DNA of 64,000 bases, from positions 1 to 64,000 of IMG/VR virus record IMGVR_UViG_3300028569_002417. One strand, given 5' to 3'. Numbering within the stretch: the stretch's first letter is position 1; every line of letters begins with the position of its first letter. Below, in pieces: positions 1 to 64,000 of this stretch. A program made the position numbers and the translations under genes. Under the pieces are notes generated by a model that had not been told where the DNA came from, did no database searches, and saw only the letters and a list, made by a program, of their open reading frames with translations.

Positions 1-105
1 GTTGCACCAGCACCAGAAGTTGCACCAGCACCAGAAGTTGCACCAGCACCAGAAGTTGCACCAGCACCAGAAGTTGCACCAGCACCAGAAGTTGCACCAG
101 CATAG
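1..105 (+). CDS. 3' end of a protein with VAPAPE tandem repeats (partial)
   Basis: 18-bp unit gttgcaccagcaccagaa x5 plus a partial copy, in frame, ending at TAG 103-105. Confidence 0.75.
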   Translation, partial: VAPAPEVAPAPEVAPAPEVAPAPEVAPAPEVAPA

Positions 106-139
106 AGTTGAATTTAATTAATCGTAACTATAACAAGTT

Positions 140-772
140 ATGTTTTACTTTATTCTTCCTGATTGTTGTATAGCATTTAATGCCAAGGTTGCGTCAACAG
201 CCTTGGCATTTTCTATTGTTCATAAGTATTATCCTGAAAGATTAGTAGATACTTTAGAGAGGCACAGAAAGAACACAGAGGGATTATCTGCTGAATTCAT
301 AAAAACATTGCCTGAATCTATTCAAAAATCCATATACAATGATAAATGTGATTCTGTGGCATTTTGGCAGAGTGTATGTTTAACAAAACCAAATCCTAAT
401 CCTCCGATTCTTTTATTGGTAAGAGAGCCTGTTGACAGGTTTATATCTGCTGTTGCTCATTTGCAAATTGATCCAGAGGTAACGATAAGTGCTTTGGAAT
501 CAAATGGGAAGATGGTTTTTCAAAAACTGTCGAGAAACGCCAGAAATGATACTCATTTGTTGCCGCAGCATATTTATAATGGTCCTGATACAAAGTTATA
601 CAAGTTTCCTGATGATTTAGAGAAACTTTGTCGTGATGCGAATCTTGATTGGCCATTGCCTAGAGTAAATGAAGGCAAATATACTAAGCCTGTTTTGACG
701 GAAGATCAAATTAGAAGAATAGAGGCATATTATTCTGAAGACATGAAAATTTGGAATTCAATGAACGGTTAG
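140..772 (+). CDS. sulfotransferase family 2-like protein
   Basis: AKVAST (5'-PSB-like), VREPVDRFISA (3'-PB-like), HLLPQ and C-terminal Y.ED motifs. Confidence 0.65.
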   Translation: MFYFILPDCCIAFNAKVASTALAFSIVHKYYPERLVDTLERHRKNTEGLSAEFIKTLPESIQKSIYNDKCDSVAFWQSVCLTKPNPNPPILLLVREPVDRFISAVAHLQIDPEVTISALESNGKMVFQKLSRNARNDTHLLPQHIYNGPDTKLYKFPDDLEKLCRDANLDWPLPRVNEGKYTKPVLTEDQIRRIEAYYSEDMKIWNSMNG

Positions 773-795
773 TTATTCCAAGAAGAAAAAAGAAA

Positions 796-1179
796 TTAAT
801 AATCTTTTGGCATATGAATATATTTTCTGATTTCATAATCTATCTCAGGTTTATCGTGTCGTTGTAAAAAATATACATTATTTTTTATTTCAAAATCACA
901 AATTTTATTTATGCTTTCCACATCGCTCAAAATCCATTCCCAGCTTGATTCGGCACGATGTTGGCCACAAACAGCCATGTAGATGGTATTAATCATTTTT
1001 CCAGACCTATTGAGGTTATAGCTACGATTATTGCCTGCGTTAAATTGCAGGACGAAATTGATCCATTCTAAGGATGCTTCTTTCAAAATTCCAATAAATA
1101 AATCATTATTTAGCAAAGATTTGTCTTCGATTACTTTCTTTATGAGTTTCGAGAAAATTTTTGGCGTTTCGAGTTGCAT
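796..1179 (-). CDS. hypothetical protein
   Basis: 127-aa ORF with GAGG upstream. Confidence 0.65.
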   Translation of the reverse strand: MQLETPKIFSKLIKKVIEDKSLLNNDLFIGILKEASLEWINFVLQFNAGNNRSYNLNRSGKMINTIYMAVCGQHRAESSWEWILSDVESINKICDFEIKNNVYFLQRHDKPEIDYEIRKYIHMPKDY

Positions 1180-1327
1180 TTGAATAGCCTCTTCTATTGA
1201 GCTAGACTTGCCTTGAGATGGTTATTGCACTCTTGTTTAGTGAGAAAATAAAGGCCAGTTACTTAAGAAAGAAAGTTGGAAATAATTAAAATTATTTTGT
1301 TTATATTGATAAATAGCTTGAGGTTTT

Positions 1328-1813
1328 ATGAATAATTATTTTTATGAATCGAGTTATCTGCATTATTTAGCTGGTGTTATCAATGAGGATCAGTATCATG
1401 AGATATTGGGGTTTAATCTTCTTTCTCGTCCTGATTCAGACAAGGGTACTTTAGGTTTATATGATATTAATTTTGATAACAATCTGATGCATATTGATCC
1501 TGTTCGTTCAAGGGATGGTCTTAGTCCAGAGCAAAGTCGTCTTGCTAGCAAGAGTCGTATAAAGACTACTTTGGAGCTTACAGACGATCAGTTGGATGAT
1601 TTTGTTGATTCATTTGGTGATGACATTGCGAAGCATAAGTTGAAGGTTTATAAAAAATATAGTGTTAAATTTAACCATACGATTAGAGATGCCAAGTTAA
1701 AGATTATTGGGGACAAGTTGCACATTGATGCTTTGAACATTCACAGTGATTGTTTTGATTTTGCTTGTTTTATTGAGCTTTCTCCAGATCAGGTTTTTCA
1801 GATTAGAAGATAG
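1328..1813 (+). CDS. hypothetical late/virion protein with LAGVINE N-terminal motif
   Basis: TAAATA motif upstream; N-terminal motif shared with 9635-10831 and 53664-54392. Confidence 0.7.
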   Translation: MNNYFYESSYLHYLAGVINEDQYHEILGFNLLSRPDSDKGTLGLYDINFDNNLMHIDPVRSRDGLSPEQSRLASKSRIKTTLELTDDQLDDFVDSFGDDIAKHKLKVYKKYSVKFNHTIRDAKLKIIGDKLHIDALNIHSDCFDFACFIELSPDQVFQIRR

Positions 1814-2227
1814 TTGTCATTATGTGGATATCATGCTGTTGGCACTGAATATCAAGGGACAAGTTTTCCGATGCCTTGGGGTGCAGCGTACATTACTGAA
1901 GAAATAAGGGATTTGAATTTAATGACTAAAACATCTATTTGTGAAAAATGCAAGATTTGGATTTACGATAGAGATTATGATACTGGATGGCAACTTAGGA
2001 TAAGGCTTGGTAATAAACCTCATCATGCATTTAGGCAAATTCAAAATCAAGTGCCAGATTTAGGAAAATACAATACTGGATATTCACAAACATATGTTTA
2101 TGATACAAAAGTTATTGCACATCATCTAAAAGGTGGAAGTCAAATAGAGGGATCTTATACGGAAGAACAAGTGAAAGAAATAAGAGGAAAGTATACAGAA
2201 TGGATTTGGAGTCAGTTGTATGATTAG
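1814..2227 (+). CDS. hypothetical protein
   Basis: 137-aa ORF abutting the previous stop; TTG start uncertain. Confidence 0.6.
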   Translation: MSLCGYHAVGTEYQGTSFPMPWGAAYITEEIRDLNLMTKTSICEKCKIWIYDRDYDTGWQLRIRLGNKPHHAFRQIQNQVPDLGKYNTGYSQTYVYDTKVIAHHLKGGSQIEGSYTEEQVKEIRGKYTEWIWSQLYD

Positions 2228-2406
2228 TAAATCACTTCTGGTTCTTCTTCTTTAATATTCCAACATTTAGAAGAATCAGGAAAACTAACTGGATATCCCA
2301 TTTTCCATTCTAAACTGATTCCAAGTTCATGTCTACCAAAGGCATAATGTGTCATATTTTTGTTCCAGCATTTTTCTTGGCTGATATGATAAATGTTTCT
2401 TGTCAT
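2224..2406 (-). CDS. small hypothetical protein (microprotein array, distal member)
   Basis: 60 aa, ATGA overlap with the upstream gene, two CWN motifs. Confidence 0.5.
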   Translation of the reverse strand: MTRNIYHISQEKCWNKNMTHYAFGRHELGISLEWKMGYPVSFPDSSKCWNIKEEEPEVIY

Positions 2407-2421
2407 GCTGTTTGTTCGCTT
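2393..2421. repeat. 29-bp direct repeat copy 1 (copy 2 at 3226-3254)
   Basis: atgtttcttgtcatgctgtttgttcgctt vs atgtttcttgttatgttgtttgttcgctt, 27/29 identical. Confidence 0.85.
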
Positions 2422-3176
2422 TTTAATTCTTGCAAAAGATTAAAAAGTCTTTGTTGGAATTTACGCCAAAGTGTTGGTTTAGTTTTCCAATGCATCAAAG
2501 CCTCATAATCATTTCTGTTGATTATGCTACTGGTTATATCGTAATTTCCAGTTCTAAGAAATTCTTCTAATACTGATATTATTCTAGATTTATATTGTTC
2601 GTCTGTGTCATAAAATCTAAATTTAATATCAGACAAGATGCCCATTCCATAAGCATCAAATTCTTCTGGTGATTTATAATAAGAAGACACATTTCCCTGT
2701 GAAAAAAATTGTTTTCTTTCTGATGCTTTTTTTGCCCTATTTTCAGGATTTATTATTTGTGGATTAAGTTTTGGGTCGATTGCATGTATTGTTTCGTGAG
2801 ATAGTGCATTAACTATTGGTGGTATTTTTCTTCCGTTAGTATTAATGAAAAAGTTTCTGTTTTCTCTGAATATAATCAGAGATCTAATATTCATAACAAT
2901 TTCATCTGTCTTTGGATTATAATGTGCCATCCAATTATCGCCCAAGTCTTGAAGATAAACTGGAACTGATCTTCTTCCATCTTTTCTTTTAATTTCTCCG
3001 ACAAGAACTTTTTTTATAAAAGTTCTTGTATACAAATCATATAAATCTTCTTCAGAAGACTTTGAAATGACTATTTTCAATATTTTATCAGCGACTAAAT
3101 AAACATCTTCTTGTTGATCTTTATCAAGCTGCATGAACTTGCTTTCATTTATCATCCATTTTTTGAAATTTAACAT
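2403..3176 (-). CDS. HExxH zincin-like metallopeptidase domain protein with capsid-targeting-like N-terminus
   Basis: HETIHAID and downstream YYKSPEEFDAY; N-terminus MLNFKKWMINES; ctaaataatttATG upstream. Confidence 0.7.
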   Translation of the reverse strand: MLNFKKWMINESKFMQLDKDQQEDVYLVADKILKIVISKSSEEDLYDLYTRTFIKKVLVGEIKRKDGRRSVPVYLQDLGDNWMAHYNPKTDEIVMNIRSLIIFRENRNFFINTNGRKIPPIVNALSHETIHAIDPKLNPQIINPENRAKKASERKQFFSQGNVSSYYKSPEEFDAYGMGILSDIKFRFYDTDEQYKSRIISVLEEFLRTGNYDITSSIINRNDYEALMHWKTKPTLWRKFQQRLFNLLQELKSEQTA

Positions 3177-3225
3177 AAATTATTTAGTTTGTTTATTCGT
3201 TTATTTTCCAATGATAGGAAAATGT

Positions 3226-3254
3226 ATGTTTCTTGTTATGTTGTTTGTTCGCTT
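3226..3254. repeat. 29-bp direct repeat copy 2
   Basis: matches 2393-2421. Confidence 0.85.
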
Positions 3255-3442
3255 CTTTTCCAGTGAAGTGAAAATGAATGTCTCTTGGTCCAATGAAGGG
3301 CGCAAGATCTAAACATAGACCAAGAGCAAAACCAACTCATTGACCATGATTTGGATTTTCTATTTTGTCTTATAATAATAGACGTTGACCTATCGCCAGA
3401 CCAGCAATGATTCTCTGATACATTTTCAGTGTGTCTGTGCAT
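3236..3442 (-). CDS. Trp/Ser-rich microprotein
   Basis: 68 aa, CWS and SWSMSWFCSWS motifs. Confidence 0.55.
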   Translation of the reverse strand: MHRHTENVSENHCWSGDRSTSIIIRQNRKSKSWSMSWFCSWSMFRSCALHWTKRHSFSLHWKRSEQTT

Positions 3443-3680
3443 TTTCTTTCCTATCTAAACAACTGCTTTTTGAACTATCTTTCCAGTGAAGAGATATTTT
3501 TACATCATGTATAATTTTCAAATTCCAGTTAGCAGATCTGTTTATATCAAATATATTTGATTCAGAATAATGTAAAACACCATGATCAGATCGACATAAT
3601 GTGTCGAAACTAAACTTAGAAAAAGAAATAAATCCCGTGAAAGGGAAGCATGACGATAAATTATTTCTTTTGAATATCAT
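3426..3680 (-). CDS. small protein of the array (MIFK start)
   Basis: 84 aa, ATGA-coupled, SLHWK motif shared with the neighbour. Confidence 0.55.
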   Translation of the reverse strand: MIFKRNNLSSCFPFTGFISFSKFSFDTLCRSDHGVLHYSESNIFDINRSANWNLKIIHDVKISLHWKDSSKSSCLDRKENAQTH

Positions 3681-3913
3681 GACTTAAAGCTTCTCTGCCA
3701 GACTTTTGAATCGGGATTTTGCTGGTAGGTCCATTCGCACCCTGTTGCTTCGAGCATTACTACATGAGCAATGCTTTCCAATTCTGTCTGATACTGATTG
3801 GCATCATCATATCTTAAGGTGTCTTCGGCTTTTTCAAGAGCCTCATGTCGATCATTTGCAATCACATCAATCGTGTGTGTTTGCGTTGACGTAATCTTAA
3901 CAGTGTACTTCAT
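3677..3913 (-). CDS. DpnD/PcfM-like small protein
   Basis: MKYTVKITSTQTHTIDVIANDRHEALEKAE pattern; GAGGAG SD before ATG at 3913. Confidence 0.55.
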   Translation of the reverse strand: MKYTVKITSTQTHTIDVIANDRHEALEKAEDTLRYDDANQYQTELESIAHVVMLEATGCEWTYQQNPDSKVWQRSFKS

Positions 3914-3924
3914 CTTACTACTCC

Positions 3925-4062
3925 TCAAAAAATCATATCATTCCAAGGATAAGAACCAATTATTCTAAACGATCTGAAATATCCACTATCACATCTGCCA
4001 AAACAACAGATGTATCCTTTGTTCAATCTGCTCAAAGGGAGAGAATTTATTTTGAATATCAT
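3925..4062 (-). CDS. 45-aa microprotein (not in ORF track)
   Basis: hand translation MIFKINSLPLSRLNKGYICCFGRCDSGYFRSFRIIGSYPWNDMIF; ATGA overlap. Confidence 0.55.
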   Translation of the reverse strand: MIFKINSLPLSRLNKGYICCFGRCDSGYFRSFRIIGSYPWNDMIF

Positions 4063-4250
4063 ATTTCGCCACCAAATTTAGACCAAGAATCATCATTGGT
4101 CCAAGACCAAGATTCTGTTCTGGAATTATACCAAGACCAAGACCTAGACTTAGCCCACATGCTCGACCATTGATCATATGGCCTAGACCAAGACCTAGAC
4201 ATAAAACACCAAGATCTACTAGACCTTTCCCAAAATATTTTCAAGATCAT
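4059..4250 (-). CDS. Trp/Ser-rich microprotein
   Basis: 63 aa MILK...SRSWSW...FGGEI. Confidence 0.6.
   Translation of the reverse strand: MILKIFWERSSRSWCFMSRSWSRPYDQWSSMWAKSRSWSWYNSRTESWSWTNDDSWSKFGGEI
4093..4176. repeat. 84-bp repeat copy 1 (copy 2 at 6290-6373)
   Basis: 78/84 identical by hand alignment. Confidence 0.85.
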
Positions 4251-4271
4251 AGATCACCATTAAACTCAGAC

Positions 4272-4445
4272 TTAGAACTTATGCCAAGACCTAGACCAAG
4301 ACCTAGACACAAACATGGACACAGACATAGTGCTAGAATTAGCCCACAGTCTTGACCAAATTGACCAAGACACAGACCAAAACCAAGGTCTAGACCAACA
4401 TCTAGAATAATTATCAACATAAAAAAATCTTTGCGATCTTATCAT
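4272..4445 (-). CDS. Trp/Ser-rich microprotein, 57 aa; FNGDL tail shifted out of frame
   Basis: MIRSQRFFYVDNYSRCWSRPWFWSVSWSIWSRLWANSSTMSVSMFVSRSWSRSWHKF; SKSEFNGDL* lies in another frame. Confidence 0.55.
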   Translation of the reverse strand: MIRSQRFFYVDNYSRCWSRPWFWSVSWSIWSRLWANSSTMSVSMFVSRSWSRSWHKF

Positions 4446-4594
4446 ATTTCACCATTATGATAAACAAGTGAATACCTAAACTCAGAACCAGACCAAGACT
4501 TACACCAAGACACAGACCAAAACTCATACCCAGACCAACATCTAGACACAGACCAAGGGTCAGAATGCTTGCACCCAAATGCTTTTAATGTCAT
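4442..4594 (-). CDS. Trp/Ser-rich microprotein, 50 aa
   Basis: MTLKAFGCKHSDPWSVSRCWSGYEFWSVSWCKSWSGSEFRYSLVYHNGEI; ATGA overlaps at both ends. Confidence 0.6.
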   Translation of the reverse strand: MTLKAFGCKHSDPWSVSRCWSGYEFWSVSWCKSWSGSEFRYSLVYHNGEI

Positions 4595-4773
4595 AATTCA
4601 CCATTAAACAAAAAAGACCTATCTGAAGACAAGGACAAGGACAAAGACCAAGACCAAGACCAAGTCACAGACAAAAACCAAGACCTAGCACCAGACTCAG
4701 ACCAAGAATTAGATCTAGACTTAGATTTAGACCAACATTTAACAATTGAAGAACTATTGGTTTTGATGATCAT
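4591..4773 (-). CDS. Trp/Ser-rich microprotein, 60 aa
   Basis: MIIK...WSWSWSLSLSLSS...FNGEL. Confidence 0.6.
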   Translation of the reverse strand: MIIKTNSSSIVKCWSKSKSRSNSWSESGARSWFLSVTWSWSWSLSLSLSSDRSFLFNGEL

Positions 4774-4892
4774 GTATTATCATACCAATGTTTAGGTCGA
4801 AAACAAGCCATGTTCCAAGACCAAGATCTTGTCCAACGCTGAAGCACAGACCAGCATCTAGATGACCTGTTACGATTGTTTTTGAAGATCAT
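4770..4892 (-). CDS. Trp/Ser-rich microprotein, 40 aa
   Basis: MIFKNNRNRSSRCWSVLQRWTRSWSWNMACFRPKHWYDNT; ATGA overlaps at both ends. Confidence 0.6.
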   Translation of the reverse strand: MIFKNNRNRSSRCWSVLQRWTRSWSWNMACFRPKHWYDNT

Positions 4893-5101
4893 ATTTCACC
4901 ATTAAACAAAGAATTATTAAACCAAGACCAAGACTCATATAAAGACCTAGACCAATTCTCAGAATCAGCCATAGACCGATTCCCACACCTAGAGTAATAA
5001 ACAGACCAAGACCAAGAGTTAGAGCAATAAACAGACCAAGACCAAGAAATAGATCTAGAGTTATGCTTAATGCGATTGTGACCAACTGTTTTGAAAATCA
5101 T
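4889..5101 (-). CDS. Trp/Ser-rich microprotein, 70 aa
   Basis: MIFK...SWSWSVY x2...LFNGEI. Confidence 0.6.
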   Translation of the reverse strand: MIFKTVGHNRIKHNSRSISWSWSVYCSNSWSWSVYYSRCGNRSMADSENWSRSLYESWSWFNNSLFNGEI

Positions 5102-5262
5102 AAATCACCATTAAACAAAGTCATGCAATCTTCTGAGGATTTAACTATGCTCTGTGACCAACATAGAGATTCTCCCCAAGACCACGAATTGTTCCACCAG
5201 ACTGGAGATCCCCACAGATTGTGTGCAAAAGTTCTACAACAACATTCGCCAGTCCTGAACAT
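5098..5262 (-). CDS. Trp/Cys-rich microprotein, 54 aa
   Basis: GAGGA SD; MFRTGECCCRTFAHNLWGSPVWWNNSWSWGESLCWSQSIVKSSEDCMTLFNGDL. Confidence 0.6.
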   Translation of the reverse strand: MFRTGECCCRTFAHNLWGSPVWWNNSWSWGESLCWSQSIVKSSEDCMTLFNGDL

Positions 5263-5282
5263 AGATCGAATCCTCTATGCAA

Positions 5283-5726
5283 CTACCGTAGAAACTTAAC
5301 CCATCTTTGCTTGGGTTCTGTTGGCTGATCCGTTCTATTAATGACCCCGTCATTTCTTTTCCATTGACCACCATTTGTTACTGCTTCCATAATCCAACCA
5401 CTTGCTTTGAGACTGGTGCCCGGTTCGCTTTGTAATATGTAGGTTTGTATTTTGGTGTAACCCATTTCTTTAGCAATCCGAGCGCAGGCACCATACAGTT
5501 TTGAACAAGCGTTAGGTGTGCCATCAGTGCATAGTCTTGCCACTTCAAGAGTTAAACCATCATCTGAAGCACGAGCAACTGGTCTGCCACAAATAGCAAT
5601 CCCCACATAGATATCATCTTTAGTTAAACCTATGCTAAACTTATGTCCAACGCTAGTTTTATGATGTCGATGCCATTGTAAAACAATTTCATTTGCTTTT
5701 TTTAAGACGATAGGAACAATCTTCAT
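5283..5726 (-). CDS. XF1762-family (Mom-related GNAT-fold) protein
   Basis: HRHH..VGHKFSIG, GRPVAR..DDG.TLEV.RLCTDGT.NACS.LY, E.GTSLKASGW. Confidence 0.85.
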   Translation of the reverse strand: MKIVPIVLKKANEIVLQWHRHHKTSVGHKFSIGLTKDDIYVGIAICGRPVARASDDGLTLEVARLCTDGTPNACSKLYGACARIAKEMGYTKIQTYILQSEPGTSLKASGWIMEAVTNGGQWKRNDGVINRTDQPTEPKQRWVKFLR

Positions 5727-5836
5727 TGCAATCCAATCTCTGCTATTTTACAGTATAATTAGGTCATTCCCTGCGTAAACTGTATTGATATAGTCCTTGC
5801 GAGTCTTTTTCTCAAAGACTATTTGTGTGTTCATCG

Positions 5837-6223
5837 TCACCACCAGCTACTATAAAAAACATAAAGACCATCACCTATTGCTCTTTTAGACTGATAGATG
5901 AAATCAATATCATTTTCAATCGATTTACTATCAGGAGGATTATCGCCAAAGAAAAAACCTTCTGTGTTAGGAAGATTACCTCCTCTGATATCTTTTTCTA
6001 AATCTTCCAAATCTTCTAGCGTAAGCACAACATAATCACAATTGAACTCTCCTGTCCCACCTTTTTTATAATAAAGTTTTTTCATCCATCCATGAAGATC
6101 ATGATGCTTTCTCCAGTAAAATAATTGATTTTTATCGAGTCCTTCCACAAAGACTGGATTTGTGTCTTTCAGTTCAACAACATCTTCTTTTTTTACTGAA
6201 TAAACAAACATGTCAAGTCCCAT
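5837..6223 (-). CDS. conserved phage protein (MGLDM family)
   Basis: MGLDMF...YWRKHHDLHGWM...FNC...GFFFG...YSSWW pattern; AGGAG SD. Confidence 0.8.
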   Translation of the reverse strand: MGLDMFVYSVKKEDVVELKDTNPVFVEGLDKNQLFYWRKHHDLHGWMKKLYYKKGGTGEFNCDYVVLTLEDLEDLEKDIRGGNLPNTEGFFFGDNPPDSKSIENDIDFIYQSKRAIGDGLYVFYSSWW

Positions 6224-6279
6224 AAGACACTCCTATATGCCTGACCAAAACATAGACCAACTCCAAGGCATGGACCTAT

Positions 6280-6492
6280 TTAATCGTTTTCATTGTTCCA
6301 AGACCAAGACTCAGTTCTAGAATTATACCAAGACCAAGACCTAGACATAGCCCACATGTTCGACCATTGATCAACACGAATCCACCATGTGGAACGAACA
6401 TGCCTGTATCCATCAATAGTGCGCCAATTAAACATCATATCAAATCTAGACCATTCTCTAGATTTATTATGCGTATTTGCTCTAAGAATCAT
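6280..6492 (-). CDS. Trp/Ser-rich microprotein (paralog of 4059-4250)
   Basis: likely start MILRANTH; shares DQWS.MWA.SRSWSWYNSRTESWSW. Confidence 0.6.
   Translation of the reverse strand: MILRANTHNKSREWSRFDMMFNWRTIDGYRHVRSTWWIRVDQWSNMWAMSRSWSWYNSRTESWSWNNEND
6290..6373. repeat. 84-bp repeat copy 2
   Basis: matches 4093-4176. Confidence 0.85.
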
Positions 6493-6586
6493 AATGATTC
6501 CAACTGGTAAATCACTCAAAGCGAAAAATGTCACAGCCCTGAATTTCATCGAAATCAGAACTATGACATTACATTAAACCAAGAAA

Positions 6587-6820
6587 TTATTTAGACCTTA
6601 TCTTCTTTTTCTGCTGATTCTGAGGATATCTGGATTGCTGAACGCTTTGCGATGAGTACTTAGGCGATTGCGGTCTTTGTTGAATATATCTGCTGCCAAC
6701 AGATTGCTGATTGCTTCTTGAACTAGCCGACCGGCTAGATGTGGAAGATGGTCATGTTGGGCAATTAGGACTTGACTGTGTCATAACCAAAATACTTGCT
6801 AAAAAACTTAAATTCAACAT
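6587..6820 (-). CDS. candidate secreted selenoprotein, 77 aa, CxxU motif (in-frame UGA at codon 23)
   Basis: AAGGAG SD; MLNLSFLASILVMTQSSPNCPT-UGA then 54 open codons to TAA; SECIS-like hairpin after the UGA. Confidence 0.7.
6723..6751 (-). promoter_or_regulatory. bacterial-type SECIS element (candidate)
   Basis: UGA + 13 nt + CUAGCC-GGUC-GGCUAG perfect hairpin; loop and spacing resemble E. coli fdhF SECIS. Confidence 0.7.
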
Positions 6821-6851
6821 TGTAAACTCCTTATCATGGTGACCCGACATT

Positions 6852-6880
6852 ATCATAATCGGGGGAAAATAAACTTGCAA
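6852..6880 (-). promoter_or_regulatory. sigma70-type promoter
   Basis: TTGCAA-17 nt-TATGAT upstream of the ATG at 6820. Confidence 0.65.
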
Positions 6881-6911
6881 CTAGATTCCAGCCATTTACC
6901 AAAGAAAATAA

Positions 6912-7871
6912 TTAAGCTTGTGCTGTTCTTTGACCGCCAGCATCATTTCTAACAACGGTATTGATATGGTCAGCCATAAATCTGATAAAATTATGTAATT
7001 TAGATTTATCATTATTATTATAATAATGTAAATAAACTTGCCTCAAGTCTTGTACATCCACACTATAATTTTCTGGATTCATTATCAAATCCTTGAGAGC
7101 CTCACCAAAATTTTCTTTCGTCAATATCTCACCTGTTTTCTTGTACCAATTGCGCTTTAGTTCACCCAAACGAACACCAATTTCGGCACTATCAGTGAGA
7201 TATTTTAAGCCGGGATCGTCATTAGAAAGACTCGACTGAAACAACATGTTTTGAGTTGAATGAGATAATTCGTGACGCAAAGTTCTCAAATTTGAACGAT
7301 TATTTACAACACAAAACTTTTGACCACCGGGTATTGAAGTGCAAAAACCTGTACTACCCGGTTCGGCACCGGGATACTTATTTGGGTCCATAAAAACAAC
7401 TGGAATAGGTTTGTCTAATTCACTAGTTCTCATGTCGGCAGCAGAAGGGATTCTGGGCGCTTCAAAGTCACCAATTTTATCAGGAGAATCATAAGCCTTG
7501 GCTGACATGTCACGCACTTTTTCGTAATCTTTTCCATATTCAGGAGAAATAGCTTCACTTGGTCTTATCATCTGAACATCATTGAAATTGATGTCCAATC
7601 CAGTTTTATTTTTGATGTGATCAATAACAGATTGAATAACTGGACTTGTTGCAGACCTGACAATTGCTGGTTTCGGTGCCAAATCTACATCCATACGCTT
7701 AGGAGACGCACTACCCAATGCCAAAGCCGCACCAATACCTCCAATAATTCTTCTGACCCTGCCACTCATATCCTTGAAGAATTCGTCGTATTGAACCTCT
7801 GTCAGCATTTGAGAGAAAAGTTCAGGATCACGATTCTCAAGAAATTTAACGAATGTAAGATTAGTTTGCAT
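6912..7871 (-). CDS. HExxH metallopeptidase-like protein with capsid-targeting-like N-terminus
   Basis: TLRHELSHSTQ, downstream E in YLTDSAEIG; gtaaatattttcATG upstream; N-terminal hydrophobic segment. Confidence 0.65.
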   Translation of the reverse strand: MQTNLTFVKFLENRDPELFSQMLTEVQYDEFFKDMSGRVRRIIGGIGAALALGSASPKRMDVDLAPKPAIVRSATSPVIQSVIDHIKNKTGLDINFNDVQMIRPSEAISPEYGKDYEKVRDMSAKAYDSPDKIGDFEAPRIPSAADMRTSELDKPIPVVFMDPNKYPGAEPGSTGFCTSIPGGQKFCVVNNRSNLRTLRHELSHSTQNMLFQSSLSNDDPGLKYLTDSAEIGVRLGELKRNWYKKTGEILTKENFGEALKDLIMNPENYSVDVQDLRQVYLHYYNNNDKSKLHNFIRFMADHINTVVRNDAGGQRTAQA

Positions 7872-7886
7872 GAAAATATTTACATG

Positions 7887-8402
7887 TCAAGCAGCATAAA
7901 TTTCCAGAAATTTGTTTATATCTGCAAGAAGATTAATATTTTGCTCTACTTTTTCTTTTTCCCAATTCCACCATTCTATTTTCAGTAATTGATCTATTAC
8001 ATTTTTTTCAAATCTGTATCTAATTATTTTTGCAGGATTTCCTGCAACTATAGAAAAAGGCGGCACATCTTTAGTTATAACTGCCCTAGCACCAACTATA
8101 GAACCATGACCTATAGTCACGCCTCCAAATATCATTGCTTCAGTTCCAATCAAACAATCAGAACCAATTATGATTGGACCCCTGTCCTTTCCTATTGGAT
8201 AATTGGAATTAGGATAATGTGATCTAAATCTGAAAGTGCTTACAGTAGGATGATGCATACAAGCATGATCTATCGGTCCACCACACAAGAATGTCACTCT
8301 CCTAGCTATTCCTGAATAATTTCCAACAGTTATCTGGTAATTAGGGAAATGCATAATACAGTCTGGCGCAATACTCGAAAGAGTACCAAGAGTTATTCCC
8401 AT
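7887..8402 (-). CDS. CatB/xenobiotic-type hexapeptide O-acetyltransferase
   Basis: hexapeptide repeats, VITKDVPPFSIVAGNPAKIIRYRF, LLKIEWWNW; start uncertain. Confidence 0.85.
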   Translation of the reverse strand: MGITLGTLSSIAPDCIMHFPNYQITVGNYSGIARRVTFLCGGPIDHACMHHPTVSTFRFRSHYPNSNYPIGKDRGPIIIGSDCLIGTEAMIFGGVTIGHGSIVGARAVITKDVPPFSIVAGNPAKIIRYRFEKNVIDQLLKIEWWNWEKEKVEQNINLLADINKFLEIYAA

Positions 8403-8614
8403 GACTCACTCTCAAAAGAGAATTCTTCAAAAGGAAATATTTTTTCTTCAATGAAACAATGACAAAAAACTGAATTCATGTCAAATGTTCCACACAAAAT
8501 AATTCTTTGTGACCAACCTCTAGAATAACAAAAATCATTCCAATTTGAATGATATAAATCTTTCTTAAAAAGAAAGATTGACCAAAAATTATTTGCAGAA
8601 CCAATGGTTTTCAT
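8393..8614 (-). CDS. aromatic/Cys-rich microprotein
   Basis: MKTIGSANNFWS...WNDFCYSRGWS, similar to neighbours. Confidence 0.5.
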   Translation of the reverse strand: MKTIGSANNFWSIFLFKKDLYHSNWNDFCYSRGWSQRIILCGTFDMNSVFCHCFIEEKIFPFEEFSFESESWE

Positions 8615-8707
8615 GTGTATCCCGCCTAACAACTGCAAAATAAAATTCTGCCCCTATTATATCATAAAAAAAACGAAAATCAACAGTTTTATAATATGAT
8701 TGGGGCT

Positions 8708-8872
8708 TCATTGATCGAAAGACCAACAAGCAGAAAAAATGTAACCACGATGGTGTTCAGATATAATGGTAAATCCAGAGAAAGAACAATCGTCATTCCA
8801 TGACCTAGAAACTGGTTTGGTCAAAGACCAACAACAATTATTGTTGTAGTCAGAATTTGCCCTGAGAATCAT
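8708..8872 (-). CDS. Trp/Cys/Ser-rich microprotein, 54 aa (not in track)
   Basis: MILRANSDYNNNCCWSLTKPVSRSWNDDCSFSGFTIISEHHRGYIFSACWSFDQ; GGAG SD. Confidence 0.65.
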   Translation of the reverse strand: MILRANSDYNNNCCWSLTKPVSRSWNDDCSFSGFTIISEHHRGYIFSACWSFDQ

Positions 8873-8889
8873 TTATAAACTCCATATGA

Positions 8890-9051
8890 TCATTCGTTGT
8901 AAGACCAACACGAACAACAAATGTGACCATTCTGAACAGAGAAAATTGTAAATCCAGAGTAAGAGCAATAATTGTTCCATGATCTGGAAACCGATATATC
9001 TCCAGACCAACACCAGTTGGTGTGATTGTAAGAATTTTCTCTAAGAATCAT
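8890..9051 (-). CDS. Trp/Cys/Ser-rich microprotein, 53 aa, tandem paralog of 8708-8872
   Basis: MILRENSYNHTNWCWSGDISVSRSWNNYCSYSGFTIFSVQNGHICCSCWSYNE. Confidence 0.65.
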   Translation of the reverse strand: MILRENSYNHTNWCWSGDISVSRSWNNYCSYSGFTIFSVQNGHICCSCWSYNE

Positions 9052-9067
9052 TAATATTACTCAATTT

Positions 9068-9583
9068 TCAATATTTGGATCGCACCAAGTCAATCTCTGG
9101 GCGAAAATCTCTTCCACCGTAATCCTCTGGTCTTTTTCCCAATTTCTCTATACTCCAATAAACCTGATCGATCTTTTTATCATACCAAGTATCTTCTCTT
9201 CTAAGATTTCTCAAGAATAACCCTTGATCAGGTCTATTACCAGTGTGACGATTAACTGCACTCAATTTATTTGGATGTATTTTTTCCACAAGCAAATTAT
9301 ATAATGTTATAATACTGAATTGAAAATCTAACATCTTTCTTGCATCACGATTTGCATAAAAAAATAAAGACTGCACAATTTTATCACGCTGCATAGCCTC
9401 CCAATCCCAAGGCAAACTAGCAAAAGACTTTACATAATTTTTTGAAAATCCCTCTCCTTCATCACTCTCATTCAGCCATTCTGCAAAAGAAAATTTATTT
9501 TCTTTAACGCAATTTGGAACTGTTCTACCACCTTTCTTTTTCATTCCTATTTGCTTATAGCCTTTCCAACAAGCCTCATTCAT
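9068..9583 (-). CDS. putative virion protein with CWKGY..VPNCV module
   Basis: first ~40 aa nearly identical to 23602-24000; SFAEWLNES motif. Confidence 0.75.
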   Translation of the reverse strand: MNEACWKGYKQIGMKKKGGRTVPNCVKENKFSFAEWLNESDEGEGFSKNYVKSFASLPWDWEAMQRDKIVQSLFFYANRDARKMLDFQFSIITLYNLLVEKIHPNKLSAVNRHTGNRPDQGLFLRNLRREDTWYDKKIDQVYWSIEKLGKRPEDYGGRDFRPEIDLVRSKY

Positions 9584-9634
9584 GATTTTTACTCACTGAC
9601 ATAAAATACTGGAATTTGTTCCTCTTATCAAAAA

Positions 9635-10831
9635 TCACGGTGCCCATTTAGAATACCTCTCGTCTTTGTGTATCTGCCAATTAGTATTAGGACTAGTCTC
9701 ATGTGTGAATTTATATGGCAATGAAAAACCAAATATTTTTTCCATAGCAGAAGAATAAGAAGAACCATCAATAGCGTCAGAAAATAATTTCTTCCTCTGT
9801 TCTTGAGGTAAATTTTTAGCCCAATTATAATAATCTTCCTGAAAATCCAAATACTTCGACTTATATTTTTGATGATCATTAGCATCATCCACAATCTTAT
9901 GAATATTATTTCTTATAAGTTCTATCTTTTCTAAAACATTTTTATAATTTTCTCTCGTACTCTTATAACGCTTAAAAAATGCATCATTTTCCACAGATTT
10001 CTTCCACTCATCAAAATTCATAGTTGCTACTACATCACTTGTTGTAACAGAATCATATGACCTATAACCCCTTTCATCTGAACTCAAATATTCACCACCA
10101 GTATCGTGAACAGTCTTTTCAATCTGCTCAATAACTATATCGTCAATGGCTTCATATCCAGAAAAAGGATCATATAAATTAGGAATCTTCTTCACAAAAC
10201 TTGTTCTGTATTCTTTGGGGGATATCTTAAATTCATAAGAAATATACTTAGAAGGATTCTCTGGAGCCTTTTCGTCTGGAGGAACCATCACCTCGCCCGG
10301 ATACTTAGGAATCTCAATTTCACCAGACCTAATTTTAGCAATAGTATCTTCAAAAGATACAGAACTTTTCATTTTAGTTACAGCACTTTTAACATAATAA
10401 TTGATGTCTAGTCCTGACCTCCCTGTCTCTACCTTCTCCTCTTTACCTTTATAACGCAAAAATACAGCATTCTTGTCTACCCTATACTCAAAATCATGAG
10501 GAATCAAATTGTGCAAATCCCTGCAACCAGCGCAAACACCGGGATCAACTATTATAGCACCACTATTCTCATCGGTAGGCTTAGTGTCAAACTTGAAAAT
10601 ACATTCCTGATCATGCATTAAACAACATTGACCTTCCTTGCCTCTCTCAGGTAATGCTATTTTATAAATACGGGCAATTTTACCAATTATACCTCTCCTG
10701 CCTTCACTCCAACTAACCTTCACCTTCTGACCCCGCTGCAAATCATGCTCCAATAATTTTTCATATGCACTCTCATTCAAAACACCAGCTAACTTCAAAA
10801 TTTCATATTTTTCTTTCATGATATACTCCAT
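9635..10831 (-). CDS. hypothetical protein with LAGVLNE motif
   Basis: 398-aa ORF, TATATA motif upstream. Confidence 0.75.
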   Translation of the reverse strand: MEYIMKEKYEILKLAGVLNESAYEKLLEHDLQRGQKVKVSWSEGRRGIIGKIARIYKIALPERGKEGQCCLMHDQECIFKFDTKPTDENSGAIIVDPGVCAGCRDLHNLIPHDFEYRVDKNAVFLRYKGKEEKVETGRSGLDINYYVKSAVTKMKSSVSFEDTIAKIRSGEIEIPKYPGEVMVPPDEKAPENPSKYISYEFKISPKEYRTSFVKKIPNLYDPFSGYEAIDDIVIEQIEKTVHDTGGEYLSSDERGYRSYDSVTTSDVVATMNFDEWKKSVENDAFFKRYKSTRENYKNVLEKIELIRNNIHKIVDDANDHQKYKSKYLDFQEDYYNWAKNLPQEQRKKLFSDAIDGSSYSSAMEKIFGFSLPYKFTHETSPNTNWQIHKDERYSKWAP

Positions 10832-10854
10832 AAAACTATAATCCTATATATCCC

Positions 10855-11187
10855 TTATTCAAACTTTGTAACATATCCGCATCCAAGCTTTTCATATAAA
10901 TTCCGACACCATTTAATTACTTCTTCAGGCAGCAAATCTTTACTCATAGTAACTATGAAATGCTGATCATCAGAATCCCTAAAGTATCCATCGAAACTAT
11001 ATCCATCAGAAATGATTCTTTCTGGTGTGCTGTATTTACTGGTTCTCCAGAATTTAATAATAACAGAAAACTTTCTACCAATACTATCTTTTTCTGAATA
11101 ACTCCAACATTTATCGTGTTTGTTATTCAAATGATCATATGTTTTCTCAGCTTTGAATCCAGCAGAGATAATGTCTTGCTCTGTCAT
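10855..11187 (-). CDS. hypothetical protein
   Basis: 110 aa, ATGA-coupled. Confidence 0.65.
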   Translation of the reverse strand: MTEQDIISAGFKAEKTYDHLNNKHDKCWSYSEKDSIGRKFSVIIKFWRTSKYSTPERIISDGYSFDGYFRDSDDQHFIVTMSKDLLPEEVIKWCRNLYEKLGCGYVTKFE

Positions 11188-11423
11188 GATGGCACCAACA
11201 CCTTGTTAAAAAAAACTTCATCAACCTTATTGGTAAATATTTCATGGGACCATTGATCATTAGCAGAAAAACATTGTGATCTGATTACCCAAGATCTTCT
11301 GAAAAATCTGCTTGAATCATGATACGATGTAAATGCACAGCTACTTGCATGTCTGTTTACTTGAGCAACAGCTTCTGTCGTCCAGATAGAATGTTTCGGT
11401 GTATTCGCACTAAAATTGATCAT
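11184..11423 (-). CDS. small Ser/Trp-containing protein
   Basis: likely start MINFSANT; RSW and DQWS motifs like the array members. Confidence 0.45.
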   Translation of the reverse strand: MINFSANTPKHSIWTTEAVAQVNRHASSCAFTSYHDSSRFFRRSWVIRSQCFSANDQWSHEIFTNKVDEVFFNKVLVPS

Positions 11424-11493
11424 GTCATGATGGTACTTCAGTTTTAGTTGATTGTAAAGTAAAATTTCATGGTTGTTGTTGACTAAATAATTT

Positions 11494-12291
11494 ATGAATG
11501 AATTCAAGTTTTGGCTCAATCTACAAGAAGGTCTGGCTCTCAAAGGTGGGTTCAAAGGAAGCTGGTTCCAAAGATTAGTAGCAGCGATGTATGTCTTATC
11601 GCCTGAATCAGAGCCAGAAGCAGTTCAACTTTACATGGGTCCAGATGGTTTGACTGCGGCGATTAGTCATCAGTTCAATCAATTACAGAGCAAGTACACA
11701 CATGTTTTGAGTAGATCTGATCCTTTCAAAAGCAGTAAAGAATTGGCTCGTCATATTGATGATCAGAAGAAAGTTGGTATTCGTCGTCCTTCTGTTCCTT
11801 CTTATGATGCTGATTTGGGTCCGAATATTAAACTGGGTGAGAAGGGTCATCCTGTTTGGACTAAAGATCAAGACCAGCGTTTTGGTTGGGTTCACGACCT
11901 TATGACTCACTATGCTGGTAAGTTGCCTTTTGATGCTCGTGGAGAGGCGAGAGCATATTTGAAACATTTGAAAACATTATCTCCTCATTTAGCGCCAATA
12001 TTATTCACAGAAATTATAGCTCAAACATCATACTATTACATTTACGGAGACTTTCCCAAACAAAAAACTGTCATACTTAAAGACTTTGATTACTTTGATG
12101 TTGGAAAACTTGCACCTCAATCTAAACTAAACAATTTTTTTGCATTCAAAAACAAGGAACTTGTTCCTAAAAAAGAACTCAGTTTAGATGAACTGGAATC
12201 AGTTCACCCTCTACTTCCAAATATACTTAGAAATCAGGAATCTAGATGGCAAAATATCGATAGACCAAAACACAATTTAGCTGGAACTTGA
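11494..12291 (+). CDS. putative internal virion protein, zincin-like HDxxxH...GE domain
   Basis: MNEFKFWLNLQE leader; WVHDLMTH...RGEARAY..H; ctaaataatttATG. Confidence 0.65.
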   Translation: MNEFKFWLNLQEGLALKGGFKGSWFQRLVAAMYVLSPESEPEAVQLYMGPDGLTAAISHQFNQLQSKYTHVLSRSDPFKSSKELARHIDDQKKVGIRRPSVPSYDADLGPNIKLGEKGHPVWTKDQDQRFGWVHDLMTHYAGKLPFDARGEARAYLKHLKTLSPHLAPILFTEIIAQTSYYYIYGDFPKQKTVILKDFDYFDVGKLAPQSKLNNFFAFKNKELVPKKELSLDELESVHPLLPNILRNQESRWQNIDRPKHNLAGT

Positions 12292-12360
12292 CTGTTGTTT
12301 CTATAAATAATTTGAATAATTTTTTAAGATTATGCACCTTATATTTGGTAAAATAGAAGC

Positions 12361-13065
12361 TCATAATTTAATTATTTTTTTATTTGGCAAATAGGATTTA
12401 TCAAAAATTAAGTTAGCTAGATAGTAAATTTCATCATCAAATAATTTCATAAATTTTGGATTATCAATAAAATATTTATATCTTTGCATAACATTCATTT
12501 GTTGAGCTTTGCCGTCAAATTTTCTATTATCAAAACTACTTCCATATCCATAATCTAAAACTTGATTTATAGATACATCTGAATATTCTACTCCCATAAT
12601 TTCAGCCATTTTCTGTCTATAATTTTTATCTAAAAACCAATAGTCGAAGCAAAATATATTTTCTTTTTTTTCTATAAACATTTTAGCGTATGATTTCCAA
12701 TAAGACAAAGTTTTTAGTGAATTATTTTCATTATCAATTGTTTCTATTGACATTGAACTTTTTATTCTACTTGCCATCATATTAAAAGGATTCCTAAAAA
12801 CATAGAATGGCTCACACTGAACTCCTTCAACAAAATTTTCAAATTTTTTATTTGAAAAATTATATTCTTCAATATTACAAAAAAAGGCATCACAATTTTG
12901 CATATTTTCTATAATATGTTCTGAAATATTTATATTTTTAACATCCCAGTTTTGACTTGCTATATTGTTAACTAATTTTGTAGATCCTTTTACATTTGAT
13001 TGAAACCAATTCATAATTGCATGATGTCCAGATCTTCTCAAGCTATAAAAACATATTTTTCTCAT
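12361..13065 (-). CDS. sulfotransferase-like P-loop protein
   Basis: SLRRSGHHAIMNW, FRNPFNMMASR, GYGSSFD. Confidence 0.65.
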   Translation of the reverse strand: MRKICFYSLRRSGHHAIMNWFQSNVKGSTKLVNNIASQNWDVKNINISEHIIENMQNCDAFFCNIEEYNFSNKKFENFVEGVQCEPFYVFRNPFNMMASRIKSSMSIETIDNENNSLKTLSYWKSYAKMFIEKKENIFCFDYWFLDKNYRQKMAEIMGVEYSDVSINQVLDYGYGSSFDNRKFDGKAQQMNVMQRYKYFIDNPKFMKLFDDEIYYLANLIFDKSYLPNKKIIKL

Positions 13066-13066
13066 A

Positions 13067-13690
13067 TTATTTCATCTTAATTTTATAGGCATTAATTTTA
13101 TTTATCATTTTGTCTAAACAACTGAAAAATTCAATTTGTGGTGTATCAGGGTAAAATCTATCTACTTTATATTCTTCTTTGTGTATTACAAAACAGGTAG
13201 TGTTAGTCATCATTGCTAGATGTGTAACCCCACTGTCGATACCGACATAAATATGACTGGCACATATTTTTTCAAATTTATCTATGATGCTAAGACCGGA
13301 CTTTTCCCCCAAATCAATGGCATCAGGAAATTTTAATTCAAACTTTTTCTTATCATTAATTTTTAATTCTTTATTTTCACGATTTGAGCGAGCGTCGAAT
13401 TGATATGAAATTAAATTTTTTTTATTTATAATAATATGAGGCTTAATATATGGCTCTTTGATCCACGATACGTTAGAATTATTCCAACTTGGGAAAACAA
13501 TATTTGAATTTTTATTATTGTTGCTTAGTTTTATAGGTAGTTTTAATATTGTTAGCAAATCACTAACAGTTTTTTCAACTGAATTTCCACAACATGGACA
13601 ATAATCACTCGTAAAAATTTCATCAAATTTTAATCTTTGAATTATATTTATCAGATCGCCCAAGTGTTTGTGGTGTGTGGTTATTTTCAT
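13067..13690 (-). CDS. glycosyltransferase family 9-like protein
   Basis: LGD near N-terminus, YVGIDSGVTHLA. Confidence 0.7.
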   Translation of the reverse strand: MKITTHHKHLGDLINIIQRLKFDEIFTSDYCPCCGNSVEKTVSDLLTILKLPIKLSNNNKNSNIVFPSWNNSNVSWIKEPYIKPHIIINKKNLISYQFDARSNRENKELKINDKKKFELKFPDAIDLGEKSGLSIIDKFEKICASHIYVGIDSGVTHLAMMTNTTCFVIHKEEYKVDRFYPDTPQIEFFSCLDKMINKINAYKIKMK

Positions 13691-14292
13691 TTTAGAATTT
13701 GGTCAATGATTGATATTTTTGGACATTCATCAGTATTCAAAAATTCAATTTTAATCCCATTTTTTTCAAATTTTTTTTCATCATATATATGTATTCCTCC
13801 GGGCAAATTGAAATATTTATCTGCCTTAGATTTTTTACATAAATCAATAATTCTTTCTTCTCCTGAAAAATTTGATTTATATTGAGAAGAAAATGATATT
13901 TCGCAATTTAATTTAATTTTATTTTTAATCCACATAATTGATTTTGTCAAGACATCAACTAAATTTTTGTTATTATCTAATGTGATATAAAAATCATTAA
14001 ATTCTTTTACTTTGGATGTATTTCCATATATTGTAGAGAATGTTTTAACGTGTTTATGAGTCCAGCCGTTAATCACAGTCATTTGGTTTATTTTTGTATT
14101 TATTGGATTTTTATTAACAGGTATTGTTAATATTATTTTTTCGTCATGTTTGTTTTTAATGAAATTTCTATTGATCCATCCTCTTCTTGTGAATTGAACA
14201 TCGTCTAAAATAATAAAATTGTCAATTTCTGACATTAACTTGAAATAACCTAAATAAGGGAAAAAATAAGGTTGCATTATTGCGATCTTCAT
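13687..14292 (-). CDS. wbqC: WbqC-like protein
   Basis: IAIMQPYFFPYLGYF, DDVQFTRRGWINRN, YFNLPGG, SIID. Confidence 0.9.
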   Translation of the reverse strand: MKIAIMQPYFFPYLGYFKLMSEIDNFIILDDVQFTRRGWINRNFIKNKHDEKIILTIPVNKNPINTKINQMTVINGWTHKHVKTFSTIYGNTSKVKEFNDFYITLDNNKNLVDVLTKSIMWIKNKIKLNCEISFSSQYKSNFSGEERIIDLCKKSKADKYFNLPGGIHIYDEKKFEKNGIKIEFLNTDECPKISIIDQILK

Positions 14293-14312
14293 AAGGGTCC
14301 TATAAATAATTT

Positions 14313-15098
14313 ATGTTGAAAATATCCAGAAAAGTTTTACACCCTAAAATAGATTTTTTTATACAAAAAATAATTTCTAGAAATAATATAAATTTTTGCA
14401 AATTAAATTTTGGATTTTGGAATACATTGTATCAAGTAGAAAAAAACAAAATACTTCCCAATTTTAATTCAATTATTGAACCAGATGGTTGGTTGAATCT
14501 TTATGGACATGAATTTCTTGATGAAATTAAAAAAATAATCAATCTATTGCCTCAAGAAAATATCACTTTTGCTGCCAGTGATGCTTCGGCTCCGCAAGTC
14601 ACACATTATGAAGCAGCGATTGTAAATCTCAATGACTTTATATTCAGTCATTTCCCTAATGACTTCCCAATTATAAAGGGATGGATTATGAAAGATTATG
14701 CACAAAAAAACGAACTAGAATATTTAGTCGAAATAATTGCTAAAAATCATGATGTTTTAGTAGTTGGTCTAGAACACACAAATCAATTAAGTTCAAAATT
14801 CAATTTTAGAAAATTTGAGCATTTAGAAATATCTTTTGAAGCAGGTAAGCAAAGACATGAAATTAAAGAAAAAATTAAAACAATGATTAAAAAAATGAAT
14901 GATCCTTGTGTGATATATCAAGCTGGAGAAAGTCTTTCGTTATGGTTTACTTATGAATTGCTAAAGGAAAATTGCAAACATAATAGTTTTGATTTTGGAC
15001 GTTGTTTGGACAAATGGTGCAAGGTTGATAAATTTTATGAGATTCTACCAGACATAAAAGATCAACCGTGGCAAAAATTTATATTATTGAAGTCTTAA
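14313..15098 (+). CDS. hypothetical glycan-related protein (possible GT-D-like fold)
   Basis: context; C-terminal FDFGRCLD; tataaataatttATG. Confidence 0.5.
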   Translation: MLKISRKVLHPKIDFFIQKIISRNNINFCKLNFGFWNTLYQVEKNKILPNFNSIIEPDGWLNLYGHEFLDEIKKIINLLPQENITFAASDASAPQVTHYEAAIVNLNDFIFSHFPNDFPIIKGWIMKDYAQKNELEYLVEIIAKNHDVLVVGLEHTNQLSSKFNFRKFEHLEISFEAGKQRHEIKEKIKTMIKKMNDPCVIYQAGESLSLWFTYELLKENCKHNSFDFGRCLDKWCKVDKFYEILPDIKDQPWQKFILLKS

Positions 15099-15845
15099 GT
15101 TTTTTGCAATAAAAAACTGATAAAATTCCTGTAAGCAAAGTTTTTTCCATTTTATGTCATATCCTGTATAATGGACCGTTTGCTGAAATACAACATCTTC
15201 TTTTTCCAAAGATAATCTTGGAACATTAATTTTTGGATTTTTATTTATTTGCATATTTTTCAATTTATAAAATAAACTACAACAATGTTCATCGGTAGCT
15301 GTTTTGTCATAAAAATATTTTTCATGAATATTAAACAATTCATTTGTTACATCCATAGATGGATTAGGTATCCAAACCATTCCTGCATTATGAATGTAAT
15401 TTATTTCTATAGGAAGTGGACATTTAGTATTACTTTGTATGTCTCCGCCGCTAAAAGATTGGAAGAAATAAAATGGTTGATCCCATTGCAATTCTTCTTC
15501 CATAAAGGGATTAATTATAATAATGTCTGCATCCAGATACATACATGGCTCTGACAAAAGACCGTACATGTATAATTTTCCAAGATGATTTGATTCAAAA
15601 TTAAATTTATGATATATTATATTATCATGATCTTCATGTTTTTCATTTGTTATAACATGTAGTTTAGATTTAGGATATAAAATTTTTATTTGTTTGGCAA
15701 GCTGATGAAGAAGTAAAATTTGTATTTCTTGATATTCAAGCAAATTTCTTGTTTTTATATTTGGAAGCCAAGAAGGAGGAGGTTCCATTTCATTTTTTGT
15801 CCATCTCATGGTTATAAAATGATTTATTTCGATTTTTTTGATCAT
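15084..15845 (-). CDS. GT-A fold glycosyltransferase-like protein
   Basis: MYLDADI DxD motif, HNAGM, HYTG. Confidence 0.7.
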   Translation of the reverse strand: MIKKIEINHFITMRWTKNEMEPPPSWLPNIKTRNLLEYQEIQILLLHQLAKQIKILYPKSKLHVITNEKHEDHDNIIYHKFNFESNHLGKLYMYGLLSEPCMYLDADIIIINPFMEEELQWDQPFYFFQSFSGGDIQSNTKCPLPIEINYIHNAGMVWIPNPSMDVTNELFNIHEKYFYDKTATDEHCCSLFYKLKNMQINKNPKINVPRLSLEKEDVVFQQTVHYTGYDIKWKKLCLQEFYQFFIAKNLRLQ

Positions 15846-15912
15846 TTTTACTCAATTTTTAATATTGTCAATAGATCATAGTTCAATTTTTTGTTGCATT
15901 AAAGAGGTCCAA

Positions 15913-16320
15913 ATGAAATGTACAATATGTAGCAATAGTTTTGGAAAATCTTTTGAAATAGCGAATATGGTTGGATGGCCCATAAAAGTAGCTGCCGATG
16001 GAAACATCGAATTAAAAAAATACAATCTAATACATTTCATTTGTGCCAATTATGGAGATGAAGAACTTCAGCCCGAAATGGAAAAATTACTTATTTCAAT
16101 TAAAATAAATAAAAAACCATATGTCTTGCTTGAGATAGGTAATTCATTTGGAGAAGGAAAGCAATTTTTTGGGTGTTTGTCTGTTGCTAAAAAAATATTG
16201 TCTACAAAAAAATGGAATTGTCTAGCCTCATATTCACTAGATGCATTTCCTGATTATAAGCAAGATTATCTTAATTATTGGATTGCGACCATTAAAAAAT
16301 TGGGGAAAAAATATGAATAA
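15913..16320 (+). CDS. hypothetical protein
   Basis: GAGG SD before MKCTICSN. Confidence 0.55.
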   Translation: MKCTICSNSFGKSFEIANMVGWPIKVAADGNIELKKYNLIHFICANYGDEELQPEMEKLLISIKINKKPYVLLEIGNSFGEGKQFFGCLSVAKKILSTKKWNCLASYSLDAFPDYKQDYLNYWIATIKKLGKKYE

Positions 16321-17089
16321 AGAATATTTGAAAAATGGCTATTTTGTTTACAAAAATAAAATAAATCGTATTTTTCTTGAAAAAATAAAATATAAAATAA
16401 ACAAATTATTTAGTAGTGACAAGAATAAAGAAAATGATCAATTCGATCAGAACGTAATCGAATTGTTTGAAAATGATTTTCAAAAATTTATTGGATGCGC
16501 CCATGCTTCACAAAATTTATTTGAATTATATAAACTTTCTGTCAGCAATGATATACATGAAATATTAAAAGACTGTGGAATTAAAAATCCAAATATAAAT
16601 ACAAAACCACTACTTTTTTTTAGTTGCAAGTCAACTGCGAAGAAAGATAAAAATTGGAAATTAAAGGCACATCAAGATTGGCCAAGCACGATGGGAAGCT
16701 TAAATGGCGTAAGCATTTGGATACCATTTCAAGATACGTCAAAAGATTTAGGATGTTTAGAGCTTATACCAAAGTCGCACCTGCAAGGATATATTAAACA
16801 CACATTAGAAGATATACCAGTATTGGAATGCAATGAAGATGAATTTGTGCCAATAGAAATGAATGTTGGTGATGTTTTAGTTTTCAGTTGGTTTACAATA
16901 CACAAATCTGGAACCAACACTCACTCTGATAAAATTAGACTTTCTACGCATTTTAGATATAATGACTTAAGTGAACCAACATACGCACAAAGAAATTATT
17001 TTAGAAATAGAATAGATGAAACAAATTTTTGTGTTGATACTGATTTTCCTTCTTTGCAGCAAATTATGGAAACATTCAATGAACGATGA
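16313..17089 (+). CDS. phytanoyl-CoA dioxygenase (PhyH) family 2OG-Fe(II) oxygenase
   Basis: AHQDW, WIPFQD...GCLELIPKSH, GDVLVF...IHKSG.N...R. Confidence 0.9.
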   Translation: MNKEYLKNGYFVYKNKINRIFLEKIKYKINKLFSSDKNKENDQFDQNVIELFENDFQKFIGCAHASQNLFELYKLSVSNDIHEILKDCGIKNPNINTKPLLFFSCKSTAKKDKNWKLKAHQDWPSTMGSLNGVSIWIPFQDTSKDLGCLELIPKSHLQGYIKHTLEDIPVLECNEDEFVPIEMNVGDVLVFSWFTIHKSGTNTHSDKIRLSTHFRYNDLSEPTYAQRNYFRNRIDETNFCVDTDFPSLQQIMETFNER

Positions 17090-17918
17090 TGTATTGATTT
17101 ACGAATTGCAGAAATTATGTAAATTTCAATATAAAAATAAAGATGGCATTTGTACTTCTATTTCTTTTTTTGATCCTGACAATATATTTGAATCTACACT
17201 TAGACATAACTCTGATAGAAATAAAATTTTTAATATTTTAACAAAATTTCACAAATTAGAAGAATTGTCTCTAAGAAAGGCAAGAATCAATTTTTTCCCA
17301 CAAATTGAATCTCCAAATTTGAAATTTTTAGATTTAAGCTGTAATAATTTACACGAATGTGAATTTCTTAAATATTATCCTGAATTACAACACATTAATA
17401 TAGGATCTAACTTTATCAAGAATATTCCTGTGTTATCGGACAATGTAACAACATTAAAATTACATAAAAATATAATTACAGAACATCCATACATACCACC
17501 TAAAATACGATTCTTAAATCTTTTTTACAACAGATTTGAAAATTGCCCACAGTTAAAAAATTTTTCTGAATTGGAGATGTTCTGTTTTGGTGTTTCACCC
17601 ATTCAAAATATGCCAGATTTTCCAGATAAAATTAAATATATTATAATGCCATGCAATCAAATTTATTTTTTAGAGAACATTCAAAACTACAAAAACTTAG
17701 AGGTACTTCAAGTTTCCAAAAATAATATTAAACACTTACCAAAAGAAATAGGAGTGTCTAAAATAAAAGAATTATATTTATATAGAAATACAATTGAAAT
17801 TTTGCCAGATTCATTTTTTTTATTAAATTTGAAAAAATTAAATTTACAAGATAATCCAATTTGCAACAAAGAAATAATTAAAAAACATTTTAGTGAAATT
17901 GAATTTTTTCAAATATGA
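17079..17918 (+). CDS. leucine-rich repeat protein
   Basis: multiple LxxLxLxxN repeats (LKFLDLSCNNL, LEVLQVSKNNI, LKKLNLQDNPI). Confidence 0.85.
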   Translation: MNDDVLIYELQKLCKFQYKNKDGICTSISFFDPDNIFESTLRHNSDRNKIFNILTKFHKLEELSLRKARINFFPQIESPNLKFLDLSCNNLHECEFLKYYPELQHINIGSNFIKNIPVLSDNVTTLKLHKNIITEHPYIPPKIRFLNLFYNRFENCPQLKNFSELEMFCFGVSPIQNMPDFPDKIKYIIMPCNQIYFLENIQNYKNLEVLQVSKNNIKHLPKEIGVSKIKELYLYRNTIEILPDSFFLLNLKKLNLQDNPICNKEIIKKHFSEIEFFQI

Positions 17919-18673
17919 AAAAAATTTGCATATCTGCCGTCGAAAAAAGTTTTTTCAACTATGGCTTTAATATGTTTTCATCTTTCAAACACTTTCATCC
18001 AAATATTAAATGTATTTGTTGTGATTTTGGTTTAGAAAATTATCAAAAAAGATTTTTGAAAAAATTAGATGTTGAGGTGATAAAAGTTGATTATAAATTA
18101 AAAAATTTAAGATGCTCTGACATGATAATTTATGAATTTATTAAAAATAAAAATTGGGATAAAATCCTTTGGATTGATGCGGATACCATTTTGCTTTCTA
18201 GCATAGATGAAGTTTTTCAAAACACAGAAGAATTTGTAGCTGTGCCGGGGAGAAACAAAAATGGACTTATCCATTATACTAAAGATTTTTTAGGTTATGA
18301 AGAAAGCGATAACTTCTTATATTATTCTACTGGATTTTGGGTAACTAGCTCTAAAAAACTTCTATATGATTTTTCAGAATATTTGAAAAAGAATCCTAAT
18401 ACTACATTTGATTGTGTGCCAGTAACAAAAATTGTTAACCAGCATTATACTCACAAACACTTAGACGGGAACATTTACAATTTTGGTAGAGATTTAATTC
18501 CTATGGCTCAATTAAAAAACAATGAAATTTTTTATAAAATGAATGATGAAATTATTTACCCAAAACTTGTTCATTTTAGTTCTTGTGATGATGGTAAAAG
18601 ACTTGAATCTGACATAATTAAAATATTTTTTGAAAGGAATATCCAAGTAAAATGGCAAATAAAAATGTTGTAA
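17915..18673 (+). CDS. GT8-like glycosyltransferase
   Basis: KILWIDADTI, YNF, LVHF motifs. Confidence 0.7.
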   Translation: MKKICISAVEKSFFNYGFNMFSSFKHFHPNIKCICCDFGLENYQKRFLKKLDVEVIKVDYKLKNLRCSDMIIYEFIKNKNWDKILWIDADTILLSSIDEVFQNTEEFVAVPGRNKNGLIHYTKDFLGYEESDNFLYYSTGFWVTSSKKLLYDFSEYLKKNPNTTFDCVPVTKIVNQHYTHKHLDGNIYNFGRDLIPMAQLKNNEIFYKMNDEIIYPKLVHFSSCDDGKRLESDIIKIFFERNIQVKWQIKML

Positions 18674-19293
18674 TATTTGGTTGTAATGATACGGCAGCAT
18701 TGGCAAAGTTTTATCTTTTACATGATACAAATTACAAGCCAGTAGCTTTTACAGTAGATGCCAGCTATTTGAAAAACGATTCATATGAAGATTTACCAGT
18801 TGTTAGTTTTGAAAACATAGAGAAAAATTATCCGCCACAGTATTTTGATTTATTCGCACCCATTCATAGCAATCAACTAAGAGAAAATAAATTCCAAGAA
18901 GGAATTAAAAAGGGATATAATTTCATATCATATGTTAGCTCAAAAGCCACATGTTGGGGCAAAATTGGAATAAATTGTTTTGTTTTAGAAGACAATACCA
19001 TTCAGCCTTTTGTCGAAATAGAAGATAATTGTATACTATGGAGCGGAAATCATATCGGACACCATTCGACAATTAAACATTCGACTTTTGTTTCATCACA
19101 TGTTGTAGTTTCAGGACATTGCACAGTAAAAAGTTATTGCTGGCTAGGAGTTAATGCTACCATCAGAGATCACATTACAATCGAAGAAGGATGTTTGATA
19201 GGCATGGCATCTGTTGTAACTAAAAATACAAGTTCCTATAAAATATATTTCGGTAATCCAGCCAAGGAACAAGGAATATGTGGAAAAAATTAG
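18652..19293 (+). CDS. sugar O/N-acetyltransferase (NeuD/PglD-like)
   Basis: Rossmann-like N-terminus plus hexapeptide repeats, WSGNHIGHHS, GNPAK. Confidence 0.9.
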   Translation: MANKNVVIFGCNDTAALAKFYLLHDTNYKPVAFTVDASYLKNDSYEDLPVVSFENIEKNYPPQYFDLFAPIHSNQLRENKFQEGIKKGYNFISYVSSKATCWGKIGINCFVLEDNTIQPFVEIEDNCILWSGNHIGHHSTIKHSTFVSSHVVVSGHCTVKSYCWLGVNATIRDHITIEEGCLIGMASVVTKNTSSYKIYFGNPAKEQGICGKN

Positions 19294-20153
19294 GTAAAAT
19301 TTATTCGATTCAGAATGATAATAAATTCATGCACAGTCATGCAAGCTATCCCACAATTGATGTCTTAGACGATAAAATTCGCATATATTTTTCATCGAGA
19401 GATAATCAAAATGTATCCAGAATATTTTATTTTGATTATAAAAACAAAAAAGTTTTTTCAAACAATAGCATTGTTGTTAATTCTGGGATCAAAGGAGAAT
19501 ATGATTGTGATGGAATAGCTCCCAGATGTATTGTAAACAATAATTCAAAAAAAATTATGTATACAATCGGATGGAATCAATGCAAAAGCTTTCCATACAG
19601 CTTATCTATTGGAATTTGCGAAAATAAAAATAATATATGGCAAAAAATAGGACAAGTTCTAGGAAGAAATAGATATGATAAAATATTTTGCACATCACCT
19701 CATGTTATTTATGAAAATAGAAAATATAAAATGTGGTATTGCTCCTGCAATGAATGGTCAAATAATGATCCTAATTATTTTATAAAATATACAGAATCAA
19801 AAAATGGCTATGATTGGGACATAAGCGATACCATCTGTATTTCTAAAAAAAATAAATCTTATGGATGGCCATATGTAATAAAAAAAAATAATTATTATAC
19901 AATGTATTATTGCTCTAGACATAATAATGAATTTAGAAAAAATCCCAGTAAATCATATAAAATTATGTGCGCTTATTCCCAAGATGGAATTAAATGGGAT
20001 TCAAAAAATCAACAAATCCTAAAGCCTTCAATAAAAAGCGACGACTGGGACAGCGAAATGGTATGTTACCCTGCTGTTCATGAAAATCTCATGTTTTATA
20101 ATGGAAATGGTTTTGGAAAAACAGGAATAGGAATTGCGACTAATTCTTCTTGA
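19278..20153 (+). CDS. five-bladed beta-propeller glycoside hydrolase-like protein
   Basis: MWKKLG, IYFSSRD, YKMWY, SQDGIKW, WDSEMVCYP, YNGNGFGKTGIG. Confidence 0.8.
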   Translation: MWKKLGKIYSIQNDNKFMHSHASYPTIDVLDDKIRIYFSSRDNQNVSRIFYFDYKNKKVFSNNSIVVNSGIKGEYDCDGIAPRCIVNNNSKKIMYTIGWNQCKSFPYSLSIGICENKNNIWQKIGQVLGRNRYDKIFCTSPHVIYENRKYKMWYCSCNEWSNNDPNYFIKYTESKNGYDWDISDTICISKKNKSYGWPYVIKKNNYYTMYYCSRHNNEFRKNPSKSYKIMCAYSQDGIKWDSKNQQILKPSIKSDDWDSEMVCYPAVHENLMFYNGNGFGKTGIGIATNSS

Positions 20154-20808
20154 TCACACATAATCCACAATAAAAATGCAAGCTTTCAATATGATTTCTA
20201 AAATCTAAGGATTTATTGTTTTTTAATATGTGTTTTTTCATACCAGCCGCCCTAACAGACTTGTTGGCTTTGTTGGTTTTTGTAACATTCCCATAAATGT
20301 TGACATTGTCAATTGTATTTTTCAAATAATTTATCGCATGTATTCCACATGCGCCTTTGTGATTCGAGTCATAACAATCAAGTAAGTCTTCCATACAATA
20401 AAAACCATTTGAATTAAGATGTGGAAAAAGAAACTCAAAACTTTTTACCAAATGATCCCATATGTGACTACCGTCATCAATTATGATATCGAAATTATAA
20501 TTTGATATTAATTCAAATAAAATACTATCATCTGATTGATCTCCAATTTTAACTTTTATTCTTTCTTCTTCATAATTTTTGCATTTCACATCAATATCAA
20601 GTCCTACTATATTAGAATTATAAAAATAATCCTTCCACATTCTTAATGACTTGCCATCCAATACTCCTATTTCCAAAATTGTCATTTTTTTTGATCTTAT
20701 TGATTTGAAATGATCTTCATAGTAACGACAATAATCGTGTCTATTAGAACTCTTATCGGTTCCATGTTTCAAAGCCAATTCTTCAAGATCAAATTCTATC
20801 TTAAGCAT
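20140..20808 (-). CDS. class I SAM O-methyltransferase (MycE-like)
   Basis: HGTDK, ILEIGV..GKSLRMWKDYF, GDQSD, DIIIDDGSH. Confidence 0.9.
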   Translation of the reverse strand: MLKIEFDLEELALKHGTDKSSNRHDYCRYYEDHFKSIRSKKMTILEIGVLDGKSLRMWKDYFYNSNIVGLDIDVKCKNYEEERIKVKIGDQSDDSILFELISNYNFDIIIDDGSHIWDHLVKSFEFLFPHLNSNGFYCMEDLLDCYDSNHKGACGIHAINYLKNTIDNVNIYGNVTKTNKANKSVRAAGMKKHILKNNKSLDFRNHIESLHFYCGLCVIKKN

Positions 20809-21383
20809 AAAAACTTCCTTGATAAATCTGGATATTCATATTTTCTAACATTGTGATCTTTAATGCAATCTGCCAATACCATTCCTCTACTGGCCTGTTC
20901 TGGGGTCATGTACATGTTCCAACCCACAACATGAAAATATTCTTGTTCCAACAAAGGCTTTTCCTCTCTCCCCTCATACCTTGCAAGCTTAAACCACTTT
21001 ACAGCTTCTTCGTCATCCGTAAATATCATTCCGCCTTTTCCTATATTAATTATTTTATTTGCACTGAAAGATATACAATCAAATGTTCCAGATTTATACA
21101 TTTTTTTTATTAAACGACAAGCACTATCGTATATTGGATATGGTTTTAATTGATATGTACCTTCCCATTCAATATCTTCAAATAATACTTTCCCACCTGC
21201 ATGTATAACCGAACAAGGAACAGATATGTACGTTTTACAAGGTAAAACTACTTTTTCAACATTCAAATATTTACAGCATAAAAACAAAGCGTTTGTGCAA
21301 CTGTCAACTGCAACCGCATATGGACTGCCGACAAAATTTGCCATATATTCTTCAAATTGACAAATGACACTGTATGAATTCAT
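20796..21383 (-). CDS. DegT/DnrJ/EryC1/StrS aminotransferase (short form)
   Basis: AVAVDSCTNAL, DSA, SFSANK.INIGKGGMI (PLP lysine). Confidence 0.88.
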   Translation of the reverse strand: MNSYSVICQFEEYMANFVGSPYAVAVDSCTNALFLCCKYLNVEKVVLPCKTYISVPCSVIHAGGKVLFEDIEWEGTYQLKPYPIYDSACRLIKKMYKSGTFDCISFSANKIINIGKGGMIFTDDEEAVKWFKLARYEGREEKPLLEQEYFHVVGWNMYMTPEQASRGMVLADCIKDHNVRKYEYPDLSRKFLCLR

Positions 21384-21473
21384 AATTTTATAATAAAGTA
21401 TTTTTTTATTTTATGTTTTTTTGAAAATGCCACAATAAAATAAATTTCAATAAACATGTGATCCCTTGGCTTA

Positions 21474-22199
21474 TTATTCAAACATTTTCCACCATATTCT
21501 TTCAAACATGAATCCATGAGATTCATGCTTACTAGCAATACTGTGGCAATTGAAATAAAAATTTAGTGAGTGTTTCATTATTGCTTCTTTTTTAACTGCA
21601 AATATTCCACAGTAAAAAAAATTAAAAAAATCATTTTTACCAAAATCAGGATCTGGAAGACTAATCAAATTGCAAAAATGATTGATGACATCTTCACCAT
21701 GAGGAAGATTATGTAAATTACGATAATTATCACAAGTATGATTGATCCCATCATCCCAATGCCTAACTGGGGAAAGTGTATACCTACTAGCCTTTTCAAT
21801 AAAATAAGGAGTCAATGATGATTCCAAAACTTTTGGAGGAGGCAAATATTCATTCCACCTAATACTCAAAGGATATACAGATTCTTCCATACCACCATTT
21901 GCAATACCATAAACAAGATGAGAAAAATTTGGAGAATGATCCAAAGGATTACCTTGTGTGAAAATCACTATGTCAGAAAGCTTATCATACTCTTTTACAA
22001 TGTGACGCAAATAAGTTTCAGTCTCTCTTCCAGTATTATGACATTTATCCACAACTGTAATAATTGGATTGTCCAAAATTTTACGGTCTACTATGTCTGG
22101 CCCTTTATTGTAAATAATTACATTAATGTTCTTAGGCATAAAATCAAGCCATGCCAAACCTTCATTATATCTCGCTATAACCATAGTGATGTTTTGCAT
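21474..22199 (-). CDS. DUF3431-like protein
   Basis: VIARYNE.LAW, YNKG, NTGRE.ETYL.HI, FTQGNP.DH, FERIW. Confidence 0.8.
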   Translation of the reverse strand: MQNITMVIARYNEGLAWLDFMPKNINVIIYNKGPDIVDRKILDNPIITVVDKCHNTGRETETYLRHIVKEYDKLSDIVIFTQGNPLDHSPNFSHLVYGIANGGMEESVYPLSIRWNEYLPPPKVLESSLTPYFIEKASRYTLSPVRHWDDGINHTCDNYRNLHNLPHGEDVINHFCNLISLPDPDFGKNDFFNFFYCGIFAVKKEAIMKHSLNFYFNCHSIASKHESHGFMFERIWWKMFE

Positions 22200-22249
22200 A
22201 AATTAAATAAGTAAGAGCATACAAACAAAGAAAAAAATATCAAAAAATT

Positions 22250-23116
22250 CTATGATTTTCTTTTCTTGATCTCTTTAATTAGGTTTTCAATTAAATTAAT
22301 TGATTTATCAATCAAATCACTTTTACGCACATCGATATTGTTTTGGCTATATTTCTCTTTATATCCAAAAACATTTCCCTCTATGCAGTTTTCTGGTACA
22401 AAAATGCCACTGTAACGGCATTGATTGACAATTGGCATAATGGACTCTTTAGGACTGATGTAGTCTTGTGGCTTAGAATCTGCCATTGCTAATGGCATCC
22501 TTCGCCCAACATAGTCATCTGCACCATCATCTCCATGAATAAAAAATGCTCCTACTTTTCCTTCATAGTGGTTTTTCAAAAGATCACGATATTTTCCACT
22601 TTGTTCTGCTGCTATGGTCAGCTTTGGATTCTTAATGTCCTTTCCATAAATTTCTTTGGCATCTTCACGAGATAATGTCAAGTTAACACAAACAAGTCTG
22701 TCAAATAAAGCTTTGACTTGACTGCTTGGTCCATACCAATGAACTGGAGTAAAAACGACGAATCCGTCTGCCTCTTCCATTTTTTTATAGATATCTGCTT
22801 CATGCATGAGATCATTTGTTCCATCGCCTTTATCATAACAATCACAAGGATAATGGCAATGGAATCCATTGCTTGTTCCAATACATCCCTTACATGGACG
22901 GACTTGAGGATCAGTATCCATGACTTTTAGGTCAACAACTGTAAACTTGACATCTTTTGTTATTTCTTTTATTGCTTTTTTCATCAAGAAGCTTGTTTTG
23001 CTATCTCCTCCAGAACAAGAATTTTTTGTTCTTGGACTTCCTTGAAAAACAACAATTTTTATTTTATTGCTGTTGTTTTGAGTTGCTTCGGCAAGATATT
23101 CAATAAAACTGATCAT
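22250..23116 (-). CDS. flavodoxin-like NAD(P)H-dependent oxidoreductase / iron-sulfur flavoprotein
   Basis: FQGSPR, PCKGC..CHYPCDC, ADGFVVFTPVHWY...KALFDRL; true start likely MISFIEYLAEA. Confidence 0.85.
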   Translation of the reverse strand: MISFIEYLAEATQNNSNKIKIVVFQGSPRTKNSCSGGDSKTSFLMKKAIKEITKDVKFTVVDLKVMDTDPQVRPCKGCIGTSNGFHCHYPCDCYDKGDGTNDLMHEADIYKKMEEADGFVVFTPVHWYGPSSQVKALFDRLVCVNLTLSREDAKEIYGKDIKNPKLTIAAEQSGKYRDLLKNHYEGKVGAFFIHGDDGADDYVGRRMPLAMADSKPQDYISPKESIMPIVNQCRYSGIFVPENCIEGNVFGYKEKYSQNNIDVRKSDLIDKSINLIENLIKEIKKRKS

Positions 23117-23230
23117 ATAAATTATATATTTACAAGTTGGAATAAAATTTGGTCCTTTAAGAACTTGACTTGGCAAATGGTCTTCTGTACTATTTTGTGT
23201 ACGCACTGTTTGTGCGCTAGAGGGTTTATC

Positions 23231-23548
23231 ATGAAGAAGACTTTGTTTTTGGCAGTAGCTGCTCTTGGTTTCTTTAGCGTTGATGCTGATGCAGGAGTTA
23301 TTTTCAAGAAGAAGAGCAAAAGCTGCACTTCTTGCAACAGTAGTAAAGCTGCTGTTGTTGCAGCCCCAGCTAAGGTACAAGCTCCAGTTGCTCCTCAAAA
23401 GAAGGTGCAGGCTCCATCTCCCGTAAAATCACAAGCTCCAACTGCTTCTCAAAAGAAGGTGGAAGCTCCATCGCCTGTAAAGGCTCAGAATGCCGCTCCC
23501 GCAAAAGTTACAATTGAAAAGAAGAAGGTTGCTGCTCCTCAGCAGTAA
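23231..23548 (+). CDS. secreted CxxC protein with A/P/K/Q-rich repeats
   Basis: signal peptide MKKTLFLAVAALGFFSVDADA, CTSC, KKV.APSPVK repeats. Confidence 0.75.
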   Translation: MKKTLFLAVAALGFFSVDADAGVIFKKKSKSCTSCNSSKAAVVAAPAKVQAPVAPQKKVQAPSPVKSQAPTASQKKVEAPSPVKAQNAAPAKVTIEKKKVAAPQQ

Positions 23549-23566
23549 TTAATTTAAGTTAAAAAG

Positions 23567-23602
23567 AAAATGCCCTGATATTTATTTTTCAGGGCATTTT
23601 TT
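23567..23602. terminator. bidirectional intrinsic terminator
   Basis: aaaatgccctga...tcagggcatttt between convergent genes. Confidence 0.75.
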
Positions 23603-24000
23603 TAGCATTTACATTTCCAGACTCTTAGTGCTGCTCTTTGTTTGCTGTTTGGGTCATTCCTGCTTTTTGCTGTACCAGCTTTACACATCCTTGCACAGAA
23701 TGATTTTCTTCTTGCTTGTGTCTTCTTAGACATTTTTTTTACGCCACCGCTACGTTCAGCTTCTCTTTTTGTTTCAATGCCAGCATGAATTCCAAGTTTT
23801 TTGGCATAAGATGGCTTCAAACCACCTTCTGGATGATTCTTTTTTGAGTTATATCCCTTAAATGGTTTTTCTTTAGATTCTCTGATATCAACCCATTCTG
23901 CAAAAGAAAGGCGAGATTCTTTAACACAATTTGGCACTGTTCTACTACCTTTCTTTTTCATACCGACTTGCTTATAACCTTTCCAACAAGATTCGTTCAT
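23602..24000 (-). CDS. basic putative virion protein (CWKGY module plus RRKSFCARM module)
   Basis: RRKSFCARM...DPNS..AALRVWKC motif typical of T4-like phage small proteins. Confidence 0.8.
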   Translation of the reverse strand: MNESCWKGYKQVGMKKKGSRTVPNCVKESRLSFAEWVDIRESKEKPFKGYNSKKNHPEGGLKPSYAKKLGIHAGIETKREAERSGGVKKMSKKTQARRKSFCARMCKAGTAKSRNDPNSKQRAALRVWKCKC

Positions 24001-24023
24001 GATTTCTCCTTTGGGTTTTTAAT

Positions 24024-24040
24024 TTATTTATGCTAAATAA
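24024..24040. promoter_or_regulatory. back-to-back late-promoter motifs (TAAATA on both strands)
   Basis: ttatttatgctaaataa between divergent genes 24000(-) and 24044(+). Confidence 0.55.
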
Positions 24041-24043
24041 TTC

Positions 24044-24322
24044 ATGAATTTCAAAGAATGGTTTTATGAAATTGAAGAAATGTATTCAAGTAAGGGCAAA
24101 GGACATCCTTTCAAGCCCGGACCAAGAGACAATCCCCCCAAAAAGCCTCATCCAAGCCCTAAAGATCCAACACCAAGGTCTTTGGCAGGCCAAACTAAAT
24201 TATGCGGCCAAGGAGGAGGAGCAGGACCTTGTGATGGAGGAGGAGGTGGAGGTGGTGGAGCAGCACCAGCAGGAGGAGGAGGTGCGGCACCAGCGGCAGC
24301 ACCAGCAGCACCTCCATCTTGA
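24044..24322 (+). CDS. Gly/Ala/Pro-rich putative internal head protein
   Basis: MNFKEWFYEIEE leader. Confidence 0.7.
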   Translation: MNFKEWFYEIEEMYSSKGKGHPFKPGPRDNPPKKPHPSPKDPTPRSLAGQTKLCGQGGGAGPCDGGGGGGGGAAPAGGGGAAPAAAPAAPPS

Positions 24323-24324
24323 TA

Positions 24325-24897
24325 TTACTCATAGAATTGAAGCATACAGCTTGGAATTTTTGGTGCAACATATTTCAAGAATTCAAATGCACCTTTATTA
24401 GAGAAAACTATTTCATGTCGATCTCTTGCTGTATGAACTTCACAGTCGCAATCAAGTGAATTAAAATAATCGGCTATTGTTTGTGATCCTTCAAGTCCAA
24501 ACTTATGTGTTCTGAGATAAGCTTTTCTTTTGCTTTTTTTACCTGCATCAAGAAACCATGTCATCCAAGCTTCATCTGAAAGTATGTCCAACATTTCTTT
24601 TGTGATGATTTTTTTGCCTTCTTGATAAAATATTCTGTATACGTCATTAAAAACAGGATAGGCAACGCTGTAACAGCGATATGTGTTTTTGTCTTGCTTT
24701 ACAGTTTGTGTGTCAATTTTGAAAAAATCAGATAAAACTTCAATCTTGTAGTCTAACCAAAGCTTATTATTGTCTCTCATCGCCAGATAACAATTTTTCC
24801 CTCTGTCTGGCCTTACAATCGATGAACCACCAAGAATGGTTCCATATAATGTTTGTTTTTGGCTCTCCTTTAGAGTTGGCCCACATTGATAAGTCAT
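24325..24897 (-). CDS. LAGLIDADG_2-family endonuclease-like protein, degenerate motifs
   Basis: YGTILGGSSI and WMTWFLDAG motifs, LRTHKF. Confidence 0.7.
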   Translation of the reverse strand: MTYQCGPTLKESQKQTLYGTILGGSSIVRPDRGKNCYLAMRDNNKLWLDYKIEVLSDFFKIDTQTVKQDKNTYRCYSVAYPVFNDVYRIFYQEGKKIITKEMLDILSDEAWMTWFLDAGKKSKRKAYLRTHKFGLEGSQTIADYFNSLDCDCEVHTARDRHEIVFSNKGAFEFLKYVAPKIPSCMLQFYE

Positions 24898-25030
24898 AAT
24901 AAACCTCAAATTATATATTTACAATAATTTACTTTTCGCAATATTATTCCCAAAAATGAGTTATGATTCACAATCAATTTAATGTTAGATTAATATATAC
25001 ATATGTTCGTTTTTATAAGGAGAAATATAA

Positions 25031-25594
25031 ATGGCAGCTACAACTTCACAAGGAACCGGACCCGGTTCAGTTTCTAACATTAAGCCTTTAATTAAGAATG
25101 GCGATGTAAAAACATTAAACATTGAGCCAAACGCTGTTACCGCAGCTAGTCTTGATAACAATGCGTTATCAAAAGCTCCAGTCGTTCTTAACACAGCAGA
25201 ACAAACAATTGACTCTAGCTATGCTAACAAGCCTTTGGTTTTCACCAGAGCAGCTGGTGTTGTTGTCACTCTTCCAGCAGCAACTGGTACTGGTGATATC
25301 TATAAGTTTTTTGTAAACACCACTGTAACTAGCAATAGTTACAAAGTTCAGGTTGCAAATGCAACTGATGTCATTTGCGGTCTTGCATTTGGCGATGACG
25401 GCGATGGTGAACCAGCTAATGCTTGGGCATCAGGCGCTAGTTCTGACACCATCACAATGGATGGTAGCACACAGGGTGGTCTTAAAGGTGACAGCATTGA
25501 AATTATCGACGTAGCGACTGGTCTTTTCTCATGCAAAGTATTCATTACTCAGACTGGCACTGAAGCTACTCCTTTCAGCGCAGCAGTTTCTTAA
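25031..25594 (+). CDS. virion structural protein (decoration/fibre-like)
   Basis: A/T/G-rich beta-type sequence, VTLPAATGTG..Y.F, TITMDGSTQGG, ATPFSAAVS. Confidence 0.7.
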   Translation: MAATTSQGTGPGSVSNIKPLIKNGDVKTLNIEPNAVTAASLDNNALSKAPVVLNTAEQTIDSSYANKPLVFTRAAGVVVTLPAATGTGDIYKFFVNTTVTSNSYKVQVANATDVICGLAFGDDGDGEPANAWASGASSDTITMDGSTQGGLKGDSIEIIDVATGLFSCKVFITQTGTEATPFSAAVS

Positions 25595-25645
25595 CTATAA
25601 TTCCTTGGTGTTTGTTATCAAGGCATTTTTATTTTGGAGTTATTG

Positions 25646-25978
25646 ATGGGTGCTACAACCACTCAAGGTACAGGGCCGGGATCGGCTACTGAAAAAGCTA
25701 AAAAAATGGAACACCATAGTCTTGGGGTCAACAAACTTGTTGGCCCCAAGATCGTTTTTTGTAGTCAAGTATTGTTAGAAGGGAAGACAGGATTGGTTTA
25801 TATTCCATCTCAGTGCGGACAAGTTTCTGACTATTGTATCTTTTTGACGAATAACAGTTCAAGCCAAGCATTTATTTCTAGTCCTCTTACATCAATTCCA
25901 AATTCAGAAGAATGGAGATTCGGTGTCACTGCTGGAAGCAATGACATCGTTAATTTTATGGTTGTTAAAATAGGTTAG
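25646..25978 (+). CDS. putative virion protein
   Basis: shares N-terminal M.ATT.QGTGPGS with the upstream gene. Confidence 0.65.
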   Translation: MGATTTQGTGPGSATEKAKKMEHHSLGVNKLVGPKIVFCSQVLLEGKTGLVYIPSQCGQVSDYCIFLTNNSSSQAFISSPLTSIPNSEEWRFGVTAGSNDIVNFMVVKIG

Positions 25979-26538
25979 TCTTCGTCTTTTGGCTTAAAAA
26001 ACTTAATGTTTTTATCTGCCCATTCGATTGCCATATGTGATCCTCTGCTTAGCAATCCTACTAATTGAGTTGGATTACCACTTCCTTCTATGGCGATATT
26101 GTCTCTTTCTGCATTTTCGATCCAGACAAGAGCGAATACAAGACCTGTTCTTTGTTTTAGTTCAGATGCCATTTGACGAATTGTTAGAAGAGAAAGATCT
26201 GGAAGTCCTGATTCTTTTTGTTTAGCTTTGCGAAGGTCGCCGTTATTTTCAAGAATATTGATAAGTTTCTTTCTGATCATTTTGATTGTTTCTAATTTTT
26301 TAGGTGCATCAATAACGATTTGATAAGAAAAATCTTTTGGATCGTTTTGGTTTGCCAAAACGAGTAAGTTGCAAGGATAGTAATCCTTGATTTCAGTGAT
26401 TATTGTTGAGATAGCGTTCAGTGTATTTTCATTTTCGAGTTTGAAATGAATCCATGATTGGTCATGGCTTGTATCTATAATTTTAATTCCCTCGAATTTA
26501 TTGAGGGTGTTAACAAGTTTGTCGAATTCCTTTTCCAT
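25975..26538 (-). CDS. hypothetical protein
   Basis: 187-aa ORF coupled to the upstream gene. Confidence 0.7.
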   Translation of the reverse strand: MEKEFDKLVNTLNKFEGIKIIDTSHDQSWIHFKLENENTLNAISTIITEIKDYYPCNLLVLANQNDPKDFSYQIVIDAPKKLETIKMIRKKLINILENNGDLRKAKQKESGLPDLSLLTIRQMASELKQRTGLVFALVWIENAERDNIAIEGSGNPTQLVGLLSRGSHMAIEWADKNIKFFKPKDED

Positions 26539-27071
26539 TACTCCTCCAAAATACCATTATGGTAAAGAGAACGCACAAGTTTCATTAGATGTTTGCACAT
26601 TCCGGGCATTTCCAATGGATTAGAAGAACCCGGATTTATCTTTGCTTCATATTTCCTTCTTACTCTACCGTATAAAGATCTGTCTCTATGGTCTTCAAAG
26701 TTAAAGCGCCATTTGAAGTCGTTGCACCCGCAGCGAAGGACAACCTCTTTTCTAAGGTTTAGTTTTTCAAAGAAACATTTTCGGCCATTACTTGCGACGA
26801 TCTCTGCCCAATTCTGGTTTTTGGAATTGTGATAAATCACATTCTTGAACAAGATCATGGGCTTATATTCCGTGCCTTTCATTTCATTCTTCGCCAATCC
26901 TTTGACGAATAAAGTTTTCACACCTTGATATGGGACATACGACAAGTTTGCAATTGTGATCTCGTCAATTGCGTGCTGCCTTTTTGTAGTCCTTGGGAAT
27001 GCATCTATTGTACTTAAATACAATCCTTCAAGGTTTGACTCTTTCAGATCGAGCCATTGATGGAACTTCAT
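26538..27071 (-). CDS. SWIM-type zinc-finger protein with capsid-targeting-like leader
   Basis: RCGCNDF...NP...GMCKHL; MKFHQWLDLKES. Confidence 0.7.
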   Translation of the reverse strand: MKFHQWLDLKESNLEGLYLSTIDAFPRTTKRQHAIDEITIANLSYVPYQGVKTLFVKGLAKNEMKGTEYKPMILFKNVIYHNSKNQNWAEIVASNGRKCFFEKLNLRKEVVLRCGCNDFKWRFNFEDHRDRSLYGRVRRKYEAKINPGSSNPLEMPGMCKHLMKLVRSLYHNGILEE

Positions 27072-27160
27072 AACTATATTTACACATTCAAAAATAAATT
27101 CAAAGCAATATAACTCTTATTAATTTGCAGTTCATGTATTGTGGTGAAATTCGGAGAAAT

Positions 27161-27463
27161 ATGACTGACTCGAATGCATCAGAAATTTTCAATCCTGAAG
27201 AAATAGGGATGAAAAAGTTTGAAGTCCGAACTCGTCCAGCCAAGGGTGGAGGATTAGAAAACGCCATTTTTATTGGCGGTGAACTGCTTGATTGGCAAGT
27301 TAATTTGAACAGTTTAATGGAGGCATCCAAAATGGGGCCACATTATATGAGAGAAGTTCAAAAAGACATAGAACGTCATTTTATAGAGTCAGTTTCCGAT
27401 TTCATTGGAAGAAAAGTGACGGCTGAAGATATTAAAATCGCCACCAAAACAGGCTGGATTTAA
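27161..27463 (+). CDS. hypothetical protein
   Basis: GGAGA SD before MTDSNASE. Confidence 0.65.
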   Translation: MTDSNASEIFNPEEIGMKKFEVRTRPAKGGGLENAIFIGGELLDWQVNLNSLMEASKMGPHYMREVQKDIERHFIESVSDFIGRKVTAEDIKIATKTGWI

Positions 27464-27524
27464 TTTCTCCGTGTCATAACCCTGATGGGAGGTGATATCA
27501 GTTTATTGACAATGCGAGAAATGG

Positions 27525-27565
27525 GAAAGGGCTGATTGGTTCGTGCCAATCAGCCCTTTCTTTTT
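27525..27565. terminator. intrinsic terminator
   Basis: gaaagggctgattgg-ttcgtg-ccaatcagccctttc followed by a T-run. Confidence 0.8.
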
Positions 27566-29030
27566 AGTTCAACCAAGTTTTTTTCTTGCCAGCCCTAACA
27601 TGTCCCAATATCGACTCCAAGAAAATATTGTTATTCCTCTCTTCTCTACTCTCCTTACGCACTCTACTGGCGACACTTCCATCAGATTTTCCCATAAAAT
27701 TTTCAGTATCAGGGGCACTACTACTAGGAGCGGCAGGAGGAGCAGGAGCAGCAGCAGGAGCAGCAGCAGGAGCAGCAGCAGGAGCGGCACCACCTTGAGC
27801 AGCACCACCTTGAGCAGCAGCAGCTTGAGCAGCAGCAGCTTGTCTTCTTTCTTTTCTTTGTTGTCTATCTTGTTGATCATAGCCTTTTGACAAGGTGTTG
27901 AATTGTTTTTGGAAACCATTTACGAAACGTATAAAATTTGCATCAGGTAGAATTCCTAAACCTTGCATATTTTTGATAAGTTGTTTTATTTTTTGTTGCA
28001 CAGCTTGAAAATGAGGCAAATCTCTTTGCTGGTCTTTGAGTCGCTGCATATTTTCTCCAGCATTTCCTTGAGGACCACCCCATTGTCCTGTTGACATCCA
28101 TGCTCCTGCATTTGTCATTTTTCGACCAAGCCAATCAGCGGCTCCACTGAAAATATTTTCATTATTAATCAAACAATATTCAATGTAAAGATCAAGAACA
28201 CGATCTAGATCAATTCCTTGAAAAGCTAATTCCTCAAGAGAAGATTTAACTTCAGAATAAATTCTAGATCTTTCCCTAATCCCTAAATCATAAGAAATGT
28301 AAGGATTGAAGCCTTCTTTATTCATGTATCGTGATTGGGTTGTGTCCCTTCTTCTTGCAGCTATATTAGCTTGCAAACCGGTATCTATTACTTGTGGCTT
28401 TGCTGCTTGTACTGCTGCCGCTGCTTGTTCTTTACTCCATTGGTTTATTCGACCAATCATATCGTCTTGTGCTGGTTGCTGCGCTTGCTGTTGTGCTGGT
28501 TGTGTTTTATTTATCTCATCATCCAAGTTGAGATCTTGTTGCTGTTGATTTTGCTGCTGTCTTTGACCATAAACTTGGTTGCTTCTTCTTGCCGGAGTAG
28601 CATTAGAGATATTTCTTAATCCTTGCAATCCACGCATTAAATTTGTGGCAAGATCTTTACCCAATATAGCATTTATATTTGTTGAAACATTTGCTCTTTT
28701 ATACAAATTGTTAATTGCTGCTTCCAAATCCATAACAGAACGATTCAAAAGGTCTTTTTTATCTTGTCTTCCTTGTCTTTTAAGTCCCCTCAGCGATGTT
28801 GGTTGACTTCTTGGTGGTGCCATTGATTGTTGAAGTGAATTTACTTTTGATTGAAAATAATTTCCTAAAAACTCGTCTAATCTTCCGCTGACATAGTAAT
28901 TTGCACCTTTTGCATCAAACCATTCTACAAACTCGTTAAGATCGATACCAACTTCGACCATAGCCTGTAAAGCCTCACGAAGAGCCATGACGTTTTTGTG
29001 TTCGGTAAGTTTTTCTGTAAATGACTTCAT
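27564..29030 (-). CDS. Gln/Ala-rich putative internal head/core protein
   Basis: MKSFTEKLTE leader, internal repeat of L.....GIDL, poly-Q and PAAA runs. Confidence 0.75.
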   Translation of the reverse strand: MKSFTEKLTEHKNVMALREALQAMVEVGIDLNEFVEWFDAKGANYYVSGRLDEFLGNYFQSKVNSLQQSMAPPRSQPTSLRGLKRQGRQDKKDLLNRSVMDLEAAINNLYKRANVSTNINAILGKDLATNLMRGLQGLRNISNATPARRSNQVYGQRQQQNQQQQDLNLDDEINKTQPAQQQAQQPAQDDMIGRINQWSKEQAAAAVQAAKPQVIDTGLQANIAARRRDTTQSRYMNKEGFNPYISYDLGIRERSRIYSEVKSSLEELAFQGIDLDRVLDLYIEYCLINNENIFSGAADWLGRKMTNAGAWMSTGQWGGPQGNAGENMQRLKDQQRDLPHFQAVQQKIKQLIKNMQGLGILPDANFIRFVNGFQKQFNTLSKGYDQQDRQQRKERRQAAAAQAAAAQGGAAQGGAAPAAAPAAAPAAAPAPPAAPSSSAPDTENFMGKSDGSVASRVRKESREERNNNIFLESILGHVRAGKKKTWLN

Positions 29031-29038
29031 ATGAATCC

Positions 29039-29824
29039 TTAATTTGGCAATTTATATTTGTAATTCTGCAATTCCATTTTCACGAATGGAAGAACAGGCA
29101 AAGGCCTCTTTTCGTTATATATTGGCTCTAAAGCATTATCTAACTCATCATTCCATTTTTTTAGCATTTTTATGTCAGTAAAATAAGATTGATGGTTCAT
29201 TAGCTGATCTTTATGCTTTCTAATGGCCCTACATACGCCTATAGCCTTAAAATCATTAGTTTGGCATAAAGGCCCACCACTGTCTCCGATCATCGAATAG
29301 GCGTTAGTTCTGATTAAATCTTTGAATATTTCAGGTTTACTTGTCTTGGTCTGAGTTATTTGTCCATAATCAATCCTTGCATCATCCATCATTCCAAATC
29401 CTACATGAAAAATATTGCTTCCCATCATTGTTTTGTGATTGAAATCTAATTCCATAACAGGCATTTTTTCATCTGATTCAAAAACTCCAATTGCCAAATC
29501 CATATTTTCTTCTAGAGCATAAATGAACATAGGCATTGTTTTTTCTGATTCAACTTCAGAAATATTCTTGTATTTGAATTGTTTCACCAAGAAAGGACCA
29601 TTTCCTTCAACTGTGTGTTGGGCAGTTATAAGTGCGTTTCTATATTTCTTACCATGTTTTGTAGAACGAACCACAAATCCAGTTCCTCCACTTTGATTTA
29701 TTGTGTCAATAATCATGACTGTGGGATAAAGACATGATTCAAAAATCTTAAGATTTGGTTTTTCTTGAGAATAAGAAAAAAGAAGAAATAGGAAAAGACA
29801 TAGAAGAGAAATTAATTTTTTCAT
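29039..29824 (-). CDS. trypsin-like (S1) serine protease with signal peptide
   Basis: GTGF, ITAQH, DLAI, GDSGGP. Confidence 0.88.
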   Translation of the reverse strand: MKKLISLLCLFLFLLFSYSQEKPNLKIFESCLYPTVMIIDTINQSGGTGFVVRSTKHGKKYRNALITAQHTVEGNGPFLVKQFKYKNISEVESEKTMPMFIYALEENMDLAIGVFESDEKMPVMELDFNHKTMMGSNIFHVGFGMMDDARIDYGQITQTKTSKPEIFKDLIRTNAYSMIGDSGGPLCQTNDFKAIGVCRAIRKHKDQLMNHQSYFTDIKMLKKWNDELDNALEPIYNEKRPLPVLPFVKMELQNYKYKLPN

Positions 29825-29856
29825 GCGCCCTCACTTTTTATTTAGTAGGGGAATAA

Positions 29857-29889
29857 AAAAATCGCCCAGAATGATCTGAGCGACTTTTT
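29857..29889. terminator. intrinsic terminator
   Basis: aaaaatcgcccaga-atga-tctgagcgacttttt. Confidence 0.6.
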
Positions 29890-29907
29890 GAAAGATTTTA
29901 TTGATTA

Positions 29908-30141
29908 TCAGCCATTAATCCAAGTACCACCAGAGCCGTTGCTGTAGTCATCAATTGCCTGAGGAACATCGGTGAAAACTTCGCCATCGACAAGTTGAAG
30001 AACTTTATGATTACCAGCATCAACAGTTTCAATATAACCAGTACGCTGGAGTGAAACGCCGTTGAGGATTGATGTGTCGAGTGAACCTTCGGTTCCAAGG
30101 TTGATTAATGTCGGAGTGAGAGCAAGAGTGTATGTTGCCAT
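29908..30141 (-). CDS. small putative virion protein
   Basis: 77 aa, T/G-rich, GGGA upstream. Confidence 0.6.
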   Translation of the reverse strand: MATYTLALTPTLINLGTEGSLDTSILNGVSLQRTGYIETVDAGNHKVLQLVDGEVFTDVPQAIDDYSNGSGGTWING

Positions 30142-30201
30142 ATTTATCCCTTTATAAAAGAGGTTTACGAATTATATATGCTGCAAAGGGCAAATTATTC
30201 A

Positions 30202-30534
30202 TCAAGTTAAAGGTTGTAAAGTAAAATTCAACCTGATTTTGCCGGAAATCGCAAAAATGTCTACGCAAACATTTCTGCTTGATCCATCAAACGAAACAAT
30301 CGTCCAATTAGGATTGGTCAGCAGCATTCTCCTTGGGAGTAATAATTCGTAATACACCCAAGTTCCATTATTTATGTTGTACTTTATAATATTTTCAGAA
30401 ACATTAGAAAGGATTATAACTTCACCTGTTTCTACGACGATAGCTTTGCTTTTGTCGGCTTGGCTATTGAGCATTGCCAAAAGAGTTTCTTTAGGCAATG
30501 TTTGTAAATTTGTACATGGTTGTGAAATAATCAT
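30202..30534 (-). CDS. hypothetical protein
   Basis: likely start MIISQ after cataaata motif. Confidence 0.55.
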   Translation of the reverse strand: MIISQPCTNLQTLPKETLLAMLNSQADKSKAIVVETGEVIILSNVSENIIKYNINNGTWVYYELLLPRRMLLTNPNWTIVSFDGSSRNVCVDIFAISGKIRLNFTLQPLT

Positions 30535-30562
30535 AGTTTTTTCTCTATTACCAAAGGTATTT

Positions 30563-30772
30563 ATGAGCAACGATCAACAAAAAGAAGATTGTTATTTTTA
30601 CACAGACATTTCCTTGTCCAAAGATGAACAGGAAATCAGTGCTTTATGCATAGAGTGTTATAAAAAAAATCAGATAAATGGTTGGTTTTGGGAAGGCTCA
30701 AGATTAGGTTATGGTCCTTATGATTTTATTTGCAAAAAATGCGGCCATGAAATTCATAAAAAAAGAGGTTGA
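30563..30772 (+). CDS. small zinc-ribbon protein
   Basis: CIEC...CKKC; AAGGT upstream. Confidence 0.6.
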   Translation: MSNDQQKEDCYFYTDISLSKDEQEISALCIECYKKNQINGWFWEGSRLGYGPYDFICKKCGHEIHKKRG

Positions 30773-31530
30773 AAATGAAAATAACCCGTCCAGTAATTAA
30801 GATTACGAATGATAAGTGGTCGCTGAAAGACTGGATTATTTCAAATTTTCCAGAAGGTTATGAGGAAATGACATATGTCGAACCTTACGGAGGAACTGTT
30901 GATTTACTTTTCACAAAGAAAAAATCAAAGTTTGAAATAATAAACGATCAAAACCTTGAAATAATCAATATTTACAGGGCAATAAGAGACGAATCAGCAG
31001 AATTAATTAAAAGAATCAATTCTCTCAAATGCACACCAGAATCATTCGATAAAGTAATTAAAAAACAACAATTTGAAGATTACCTCGATCAAGCCACAAG
31101 TGACTTAATCCTAAGAAAATTGAGCAAAGGTGGTCTTAAACAAAAATTCCAAAAACCAAGTAATCTTGAAAGTTGGAAAAGCAGTGTCAAAAGCCTAACA
31201 GAATATTCCACAAGAATAAAAGATGTTTACATTACGAACAAACAAGCTTTGGACATTATCCATGCTTTCAACACAAAAGATTCTTTGATATATTGTGATC
31301 CTCCTTATCTTCATGAGAATAAAGTTTCAAAATCAGTTTACAGTAGTGAAATGACACCAGAATGTCACATAAAATTGTATCATGTGTTACAAGATTTCAA
31401 AGGTAAAGTCATATTGAGCGGTTGCACTTCACCTTTGTATAATCGTCTTTATAAAAATTGGAATATTGAAAAAAAGAGAATAGATAAAGACAAGAGTAAA
31501 CAGACCGAAATCATTTGGAAAAATTTTTAG
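30769..31530 (+). CDS. dam: DNA adenine methyltransferase (D12/Dam class)
   Basis: YVEPYGG, EIIND, YCDPPY. Confidence 0.85.
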   Translation: MKMKITRPVIKITNDKWSLKDWIISNFPEGYEEMTYVEPYGGTVDLLFTKKKSKFEIINDQNLEIINIYRAIRDESAELIKRINSLKCTPESFDKVIKKQQFEDYLDQATSDLILRKLSKGGLKQKFQKPSNLESWKSSVKSLTEYSTRIKDVYITNKQALDIIHAFNTKDSLIYCDPPYLHENKVSKSVYSSEMTPECHIKLYHVLQDFKGKVILSGCTSPLYNRLYKNWNIEKKRIDKDKSKQTEIIWKNF

Positions 31531-31540
31531 GTATAAAAAA

Positions 31541-31774
31541 ATGAAATGTGAAATGCCTGATTGTCAGAACGAAAGCTTAAAAAAAGTTTCCAAAAGTGGA
31601 ATTTTTTATGGAGTTTGCTTAGATGACCACACGATTATGGTGTGTAATGACCATACTATCAATGAAATTAATGAGCTTATCAATAACTCATGTAATGAAA
31701 AATCTTTAGATCAACAAATGTGTAATCCATTTGCTGATTCTTTATTGTTAAAGAAATCAAGGAATTTTGTCTAA
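31541..31774 (+). CDS. small Cys-containing protein
   Basis: 77-aa ORF. Confidence 0.55.
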   Translation: MKCEMPDCQNESLKKVSKSGIFYGVCLDDHTIMVCNDHTINEINELINNSCNEKSLDQQMCNPFADSLLLKKSRNFV

Positions 31775-31781
31775 ATAATTT

Positions 31782-31973
31782 ATGAAACTTAGCTTCAAAG
31801 AATTCATGTCAAAAGATCAGCCAAAAAGCACGACAGATTTGCGTAATGACGGAATGACTATTGATTTTGAAGGCGAAGATTCAAAAAACAAACCACCAAT
31901 AAAATCGAAAAAAATATCAGGACTAAATCCTGATAAGATGTACGGAAAAAGGAAGAAAAATGAGCTTCCGTAA
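31782..31973 (+). CDS. small putative head protein
   Basis: MKLSFKEFM leader; ctaaataatttATG. Confidence 0.65.
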   Translation: MKLSFKEFMSKDQPKSTTDLRNDGMTIDFEGEDSKNKPPIKSKKISGLNPDKMYGKRKKNELP

Positions 31974-32286
31974 ACTTTGGGAAAACATGAATTCGGATAA
32001 GGGCAATAGGCAACCACAAGAGGTTGATGAGTCTGCACTTACCGCAATAAAAAGTGGAATTGGAGTAAATGAAACCTTTTGGAGTGATTTCATTCAGGTT
32101 CTCAATAACTCTGAAGGTCTTTCTGTATTGCTTGATGTGCCTATAGATGAAATAAGCACTTGGCGCAAAAAAATAGAAAATGCGATTGATGCAATTGAAG
32201 CTAGAGATGGCGAACTCAGTATAAAGAAAAATAAAAAAATTATGAAAACCAATCTTCCAGACGATGAAGATTTTGATGGTGCTTGA
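31960..32286 (+). CDS. hypothetical protein
   Basis: MSFRKLWE leader, coupled. Confidence 0.7.
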   Translation: MSFRKLWENMNSDKGNRQPQEVDESALTAIKSGIGVNETFWSDFIQVLNNSEGLSVLLDVPIDEISTWRKKIENAIDAIEARDGELSIKKNKKIMKTNLPDDEDFDGA

Positions 32287-32296
32287 AAGGCAAAAT

Positions 32297-32716
32297 ATGA
32301 TAAGTTTTCTTGATTACCTACAACTGCGTGAAGATGATGAAATGCAAGATGCTAGTCATCCTAGCAATGATGCAAATCAAATGCAGGCCGTTAATCCTCC
32401 TAGCGATATGCCAATGGATAAGGCATCTGGATCAGGAGATAAACCAGTTGTTCCGGGTGATGGTCACAGTGAAAAACGCTTAGAAGAACTTAAAAACAAA
32501 TTAAATCACTTTCTCAATGAAAAACTTTTACCTGCAATTAAACATGGAAAAGTAAGCAAAGAAGATGCAATGAAATTAGTTCAGACTGAAATTTCAGCAT
32601 TTTCTAACTTAATTGGTATGGACGCTGCGAGTGGTAATGAAACTAGCAAAAACGCCATGGCGACTAACTCTGAACCTTTATCGCCTGTTCCTAACCAACC
32701 TACAGCAAATGGGTAA
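32297..32716 (+). CDS. putative head protein
   Basis: MISFLDYLQLRE leader. Confidence 0.7.
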   Translation: MISFLDYLQLREDDEMQDASHPSNDANQMQAVNPPSDMPMDKASGSGDKPVVPGDGHSEKRLEELKNKLNHFLNEKLLPAIKHGKVSKEDAMKLVQTEISAFSNLIGMDAASGNETSKNAMATNSEPLSPVPNQPTANG

Positions 32717-32718
32717 TT

Positions 32719-33840
32719 ATGAGAAGAGAAAGAATCGTATCAAGCGATCAAACAAGAAAAAAAATACAAGAAGCACTCAAGAGAAAAAATAACTTGGCTC
32801 TTCCGGGTGGAGTTGCTCCACCTGAAAAAATTCATGAATTAAGGAAAAACATAAATGTTGCAAACAAAAACAAAGATATGTTAAAACATGAACAAAAAAA
32901 AGTAACACATAGAATAGAAAGACCTCGTAATAATCCTATCAGGAGGCCAACAACTCAATATCTTACAAAAATAGAATCAGAAGTTACAAGATTATCTTTG
33001 CCAGAAAAAGGCAGTTTCAATGCTGGCTTGGTTGATTTAGGGGACAAATATCTTCTTGTTTATCGTCCCGATGAAATTGAACTAATAGCCTGTTTTTTAA
33101 CATATGACTATGTTGTTGTTCCAAATTCATTCTATAAATTCAAACTTCTTTATGTTTCTGACCCAAGATTAATTATAACTCCAGATAAAAAAGTATTGAT
33201 GTCTTATTCAAGATATACTTTCAACAATAATAATGAAAATATTGAAGGAAATATAATCATGGATTTGAATAAATCCAATAATGATATATTTCAAGGAGAA
33301 ACAATATCAATTAGTCCTAAGTCTATAGGAAGACAGAAAAATTGGATGCCTTTTATTCATGAGGAAAAATTATATTTTATAGCGCATGTTTGCCCTCATG
33401 TCATATATGAGGTTGATTGGAATGGCGAAAAAGAATCAGCTATTGTTCATATGGTCAATTGGAGACACAATTGGTTTTTGAATGAAGAACTTCGTGGCAA
33501 TACAAATGCAATAATGTTGGAAGACGGTAATTATCTTTGCACATTTCACACTGCTATGAGGAAAGGATCATGTAGTTTTTATGACAATGGAGCTTATATT
33601 TTTGAAGGAAAACCTCCTTTCAAACCTTTAGAATGCGGCCACAGAACTTATTTAAGAGCAGAGGCTGCTAAAGAGAAACATTTTAGAAAATCAGGAATAA
33701 TTATTTGCACATTTCCAATAAGCATGACTACAAAAGATAATAAATTGATAATAAGTTATGGCGATAATGATTCATGTGTAAAAATTATGGAAACGACAAT
33801 CGATGAAATGAAAAAAACCATGTCTAAAATTGGATGTTAA
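32719..33840 (+). CDS. beta-propeller glycosidase-like (GH130-like) protein
   Basis: FNAGL, DPRL, QKNWMPF, LRG, ISYGDND. Confidence 0.7.
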   Translation: MRRERIVSSDQTRKKIQEALKRKNNLALPGGVAPPEKIHELRKNINVANKNKDMLKHEQKKVTHRIERPRNNPIRRPTTQYLTKIESEVTRLSLPEKGSFNAGLVDLGDKYLLVYRPDEIELIACFLTYDYVVVPNSFYKFKLLYVSDPRLIITPDKKVLMSYSRYTFNNNNENIEGNIIMDLNKSNNDIFQGETISISPKSIGRQKNWMPFIHEEKLYFIAHVCPHVIYEVDWNGEKESAIVHMVNWRHNWFLNEELRGNTNAIMLEDGNYLCTFHTAMRKGSCSFYDNGAYIFEGKPPFKPLECGHRTYLRAEAAKEKHFRKSGIIICTFPISMTTKDNKLIISYGDNDSCVKIMETTIDEMKKTMSKIGC

Positions 33841-34905
33841 ATGCTTATGCACTATGTTCACAAAATATCACTGATGATTCACACAGCATCTTATGATGAT
33901 TTTTTAGAAAGTCAAGGAATTCCTAGTTATTTCACTGCTCTTCTAAAGAATTTAAGTCAACAAACCATCAAAGAGTTTGAACTTGTTTATGTTGATACTT
34001 TTTATGAGGACAACAAAGAAAAATTTGATAGTTTACTTCCCGGTCTGAAGTTTATTGTCAAACATGTTCCTGTTCATAAAGATCACAGATACTGGTATGA
34101 CAAAGGATACACATATATTTCAGCAGCAAAGAACACAGGCATATTACATGCTGATGGTGAAATTTGTGTTACTTGCGATGATGCAGAATTTTTCCCAAGT
34201 GATTTTCTAGAGACATATTTGAAACATTACAGAAGAGGATGTTTCATGTTTGGAATGCATCATCGCATGAAAAACATTAAAACAGAAAATGGAATACCAG
34301 TTTTTCCAATTACCGGCGAATTTTATATCAATGATCATAGATTCAGCGCAATCCAAGCGCAAATTCATAAACATAAAAATGGTAGTTGGGGATTCGCAGG
34401 AACAAGTTTTAATCTCCAAGACGCTTTAACTTTGAATGGATTCAATGAAAGAATGGATGGATGCAAAAGTCTTGAAGATTGTGATTTTGGTAATCGCCTG
34501 CAATTATTAGGAAGAGAGTTCGTTCAAGACAAAAATGGAATTTTTTACATCGTTGACCATCCAAGTTACAGCGAAATGAAGCCAACTAATTGGGAAATTG
34601 GTTCTGATGGTCAAAAAGAAAATATTCAAATTAAACAGAATAAGAAAAAAATTGATAATCTTATTGCAGTTGAAAATTTTGGAGTATTTAAGTGTTCTAC
34701 TGAACTCAATGAAATTAGGGCTAATTCTGAACCTATTACAAATAAGCATTTGGAAATTATCAAGAGAGAAACTTTACGCTACAGGAATTTTGATCCTTTG
34801 GCTCCAGACAATGCAGAAAAATTTGAAATTTGGAAAAATGTTCCGACATTTGATCTGACACAACAAAGAAAAGAACTTAGAAGTTCTTCTGAATGGAGAT
34901 GGTGA
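33841..34905 (+). CDS. glycosyltransferase family 2/7-like
   Basis: FELVYVD, AAKNTGI, CDD, LNGFNE.MDG..LEDCDFG.RL. Confidence 0.8.
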   Translation: MLMHYVHKISLMIHTASYDDFLESQGIPSYFTALLKNLSQQTIKEFELVYVDTFYEDNKEKFDSLLPGLKFIVKHVPVHKDHRYWYDKGYTYISAAKNTGILHADGEICVTCDDAEFFPSDFLETYLKHYRRGCFMFGMHHRMKNIKTENGIPVFPITGEFYINDHRFSAIQAQIHKHKNGSWGFAGTSFNLQDALTLNGFNERMDGCKSLEDCDFGNRLQLLGREFVQDKNGIFYIVDHPSYSEMKPTNWEIGSDGQKENIQIKQNKKKIDNLIAVENFGVFKCSTELNEIRANSEPITNKHLEIIKRETLRYRNFDPLAPDNAEKFEIWKNVPTFDLTQQRKELRSSSEWRW

Positions 34906-35528
34906 TGGATATCAATAGTTTTTTAGAAACACATCTTCCTACTATTGAGGGATGGTGTGAAAAAGACAAAGCTCTTAAGTTGTATGACATCATAAGAGAA
35001 GTCAAACCTGATTTATGTGTAGAAATCGGTGTTTTTGGTGGGTCATCATTGATTCCTCAAGCTTTGGCTCTTAAACATAACAACAAAGGAACAATTGCTG
35101 GAATTGATCCATGGAGCAATAATTCTGCGATTGAAGAAATGGAAAACTTTGCCAATAAAAATTGGTGGGGACAAGTTGATCTTCAAGGTGTGTATGATAG
35201 ATTTTTGAATAAACTGAATATTTATGAAGTTGAGCAATTTTGCAAAATTATAAGAAAAAAATCTAATCAAGCTGTTTCTAGATTTGATGATTCAAGTATT
35301 GATGTTTTGCACATTGATGGAAACCATTGTGAAAAGCTTGCTTATGAAGATTCAGTAATGTATTATCCAAAAGTAAAGATTGGTGGTTATATTTTCTTTG
35401 ATGATATTGGATGGACAGAAAATTCAAAAACCATATCGACAGAAAAGGGTTTGAATTTTTTAATGCAATATTGTGAAAAGATCTGTTTGGTGGGAAAAGA
35501 TTGCATGGTTTTGAAAAAGGTAAAATAA
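34905..35528 (+). CDS. class I SAM methyltransferase (Methyltransf_24-like)
   Basis: VEIGVFGGSS, GIDPW, DVLHIDGNH, GGYIFFDD. Confidence 0.9.
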   Translation: MDINSFLETHLPTIEGWCEKDKALKLYDIIREVKPDLCVEIGVFGGSSLIPQALALKHNNKGTIAGIDPWSNNSAIEEMENFANKNWWGQVDLQGVYDRFLNKLNIYEVEQFCKIIRKKSNQAVSRFDDSSIDVLHIDGNHCEKLAYEDSVMYYPKVKIGGYIFFDDIGWTENSKTISTEKGLNFLMQYCEKICLVGKDCMVLKKVK

Positions 35529-35569
35529 TATCTTGCTTGAAAAGAGTAAATAGGTGACAGGAGGCAATC

Positions 35570-36004
35570 GTGAAAAAGAATCTTACATCAATTGAAATTC
35601 AAGATGATTTGACTAAATTGAACACATTCCTTGAAGATACTAAGCAAAAGTGGGATGTAGAAAATCCACAGCCGAAATCATGGTTTGACAAGAATAAAGT
35701 TTATTTGGTTAAAACAACAAAATTTCTTATTTCCTGTACTGATCAATTAATTAATTTAGTTCAGACTTTTGCAGCTGCTGGCCCAAATAAAAAGATTGCT
35801 GTTTTAGCTATTTCAACACAAATATTTGATTACATAGTTGCCAAAGCTTTTCCTATTTGGATTTCTCCATTTGTGCCAATGATCAAACAAATAGTTATTA
35901 CTATTATCATTAGCAATCTTATTGAATTCATTGTTGCTAAATACAAAGAAGGGTCATGGAATATGGAGAAAAAAAATGAGCCAATTGAACCAACAACAAC
36001 CTGA
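35570..36004 (+). CDS. membrane protein (holin-like candidate)
   Basis: GGAGG+GTG start, C-terminal hydrophobic helix, coupled to the S8 protease. Confidence 0.55.
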   Translation: MKKNLTSIEIQDDLTKLNTFLEDTKQKWDVENPQPKSWFDKNKVYLVKTTKFLISCTDQLINLVQTFAAAGPNKKIAVLAISTQIFDYIVAKAFPIWISPFVPMIKQIVITIIISNLIEFIVAKYKEGSWNMEKKNEPIEPTTT

Positions 36005-36938
36005 TAAAATTAGTCTTTTACCTTTTATTCGTGAAGATATTGCAAGTGCTCAAGAGGTAAGGCAAAAATCTGGCTGGGAGATTACGGCTTTTAATTTGCC
36101 ACAAGCTTGGAAAACAAGTCAGGGAGAAGGAGTTGTTGTAGCTGTTCTCGACACTGGCTGCGATATCAATCACGATGATCTTCGTGATAATCTTTTGACT
36201 GGAAAAAATTTCCTTAATCCATCTAGTCCTCCGATTGATGGCAATGGTCATGGAACTCATATTGCAGGAACAATTTGTGCTCTTGACAATGAATTTGGAA
36301 TAGTTGGCGTTGCTCCAAAAGCAAAAGTTATGCCAGTAAAGGTTCTTGACGATCAGGGATCTGGCAATCTTCCAGTAGTGGCAGAAGGGATTCGTTGGTC
36401 AGTGGATCAAGGAGTTGACTTTATTGTCATGTCTTTAGGTTCACCAAATCCAACTCCCGTAATTTATGATGCTATTATGTACGCTGCAAGTAAAGGAGTG
36501 GTTACTTGGTGCGCTGCTGGAAATGCTGGTAAAACGAGACAAATTTTTTATCCTGCTGCTTATCCAGAATGCATTGGAATAGGCGCAATTGATGAAAGCA
36601 TGCATAGGGCTAATTTTAGTTGCACTGGTCCTGATTTAGACTTTATGGCTCCGGGAGTCAAGATACTTAGTACCGTTCCTACTAATTGGTATTCTGTTCT
36701 TTCCGGTACTTCTATGGCAACGCCTTTTGCTGCTGGAGTGGCTTGCCTTTTGCTTTCACACAAAAGAAAATATAACTTGTCTATAAACCTTAGGAACGCT
36801 CAAGATTATATGGACATGCTTAGAAACTATACTATTCCAACTAATGATCCTAAATTCGCTGGTCAAAGGTTTTTAGAAGGATTTGGAATTATCGATCCAC
36901 GCAAAGTTAATGAATGGTTATCTCAACAACATTCTTAA
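35976..36938 (+). CDS. subtilisin-like S8 serine peptidase
   Basis: VAVLDTG, HGTHIAG, AAGN, SGTSMATP. Confidence 0.95.
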   Translation: MSQLNQQQPDKISLLPFIREDIASAQEVRQKSGWEITAFNLPQAWKTSQGEGVVVAVLDTGCDINHDDLRDNLLTGKNFLNPSSPPIDGNGHGTHIAGTICALDNEFGIVGVAPKAKVMPVKVLDDQGSGNLPVVAEGIRWSVDQGVDFIVMSLGSPNPTPVIYDAIMYAASKGVVTWCAAGNAGKTRQIFYPAAYPECIGIGAIDESMHRANFSCTGPDLDFMAPGVKILSTVPTNWYSVLSGTSMATPFAAGVACLLLSHKRKYNLSINLRNAQDYMDMLRNYTIPTNDPKFAGQRFLEGFGIIDPRKVNEWLSQQHS

Positions 36939-37519
36939 TCTTTTTCTGGAAGTTTAGCTGGAGGCAATTCATAGAAAATATAATCTTGCTCTTGGCTTAG
37001 GCTTCCATATCCTTTGCCTTTCTTTTCACCATTTTTACCATCTTTTCCATTTCCTTTTTCGCCACCTTCTCCAGATTTTTCTCCTCTAACACCTTTTCCT
37101 TGTGCCATTTGTTTCATAACTTTTGTAAGTTTTTCATGCATATCTTCAGAATATGGAAGTTTATAGACTCTAGGCTGATTGATATTTTTATTTTTTGAGA
37201 AAGGGAATATACTATCTTCTTTATTTGATTCTACATCTTCAGTTGCCCAAATAAGAATTGCGCCTTTTTGATTTACATCATTTTTTGATGGTTCTTTAAC
37301 AAGAGCCCAATGCATTAGAAACTTTTCTGGTAGAGCTTGATCAACAGGCCAGCCAGCAAGTCCGCTAAGTGCAGCCCACATTCCTATGCTGAAATAAAGA
37401 GTCAGCGCAACAACAATAGCTTTAGCCCACCAATATCCTCTTCCTAATATAATGAACCAAAGACTAATTGAAATAATAATAATGAATGTTAAAGGAATGC
37501 CGATAGAATTTATGTCCAT
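36935..37519 (-). CDS. membrane protein associated with the ExbB/ExbD-like pair
   Basis: two N-terminal TM helices, GWP, PRVYKLPYS. Confidence 0.7.
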   Translation of the reverse strand: MDINSIGIPLTFIIIISISLWFIILGRGYWWAKAIVVALTLYFSIGMWAALSGLAGWPVDQALPEKFLMHWALVKEPSKNDVNQKGAILIWATEDVESNKEDSIFPFSKNKNINQPRVYKLPYSEDMHEKLTKVMKQMAQGKGVRGEKSGEGGEKGNGKDGKNGEKKGKGYGSLSQEQDYIFYELPPAKLPEKD

Positions 37520-37526
37520 TTTATCC

Positions 37527-38159
37527 TCATGGTGCTGAAGGAACTTCAAAATTATGTCCATGCTTGCCAATCATTTTTCTCTGAATTGTATTTGATGATT
37601 CTATTTGACCATCTTTATTTAATTTGAATCTAATGATTGTTTTTTCTTCTCCTTGTGAATCCAAAGTGATTTGATTTATCATCAGAGTTTTCATTGAAGG
37701 ATTAATTTTATCTATCTGAACAGTTACAGGGCATGGTCTTTTATCATTCATTTTATAAGCATGTGCGTTGACGCAATATTCACCTGTGTGGAATCCACGA
37801 AAAGTAACGATCTCACGATTGTATGGATATTTAACAATTCCTTGTGGAGTTTCAACAGTATCATTTCTGAATCCAAGATCGTCACGATCAAGGTGCATCA
37901 ATCCTGATTCACGACTTCGGAAAAAGACTAAATTTCCGTTAGGATCTTCAATATACAAATCTATGTCATTATCCATGTCATCAGGCCAACTCATTGTTAC
38001 TATGAATTCAGCTTTGACTTCAACGCTTGATTTGCTGATGTCTTTATTTTGATTGATCATGGCGAAAGCTAGCACGAAAAGCGCAGCAAATGCCAAAAGC
38101 ATATTGAAAAGAAGGTCAAGGAATGATGTATTGCAACTATAAAGTTTTTTATTTCTCAT
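37527..38159 (-). CDS. ExbD/MotB-like single-pass membrane protein
   Basis: TM helix with conserved Asp (SFLDLLFNMLL), W...NDIDL...HLDRDDLG. Confidence 0.75.
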   Translation of the reverse strand: MRNKKLYSCNTSFLDLLFNMLLAFAALFVLAFAMINQNKDISKSSVEVKAEFIVTMSWPDDMDNDIDLYIEDPNGNLVFFRSRESGLMHLDRDDLGFRNDTVETPQGIVKYPYNREIVTFRGFHTGEYCVNAHAYKMNDKRPCPVTVQIDKINPSMKTLMINQITLDSQGEEKTIIRFKLNKDGQIESSNTIQRKMIGKHGHNFEVPSAP

Positions 38160-38673
38160 CCTGATTCCAATTTTTTATTTGAGGTTCGAGTTTATTGAGT
38201 TGTTGACTCATTATGAAAGCTTCCATTTTCAGCAATTGGCCGCACATCAGACCAACTAGTGTGGTGTAAAGTGCTGTGGCCATACTTTTGCCAAGTTCTG
38301 AAAGCAATCCTTGTATGGTTTGCTGATTAGAAACATCAAGTTTCTCGAATCCAGATAACATCATGACGAATCCAATAATGGTTCCAAGCATTCCTAGATT
38401 TAGGCACAACTCGCTTACGAACCAAATATTTTCTTCTTTTCTTGAAAAATGATCATATTTTTCCTGATCGATTGATTTGATTTTTTCAATACTAAAAATG
38501 TATTTTCCGCATTGAATGCTTGTGATGAAAAATATAATTAGAGTTGTTAGGCTCAAATAGCTAGCATCTTTTTCCCACAACAATTTTATAAAACCCAAAT
38601 AGGCGGCAAATATCGTTGCCACCACTACGAGGGTGAACATGAACCACCATTTAAGGAAAGCTTCAAATTTCAT
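38149..38673 (-). CDS. MotA/TolQ/ExbB proton channel family protein
   Basis: LGMLGTIIGF...MATALYTTLVGL. Confidence 0.88.
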   Translation of the reverse strand: MKFEAFLKWWFMFTLVVVATIFAAYLGFIKLLWEKDASYLSLTTLIIFFITSIQCGKYIFSIEKIKSIDQEKYDHFSRKEENIWFVSELCLNLGMLGTIIGFVMMLSGFEKLDVSNQQTIQGLLSELGKSMATALYTTLVGLMCGQLLKMEAFIMSQQLNKLEPQIKNWNQDEK

Positions 38674-39175
38674 CTGTCACCTTTTTAATTTTGAGTAATC
38701 TGATCTTTTCTTTCAGAAAAGCGGCTTTTTCATAATCTTCAACTACAACTGCTTCTTTGATTCTTTTCTCTAAATTGTTTATTTCATCTTCGACATTAAT
38801 TGATTTTTCTTCAGCGATGAAATTTTTAGGATTTTTGCCAATATGCTTTGTGCCAATCTGACACCTTTCGATCATGAATAAAACATATTTTCTAAAAGTT
38901 TCGTAGCATTGATCGCACCCGAATCTTGATTTTTCAAGAAGATCTTCATATGTAGCGCAACATTGATTGCATTTTTTAGAACTGCGGTGTTTAGCAGCAA
39001 CATTTTCTATAACATCCATTAGTATTTCTAATTTGGATTTAGCTTTTTTGTCAAATTCATAGTAAGCACATTTTTCGCAAACATTTTTTTGTACAGTTTC
39101 TGCGCCTTCCGTTTGCGAAATTGAAAAGGACTTGCTATTGGGGCAAGGAATGTTGGTTAGTGGGCAATTTTCCAT
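38663..39175 (-). CDS. mcsA: McsA-like protein (UvrB/UvrC motif)
   Basis: CxxC motifs, RFGCDQCYETF, HIGKNP, EDYEKAAFLKEKI. Confidence 0.8.
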   Translation of the reverse strand: MENCPLTNIPCPNSKSFSISQTEGAETVQKNVCEKCAYYEFDKKAKSKLEILMDVIENVAAKHRSSKKCNQCCATYEDLLEKSRFGCDQCYETFRKYVLFMIERCQIGTKHIGKNPKNFIAEEKSINVEDEINNLEKRIKEAVVVEDYEKAAFLKEKIRLLKIKKVTDEI

Positions 39176-39179
39176 TATG

Positions 39180-39704
39180 CTAATCCTTCTTTCCTTCTGC
39201 CAAGTGAAGTTCTTTCAACTTACGCCTGATCATCTTCTTTTCGTCTTCAGTTATTTCGCTCTTGAACTCCATTAACATTTTATCAGAAAAAGAAGCAAAT
39301 TGCGAAGTAAATTTTTTCCTAACTGACAAAAGTTCTTCTGCGTATTTCTTCACATCTTCTTTTTTAGCTATATTTGGATTTTCAGATGCATACTCTTTTT
39401 GATCAAATTTTTTCAGTTCCTCTTCCCAAGCCTTCTGCAATTTAACAGATTCTTGGCTCAATTGTTGAGCCAAGACAAACACGAATGTTGATTTGTGAAG
39501 AGGAGCAAAATCTTTGAATTTTTTTATTTCTCTTGTTTTTTTATTTGTTACTTCAATTTCATTCCAGTATTCTTCTGTGAAAACTTTAGAACTGAAATTC
39601 TTGTAAACATCAATTGCGTCCTTGTAATTTTGATGAGTAGCTCTTGCTTTATCAGGTTCTTGGAAACCAGAAAGAGCAAGCAAGACACAAAGAATGCTTA
39701 TCAT
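39180..39704 (-). CDS. secreted helical protein
   Basis: N-terminal signal-like segment. Confidence 0.65.
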   Translation of the reverse strand: MISILCVLLALSGFQEPDKARATHQNYKDAIDVYKNFSSKVFTEEYWNEIEVTNKKTREIKKFKDFAPLHKSTFVFVLAQQLSQESVKLQKAWEEELKKFDQKEYASENPNIAKKEDVKKYAEELLSVRKKFTSQFASFSDKMLMEFKSEITEDEKKMIRRKLKELHLAEGKKD

Positions 39705-39713
39705 TATAAACCT

Positions 39714-40538
39714 TTACATTAAAACAGCATTGCCTTTTATCTTCAAAGTAAATCCATCATTTTCAACAGCAGAAGTGTTGGCGGGGACAACTCTTTTAAC
39801 CCAAACTGGGATTATATCAAGTGATTTCAATTCTTCAATTGCATAGACGCTATCTGAAAATAAAACGCTTGTTGGCGCAATTGTTTCAAAGTCTATAGGA
39901 TCGGCTTCTCTGTTGATAGGACTACCATCAACGCTTTTTATAAAAGAAGCAACAGGTTCTGATCCAGTATAAGTTAAATTATTCGCATTTTCTGATAAGA
40001 TTTCATGATATCGATTTGCTGATCCACCAAGAAAATTAATTTCAAAGACTACAGATCCAAGGCTTAGACTTCCAGAAACAGTAACGTCTTCAAGACCACC
40101 TATTGCGTTTATAGCAGTTTGGAAATTAGAAGAAAATACTGATACATCTGAATCATAAGAAAATGTAAAGTTATGTGTTGATGTATCGGTATAAGTGAGT
40201 GTTAATGTTCCTCCAGTAATACTATCGGAATTACTTATATTGACATATTGTCTGTCATTTTGAGTTAAAAATCCAAGCTGTACATGAACAGTGCCGGGAG
40301 TTTCATATGAAATATAAATTGTTGCATTGTAAAGACTATCTGTTAGATTATCGTTCGTAATATAAATACATCTATAATCAGTCGATCCAGAACTAGACTG
40401 TGCTGCTGTAACATTATCAAATAGCAAATTATTTGTTACTTGATAAATTGATGGCGTTCCTCCCAATGATAAATTTTGATTGGAGTTTGAAGCTCCACCA
40501 GAGTATAAGTATTTTATGTCACTAATGGCGATGGTCAT
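39714..40538 (-). CDS. virion structural protein
   Basis: LYSGG..N...SLGG, LFDNVT, DYRCIYI.N, VWVKRVVPA pattern of tail/baseplate-associated proteins. Confidence 0.65.
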   Translation of the reverse strand: MTIAISDIKYLYSGGASNSNQNLSLGGTPSIYQVTNNLLFDNVTAAQSSSGSTDYRCIYITNDNLTDSLYNATIYISYETPGTVHVQLGFLTQNDRQYVNISNSDSITGGTLTLTYTDTSTHNFTFSYDSDVSVFSSNFQTAINAIGGLEDVTVSGSLSLGSVVFEINFLGGSANRYHEILSENANNLTYTGSEPVASFIKSVDGSPINREADPIDFETIAPTSVLFSDSVYAIEELKSLDIIPVWVKRVVPANTSAVENDGFTLKIKGNAVLM

Positions 40539-40617
40539 TTAGATCCTCATTTTCATGGCAATTATACCAATGCCTGAAATTATTTAGGTACAATTGGTTA
40601 TATTTTCAACAGAGTGG

Positions 40618-40687
40618 TTGATTACATCTTCTTGAATACTTAAAATTAAGTATACTTTTGAAATCCGTCCTCCGTTGACGGGCGGAA
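40618..40687 (+). promoter_or_regulatory. sigma70-type promoter plus 5' leader hairpin
   Basis: TTGATT-17-TAAAAT, then aatccgtcctccgttgacggg. Confidence 0.55.
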
Positions 40688-40696
40688 TGGTGATCA

Positions 40697-41524
40697 ATGC
40701 ATCGAAAAGAACGCAATAATCGTCGTTCAGAAGATGTTCTCCCTAAAGGGGCGAATAGAAAGAATATTGTTTGGCCTGATTTTCAAAAAAAGGGCAGATT
40801 CCTTCAGATTTACAACAAAGGTTTAGAGTTTTCCATTCTTTCTGACAAGTACGAACAGTGTCATCCTTTTGTTTGGTGTAAAGATTTTCTTCATGATGTT
40901 GTTCATTCTTCAATTAACAATAAACCTTTTGAAATTTATAGATTTAATTATAATCCAGAAATAAATCCAAGACCTTGTCTTAAGCAGGCAAGAATTTTAA
41001 TTGCTAATTCTCGTGATTCAAAAATTGAAAAAAAGATACCGGCTTGTCTTGATTTTATCAATCAGATTGAAGACAAGCTAAAGATTCCTCGAACCAAGGT
41101 TCGCAAGTGTATAAACCCTACTCCAGAATATGCCAAGAATGGTGTTTATATCTTTCAGGGTCATAAGCGTTGGTTATTTGCCCCTCCAATGCTTTCCCTT
41201 TACACTTTATTGATAAGAGTTGGATTCGCACATTTCAAAGGACAGGAATATGGAACTACAATCAAAGGATTGAAACAAGGTTTAATAAAACCATATCAAA
41301 CGAAAGACTGTCGTTGGATTTTGGAAGTTGAACCTGCTTTACACAAGATTATCAGATTCGGTGACAAAAAAATATTCTACAGGGATATGAAATTAAATTA
41401 TCCTGCCTCGATGGCTACGGACGTGATGCACAGCCGAATGGGAATAGTTGGCTTTGCAACTGACATGATTGCTAAGAATGCTGGTCAATCAACGATCATG
41501 CCTTATTGGCACATCTATAAGTAA
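40697..41524 (+). CDS. hypothetical protein
   Basis: 275-aa ORF heading an early-type operon. Confidence 0.75.
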   Translation: MHRKERNNRRSEDVLPKGANRKNIVWPDFQKKGRFLQIYNKGLEFSILSDKYEQCHPFVWCKDFLHDVVHSSINNKPFEIYRFNYNPEINPRPCLKQARILIANSRDSKIEKKIPACLDFINQIEDKLKIPRTKVRKCINPTPEYAKNGVYIFQGHKRWLFAPPMLSLYTLLIRVGFAHFKGQEYGTTIKGLKQGLIKPYQTKDCRWILEVEPALHKIIRFGDKKIFYRDMKLNYPASMATDVMHSRMGIVGFATDMIAKNAGQSTIMPYWHIYK

Positions 41525-41543
41525 CCTTTTTTGGAGGCTTGAT

Positions 41544-42461
41544 ATGGAATTTACATTTGGAACCGATCCTGAATTCATGATTTCTCGTTGGGAAGATTTG
41601 CAAAGTTCAATATCATTACTTCCCAAGAAAGAACAAGCATTAGTTCGTAATGGTAGTAGTTTTTACTACGACAATGTGCTTGCTGAAATTGCAGTAAAAC
41701 CCGGAAAGACAAAAGAAGAAGTTTGTAATAATATCAAACAAGCACTTCAAAACCTTGCGAAACTTGTTAAACCATCAAGATTTGTGATTCAGGCTTCAGC
41801 TAAATATCCTGCAAAACAATTAATTGACAAAGATGCAAAGATTGCAGGTTGCAATCCAGAATGGAATGCTTACACACTTCGCTGTGTTCTTCCTCCAGAA
41901 GAGATTATTTCTAAAACACCATTCAGAACAGCAGGTGGTCACATTCATGTTGGTTCTGAAGGTCTTGATGATCCAATTAAGGCTTTTGATGTGATCCGCA
42001 TGATGGATCTATTCATTGGTATTCCTTCTCTTTTCATGGACACTGATCCAACTAGTAAGGAAAGACGCAAGATCTATGGTCACGCTGGTAGCCATCGTGC
42101 TACAGATTATGGATTTGAGTATCGAAGTCTTGGCAATTTCTGGTTTGCCAGTCCTGATCATGTTTCGTTGATTTACGATCTAACCGAATTCGTTCTTCAA
42201 TTTGTTGCAGATGAAAACCATAAAAAGTTTTGGTCTGTTAATGAAAAACTGTTGCAAAGTAGTGATCCTAGTCGTGCTTACACATGTTCAGGATATGATG
42301 TGAAAGCAATATGCAAGGCAATTAACACTTGCGATAAAAAGCAAGCTGAAAAATTCATGCTTTTTATTCACAATTATCTGTCAGATGATCTTGCTAGTAG
42401 GATTGAAAAGCTTTCAAATAAAGATCTTCCAGATCCATATGAGTCTTGGGGCATCGTGTAA
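41544..42461 (+). CDS. phiEco32-like COOH-NH2 ligase type 2
   Basis: FGTDPEF, DNVLAE, GCNP, RTAGGHIHVG, RRKIYG.AG, YGFEYRSLGNFW. Confidence 0.9.
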   Translation: MEFTFGTDPEFMISRWEDLQSSISLLPKKEQALVRNGSSFYYDNVLAEIAVKPGKTKEEVCNNIKQALQNLAKLVKPSRFVIQASAKYPAKQLIDKDAKIAGCNPEWNAYTLRCVLPPEEIISKTPFRTAGGHIHVGSEGLDDPIKAFDVIRMMDLFIGIPSLFMDTDPTSKERRKIYGHAGSHRATDYGFEYRSLGNFWFASPDHVSLIYDLTEFVLQFVADENHKKFWSVNEKLLQSSDPSRAYTCSGYDVKAICKAINTCDKKQAEKFMLFIHNYLSDDLASRIEKLSNKDLPDPYESWGIV

Positions 42462-43087
42462 TGATTGAAAATTGCATAATTAGCCACTCCCGAAATGGAA
42501 TTGACAAGCCAACACATGCAATTTTTTTATTGCATGGAAGGGGAGGAAGCGCCGAAAATATGCTTGGCGTTTTCAATCCACTTGTCGAATTAAATAAACT
42601 AATTATTTTTTCAATACAAGCTAAAAATGAGTGGTATCCAATTCCAAATGGAGCCAACGATCAAGACGAAGCTGTTTCTGGTCTTTTTGAAAATCTACCG
42701 CAAATTCGTGAATATATTCATAATGCCATAAAAGAAAATAACATACCAGTCCAAAACACTGTACTCATAGGATTTTCAGCAGGAGCAGTGGTTGCCATAG
42801 AACTAGCAATTCATTTTCAAGAATCATATGGATTGGTTGTCGCTCATAGCGGAGCTATACTTTGTCCAGAAAATGTTAAAAAATCGACAATATCAACATC
42901 ATTTATTGTTTTGCATAATCATGATGACGCATGCTTTAGTTGGGGAGAAAGATATATTCCAATGCACAATGCGTTTATTGAAAATGGATATGATGTTATT
43001 TTTGTTGAAAGAAGTTTTGGCAATCACATGATATTCAAAAATGATATTGACTATATCAGTCTGATTGTCTCTCAATATCTTTCCTGA
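42461..43087 (+). CDS. phospholipase/carboxylesterase (alpha/beta hydrolase)
   Basis: LLHGRGG, IGFSAGA, D and GNH triad candidates. Confidence 0.85.
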   Translation: MIENCIISHSRNGIDKPTHAIFLLHGRGGSAENMLGVFNPLVELNKLIIFSIQAKNEWYPIPNGANDQDEAVSGLFENLPQIREYIHNAIKENNIPVQNTVLIGFSAGAVVAIELAIHFQESYGLVVAHSGAILCPENVKKSTISTSFIVLHNHDDACFSWGERYIPMHNAFIENGYDVIFVERSFGNHMIFKNDIDYISLIVSQYLS

Positions 43088-43766
43088 TTTGACGACAGTC
43101 ATTTCTTATGTCTATTTTGCGACAATTCCTGCACATCCAAAGAAGACCATATTGCCTAAAAGCTCTGACCTCAAGTATGAGTCTTGTTTTGTGCATAGGA
43201 TATTTTTTAGAACATGTCTTGCAAATAGTTTTTGTGATTCCTTCACGATCTTTTGGTTTTGGAGGATGTGATTTTTGTTTTTTTGGTCTTAATCTTTTAT
43301 TTTGAAAATAAAACTTTTGAAGTTCTTCTGGCATTGGAGGAACTGGAAAACAGCTTCCTGTCAACCATTGATACTTACTTCCATCTTTATGTGTGCTTGG
43401 AGGAACAACTGATTGATGCAAATTTCCACGAAATTCAATTCCATGAAATACAAATCTAGTTAATTCTGGATCAGGATTTATAAAAAGATTATGTGTTGAT
43501 TTAGAGCTTCTAAAACTTGGTCTTTTGCATCCATCTATCATTCTTTCCAAAAGATCATTTGCTTCTTCAGAATCACCTTCTACATCAATAATTTTTCCAA
43601 GTAAAATACCCATGTTATAATCATTTGTTTGGAAGTATGGCCTCCATTTTTCAACACTCCAATCTTTATTCCAGCCTGCTTTCACAGGACATTTTTCTTT
43701 TTGATAAATTGCTATTGGTTTAAGTCCCAATTCAACATATTTATCGAAAAAATCAATTAAGTTCAT
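43056..43766 (-). CDS. bifunctional primase/polymerase N-terminal domain protein with C-terminal Zn ribbon
   Basis: K.P...GW, NMGILLG.IIDVE, H, VVPPSTH..G..YQW; CxxC pairs. Confidence 0.8.
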   Translation of the reverse strand: MNLIDFFDKYVELGLKPIAIYQKEKCPVKAGWNKDWSVEKWRPYFQTNDYNMGILLGKIIDVEGDSEEANDLLERMIDGCKRPSFRSSKSTHNLFINPDPELTRFVFHGIEFRGNLHQSVVPPSTHKDGSKYQWLTGSCFPVPPMPEELQKFYFQNKRLRPKKQKSHPPKPKDREGITKTICKTCSKKYPMHKTRLILEVRAFRQYGLLWMCRNCRKIDIRNDCRQIRKDIERQSD

Positions 43767-43908
43767 TTGTATGACTCTTGTAAAGCGACTATTATCTCAC
43801 GATATGTAAGTCGTTCAATGTTTTTGCCGTGTTTTTGAGCCCAAGATATGAGCTTCAACAACAAGCTGTTAGACTTCTTTACTCTATTGTTTGAAAGGGG
43901 AAAAGACA

Positions 43909-44814
43909 ATGAAGACTGTAGCATTGGTCACCGGAGCAACAGGTTTTGTTGGATATCACTTATGCAAGTGGCTATACGAAAACGATTACCATGTTATAGC
44001 AAATGGCATCAATGGTGAAAATAAACCTTTATGCCATGATTTACATTTATCACCACTGAATCATTTGCCATTTGACAAGATGCCCAAGATTGATATCTGT
44101 TTCCATCAAGCTGCGAACAACGACACTACTGAAAGCAGCTATGAAAAAATGTATGAAACAAATGTCAGCCATTCATCTACACTATTTCGTAAACTTTTGC
44201 AAGAAAATAATTGTAAGAATTTCGTCTATGCTTCTAGCTGTTCAATCTATGGAGACAGGCCAATTCCTTTCAATGAAATTGAAACTGAGCCGAAGCCATT
44301 AAACCCATATGCAGTTTCAAAGTTGGAGTTTGAAAATTTCGCAAAGGATTTCGCAGCACTAAATGGAGTTAAAACAATTGGACTGCGATATACGAATGTT
44401 TATGGTCCTTTTGAATGTCATAAAGGCAAAAGGGCCAGCATGATAAGTCAGTTATTATCGAAAATTGAACAAGGAGAAAATCCTATTCTTTTCAAGAATG
44501 GCGAACAAATGCGTGATTGGATTTATGTTGCAGATGTAGTAAAAGCAAATGTTCTTGCGAGCAAGGCCAATGCACAAGGCATATACAATGTTGGATACAG
44601 TATACCATATTCATTTAATTCATTGGTCAGAATGATATGTGAAAAGTTAAACAAAAAAGTTGAAATTCAGTATGTTGATTGTCCATTCTTAGACAAATAT
44701 CAGTCTTGCACTTCCGTAGACATATCTAGATCCAGAATAGATTTAGGATTTATGCCTAGATGGTCAATAAGAGAAGTATTGCCAGAAATGATTCAACAAA
44801 AAAACCGCTCCTAG
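43909..44814 (+). CDS. ADP-L-glycero-D-manno-heptose 6-epimerase-like NAD-dependent epimerase
   Basis: VTGATGFVG, YASS, PLNPYAVSK, GLRYTNVYGP.E.HKGKRASMI, RDWIYV.D. Confidence 0.88.
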   Translation: MKTVALVTGATGFVGYHLCKWLYENDYHVIANGINGENKPLCHDLHLSPLNHLPFDKMPKIDICFHQAANNDTTESSYEKMYETNVSHSSTLFRKLLQENNCKNFVYASSCSIYGDRPIPFNEIETEPKPLNPYAVSKLEFENFAKDFAALNGVKTIGLRYTNVYGPFECHKGKRASMISQLLSKIEQGENPILFKNGEQMRDWIYVADVVKANVLASKANAQGIYNVGYSIPYSFNSLVRMICEKLNKKVEIQYVDCPFLDKYQSCTSVDISRSRIDLGFMPRWSIREVLPEMIQQKNRS

Positions 44815-44828
44815 AGGAACGGTTTTTT
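44799..44828. terminator. bidirectional terminator
   Basis: aaaaaaccgctcct-ag-aggaacggtttttt. Confidence 0.7.
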
Positions 44829-44857
44829 GAAAATTATTTTGATCTACGATAGTTAAC

Positions 44858-46105
44858 TTATTCTTTTCTTATTGCCTGATAAAGATTGTCTGTATCAACA
44901 GCTTTGAAGAGTGATTCGCATCCACTGCTAAATTTAGTTGATGGATCTCCTTCTCCAATCATGCCATTAACGCTCTTCCACCAATTTGTTTCTTCCTTGG
45001 TGACTTTTTCATTTTTACTATGATTTTTCTTGCCTGATTTTAAGTTGCGAAGTTTTTCAAAATCATGATGTGTGATCTTGCCATCTGACTTGCCTTTTGG
45101 GCCTGAAACATCCAACTTCTTTTGGCCACCCTTAAGCATTTTCTTCATCTTATTCATTTTGCCAGATCCTTCTTCATCTCCTCCTCCGCAACCCATCTTC
45201 TTTTTGTTATACATCATTTTCTTGCTATACATCATTTTCTTTTTGTTCTTCTTTTTGCCATAATGACGAGATTCTGTTTGCTCTTCGCCTTCATCGTCAT
45301 GGTCAAAACTTCTTTCGCCATCTTCGTCTTCGTCGCCATGGTGCATGTGCATTTTTTTATCTTCGTCTTCATCACCGTATTCGTCTTCGTCTTCATCACC
45401 ATCTTCGTCTTCGTCTTCATCACCATCTTCGTCTTCGTCTTCATCACCATCTTCGTCTTCGTCGCCATGGTGCATGTGCATTTCGCCATCTTCGTCTTCA
45501 TCACCGTATTCATCTTCGTCTTCGTCTTCGTCTTCGTCTTCATCGCCATGGTGAAGGCGCATTTCTCCATCTTCGTCTTCGTCTTCATCTTCATCGCCAT
45601 GGTGAAGGCGCATTTCTCCATCTTCATCGCCATCTTCATCTTCATCGCCACGGTGAAGGCGCATTTCGCCATCTTCGTCTTCGTCTTGATATTCTTGGCG
45701 AGGCATATCTTCATCTTCTTCCATTTCTGAGAAGATTTTTTGACCAGCCTTGATAATCTGTTCATTCTCACACATGCTACATTTTTGTTTGGCCATCTTG
45801 TGCATTATTTGACCACATTTGGAACAAACTGAAAGATCTTTTTTCTTCTTACCTTTTCTGCTCTTATGAGGCTTATGATCTTTTTCTTCAACATCGACAT
45901 CAACATCTGGCTCATCTTTTTTCTCTGCTGGTTCAACGAGATCAGAATCGCCTTTCATCTTCTTTTTCTTCTTTTTCTGCATAGCACCTGATTCGTCAAA
46001 ACCGAACTGTGACTGGATGCCAAGATTAGAATGCCTGCCCAAACCAAGATTGAAGCTTGGAAGAATAGATTCATTCATAATCTTCCAGTTTTTATAAGAT
46101 AGCAT
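44858..46105 (-). CDS. Asp/Glu-repeat putative head core/scaffold-like protein
   Basis: MLSYKNWKIMNES leader, long (D/E) tandem repeats with MRLHHG/MHMHHG, flanking Lys runs. Confidence 0.8.
   Translation of the reverse strand: MLSYKNWKIMNESILPSFNLGLGRHSNLGIQSQFGFDESGAMQKKKKKKMKGDSDLVEPAEKKDEPDVDVDVEEKDHKPHKSRKGKKKKDLSVCSKCGQIMHKMAKQKCSMCENEQIIKAGQKIFSEMEEDEDMPRQEYQDEDEDGEMRLHRGDEDEDGDEDGEMRLHHGDEDEDEDEDGEMRLHHGDEDEDEDEDEDEYGDEDEDGEMHMHHGDEDEDGDEDEDEDGDEDEDEDGDEDEDEYGDEDEDKKMHMHHGDEDEDGERSFDHDDEGEEQTESRHYGKKKNKKKMMYSKKMMYNKKKMGCGGGDEEGSGKMNKMKKMLKGGQKKLDVSGPKGKSDGKITHHDFEKLRNLKSGKKNHSKNEKVTKEETNWWKSVNGMIGEGDPSTKFSSGCESLFKAVDTDNLYQAIRKE
45300..45690. repeat. coding tandem repeats (tcttcgtcttca-type; GDEDEDEDG and EM(R/H)(L/M)HHG units)
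   Basis: directly visible. Confidence 0.9.
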
Positions 46106-46183
46106 GTTGTTCCTTTTGAAAGATTAAACACAACTGATGAAACTATATATGTGGAACATTTGCTTTTTTAATTAGGATTAATC

Positions 46184-46978
46184 ATGGTAAAATTACTGAA
46201 TTTCACAGTAATTCTATGTGGCTTCCTAATCATTTTTTCATTATATCTGAAAAAAACAAATAAATTCCAAGATATTCCTTTAGAAGAACCAATAATCGAA
46301 CAAGAATATAGAAAAAAACTACCATTAGTCGATAAAATCAATGAAAAGAACAGAAAGATAGATTCGGTTGTTGTTCATTCAATGCCTGTAAAAGTGAAAA
46401 GCAATGGTTTTTCTTTTAGGTTAAGTGGTGATCTGGCTCATAAAAAAGATAAATTCTTCCGTTTTATAGTTACAAGTAAGATAACTGGAAGAGAAATGGA
46501 CCTTGGATCAAACCAAAATATTTTCTGGTTTTGGTCAAAGAGAGTGAATCCTCCTTCACTATATTTTGCTAAACATGAGGATCTTTATAAAACCAACTTA
46601 AAAACACCTCTGAATCCTGCTTGGATGATAGAATCATTGAATGTTGGCGCAATAGATCAAAGTAAAATTTATGCCTCAAAAGAAGACGATGTATACCTTT
46701 ATCTTTACGAGAAAAGAATAACAGCAAGTGGAGAAGATTGTGTTTTTATGACAGTTATCAACAAAAAATCCGAAGAAGTTCAGTCTAGAAAACTTATGGA
46801 TATGAATTCAAATGTTATTGTCAGCACAATATACAAAGATAATATTATTTTCATTGACTGGAAAGATGAAAACGCAAGCATGGAATGGGATGTAAAAGGC
46901 AAACAAATCAATGTTCATCTGCCTGATTCATTATGGAATTTACCAGAATATAAAAACAAAGTTAATATAGGCGAATAG
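46184..46978 (+). CDS. membrane-anchored protein resembling planctomycete envelope proteins
   Basis: N-terminal TM; EMDLGSN..IFWFWSKR..PP.LYF..H and P.W.IE.L motifs (recalled, not searched). Confidence 0.6.
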   Translation: MVKLLNFTVILCGFLIIFSLYLKKTNKFQDIPLEEPIIEQEYRKKLPLVDKINEKNRKIDSVVVHSMPVKVKSNGFSFRLSGDLAHKKDKFFRFIVTSKITGREMDLGSNQNIFWFWSKRVNPPSLYFAKHEDLYKTNLKTPLNPAWMIESLNVGAIDQSKIYASKEDDVYLYLYEKRITASGEDCVFMTVINKKSEEVQSRKLMDMNSNVIVSTIYKDNIIFIDWKDENASMEWDVKGKQINVHLPDSLWNLPEYKNKVNIGE

Positions 46979-47212
46979 TTACTTTCCCAGTGATTTCTTG
47001 ATCGCATCTCTACGCAAAGCCTGAACTTTTCTTTTTTCGGCGTTAATTCCGCCAGCATTTATGGGAGCCTGAGGAGTAAGAGATTGATTCCTAACCTCAG
47101 TTGGATTTCTGGCTGATGCAATTCCACCAGTCACAGACCTAGCTGATATAACTGGTCTAATAACAGGATTTCTTCCTCTAGAAGTATTGCCTTTGCCGCA
47201 ACCACAAGCCAT
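46979..47212 (-). CDS. small basic MACGCG protein
   Basis: GGAGG SD, 77 aa. Confidence 0.7.
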   Translation of the reverse strand: MACGCGKGNTSRGRNPVIRPVISARSVTGGIASARNPTEVRNQSLTPQAPINAGGINAEKRKVQALRRDAIKKSLGK

Positions 47213-47230
47213 TTTTCCTCCATTTGTTGC

Positions 47231-47404
47231 TTACTGTTTTTCTTGTAAGCGAACTTTTGATATTTTTGACTTTCTCATATGAACAGCATTAATCAGTGCA
47301 GCCAATTCCGTTTGGCTCTTAGTTAAAGTCTGAGGCGGCTTTACAAGATCACTAGACATGCGATTCCCGCCACAACCGCAACCAGTGTTTTGTTGTGATT
47401 CCAT
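47231..47404 (-). CDS. small GCGCGG protein, 57 aa (not in track)
   Basis: MESQQNTGCGCGGNRMSSDLVKPPQ...LQEKQ; cataaata motif upstream. Confidence 0.6.
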   Translation of the reverse strand: MESQQNTGCGCGGNRMSSDLVKPPQTLTKSQTELAALINAVHMRKSKISKVRLQEKQ

Positions 47405-47417
47405 ACTCTATTTATGC

Positions 47418-48923
47418 ATGTATACAGAAAAAGAAACTGAAGAACTTATAAGCCAAGCACTGGAAAAGGCTTATCAAAAATTCCATGAGAAAAAATTTGA
47501 GATTGTTTCTGTTTTAACAGAACAAATATTAAAGATTAGTCCTAAGAATTGCAATGCATTTCAACTTCTTGGACTTTCATATAGCCAACTTGGAAGGCAT
47601 GAAGATTCTTTAATAATACTTAAAAAGTGTTTAGAATATTATCCAGAAAATTCTGAAACAATAAACGATTTGGCTTTAGCGTATTCAAACAAGGGTGATT
47701 ACGATGAAGCAATAAAACTTTTGAACAAGGCAATTGAGATTAATCCCGACACGAGTTGCTTTCATAGCAATCTTGGATTGCAATATCGACATAAACTAAA
47801 CCATGAAGAAGCACTTTCTTGTTTTCAAAAGGCATTGGAAATTAAAAGGGAAGCAACAACACTTGCGATGATTGGTGGATGTTATGGTGAATTGAAAAAT
47901 ATGGATGAAGCAGAAAAATATATCCTTCAAGCAATTGAGATGAAGCCAGATTTCGCCGCAGCCCATGTTGATCTTGCTTCAGTACTAAAACTTAAAGGAA
48001 AATGGCACGAAGGATTTATCGAATATGAATGGCGATATGATGTTTATGATCAACTGAAAGTATGGAAAAAAATATATAACCCTGAGAAAAAATGGCATGG
48101 TCAAGACATAAAAGACAAAAGGATTTTAGTTCACACAGAACAAGGACATGGTGATGCAATTCATTTCGTAAGATATTTACAAAAGTTAAGGGAAATGAAT
48201 ACTTATGTAATTTTACATTGCTCTGAAATCCTAAAGCCTATTTTCACTGAACTAGCTGATGAAATTTTTACCAAAGACCCAAATTTAATTTCTTCTTGGG
48301 AAGATCAGAAAAGCGATGTGCCTTTGCATGATTATCATTGTTCTGTAATGAGTCTTCCCAATTTATTGCATTCAATAGTCACATATAGATCTTACATTAA
48401 TCATCCCGATTCTTTTGATTTAAGTGAATACAAACAATTTAATAAAATTGGAATTGTTTGGGCAGGCAATCCTCAACATCCAAACGATAAAGAAAGAAGT
48501 TGTAAACTTAGTAATTTCAAAGAAATAGCTAAAATTGAGAATGTTAAGCTTTTCAGTCTTATGAAAGACACAAGGCCCAGAGCTTATTCTCATGATGGCA
48601 AGATAATCGACTTGACTGAAGGATGCGAAGAAATGGGAGTTGTTGATTTGTCAAGTCACATCAATGATTTTGGAGACACAGCTTCGATTATAAATTCACT
48701 TGATTTGATAATTGGAGTTGATACCGCAGTTATGCATCTTGCTGCCTCTATGGGCAAAACATGTGTTCTATTGTTGCCATGGAATCCAGATTGGCGTTGG
48801 GAAATCGATGGTGAATTTAGTATTTGGTATGGATCAATGCATCTTTTGAGGCAAAAAGAAAAAAGTGAATGGGACTCAGTCTTTGCTGAAGCTAAAGATA
48901 TTGTGGAAAAATATTTTAATTAA
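47418..48923 (+). CDS. TPR-repeat protein with C-terminal GT9-like domain
   Basis: TPRs, EYEWR, EQGHGDAIHF.RY, IGIVWAGNP.H.ND, DLIIGVDTAVMHLAASMG, DWRW. Confidence 0.9.
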   Translation: MYTEKETEELISQALEKAYQKFHEKKFEIVSVLTEQILKISPKNCNAFQLLGLSYSQLGRHEDSLIILKKCLEYYPENSETINDLALAYSNKGDYDEAIKLLNKAIEINPDTSCFHSNLGLQYRHKLNHEEALSCFQKALEIKREATTLAMIGGCYGELKNMDEAEKYILQAIEMKPDFAAAHVDLASVLKLKGKWHEGFIEYEWRYDVYDQLKVWKKIYNPEKKWHGQDIKDKRILVHTEQGHGDAIHFVRYLQKLREMNTYVILHCSEILKPIFTELADEIFTKDPNLISSWEDQKSDVPLHDYHCSVMSLPNLLHSIVTYRSYINHPDSFDLSEYKQFNKIGIVWAGNPQHPNDKERSCKLSNFKEIAKIENVKLFSLMKDTRPRAYSHDGKIIDLTEGCEEMGVVDLSSHINDFGDTASIINSLDLIIGVDTAVMHLAASMGKTCVLLLPWNPDWRWEIDGEFSIWYGSMHLLRQKEKSEWDSVFAEAKDIVEKYFN

Positions 48924-48951
48924 AAAAGGGCATGTCAATCGACATGCCCTT
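48924..48951. terminator. terminator-like hairpin
   Basis: aagggcatgtc-aatc-gacatgccctt. Confidence 0.7.
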
Positions 48952-48975
48952 CAGAAGAATTTACTTCTATTTTAA

Positions 48976-49338
48976 TCAGCGACTGTTTGTTGGACGAGAA
49001 ACAGTGGTTGAACTCTGTGTCTGTGTTGGAATTGCAGCAACAGATGACTTCTTTGCAGCCTTCTTTGCGGCTGTGGTCTTTGTCGCAGTTGTCTTTGCTG
49101 CGACCTTAGGCTTTGCAGCCTTAGCTTCTTCACCGAAGTTTACATCGGCAAAGCCATAAGTCTTGGCGAAGTTGCGAGCAGCGCCAACGACCGCAGAGCG
49201 GGTTGGGAACTGGGTGCTGTCATCAGACTTGCGAACAAGCTTAAAAGGACGGCCACCACACATGCTAACGGTTCCTTCGTAGATTTCACCAGTTGTGATC
49301 TTACGAGTGGTAATGCGGACAGGTAGAGTATTGCTCAT
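48976..49338 (-). CDS. basic protein with histone-like AKK/TKT tail
   Basis: AKAAKPKVAAKTTATKTTAAKKAAKK. Confidence 0.7.
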   Translation of the reverse strand: MSNTLPVRITTRKITTGEIYEGTVSMCGGRPFKLVRKSDDSTQFPTRSAVVGAARNFAKTYGFADVNFGEEAKAAKPKVAAKTTATKTTAAKKAAKKSSVAAIPTQTQSSTTVSRPTNSR

Positions 49339-49427
49339 TGTGAAACTTGACCTTTCATTCGTCTTATTCCGTCAAAAATTGACGGATTATTAAAGTTATC
49401 CCGTCAACGGTAGACGGATTACTAAAA

Positions 49428-49456
49428 ATTCTATAATTGTCATAGTGTGAAGTCAA
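49428..49456 (-). promoter_or_regulatory. sigma70-type promoter
   Basis: TTGACT-17-TAGAAT followed by leader hairpins at 49366-49420. Confidence 0.7.
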
Positions 49457-49686
49457 GAATATTTTCTACATTACTTCTTAATTTAACTAAAATTTTTCAT
49501 TTTTTCTAAATTACTTCCTCATTTTTTGAAACGAAGAATAAATAAATTAAATAACTCTTTTGATGATGAGTTAAACAAGTTTTGGCTTGCATCTATAATT
49601 TGTGGCTTCATATGTGATAAATTTCACAAATTGCATACATATTAACATGTGAGTCAATTCATGTAAATTATGAAGCGAGGAAATTT

Positions 49687-49905
49687 ATGAATACATTTGT
49701 AAAATGGGCTGAAAAAACCAAGAAAGAACTTCCTGTTTATCAGCAAGAAGAAGCTGGATCACAGAGAAGAGCAGGAATCGCATATTGGGCCTATCCTGAC
49801 GCTTATGTTCGCAACCAATATCCAGACGCATATTTCACTCCTTACGCTGCTGATGCACTATTTAAGTTGGGTTATGGTAAGGGCGGACCAAAGGCAGGAA
49901 AATAA
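49687..49905 (+). CDS. small putative head protein (paralog 1)
   Basis: MNTFVKWAE; GIAYWAYPDAY. Confidence 0.75.
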   Translation: MNTFVKWAEKTKKELPVYQQEEAGSQRRAGIAYWAYPDAYVRNQYPDAYFTPYAADALFKLGYGKGGPKAGK

Positions 49906-49907
49906 TA

Positions 49908-50213
49908 ATGAAAAGCTTTATTCAATGGGCTGGTGACAATAAGGCAGAATTACCAGTTTACAAACAAGATGAAGGCGGCAGTATCGCAAGGAACGGTATT
50001 GCTCATTGGGCTTATCCTGATGGATATATAAGAAGTCATTATCCTGACGCATACTTTATGAGTCGTGCTGCTGATGCACTATGGAAGATGTCACCCGGAC
50101 CTCCTATTACAAAGCACAAGCATCATGTTAGCCATAAAACTCCACCTGATTATGCACTTGGGACTAATGGCGAACTAGAGTACGAAAAGGAAAGAGACTA
50201 CGATACAGATTGA
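49908..50213 (+). CDS. small putative head protein (paralog 2)
   Basis: MKSFIQWA; GIAHWAYPDGY. Confidence 0.75.
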   Translation: MKSFIQWAGDNKAELPVYKQDEGGSIARNGIAHWAYPDGYIRSHYPDAYFMSRAADALWKMSPGPPITKHKHHVSHKTPPDYALGTNGELEYEKERDYDTD

Positions 50214-50223
50214 AAAATGAATT

Positions 50224-50270
50224 TTTCTAGTTCAAGTCGATATCAACAAAGACTTGAACTAGAAATTTTT
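50224..50270. terminator. long hairpin between convergent genes
   Basis: tttctagttcaagtc...gacttgaactagaaa. Confidence 0.65.
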
Positions 50271-50273
50271 ATA

Positions 50274-50594
50274 TCATTTCGCTTTTTTCACTCTCTTTTT
50301 TTGATCTTCATCGTTTATGCTTTGAACATCATTGGGAACCATTTGTGGAACTCTTTCCCAATAAGCCCATTGATCATCGTTCTGAGGATTTTGGAAAACC
50401 ATTCCTTTTTTCCAATACTTATTGAGAAGTTCTTCAACTCGTTCTTTTGAAAGTCCTGACTCCTTAGCAATTGCAGCCACACTTCGCCATTGCCATTTAG
50501 GATTACGACCAAGAGCAATAAAAAACTCTTGTTCTTCATCACCAGCTTTGCATCCTTGTGGATAGACATCAGGCCATTTTGGAAGTTTTTTCAT
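50274..50594 (-). CDS. winged HTH-like DNA-binding protein
   Basis: WRSVAAIAKESGLSKERVEELL....KGMV. Confidence 0.6.
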   Translation of the reverse strand: MKKLPKWPDVYPQGCKAGDEEQEFFIALGRNPKWQWRSVAAIAKESGLSKERVEELLNKYWKKGMVFQNPQNDDQWAYWERVPQMVPNDVQSINDEDQKKRVKKAK

Positions 50595-50688
50595 AATTAC
50601 CTCTAAAAACTATATTACCAACATACTATAATATCAAGAAGTCTGGATAAATTCCAAATTTTTTGAAGCAAGAACAAGCGAGGTAGAA

Positions 50689-51180
50689 ATGAAATATGCA
50701 CCAAGAGCCAATCGACATGAACGCCGTCAAATGCACGCTGAAAAACTAGCTAGCGATCTTGGCGGATCAGGTCTTTATATATATGAAAATAACACGGACG
50801 GCGACCTGAAGCTGCCCAAGTCAACACCAACAGGTGTTAGGTCTATAGGACCAAGAAAACGCTTTCAGGGAGATAGTTATTTTATGAGTTTGGTAGGATC
50901 GCCAATGAACCTTCTTCGCTTGATTGAAGAAATTACACCAAAAAAGACTACTCAAGAAATTGCTGACGAAATCGCTCATAAAAAGGAGGATAAAACAATG
51001 GCAGAACACAAATTGATTCTCGATCAACCAGATACTATCACCAACAAGGGCAAAATTGAACATGTTGTTTCAAACGACAGCCCAGTTCAACCTCTAAATG
51101 ATTCTTCTGGCGCAAAACCTCATGGAGATGTTCTTCTTAACGAGAACCCTCTTGATGGCGTTGCTATTATCAAGAACTGA
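50689..51180 (+). CDS. hypothetical protein
   Basis: GAGG SD, 163 aa. Confidence 0.7.
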   Translation: MKYAPRANRHERRQMHAEKLASDLGGSGLYIYENNTDGDLKLPKSTPTGVRSIGPRKRFQGDSYFMSLVGSPMNLLRLIEEITPKKTTQEIADEIAHKKEDKTMAEHKLILDQPDTITNKGKIEHVVSNDSPVQPLNDSSGAKPHGDVLLNENPLDGVAIIKN

Positions 51181-51198
51181 TAATTAACTACCAAAAAT

Positions 51199-51231
51199 AA
51201 AAATAGCTCTGCCATAAGCAGGGCTATTTTT
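51199..51231. terminator. bidirectional terminator
   Basis: aaaaatagctctgc-cataa-gcagggctattttt. Confidence 0.75.
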
Positions 51232-51239
51232 ATGAAAAC

Positions 51240-51728
51240 TCAATATCCTCTTTGCTTAATCCATTCACCAAATGATTTAATTTGAGGTAATCTTTTATTT
51301 ATTTTGTTCTTAAAATAAAACCAATTTAACTTAAATCTTGGATGCAAACTCATCTTTTCCACTTCATCAAGATTAGCCCAACTATAATCGCTATGTTCAT
51401 CTGATAAAGTCACGTCAAAAGGCTTATCGATTGCGTAAAAGAATGTATGAAAATGATGACGACCATCAGCATCATCGTAATGACCGAATCGATAACCCGT
51501 AAAATTACCACACTCTTCTCTTGCTTCCCTTTGAGCAGCATCAATTATATTTTCGCCATTCTCAACTTTTCCTCCGGGTATGCTCCACTTGCCAAAATGG
51601 TCACCCTTCTCTGCTCTTTTGAGCAGAAGTATTTTTTTCCCATCAGTAAAGATGATACCAGCGCCTGCCTTGCCCCAATATTTTTTCCCATCTTTGCCAA
51701 TGTGATGATACTGCTCATACAAATTCAT
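51240..51728 (-). CDS. NUDIX hydrolase
   Basis: Nudix box PGGKVENGENIIDAAQREAREECG, LSDEHSDYSW, LHP. Confidence 0.92.
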   Translation of the reverse strand: MNLYEQYHHIGKDGKKYWGKAGAGIIFTDGKKILLLKRAEKGDHFGKWSIPGGKVENGENIIDAAQREAREECGNFTGYRFGHYDDADGRHHFHTFFYAIDKPFDVTLSDEHSDYSWANLDEVEKMSLHPRFKLNWFYFKNKINKRLPQIKSFGEWIKQRGY

Positions 51729-52318
51729 CGCTTAGGGCCTCTCTTCAAAGCAACAGGCTTAAGCTTTTCCCGATGTTTATCAGGTTGGTCTTTTAAGTGA
51801 TGCATAGTGTTGATTACTTCTTTACTAATTTCCGATGCAGATTTACCAGTACACCTCTCAGACTTCGATATGCTTATCGTGTTTCTATCACGATTGTAAT
51901 TACCTTTACTCAAAACAAAACACTTATGGTCAGGATGCCATGTGACACATCCAGCCCACTCTCCATCATCCCAATTTCTCGATGAAACCAAAAGCCTCAA
52001 AGGCTTTTGTGTGTAAACATGCTTGGTGTGATAACCAGCATTTTTAAGAGCAGCACTAATATATCCCAAACAAATCTTCGCAAAACCCTCAAGAACCTCA
52101 TCTGCATTAGTTCTGTAATTAACCTCAACCGAATATCTCGAAAGTTCAGCCGCCTCAATCAAATTTTCTTTCCTATATTCCTTAACAGTTTTCATATTTC
52201 CACGCAAAACTGATCCAAAATATTGGATGCATTCATCAAGGAACTCTTTTTTGCTTACAATTTGAAGCTGGGTTCCTTCCAGATCTTGTTCTTTTCGCCA
52301 ATCATCAAATTTTTTCAT
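51725..52318 (-). CDS. hypothetical putative head protein
   Basis: GAGGA SD before MKKFDDWRKE. Confidence 0.7.
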   Translation of the reverse strand: MKKFDDWRKEQDLEGTQLQIVSKKEFLDECIQYFGSVLRGNMKTVKEYRKENLIEAAELSRYSVEVNYRTNADEVLEGFAKICLGYISAALKNAGYHTKHVYTQKPLRLLVSSRNWDDGEWAGCVTWHPDHKCFVLSKGNYNRDRNTISISKSERCTGKSASEISKEVINTMHHLKDQPDKHREKLKPVALKRGPKR

Positions 52319-52342
52319 GTGATCCTCATGCTTATATATTGC

Positions 52343-52993
52343 ATGATACATCTTAATTTCTCCAACTGGCTACAAATCGAAGAACAGTCAACTGTAGGCA
52401 CTGAATTAGTTAATGCTTCACAGGTTCTTGCAAAATATGCAAAGATAAAAGATAGCATTGAACTTGTCAGAATGTATGACCAAAAATTAGATCCAGATCA
52501 TAAACTTTTATACAATATATCAACAATTGCAGATCTGCACTCAGGTAAAGCATTTGGTATGTTCATTAACACGGAAAACTCAAATGTCATTGGGCAAGAT
52601 GTAATGGATCAAATCAGGAAAATTTATCCGAACGACCCATTAATTGATAAGAAAGTCCAAAAACTTTCAAGGAAACAAATATTGGATCACCTTCCAGATG
52701 AAGCAAAAAAAACAATCAACCCCAAAAAAATCATTGCATCATCAATAATAAGAATCGATGTTGATGATCACATCAAGAAATATGGAGACAGTCCTGCTGC
52801 AATAATAGAAATTGCTAGCACGATAGCTCACGAAGCAACACATGTAATCGAATATCGTGACAAAGGTGAAACATTTGATGGACCCGGAACTATGGTTCAA
52901 CAAGCAGAATCATCATTCAAAGCATGGGTAAAGCAAAATTGGAATATGCTCTCTCAAAGATTTGGATTCAGCGGACCATATCCCTTTTCCTAG
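52343..52993 (+). CDS. HExxH metallopeptidase-like protein with capsid-targeting-like leader
   Basis: MIHLNFSNWLQIEE; ASTIAHEATHVIE. Confidence 0.7.
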   Translation: MIHLNFSNWLQIEEQSTVGTELVNASQVLAKYAKIKDSIELVRMYDQKLDPDHKLLYNISTIADLHSGKAFGMFINTENSNVIGQDVMDQIRKIYPNDPLIDKKVQKLSRKQILDHLPDEAKKTINPKKIIASSIIRIDVDDHIKKYGDSPAAIIEIASTIAHEATHVIEYRDKGETFDGPGTMVQQAESSFKAWVKQNWNMLSQRFGFSGPYPFS

Positions 52994-53022
52994 TTTACAA
53001 AAAAACATGTTCAACATATAAT
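52994..53022 (+). promoter_or_regulatory. sigma70-type promoter
   Basis: TTTACA-17-TATAAT, then AAGGAG SD. Confidence 0.7.
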
Positions 53023-53039
53023 CACTACCATCAAGGAGA

Positions 53040-53633
53040 ATGATTATGAAGAACAAAGGTTTTGAAGCTTGGAAAGCTCGTCTCGACTGGTTCAAAAGCG
53101 AATACCCATTTGGACCAATTCAACGATTTACAAATGAAGATGGACGATTGCATCGTGACAATGGACCAGCACTCATTAGCCCAACCCGAATCACATACTA
53201 CCAAAACGGCAGAAAACATGGAATCGATGCCGATAAATTTGGTTCAATCAACTTTTATTACGAAAACATCAGGATTCCACCTCATTTTTACCACAAGCCA
53301 GAAAATTTAACCATTGATGAGGTTTTCTCTCACAGCAACGCCGAAGTTCGGTATGTGGGAATGAAAATAATTGGTTTTGATAAGGTCATGGAAGACTCAA
53401 GAACCAAAATCATTGATCGGTGCAATGACACAGGAATGGTTCTTTTCCAAATCGATGGTATTTTCGATGAACCAGTAAGCTATCTAAAAGTCATAAACAG
53501 CACTCAAGAACCAGATGGTAGCTATAAAAACTACTACCTTTGCGTTCCACCTGAAGCAAAAAAATGCAAAGAAGCTGTTGCATGGACATTCGGAATGAAT
53601 GCAGATGAATACCAACCAGCACAAGAAACTTAA
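53040..53633 (+). CDS. DUF6745-like protein
   Basis: GRLHRDNGPAL, NAEVR, VINSTQEPDGSYK.YYL.VPP...EAVAWTFG...YQP..ET. Confidence 0.8.
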   Translation: MIMKNKGFEAWKARLDWFKSEYPFGPIQRFTNEDGRLHRDNGPALISPTRITYYQNGRKHGIDADKFGSINFYYENIRIPPHFYHKPENLTIDEVFSHSNAEVRYVGMKIIGFDKVMEDSRTKIIDRCNDTGMVLFQIDGIFDEPVSYLKVINSTQEPDGSYKNYYLCVPPEAKKCKEAVAWTFGMNADEYQPAQET

Positions 53634-53663
53634 GATATTTGAATACATATCGCAAGGAGTATT

Positions 53664-54392
53664 ATGAAAAAATTAAACGAAATGCAATATTTGGCTGGCG
53701 TAATCAATCAAGATCATTATTATGATGCGGGTCATGATAAGAATTCAATTAAAAAAATGACCCGTAGAATCAATAGAATTATTGAAAATATCAACGAAGC
53801 ATTAGAAGATGCAAAAAAATCAGCAGAATCAGAAGAATCAGAAAAAAATGCTGATGTTTCAAAGGAAAAATCTTCCGCTGTAGGATTTTTCAACCATCTA
53901 AGAAACGAAATTAAAGAAGATGAAATCGCCAGAATGTCACCAGCACAAATCGCCCAAAAAGGCGAAAAAGCTAAAAGCAAAATAGCAGAATTCAAACGAC
54001 AATTTGAAGCAAAATATCCAGAAGCCGCCTCTAAACTGAAAAAAGAAGCACAAAGTGATGCTCAGTCATTAAGAGGAGAACTACCTCCCACAACAGAAAG
54101 CATTATGGGAATGCTGGGCAAAGGCGCAGCTATGATCGGAGGAGCATTATTCTGGGCTGCATGGAAAGCAATTAAATTCATCTTGCTTCAAATATTAAAG
54201 GTAGTCATAAAAATTGCCAAAAACATCTTCACAACCCACGGCAAAGGCGTACTTCCTTTTGTCACAATATGTGGAGCAATCATATTCCCTTGGCTAGGAT
54301 TTGTTCAAGATCCTATTTTTCTCATCCCTGCTGGCATTTACTATATGGTCATAACAATTGGCGCTCTACTAAAAATCGGCGAACACGAGTAA
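53664..54392 (+). CDS. membrane protein with LAGVIN N-terminal motif
   Basis: MKKLNEMQYLAGVIN; C-terminal TM helices. Confidence 0.7.
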   Translation: MKKLNEMQYLAGVINQDHYYDAGHDKNSIKKMTRRINRIIENINEALEDAKKSAESEESEKNADVSKEKSSAVGFFNHLRNEIKEDEIARMSPAQIAQKGEKAKSKIAEFKRQFEAKYPEAASKLKKEAQSDAQSLRGELPPTTESIMGMLGKGAAMIGGALFWAAWKAIKFILLQILKVVIKIAKNIFTTHGKGVLPFVTICGAIIFPWLGFVQDPIFLIPAGIYYMVITIGALLKIGEHE

Positions 54393-54401
54393 AGATTTTT
54401 A

Positions 54402-54430
54402 TTTACAACACGACGAAATCCGCATATACT
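54402..54430 (+). promoter_or_regulatory. sigma70-type promoter
   Basis: TTTACA-17-TATACT. Confidence 0.65.
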
Positions 54431-54464
54431 AAAAATGCGACGATGAAACCAAAAGGAGAAATCC

Positions 54465-54785
54465 ATGCAGGCAAGACAAGGTGACATTTTCTTCAAGTCT
54501 GTCAAGGATATCCCATCCAAGACTAAACCACACAAAACCAATATCCTCGCCTATGGCGAGGTTACTGGTCATAGCCACAAAATTTCATCTCCATCAATCA
54601 GTGAGATGGAATCTGTAGTAGACGAAAAGGGCGACATCTATGTCCGCTCACTAAAATGTGACGTTACTATCACTCACGATGAACATAATTCCATAACACT
54701 CCCAATGGGGGAATGGATCTGTGTTTCTCGCCAAAAGGAATATGATCCCCTTTCGGCAAATCGTGAACGTCAAGTGGCCGATTAA
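54465..54785 (+). CDS. RQGD...GEVTGH protein (usual DUF6745 partner)
   Basis: RQGDI, LAYGEVTGHSH, HDEH, RQKEY...RQVAD. Confidence 0.8.
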   Translation: MQARQGDIFFKSVKDIPSKTKPHKTNILAYGEVTGHSHKISSPSISEMESVVDEKGDIYVRSLKCDVTITHDEHNSITLPMGEWICVSRQKEYDPLSANRERQVAD

Positions 54786-54818
54786 TCAATAGCTATCACC
54801 ATAAAGGAAGGATCTATC

Positions 54819-55133
54819 ATGGCTGTTAAGCGAAGCTTTGCCCGTGTATCACCAGAAAAGTCAACTGGCAGCAATATGGCTGCAATTATGCAAGAGTACA
54901 TTGGACAGCCTGTGGCTATCCTCTGCGCTCGTTTTAATTATCGGGGAATCCTGAGTAAGGTAACAGACGATTGTGTCATCCTAGCCCAAGCTAGGGCCGT
55001 AGAAAGCAGCGGCGCTAGCAATAGCGAAAAACCTAACTCAGAAGATCCAATCGGAAGCTCAGTTATTATCAGCTTAAATGCTGTGGAACTGATTTATCAG
55101 CCGGAATGGTGTCGGTTTGAAATGGATAATTAA
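54819..55133 (+). CDS. Sm/LSm-like fold protein
   Basis: helix then YIGQPVAI...YRGIL..V.DDCVIL..A (Sm1-like) and VIISLNAVE (Sm2-like). Confidence 0.55.
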   Translation: MAVKRSFARVSPEKSTGSNMAAIMQEYIGQPVAILCARFNYRGILSKVTDDCVILAQARAVESSGASNSEKPNSEDPIGSSVIISLNAVELIYQPEWCRFEMDN

Positions 55134-55168
55134 TGCATCAAATAGGCTGTTAAACAAAAAATCATTCA

Positions 55169-55199
55169 CCACTCGCAATAAAATGTGAGTGGTTTTTTT
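55169..55199 (+). terminator. intrinsic terminator
   Basis: ccactcgca-ataaaa-tgtgagtgg followed by T7. Confidence 0.7.
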
Positions 55200-55225
55200 G
55201 TTGATTTAATCTATAATTAAAAGTG

Positions 55226-55396
55226 ATGAATTCAGTTGCTATTTCTAATTGTTGGTTTATGCAATGCAATATCTGTCAAAACATTTCTTTCTGTTGGGAG
55301 CTAAATTGGAATGTTTCGATGATTGGCAAAGATGATTGGAAAAGAAATAGTTTTATGAGTAGTTGTTTCAAAGGCGATAAATGTTATTTCAAATAA
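55226..55396 (+). CDS. Trp/Cys-rich microprotein, 56 aa (not in track)
   Basis: MNSVAISNCWFMQCNICQNISFCWELNWNVSMIGKDDWKRNSFMSSCFKGDKCYFK. Confidence 0.45.
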   Translation: MNSVAISNCWFMQCNICQNISFCWELNWNVSMIGKDDWKRNSFMSSCFKGDKCYFK

Positions 55397-55398
55397 TC

Positions 55399-55584
55399 AT
55401 GAAAAAGAAATATTTCAATAAAAATTGGCCAAACACTTGGTGTCATAGCAGATCGTTTTCTTTTGATTCTAATTTATCTTCTGTTACATTGGTTCGATAC
55501 TCAGGAAACTTTAAGTGGGATGATGTTAGGAGCAGTGATTGGAGCATGCTTCGATCTAGTTCAGAGTGCTGGAAGAGTCATTAA
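55399..55584 (+). CDS. Trp/Ser-rich microprotein
   Basis: WCHSRSFS, DWSMLRSSSECW. Confidence 0.45.
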   Translation: MKKKYFNKNWPNTWCHSRSFSFDSNLSSVTLVRYSGNFKWDDVRSSDWSMLRSSSECWKSH

Positions 55585-56311
55585 CTTCCCACCATAATTT
55601 GTTTATATCAGTATTCTCACGTTTTTTCCAAGGTTTTTCAAGAGTGTAATGGATGACACAAATTTCATTCCTTAGTTCTTTCCATTTAATTGGAGCTACA
55701 TCAAAAACTCTTCGTGTGAAATTATAGATTGGTTTTAGTCTATGCCATTTTTTGGAAAAATAATGGTTTAGAAGACCTTGATCAGATGGATCTTCTGGTG
55801 TTTCGACAGTATCTTTCATTACAAGAAGTTCTTCAAATTTTTTCTTATCAGGTCTGAGTATCATTACCCCAGAATTAAAATAATCACCTCTCCACCCTGC
55901 TCTAATTGGCTTTCCTGTTTTTGCATCTAAAATAGTTTGAAAACTTGATCCTGCTGCAAAATCTGCTTCTATTTCAAAAAGATGATCAATATTTTTAATT
56001 ACCAAAACGTCTGCATCAAAATAAATTATTTTATCAAAATCTTGATTCCACAGATGGATTTTATTGTAACAATTATTGGCAAAGTTTGGATTTTCTCTAT
56101 AAGGTTGTGGCTTACAGGTTTTTGATCCAAGATATTCTGTGTCAATTATTGTGCAGCCAACAGACTGAAGCTTTTTTTTATTTTCTTCAGTAATGTTAAT
56201 GCTGATTACATGAAATGGATATTGTGTGATTTTTTGCAATGACTTTGCAAGACAATATACTCCGGGAGTAAAGTCATCACTCGCAACAGTAAAATATGCA
56301 AATTTAGGCAT
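55556..56311 (-). CDS. GT8 glycosyltransferase (glycogenin-like)
   Basis: KIIYFDADVL..NIDHLF, FNSGVM, DQGLLN, IHY...KPW. Confidence 0.92.
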   Translation of the reverse strand: MPKFAYFTVASDDFTPGVYCLAKSLQKITQYPFHVISINITEENKKKLQSVGCTIIDTEYLGSKTCKPQPYRENPNFANNCYNKIHLWNQDFDKIIYFDADVLVIKNIDHLFEIEADFAAGSSFQTILDAKTGKPIRAGWRGDYFNSGVMILRPDKKKFEELLVMKDTVETPEDPSDQGLLNHYFSKKWHRLKPIYNFTRRVFDVAPIKWKELRNEICVIHYTLEKPWKKRENTDINKLWWEVNDSSSTLN

Positions 56312-56343
56312 ACTACATTATAGTAAAATGCTATAATGTAGTC

Positions 56344-56402
56344 AATTCACCAAAAATATTACATCATTTTTATGGGCAATAAATCTTCGTAGCGGTTTAA
56401 TA
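56344..56402. repeat. 59-bp direct repeat copy 1 (duplicate of the neck gene 3' end)
   Basis: 58/59 identical to 57461-57519. Confidence 0.92.
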
Positions 56403-56426
56403 CAATTCAAATTAATCGCTTTTGTT

Positions 56427-57422
56427 TTATTGATTAATTTCAACTCCTTTATTTTTTAACCATTTCAGAAATTCATTTTTATTGTAAGACTTATTTTTTT
56501 TGCTATTTTCCTTAGCACACAAAGGCTGTAAATTTTCTATACAGTTAATTAATTTAATATCTTTTATTCCATGTTCAATAAATGCAGCTATAGGGAAAAT
56601 ATGATCAACATGCCATTTCTTATTACATACTTTTGGCCAATTAGGATGAGACTCTATGTGTTGCTTAAATTGCTCACTAGTGTAACCTAACATTTCATAA
56701 GAATGATCAATCTTAGACTCTTTAGTATATTTCAATACAGCATATATCATGCTGTAACACTTTTTCTTAAAACTCAATTCTTCTTTATATTCTTCTCTGT
56801 CTTTTCTAAAACAAGAAGAATTTTCTCCTGTATTTTTCAAATAACCACATTCTTTACAATGTGTTTTTAGAAATTTCATTTGACTTAGAACACAATAAGA
56901 TATTTTGCCACATTTACATTTATATTTTATTTTTTGTTTCGGACTTGTATATGCTTCTTCTAAAAGCTCACATTGGTTATCTGCAAAAATTTTGCGAATT
57001 TCATCAATGCTTGTTTTAACGCCACGCTTACACTTTGAACACCTACAACCGTTACGAAAATGATCTATTCTTATTTTAGAAATATTTCCACACTCACACC
57101 TATAAAGCATGGGTGTTTGGCATCCTTTGTAACCTTCTAAAAGTTCGCATCCACCATCTTGAAAAATCTTTTTTGCTTGTTCGTCTGTCATTTTCATTCG
57201 ACCAACGAAACCTTTAGATTTTCCTACTTGTTCATATTGACAATCACTACATTTTCTTCCGTCTTTGACTGCCGATAAAGAAAGTTCTGTTACTTTTCCA
57301 CAAACGCATTTTGCTGGTAATGGCTTCCATGTTGCACCATATCCAGACAACCATTCATCTGCTAAGCAGACATAACCATGTTGCTCAAAAATCTTCTTAA
57401 CATCTTCAATTGTGTGGCTCAT
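56427..57422 (-). mobile_element. free-standing HNH homing endonuclease with repeated Zn-ribbon modules
   Basis: three CxCG...CxxC repeats; WHVDHIFPI...NLQPLCAKENSKKN; AAGGAG SD. Confidence 0.88.
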
Positions 57423-57460
57423 AATCCTACTCCTTATCATATATAAGTAAAGTAGGAAAT

Positions 57461-57519
57461 AATTCACCAAAAATATTACATCATTTTTATGGGCAATAAA
57501 TCTCCGTAGCGGTTTAATA
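57461..57519. repeat. 59-bp direct repeat copy 2
   Basis: matches 56344-56402. Confidence 0.92.
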
Positions 57520-58366
57520 GAGAATCTTGCCAATCCTTTTTGTCTTGAATTCCTTCGGCGAGTATAGCTGCTCCATCTAGTTGTACTCCGCCACCGGGAC
57601 CGGGTGGATTTCCGATTCTTGAGCGTATTCTTCCAAGAATAATTTTAGCAAAAGCGAGAGCTCCTTCTTGCATTGCTTGGGTTACGATTTGGAAGTCTGG
57701 TTTTCTTTGGAGGTATCTAACAACGACTGGGTATGTTCGATAAGGTACTGGATAGAGTTTAATGTGTCTATAACCGCCGAGGTATTCCCATCCTCCTTGT
57801 TGTCCAGATATACGGTTGTACATATCTTCGTATTGTTTATAGAGAACCCAATCGCTCATTTTCCCCCATACTGGTTGTTGTGGGTTGATTCCCCCTGCGA
57901 TTGAGCCATAAGCTCCTGCTCCCATGTATTCGAGAGGTATTACTCCTCCGAGGTCTGATGCTGAGAATGCGTAGTTTGCAGTTTCTTTATATGAAATTTG
58001 GCGAACGAATCCGACATCGGGAGGAAGTTCGTAGACGCTTTGTCCGGGTGATGTATAAAATGAATAGTATTGGAAGTACTCTGCTGGGGCATAATCTTCA
58101 AATATTTGCAAAGAAAAATCTATACTATTTTCAAGTTGTTGGTCATCTAATTCAAGTGGTAGTACAGGTGCTCCGAGCATTGTTAGAACATAATCTTTGA
58201 TTTGTTCACGAACTTTTTCACGATTTTTGCGTGGTCCGATATTATAAATAGGGTCTGTTGGTCCTAGTCCTCCACAACTTCCTCCACCATTTCCGCAACC
58301 ACTTTTACATGACAATGAATTGTATTGATCTTGAGTTGGTCTTGGGATATAAATTGTGTTGCTCAT
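57476..58366 (-). CDS. neck protein, T4 gp13-like
   Basis: REQIKDYVLTMLGAPV..LELDDQQL, ALA.AK..LG.IRS, PGGGVQLDG. Confidence 0.85.
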   Translation of the reverse strand: MSNTIYIPRPTQDQYNSLSCKSGCGNGGGSCGGLGPTDPIYNIGPRKNREKVREQIKDYVLTMLGAPVLPLELDDQQLENSIDFSLQIFEDYAPAEYFQYYSFYTSPGQSVYELPPDVGFVRQISYKETANYAFSASDLGGVIPLEYMGAGAYGSIAGGINPQQPVWGKMSDWVLYKQYEDMYNRISGQQGGWEYLGGYRHIKLYPVPYRTYPVVVRYLQRKPDFQIVTQAMQEGALAFAKIILGRIRSRIGNPPGPGGGVQLDGAAILAEGIQDKKDWQDSLLNRYGDLLPIKMM

Positions 58367-58448
58367 ATACTTGCTGCCTTGCTTGAAAAAATGAATGATT
58401 CTTTTGTTATATAGAATAAGTAGAACTGGAATTGTTAAAAGGATTGAT

Positions 58449-61289
58449 ATGTTGAAATCATTCAAAGAATATATTTTTAAGACAACTGTATTGGGTCAAC
58501 GTGGTGAATTTTTTGATTTTCGTTTAGATGAGATGGCCAAAGAACGCCAAGTTGTAAGAAAATCTGTGCAGTTCGACAAAGATGATATCGAATTTTTGAA
58601 ACAATTTAATTATAATCTTTGGGGTCAGGCTCTTCATCAGCGTTATGAAATGCTTTTTAATCAAATTGAAAAATTGCATAATATTAAGACAACGAGAGAA
58701 TTTCCCAATCTTGTAACTGCAATCAAAAATTTCTTGAAAGAAAGGTCAGAGGATACTGCAAGAAGAATAATGGAAATTCCTGAACCCTTTGGGATGACCG
58801 CAGACGAAATAGAAACGATTAATACTTCTTCACCTCCTCGTTTAACTCGTAGCTTGACTGATAGACAATTGAATGATTTAGCAGAAAAATATGCTAATGA
58901 TCATTTTCACTCGAAGAATGAAGATAATGCACAACTTGTTGATGATCCTAATTCAGTAGATTTTATTTTCAAAAATATTATTTATATACCAAGAGAAAAT
59001 GGTGAGCCTCCTCGAAAGCTTGGAGGTAAACAAAGCAATAGAGATCTTGTTGTTAGGGCTCATCCTTATTTAAGAAGACTTTATCATAAGCTTGAAAGAA
59101 CAAAAGGTGAAGCACATCTGCGTGGATCTGGACTTCAAGGAGAAGTTGGTAAATATGGTTTTGAATTAAGAGATCCTGTAAGAGGAACTCAAGGACAGCC
59201 CAATGTGGTAAGAGGAATGCAATTTCCAACAGAAGATCAAGTAGATCGTGCTGTAAAAAGGTATATGGAATTAAATGCTCATCGTATTTTAGGAGATTTT
59301 GAGACTGATCCTAGTATCCAGTGGATGGATACTGGTTATAAAGATTCATTTGAGAGGGACAGGAAAGTTAAAAAGTATAAAGAAATAGTCAAACAAGAAC
59401 ACAGGCTTATGCGTGGAGAAGCAACAGATATTAAAGAAGATGAAATAGAAAGAGAAGCGATAAAGAGACTTGTTGCTGACTTCAAAAATGGAAAAGTAGA
59501 AATAAAAAGTCCTCCATATCCACCTACTTATCCAAAAGGTATTGATGCGACTGTAGAAACAAGAAGAGTCAAGGGTGAGAACAGAGAAGATATTATTGGT
59601 CCTCCTCTTTTCCTTCCTTTCAAAAAAGAAGGTGGAAAATGGGTTCCTCTTGTCAAGAAATCTCATTTTTATAAGGAAATTGAACCCGGAGAAACACATA
59701 GTTCAGATTTAATTGTTGGTCATAAAAAAGATTTCATCAAAGTAGACAATGAAAATATAGATCCATCTGGTAAGAAAATATCTAAGGATGGAGGTTTATT
59801 CCTCAATCACAATACACCAAAAAAGATGATGCTTATCAAGGGGACCCCTGAATACGAAAGGGCTTTTGAAGTTATCATGTCAAATCAACCTATGGCAAGC
59901 TATAGTGTGAGAAATGGGGATGCCTCTGCTTCTATTGACAATAATGGTAGTATGCATTATTACATACTAAAAGGAGTTGTTAATTGCATCAACAATCTTA
60001 ATTGTGGTCACAAAACTGATCATGAGAAGTTTTTGATGGTTCAAAATGTTCCTCTTATTTATAATTTTGCATTAAAGTATATTGAAAGTAATTTTGACAA
60101 TGATTTATTTTTTGTGCCAGATAGCAATGAGTACAGACAGGGGAGAAAATTAAATGCAGCAATTGTAAAAATGGCACATACTGCAACAAACTTGCTTTCC
60201 CAGAAAAGTTGGACTGGTGGAGGTGGATCACGAAGAAGAAGGGCTCAAACTGATGATACAAGGCAGCAGAGAGAAGAGAAGCCTTTGTTCAGCACTAGAA
60301 TACAACATACTGGTGATTACAATTATTTTGCTTATAATCCAGAAAACATGTCAAACTATTTGAAAGACTTAGCCCAATTGGAATCGGAAGCTCAAGAAGC
60401 TGAAAATAAAGCTCAAGCTGCCAAAAATAAGAGAGATGATACCAACATCAGTAAAGAAGAGCTTGGCAACCTTATCATGAACATGTCTTACAGTTCAACT
60501 GCTGTTATTGAAAACCTTACAATGATGCTTGCTAGTTTTTATAGAAGTGCAAACAGACTAACCTCTAAAGTAGCGCAAGAAAATGCAGAATCACAAATTA
60601 AATCTTGGAAAGAAGAAGGTTATGATCTGAAAAGAATGATTAGTGCTTTCAAAGAACTTCCAGTAGTAAAGTCTGCGATAGAAAAAACAAAATTAGTTCC
60701 TCCAACAGGAGGTATTGCTAGAAGATCGAATGTAATGATTCAAAGACAAATAAATGATGCTATGGAAGAACTTCAAAACGGAAAATCAACAATGCCTGAA
60801 GCTGCAATTCGTGGTAAGTTTTTACCTCAGGGATCGGAAAAATTCAGTGCATATGTTATTGAAATTGGAAAAGATTTAGCAACTGATCCTCAATTTCAAG
60901 ATGATCCTGAAGGTTTGGAAGAAGTTTTGGTTGCTGTTCAGAATGCATTGACTAAAAATATAGAAGGAGTTTCTCCTACTTCTCCTATTGCTCCTACTGC
61001 TTCTGCAATTCCTACTGCTACTTCTGTTACTCCTCAATCAGAAATCAATAGAATAAGGAAGTTACCTTCTGATAAAGTCAATTATATGAAATTGATGAGA
61101 GCAGAAAGAACTCCTGAAAACTTGTTTAATATTGTATTCGATCCAAAATTTGTAAATGCATCGGAACCAGTTCTCAATGCTGTTAAGAGTCGAATAAATG
61201 TTATAAAGGATAAGTTTAGAAAAGAAGACTATGATATTATGATGGCTAAGATTGAAGAATTGATTAAAATAAAAAGGGAAGAGGATTGA
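58449..61289 (+). CDS. large putative internal virion protein
   Basis: ~946 aa from MLKSFKEYIF leader; no catalytic motif recognised. Confidence 0.75.
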   Translation: MLKSFKEYIFKTTVLGQRGEFFDFRLDEMAKERQVVRKSVQFDKDDIEFLKQFNYNLWGQALHQRYEMLFNQIEKLHNIKTTREFPNLVTAIKNFLKERSEDTARRIMEIPEPFGMTADEIETINTSSPPRLTRSLTDRQLNDLAEKYANDHFHSKNEDNAQLVDDPNSVDFIFKNIIYIPRENGEPPRKLGGKQSNRDLVVRAHPYLRRLYHKLERTKGEAHLRGSGLQGEVGKYGFELRDPVRGTQGQPNVVRGMQFPTEDQVDRAVKRYMELNAHRILGDFETDPSIQWMDTGYKDSFERDRKVKKYKEIVKQEHRLMRGEATDIKEDEIEREAIKRLVADFKNGKVEIKSPPYPPTYPKGIDATVETRRVKGENREDIIGPPLFLPFKKEGGKWVPLVKKSHFYKEIEPGETHSSDLIVGHKKDFIKVDNENIDPSGKKISKDGGLFLNHNTPKKMMLIKGTPEYERAFEVIMSNQPMASYSVRNGDASASIDNNGSMHYYILKGVVNCINNLNCGHKTDHEKFLMVQNVPLIYNFALKYIESNFDNDLFFVPDSNEYRQGRKLNAAIVKMAHTATNLLSQKSWTGGGGSRRRRAQTDDTRQQREEKPLFSTRIQHTGDYNYFAYNPENMSNYLKDLAQLESEAQEAENKAQAAKNKRDDTNISKEELGNLIMNMSYSSTAVIENLTMMLASFYRSANRLTSKVAQENAESQIKSWKEEGYDLKRMISAFKELPVVKSAIEKTKLVPPTGGIARRSNVMIQRQINDAMEELQNGKSTMPEAAIRGKFLPQGSEKFSAYVIEIGKDLATDPQFQDDPEGLEEVLVAVQNALTKNIEGVSPTSPIAPTASAIPTATSVTPQSEINRIRKLPSDKVNYMKLMRAERTPENLFNIVFDPKFVNASEPVLNAVKSRINVIKDKFRKEDYDIMMAKIEELIKIKREED

Positions 61290-61567
61290 TGGCAAATTGG
61301 ATGGACATGATGGTCAACCCAAAGATTCATCATGTTAAGAAAACGATGTTTGAGGTTTTGAAAGAGAGATACGCTCAGAACGAGAATATTATTGAGCGTA
61401 TAGGTGTTGCGATGGCGACAGAAGGTGATCTAAAGGCCTTTTTTAGTCTTGTGACAGACATATATGAATTAGCTTATATGAAGGCTGTTGCTGATCATCA
61501 TGAGCAGTTAAGTAAGCTTGGTTTGGCTGTGAATATAGTTGCTGATAAAAAATCAAGAGTCGAATGA
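61288..61567 (+). CDS. small helical protein
   Basis: GAGGA SD, coupled to the upstream gene; exact start codon approximate. Confidence 0.65.
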
Positions 61568-62161
61568 TGGTTGATAATCTGAAGTTATGCAGTAGAGAAT
61601 AAAGCCATCTGCTTTAGGTTCTTTGTTTTTTACTTTCCACCAGCGTTTGTCTTTTGTTTTTGGGTAAATTACAGATCCTATTGTTATTTCGTTGGTGTCT
61701 GTCCATAGTTCAAATTCCATATCACGATGATTTAATATTACTCCTTCAAATGAAGTTGGGCTTCCGTATTGAACTGTTTTTATGACATCTCCATATAGTT
61801 CATCGATTTTTGTTCTTACTGTTGCTGGAAGGCAGTGTACAAAAACCTTTTCAATTTCTGGTTTTTTTTCTTCTTCGATTCTTTTTAGATCTTGGTGTAC
61901 GACTATTTTTCTTTCAAATATTGGTGTGTTTTCTGTTTCTTCTGGTTTTTTTTCTTCTGGTTTAGTTTCTTTTAGTTCTGATATGAATTCATTGGTATCG
62001 TTTTCAACTGGGGTGATGATGTTATCATCTTCTTTTATTTCAGGTTTACATTTCATATTATGAAGTATAAATTTTTCATTATTCCATAATGATTGTTGTT
62101 TCATTACTGGGTTTGGTTTCTGGAGTGTGTAGAGAGATCCGTCCTTATTTTTGAGTGCCAT
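61553..62161 (-). CDS. hypothetical protein, possibly head-closure (gp14-like) related
   Basis: DELYGD...YG.P..FEG C-terminal region; near the neck gene. Confidence 0.45.
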   Translation of the reverse strand: MALKNKDGSLYTLQKPNPVMKQQSLWNNEKFILHNMKCKPEIKEDDNIITPVENDTNEFISELKETKPEEKKPEETENTPIFERKIVVHQDLKRIEEEKKPEIEKVFVHCLPATVRTKIDELYGDVIKTVQYGSPTSFEGVILNHRDMEFELWTDTNEITIGSVIYPKTKDKRWWKVKNKEPKADGFILYCITSDYQPSFDS

Positions 62162-62224
62162 AAAATATAGTAGTGCAAAAAAAATTAGATTGTCATATAT
62201 AAAATGACGCAAGAAGAGGTATTT

Positions 62225-62647
62225 ATGGCATTGGTAGTTCCTAACGAGAGCGACATTTTGATGTTGCAATATATCGTTAATCAGTTGGCACAGGATGGTT
62301 CTGCTGGCTCCGCAGGGGGCGAAAGAATCTTGCGTTTATATACTAACAACTATGTACCTTCAAAAACGACTTCAATAGGTGATTTGACTGAGACAACTGC
62401 TTCTGGCTACTCTGTTATTACTTTGTATGGTGCCAACTGGACTGTGGCCACATCTACTGCTGGGACTAACTCAGCGGCATATAGTGAGCAAAGTTTCTAT
62501 TTTTCGGCAGCAGTTACTGTTTACGGTTATTATGTTACTGATTTGACATCTAATTTATTGTGGGTGGAAAGATTTTCCACGGCTCCGTTCACCTTACCAT
62601 CCGGTGGTGGCGAGATCGCAATTACCCCACGACTTACTCTTGATTAA
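62225..62647 (+). CDS. virion structural protein (tail-associated)
   Basis: LRLYTNN..P, GYS.ITL....W, VYGYYV, LLWVERF..APF pattern. Confidence 0.7.
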   Translation: MALVVPNESDILMLQYIVNQLAQDGSAGSAGGERILRLYTNNYVPSKTTSIGDLTETTASGYSVITLYGANWTVATSTAGTNSAAYSEQSFYFSAAVTVYGYYVTDLTSNLLWVERFSTAPFTLPSGGGEIAITPRLTLD

Positions 62648-62667
62648 AAAATATATAATTTAATTTC

Positions 62668-62699
62668 AAAAACCCTGATCTCTTGGGATTGGGGTTTTT
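62668..62699 (+). terminator. intrinsic terminator
   Basis: aaaaaccctgatc...gattggggttttt. Confidence 0.65.
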
Positions 62700-62765
62700 G
62701 TTTTTTTTATAAAATATCATTAAAAATTTGAGCTAACAAGTAAATAAAACAAAGGGGCAGAAATT

Positions 62766-64000
62766 ATGTTGGACTTTAGATCATGGCTTTTATTTACCGA
62801 AGCACCATCTGATTACACATGGATTGAAAAAGATCCAGAAGATTACGAAACAGAACTTGCAGCTTATATGCAATCAAAACTTGGTAAATTAGGACAAGGT
62901 GAAAGGCCAAGCCCCTACAAAAGAGTTATGGCTGACACCATAAAAGGTGTTATGTCTTCAGGTTCAGGTTCAGCAAAAACTAAAAAGAAGAAAAGAAAAA
63001 AGCCTGAAGGAACACCAGAAGAAAGAGCAGCAGCAAGAGAAATATCAAAAATAAAAAGTAAAGAAATAGCTCGCAATCCTCTTGTGCGATATATTAAAGA
63101 AATTGATGACGTATTCATGACTAAACTTGGACTTTTCAAAATAGAAAATGGCAAGAAAGTATTGGCAGAGAAAAGTCTCGCTGATATGATTATGAAAATT
63201 TGTCGTAAAGCTAAAGCGAATTTATTAAGGCGTGGAAAAGAAGTAGATATAGATGATATTTTTTCTGATACCATTAGCATATTGCACACGGCTCCAAAAG
63301 GAATTCTCAATGATAATAGCACCATCCCCGATAATCAGTTCCTAAAAGTAAAAGCAATGCAAAATTCTGATGGGACTTTGCCAGAAGATAAGTATGAAAA
63401 AGTAATGAGTATGGTTGGTAGCCAAGCAAAAAATTATTCTGGATATGTTGGTTGGGAAATAAGCATGTACGGAACAAGATGGAGAGATAGAAAAAATATA
63501 GAATCGCCAGACGTAATTAAATTCGAGCCAATTGCCACAGATAAAAAAACACAAAGACAAAAAGATATTGAAAGAGATGATCGCTTAGCTCTTAGATCAG
63601 GAATAGTAGGATCTCCAGCCGAGAGAATGTTAAATATTGAAAAAGATTTTCCAGACTTTTCTAAAAAGTTACTTGCCTATTTTAATGGTAAAGATTCAAA
63701 CGAGATGCTTCTTCAAATGGTTCGTAAACTTTTTGATGAAATGAAAAAAGATGCTGGAAACCAAAAGATAGTCAACCAAGATGAATTACAAAAAATTGTT
63801 GACAATGCTGAAATTTTATTCGTTGTCAAAAAAGAAGAAACTGCCGAAAGAGTCAAAGAAATTTCAAGAGTACAGCCAGAAACTTACAAATCTGAACGCC
63901 AAAAAAGATTAACTCGTAACCTTATTGGCACAAGCAGAGAGCCTTATACGAGTGTAAAAATTGGAGGAGAAGAAGAAGACGTATTTGCAGAACCTGATGA
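62766..64000 (+). CDS. large putative internal virion protein (runs off the window end)
   Basis: MLDFRSWLLFTE leader, gtaaataa upstream; N-terminal part translated by hand, frame assumed open to the end. Confidence 0.7.
   Translation, partial: MLDFRSWLLFTEAPSDYTWIEKDPEDYETELAAYMQSKLGKLGQGERPSPYKRVMADTIKGVMSSGSGSAKTKKKKRKKPEGTPEERAAAREISKIKSKEIARNPLVRYIKEIDDVFMTKLGLFKIENGKKVLAEKSLADMIMKICRKAKANLLRRGKEVDIDDIFSDTISILHTAPKGILNDNSTIPDNQFLKVKAMQNSDGTLPEDKYEKVMSMVGSQAKNYSGYVGWEISMYGTRWRDRKNIESPDVIKFEPIATDKKTQRQKDIERDDRLALRSGIVGSPAERMLNIEKDFPDFSKKLLAYFNGKDSNEMLLQMVRKLFDEMKKDAGNQKIVNQDELQKIVDNAEILFVVKKEETAERVKEISRVQPETYKSERQKRLTRNLIGTSREPYTSVKIGGEEEDVFAEPD

What the first reader, a model, noticed from the sequence alone, without database searches (positions are those of the whole stretch)
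53040..55584. DUF6745 / RQGD-GEVTGH / Sm-like module followed by Trp-Cys-Ser microproteins
Seen: sigma70 promoters at 52994 and 54402 drive a DUF6745-like gene, its usual His-motif partner and an Sm/LSm-like gene. After a terminator come two W/C/S-rich micro-ORFs like those at 3-9 kb, and a membrane-protein gene splits the module. Established: Sm folds form RNA-binding rings. Inference: an uncharacterised early ribonucleoprotein or host-takeover system in which the microproteins may be variable partners of the Sm-like protein.
Basis: inference. Interest (0 to 1): 0.6.

Follow-up and report, generated by a model that had tools for sequence, protein, structure and literature searches.

The report
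Conserved phage Sm-fold/DUF6745 gene module
This is a real three-gene cluster, conserved in large lake phages (a DUF6745 protein, its histidine-rich partner and an Sm-fold protein) and genetically linked to arrays of tiny tryptophan/serine-repeat genes; what it does is unknown, and the proposed early RNA-binding takeover role has no support yet.

Summary
53046-53633 encodes a short DUF6745 protein (Pfam E 7e-31). 54465-54785 encodes its partner, R, with universally invariant RQGD / GE.TGH.H / H.EH / Q.E motifs. 54819-55133 encodes S, whose predicted structure is a full Sm fold (Z 9.9, rmsd 1.7 A to archaeal SmAP).

R followed by DUF6745 (D) is an old two-gene unit. It occurs in many phages, including Microcystis phage Ma-LMM01 gp175/gp174, and in multiple copies in Melainabacteria and cyanobacteria. 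The Sm-fold gene, a shortened D and arrays of Ser/Trp-repeat micro-ORFs occur together only in one lineage of low-GC lake phages.

- The arrays touch or surround the triad in most sublineages.
- In this genome the main array lies at 3.2-9.1 kb.
- Elsewhere D is long and carries hypervariable tetrapeptide repeats.

The two local micro-ORFs occur only in close relatives. The first looks coding and the second is doubtful. Both share the arrays' even Trp spacing but not their sequence.

The "early RNP / host takeover" reading is unsupported. Canonical Sm RNA-pocket residues are absent, the R-D pair is also bacterial, and its Ma-LMM01 homologues are not early genes. My best guess, at low confidence, is a metal-dependent R-D effector with the Sm ring as adaptor for the variable microproteins or their repeat RNA.

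The parts
52994..53022 (+). sigma-70-like promoter before the DUF6745 gene
   Evidence: Matches 11 of 12 positions. The -35 and -10 hexamers are kept in L006 and L005 while the spacer diverges in L005.
53040..53633 (+). short-form DUF6745 protein (D); likely start at ATG 53046, 195 aa
   Evidence: Pfam PF20530 E 6.7e-31, matching profile positions 59-206. Homologues start MKN, and an AAGGAG Shine-Dalgarno motif lies 7 nt before 53046. Found next to R in 28 of 31 Sm-bearing IMG/VR loci.
53664..54392 (+). inserted gene for a coiled-coil protein with C-terminal hydrophobic segments (variable cargo, not part of the core)
   Evidence: Present only in the two closest relatives, one of which has a second, inverted paralogue. 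Only low-complexity or coiled-coil hits in Pfam and PADLOC. DNA contigs of another lake population break at 53663.
54402..54430 (+). sigma-70-like promoter before R and S
   Evidence: Matches 10 of 12 positions. L008 has a perfect consensus promoter at the homologous place.
54465..54785 (+). R: small all-beta protein with an invariant polar/His cluster (RQGD, GE.TGH.H, H.EH, Q.E, C-terminal D)
   Evidence: phrog_27831 E 3e-8. 206 word-search homologues. The invariant residues hold across phage, bacterial and Ma-LMM01 members. Model pLDDT is 70.7 with no fold match in the PDB.
54819..55133 (+). S: Sm-fold protein with a conserved acidic loop between strands 3 and 4
   Evidence: AlphaFold2 pLDDT 83. 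Top Foldseek hits are all Sm/LSm. VIA Z is 9.9 with rmsd 1.7 A over 72 of 74 residues of 1jri_B. The family has 198 clusters at 50% identity, some tandem-duplicated.
55168..55193 (+). intrinsic-terminator-like hairpin after S
   Evidence: 10-bp stem, 6-nt loop and a T run.
55223..55396 (+). micro-ORF 1 (57 aa; W/C/S/N-rich), probably coding
   Evidence: No indels in L005 or L006. Variable columns by codon position are 2/1/10, p 0.0016. Only two near-identical homologues among 5.8 billion proteins. W spacing is even.
55381..55584 (+). micro-ORF 2 (67 aa, or 61 aa from ATG 55399; S/W-rich, basic); coding status doubtful
   Evidence: Variable columns are 5/7/13, p 0.04, and it evolves about twice as fast as its neighbours. 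It overlaps the GT8 gene's 3' end by 29 nt. W spacing is even.
3236..9051 (-). main array of Ser/Trp-repeat micro-ORFs of this genome (linked class, about 45 kb away)
   Evidence: 9 of the 14 W-rich small ORFs in the 225-kb record lie here, against 0-1 in shuffles. In relatives the orthologous array lies 0.1-7 kb from S. Orthologue pairs show a third-position bias, for example 3/4/19.

Best explanation
Shown:
- The locus is a conserved, co-directional phage gene cluster.
- Its core is an ancient two-gene unit: a small all-beta protein with an invariant His/Asp/Glu cluster (R) and a DUF6745 protein (D). This unit occurs in many phages and, in multiple copies, in Melainabacteria, cyanobacteria and Verrucomicrobia.
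- In one lineage of large, low-GC lake phages, three further things appear together. D is cut down to its C-terminal ~195 aa. An Sm-fold protein (S) joins the pair. Tandem, translationally coupled arrays of basic Ser/Trp-repeat microprotein genes lie beside or around the triad, although in this genome the array is about 45 kb away and two atypical micro-ORFs sit next to S.
- Long D proteins elsewhere carry, in the same polypeptide, hypervariable short-period repeats such as ([DA]SV[RWG])n.

Inferred:
- R and D act together as one metal-dependent effector.
- The repeats are a fast-evolving specificity element.
- In this lineage that element is supplied in trans by the microproteins.
- S, probably a ring, is the adaptor that holds either the microproteins or the repeated (UCUUGG)n RNA that encodes them.
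- The rapid turnover points to a phage-host or phage-phage conflict rather than a housekeeping role.
For: Conservation of the core:
- The triad lies on one strand in 24 or more of 27 IMG/VR loci, in the orders D-R-S, S-D-R and R-S-D. No other gene is shared across the lineages.
- R lies directly upstream of D in at least 30 bacterial loci, several per genome, and in Ma-LMM01 as gp175/gp174.
- An ESM Atlas cluster of 366-aa viral DUF6745 proteins matches the R model at TM 0.66, a possible fusion.
- R's invariant residues are R4 Q5 G6 D7, G31 E32 T34 G35 H36 H38, H71 E73 H74, Q90 E92 and D106, across all groups.
- The S model has an Sm fold.

The lineage-specific set:
- With S present, the D open frame is 195-245 aa. 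With S absent it is 293-749 aa, with no overlap between the two ranges.
- SW arrays occur in 15 of 31 loci with S and 1 of 48 without (Fisher p 7e-7; not corrected for phylogeny).
- In L019 and L023 the array ORFs flank S and sit between R and S.
- In whole records of 144-181 kb, nearly all SWSW pattern hits cluster 1.3-7 kb downstream of S (two stray hits in G005).
- Bacterial R-D loci have 1 SW ORF in 784 kb, against 48 in 194 kb of viral loci.

The arrays look like genes:
- 78 of 88 array ORFs have a Shine-Dalgarno-like motif, against 22% of all ATGs. 39 of 88 have an ATG overlapping the previous TGA.
- Orthologue pairs show a third-position bias.

Composition and repeats:
- W-W spacing is even: 116/143/124 for spacings 2/4/6, against 8/13/13 for 1/3/5. 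Median net charge is +5.
- S is net acidic, with invariant E62, E75, D76 and E90.
- Long-D repeats differ between near-identical proteins.

Expression:
- An RNA-library contig identical to 54715-54865 bridges the R/S junction.
Against: - No binding has been shown. The one complex prediction (S with R) gave no verdict.
- R has no recognisable fold and its model is only moderate (pLDDT 70.7), so 'metal enzyme' rests on motifs alone.
- All S-bearing loci belong to one lineage, so the S / short-D / SW-array correlation may be one historical event plus synteny.
- Here and in L012's record the array is about 45-55 kb from the triad. Several S-bearing loci show no array within 6-7 kb.
- More distant S relatives occur with R only, or alone.
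- The resemblance between SW repeats and long-D repeats is compositional and periodic, not demonstrated homology.
- The RNA-library contigs could be DNA carry-over.
Confidence: 0.4

Rival explanations
1. S forms an Sm/Hfq-like ring that binds RNA, and the module is an early ribonucleoprotein or host-takeover device. A sharper version is that the ring binds the hexanucleotide-repeat (UCUUGG)n transcripts of the micro-ORF arrays and controls their translation or stability.
For: - The S model has a full Sm fold, N-terminal helix included, and matches RNA-bound archaeal SmAPs.
- Sigma-70-like promoters are conserved before D and R.
- S co-occurs with arrays whose DNA is a 6-nt repeat.
- Phage LSm-like proteins with an RNA-stability phenotype are known, namely T4 GoF(D25Y) (PMC12152347).
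Against: - No Sm-clan Pfam model reaches its cut-off: SM-ATX 15.4 against 29.8, DUF2642 14.7 against 22.7.
- The loop-3 Asn and loop-5 Arg-Gly of the uridine pocket are replaced (read against the ranges; approximate).
- The protein is net acidic, and its most conserved part is an acidic loop on the outside of the fold.
- There is no Rfam RNA, tRNA or stable structure nearby.
- Timing is unknown, and the R-D homologues in Ma-LMM01 are not in its early block.
Confidence: 0.2
2. There is no functional link. The triad and the SW arrays are merely neighbours in a plastic accessory region of one phage lineage, and R-D, S and the microproteins act independently.
For: - All S-bearing loci are one lineage.
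- The array is about 45-55 kb away in this genome and in L012's record.
- Unrelated cargo is inserted in or near the module: the membrane gene, GT8 and HNH.
- Some S homologues lack D or both partners nearby.
Against: - Adjacency survives reshuffling of the triad order and Sm-protein divergence down to 54% identity.
- Array ORFs are interleaved between R and S in L019 and L023.
- Short D is perfectly tied to the presence of S.
Confidence: 0.25
3. The two micro-ORFs at 55223-55584 are not genes. They are chance open frames in the 360-nt spacer between the convergent S and GT8 genes.
For: - They lie after a terminator and have no strong Shine-Dalgarno motif or promoter.
- Only two near-identical homologues of micro-ORF 1 exist.
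- Micro-ORF 2 evolves fast with a weak codon-position signal (5/7/13) and overlaps GT8.
- There is no sequence similarity to the array ORFs.
Against: - There are no indels over 333 nt in two relatives, and micro-ORF 1 has 10 of 13 variable columns at codon position 3.
- All 7 W-W spacings are even, as in the arrays.
- L008 has an array-type MIMK micro-ORF at the same place after S.
- The region has no stable RNA fold (z = +1.65).
Confidence: 0.25
4. R-D is a selfish or conflict cassette, either toxin-antitoxin-like or a defence/anti-defence pair. Phages have captured it, and S is a lineage-specific regulator of it.
For: - It is a two-gene, translationally coupled cassette in unrelated chromosomal contexts, with 3-5 copies in single Melainabacteria and cyanobacterial genomes.
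- It is widespread on phage contigs, with 282 hits in IMG/VR.
- One partner carries hypervariable repeats.
Against: - There are no PADLOC, NCBIfam or Pfam toxin/antitoxin matches.
- Both partners are highly conserved rather than one being labile.
- There is no experimental phenotype.
Confidence: 0.15

Closest known systems
Archaeal SmAP / eukaryotic Sm and LSm proteins (e.g. 1jri, 1loj, 1i4k)
   Same: The fold of the predicted S model is the same: an N-terminal helix plus a bent five-stranded sheet. Z is 9.0-9.9 and rmsd 1.7-2.6 A over nearly the whole reference chain.
   Different: - There is no sequence-level membership.
- The uridine-pocket residues are not kept.
- A long, invariant acidic loop lies between strands 3 and 4.
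- Ring formation and RNA binding are untested.
T4 GoF / MotB.1 / Frd.2, the LSm-like fold proteins of Tevenvirinae (PMC12152347)
   Same: They are small phage proteins with a predicted LSm-like fold and no established function. An RNA role is suspected.
   Different: - A tblastn search of S against 50,697 phage records found nothing.
- The T4 proteins are not reported with DUF6745/R partners or with repeat microprotein arrays.
Microcystis phage Ma-LMM01 gp175 / gp174 (and MaMV relatives)
   Same: It is the same R-then-D gene pair. gp175 is 29% identical to R and keeps all the invariant residues. gp174 matches DUF6745 at E 1.3e-14.
   Different: - D is long (378 aa).
- There is no Sm-fold gene and no SW array.
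- The pair lies between the DNA polymerase and UDG genes, and is not in the early block.
Long DUF6745 proteins of other phages and of Melainabacteria/cyanobacteria
   Same: They share the same C-terminal domain and the same upstream R partner.
   Different: They are 293-749 aa long, with an N-terminal domain. In many phages they also carry hypervariable tri- or tetrapeptide repeats, which the short D of this lineage lacks.
Hfq
   Same: It is a small Sm-superfamily protein of bacteria and some phages, and a ring that reads repeated RNA motifs.
   Different: The best structural matches of S are SmAP and LSm chains, and no Hfq chain appears in the listed rows. No Hfq Pfam model appeared among the hits at E <= 1.

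Membership tests
Pfam DUF6745 (PF20530) | Profile score above the curated gathering cut-off | tested here: met
   107.6 bits against 27, E 6.7e-31. Only profile positions 59-206 of 206 are covered, so this is a short form. The six-frame search of the whole record confirms it.
phrog_27831 / 'RQGD' partner family (no Pfam model) | Profile match and the invariant motif set RQGD, GE.TGH.H, H.EH, Q.E | tested here: met
   PHROG E 3.3e-8. All the invariant residues are present and shared with bacterial and Ma-LMM01 members.
Sm/LSm superfamily | Sm fold: N-terminal helix followed by a strongly bent five-stranded antiparallel sheet | tested here: met
   This was tested on a predicted model only (pLDDT 83). 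Foldseek probability is 1.00 to Sm/LSm chains. VIA Z is 9.9, and all 50 top rows are Sm/LSm/SmAP.
Sm/LSm superfamily | Sequence membership in an Sm-clan family (score above cut-off) | tested here: not met
   SM-ATX scores 15.4 against 29.8, DUF2642 14.7 against 22.7 and DUF6897 12.5 against 23.9. There are no PDB sequence hits even with the family profile.
Sm/LSm superfamily | Canonical uridine pocket: aromatic/His and Asn in loop 3, Arg-Gly in loop 5 | tested here: not met
   In the family alignment the corresponding places read D51, V53/I54 and S85-L86, with no Asn or Arg-Gly. Correspondence was taken from the aligned ranges and from the published AF-Sm1 pocket (His37, Asn39, Arg63, recalled from memory), so it is approximate.
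Sm/LSm superfamily | Hexameric or heptameric ring; RNA binding | not tested
RNA binding needs an experiment.
Cupin-type metal-binding barrels (considered for R) | Cupin fold and two-motif signature | tested here: not met
   No cupin appears among the Foldseek or VIA matches. The best Z is 4.9, to an unrelated lipoprotein. The motif spacing does not fit. The model quality is moderate, so this is not a firm exclusion.
RiPP precursor arrays with a maturase (considered for the SW micro-ORFs) | A recognisable modifying enzyme (for example radical SAM) in the cluster | tested here: not met
   There is no PF04055 match in the 225-kb record. No gene besides D, R and S is shared across the lineages.
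Known anti-phage defence / toxin-antitoxin families | Match to a PADLOC or NCBIfam model | tested here: not met
   There is no match for D, R or S.

The most novel reading that the evidence does not exclude
DUF6745 systems are a widespread, undescribed class of phage and bacterial conflict modules. In them a conserved R-D metal-dependent effector is aimed by a hypervariable short-period repeat 'barcode' with W/R/G at the variable place.

In one lineage of large lake phages the barcode has been split off into dozens of separately translated Ser/Trp-repeat microproteins. An Sm-fold ring presents these microproteins to the effector. This would be the first Sm-family protein used as a peptide adaptor for a diversifying microprotein library.
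Probability: 0.2. Interest if true: 0.85.

Novelty: new variant of a known kind. Interest (0 to 1): 0.6.

Why it matters
DUF6745 and its R partner are catalogued but unstudied. No paper in the searched library mentions DUF6745.

This work turns three anonymous ORFs into a defined, testable unit:
- a two-gene core shared by phages and Melainabacteria/cyanobacteria;
- clear candidate catalytic residues;
- a structural link to fast-evolving repeats.

It also exposes a class of translationally coupled Ser/Trp-repeat microprotein genes that standard annotation would dismiss as low-complexity noise.

If the link is functional, it would be a new way for phages to build a diversifiable specificity library, and a new use for the Sm fold. 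If it is not, the module is still a useful marker for an uncultured lineage of large freshwater phages that was found in 13 lake studies.

Tried and rejected
- Complex prediction of S with R: no verdict, score 0.00. This is not evidence either way.
- Fold of R: Foldseek against the PDB gave nothing (best E 0.28). The VIA wide search gave a maximum Z of 4.9. PDB sequence and profile searches for R and S found nothing meaningful.
- NCBIfam and PADLOC: nothing for D, R or S.
- DNA search of the locus against 50,697 phage records: no match. A protein search with S against the same records: no match.
- Rfam and tRNA scans of the window: nothing. The RNA fold of the 55194-55560 spacer is less stable than shuffles (z +1.65), so a structured RNA was rejected.
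- BLASTP of the two local micro-ORFs against 105 array ORFs: nothing significant after composition correction. The Atlas search of an array peptide gave no usable hit.
- Radical SAM in the 225-kb record: none, so a RiPP reading gained no support.
- Idea that S derives from the N-terminal part of long D: hhalign probability 0.15. Rejected.
- Idea that R is fused in the 425-aa D of MW202476: hhalign found nothing. No R-D fusion occurs among the 79 loci, so the Atlas fusion hit stays a lead.
- Three HExxH ORFs near the array and the triad: no detectable mutual homology.
- Relatives of a virus record cannot be drawn by the genome search.
- Literature: no hits for DUF6745, and none for Trp-rich phage microprotein arrays.
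Full report
**Context.** The window is the first 64 kb of a 225.5-kb IMG/VR virus record with about 35% G+C, which CheckV rates as 52% complete. Near-identical DNA occurs in lake and freshwater metagenomes from 13 studies. PHROGs recognises few of its genes. There is no DNA match among 50,697 deposited phage genomes.

**Anatomy of 52.9-55.6 kb.**
- An HExxH-motif ORF ends at 52993.
- A promoter-like site at 52994-53022 matches 11 of 12 positions.
- A DUF6745 gene follows.
- Next comes a 242-aa gene for a coiled-coil protein with C-terminal hydrophobic segments.
- A second promoter-like site lies at 54402-54430 (10 of 12).
- A 106-aa gene (R) follows, then a 104-aa gene (S), then a hairpin plus T-run terminator at 55168-55193.
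- Two small ORFs fill the spacer before a convergent GT8 glycosyltransferase gene.

Promoter-like sites as a class are no more frequent here than in shuffles. However, both sites keep their hexamers in relatives while the spacers change, and L008 has a perfect consensus promoter at the homologous position. The DUF6745 gene most likely starts at 53046, where an AAGGAG motif lies 7 nt upstream and homologues begin MKN.

**The three proteins.**
- D matches Pfam DUF6745 at E 6.7e-31, but only over profile positions 59-206.
- R matches only phrog_27831, a family of unknown function.
  - A set of polar residues is invariant in phage, bacterial and Ma-LMM01 members alike: R4 Q5 G6 D7; G31 E32 T34 G35 H36 H38; H71 E73 H74; Q90 E92; and the C-terminal D106.
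  - I read this as a metal or catalytic site (inference).
  - Its AlphaFold model is all-beta and of moderate confidence (pLDDT 70.7). It has no convincing counterpart in the PDB.
- S has only sub-threshold hits to Sm-clan Pfam families.
  - A 44-sequence alignment gives a confident model (pLDDT 83).
  - Its best matches are exclusively Sm/LSm/SmAP chains: Foldseek probability 1.00, and VIA Z up to 9.9 at rmsd 1.7 A over 72 of 74 residues.
  - The Sm fold is therefore supported.
  - The residues that make the canonical uridine pocket are not present. The protein is net acidic. Its most conserved segment is an acidic loop between strands 3 and 4 (the correspondence is approximate).
  - An exhaustive profile search finds 198 clusters at 50% identity, some with two Sm-like domains in tandem.

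**The module is conserved.**
- Among 27 IMG/VR loci found with S, D, R and S lie on one strand within about 2 kb in nearly all contigs that are long enough. The orders are D-R-S, S-D-R or R-S-D, and S identity falls as low as 54%.
- Clustering all ORFs of 70 aa or more across 22 loci finds no other gene shared by all lineages.
- The membrane-protein gene occurs only in the two closest relatives, one of which carries a second, inverted copy. In another lake population the assembly breaks exactly at 53663. It is inserted cargo.

**R-D is older and wider than the triad.**
- A scan of one genome per prokaryotic species found 114 DUF6745 relatives. They are mostly in Candidatus Obscuribacterales/Melainabacteria, cyanobacteria and Verrucomicrobia, often with 3-5 per genome.
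- In at least 30 of the 77 truly bacterial loci, an R homologue lies immediately upstream on the same strand.
- There D is 490-518 aa with DUF6745 at its C-terminus.
- S is absent from these loci, and W/S micro-ORFs are essentially absent: 1 in 784 kb.
- IMG/VR holds 282 R relatives.
- Microcystis phage Ma-LMM01 has the pair as gp175 (R) and gp174 (DUF6745, E 1.3e-14), between its DNA polymerase and UDG genes. That phage's only early genes are gp054-gp063 (PMC5780444), so the homologous pair is not early there.
- An ESM Atlas cluster of 366-aa viral DUF6745 proteins matches the R model at TM 0.66. This hints at fusions, but I saw none among the 79 loci.

**The micro-ORFs.**

Genome-wide, 9 of the 14 small ORFs that are rich in W and in W+C+S lie at 3.2-9.1 kb on the minus strand. 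Shuffled sequence gives 0-1. They are built on (TCTTGG)n-like repeats.

Contrary to my expectation, the same kind of ORF is abundant next to the triad in other lineages, on the same strand:
- directly after S in L013-L018, L022 and L026/27;
- on both sides of S, and between R and S, in L019 and L023;
- 3-6 kb downstream of S (about 5 kb past R in L025) in L008, L010 and L025.

In whole records of 144-181 kb, the SWSW DNA pattern clusters only 1.3-7 kb downstream of S, apart from two stray single hits in G005.

These ORFs look like genes:
- 78 of 88 have a Shine-Dalgarno-like motif, against 22% of all ATGs.
- 39 of 88 start with an ATG that overlaps the previous TGA.
- 40 of 102 begin MIRK.
- True orthologue pairs show a third-position bias, for example 3/4/19.

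The products have a median length of 60 aa. They are 21% Ser, 12% Trp and 8% Arg, with a median net charge of +5. Consecutive Trp residues are spaced evenly: 116/143/124 for spacings 2/4/6, against 8/13/13 for 1/3/5. This is the signature of a two- or four-residue repeat.

**A presence/absence matrix.** Over 79 IMG/VR loci that carry R:
- S is present in 31 loci, and 15 of those have SW arrays by a strict filter.
- S is absent in 48 loci, and 1 of those has a single such ORF (Fisher p 7e-7).
- The D open frame is 195-245 aa wherever S is present and 293-749 aa wherever it is absent, without overlap.

All S-bearing loci are one low-GC lineage, so these are correlated characters of a clade and not independent events.

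**Long D proteins carry their own hypervariable repeats.**
- In many S-less phages the region before DUF6745 is a run of tri- or tetrapeptide repeats. Examples are ([DA]SV[RWGM])n, (DAR/DAL/AAR)n, (AAWDAR)n and ([DAV]AT[HRYD])n.
- The order of variable residues differs between otherwise near-identical proteins.
- This prompts the main inference. In the S lineage the repeat element was lost from D and is supplied by the SW microproteins, which share the even period and the W/R/G alternation.
- This is a resemblance, not shown homology.

**The two local micro-ORFs.**
- Both are kept without indels in the two close relatives. The first has 10 of 13 variable columns at codon position 3 (p 0.0016). 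The second has 13 of 25 (p 0.04) and evolves about twice as fast as its neighbours.
- Micro-ORF 1 has only two near-identical homologues among 5.8 billion proteins.
- Neither resembles the array ORFs in sequence. Neither has the MI[RFL]K start.
- All 7 of their W-W spacings are even, against 48:50 in ordinary proteins of the window.
- L008 has an array-type micro-ORF in the same position.
- I regard the first as probably coding, the second as doubtful, and both as degenerate members of the class at best.

**Expression.**
- One metatranscriptome contig is identical to 54715-54865 and bridges the R/S junction.
- Another covers 54276-54606 at 95% identity.
- A third lies in the GT8 gene.
- These are assembled contigs from RNA libraries. 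They show neither strand nor level, and DNA carry-over is not excluded.

**Verdict.**
- The specific functional claims (RNP, early, host takeover) have no positive support and some evidence against them.
- Function remains inferred. My preferred model is a metal-dependent R-D effector whose variable specificity element is provided in trans by the microproteins, with the Sm-fold protein as adaptor. A live alternative is that the ring binds the repeat RNA.

Noticed in passing
window 3236-9051 (-): This is a tandem array of about 14 Ser/Trp-repeat micro-ORFs on (TCTTGG)n-like DNA. Two other frames (GLGLGL, LVLV) stay open as well. The ORFs are coupled by ATGA overlaps behind a GGTGA-type ribosome-binding site.
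   Followed up: partly
window 2403-3176 (-), 6912-7871 (-), 52355-52993 (+): These are three ORFs with an HExxH motif and no Pfam hit. Two flank the SW array and one ends at the promoter of the triad. Pairwise BLASTP shows no homology between them.
   Followed up: partly
window 5283-5726 (-) and 7887-8402 (-): A Mom-like ORF (PF25680, E 4e-4, below cut-off) and a hexapeptide-repeat transferase are interspersed with the micro-ORF array.
   Followed up: no
window 55556-56311 (-): A family-8 glycosyltransferase gene converges on the module and overlaps micro-ORF 2 by 29 nt. It is conserved only in the two closest relatives.
   Followed up: partly
window 53663: In a DNA run from another lake population, two long contigs end at this base with unlike continuations. 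The joint between DUF6745 and the membrane-protein gene is therefore a population-level breakpoint.
   Followed up: no
L144 7329-8759; L148, L159, L186, L188 and others: Long DUF6745 proteins of other phages contain 30-50 tetrapeptide repeats, [DA]SV[RWGM]. The order of these differs between near-identical proteins. The variable codons differ by single bases, (C/T/G)GG and G(A/C)T.
   Followed up: partly
L193 249-857: This is a 202-aa protein with two Sm-like domains in tandem, in the gene order R-S-D. Several such tandem forms top the exhaustive profile search.
   Followed up: partly
Genome-contig loci L041, L055, L066, L070, L074, L084, L095, L104, L107: Single Melainabacteria/Obscuribacterales genomes hold 4-5 or more DUF6745 loci. 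R was detected upstream in four of the nine loci listed here, all set in unrelated chromosomal contexts.
   Followed up: partly
window 56427-57533 (-): This is an HNH endonuclease-like gene (phrog_559, E 3e-11) with several CxxC pairs. It lies between the GT8 gene and a head-tail adaptor-like gene.
   Followed up: no
R and D families (A3, A6): Both partners have fixed C-terminal residues. R always ends in D, usually as V-[AILM]-D. D ends ...QE[TS], or ...[VY]ET in two members.
   Followed up: no
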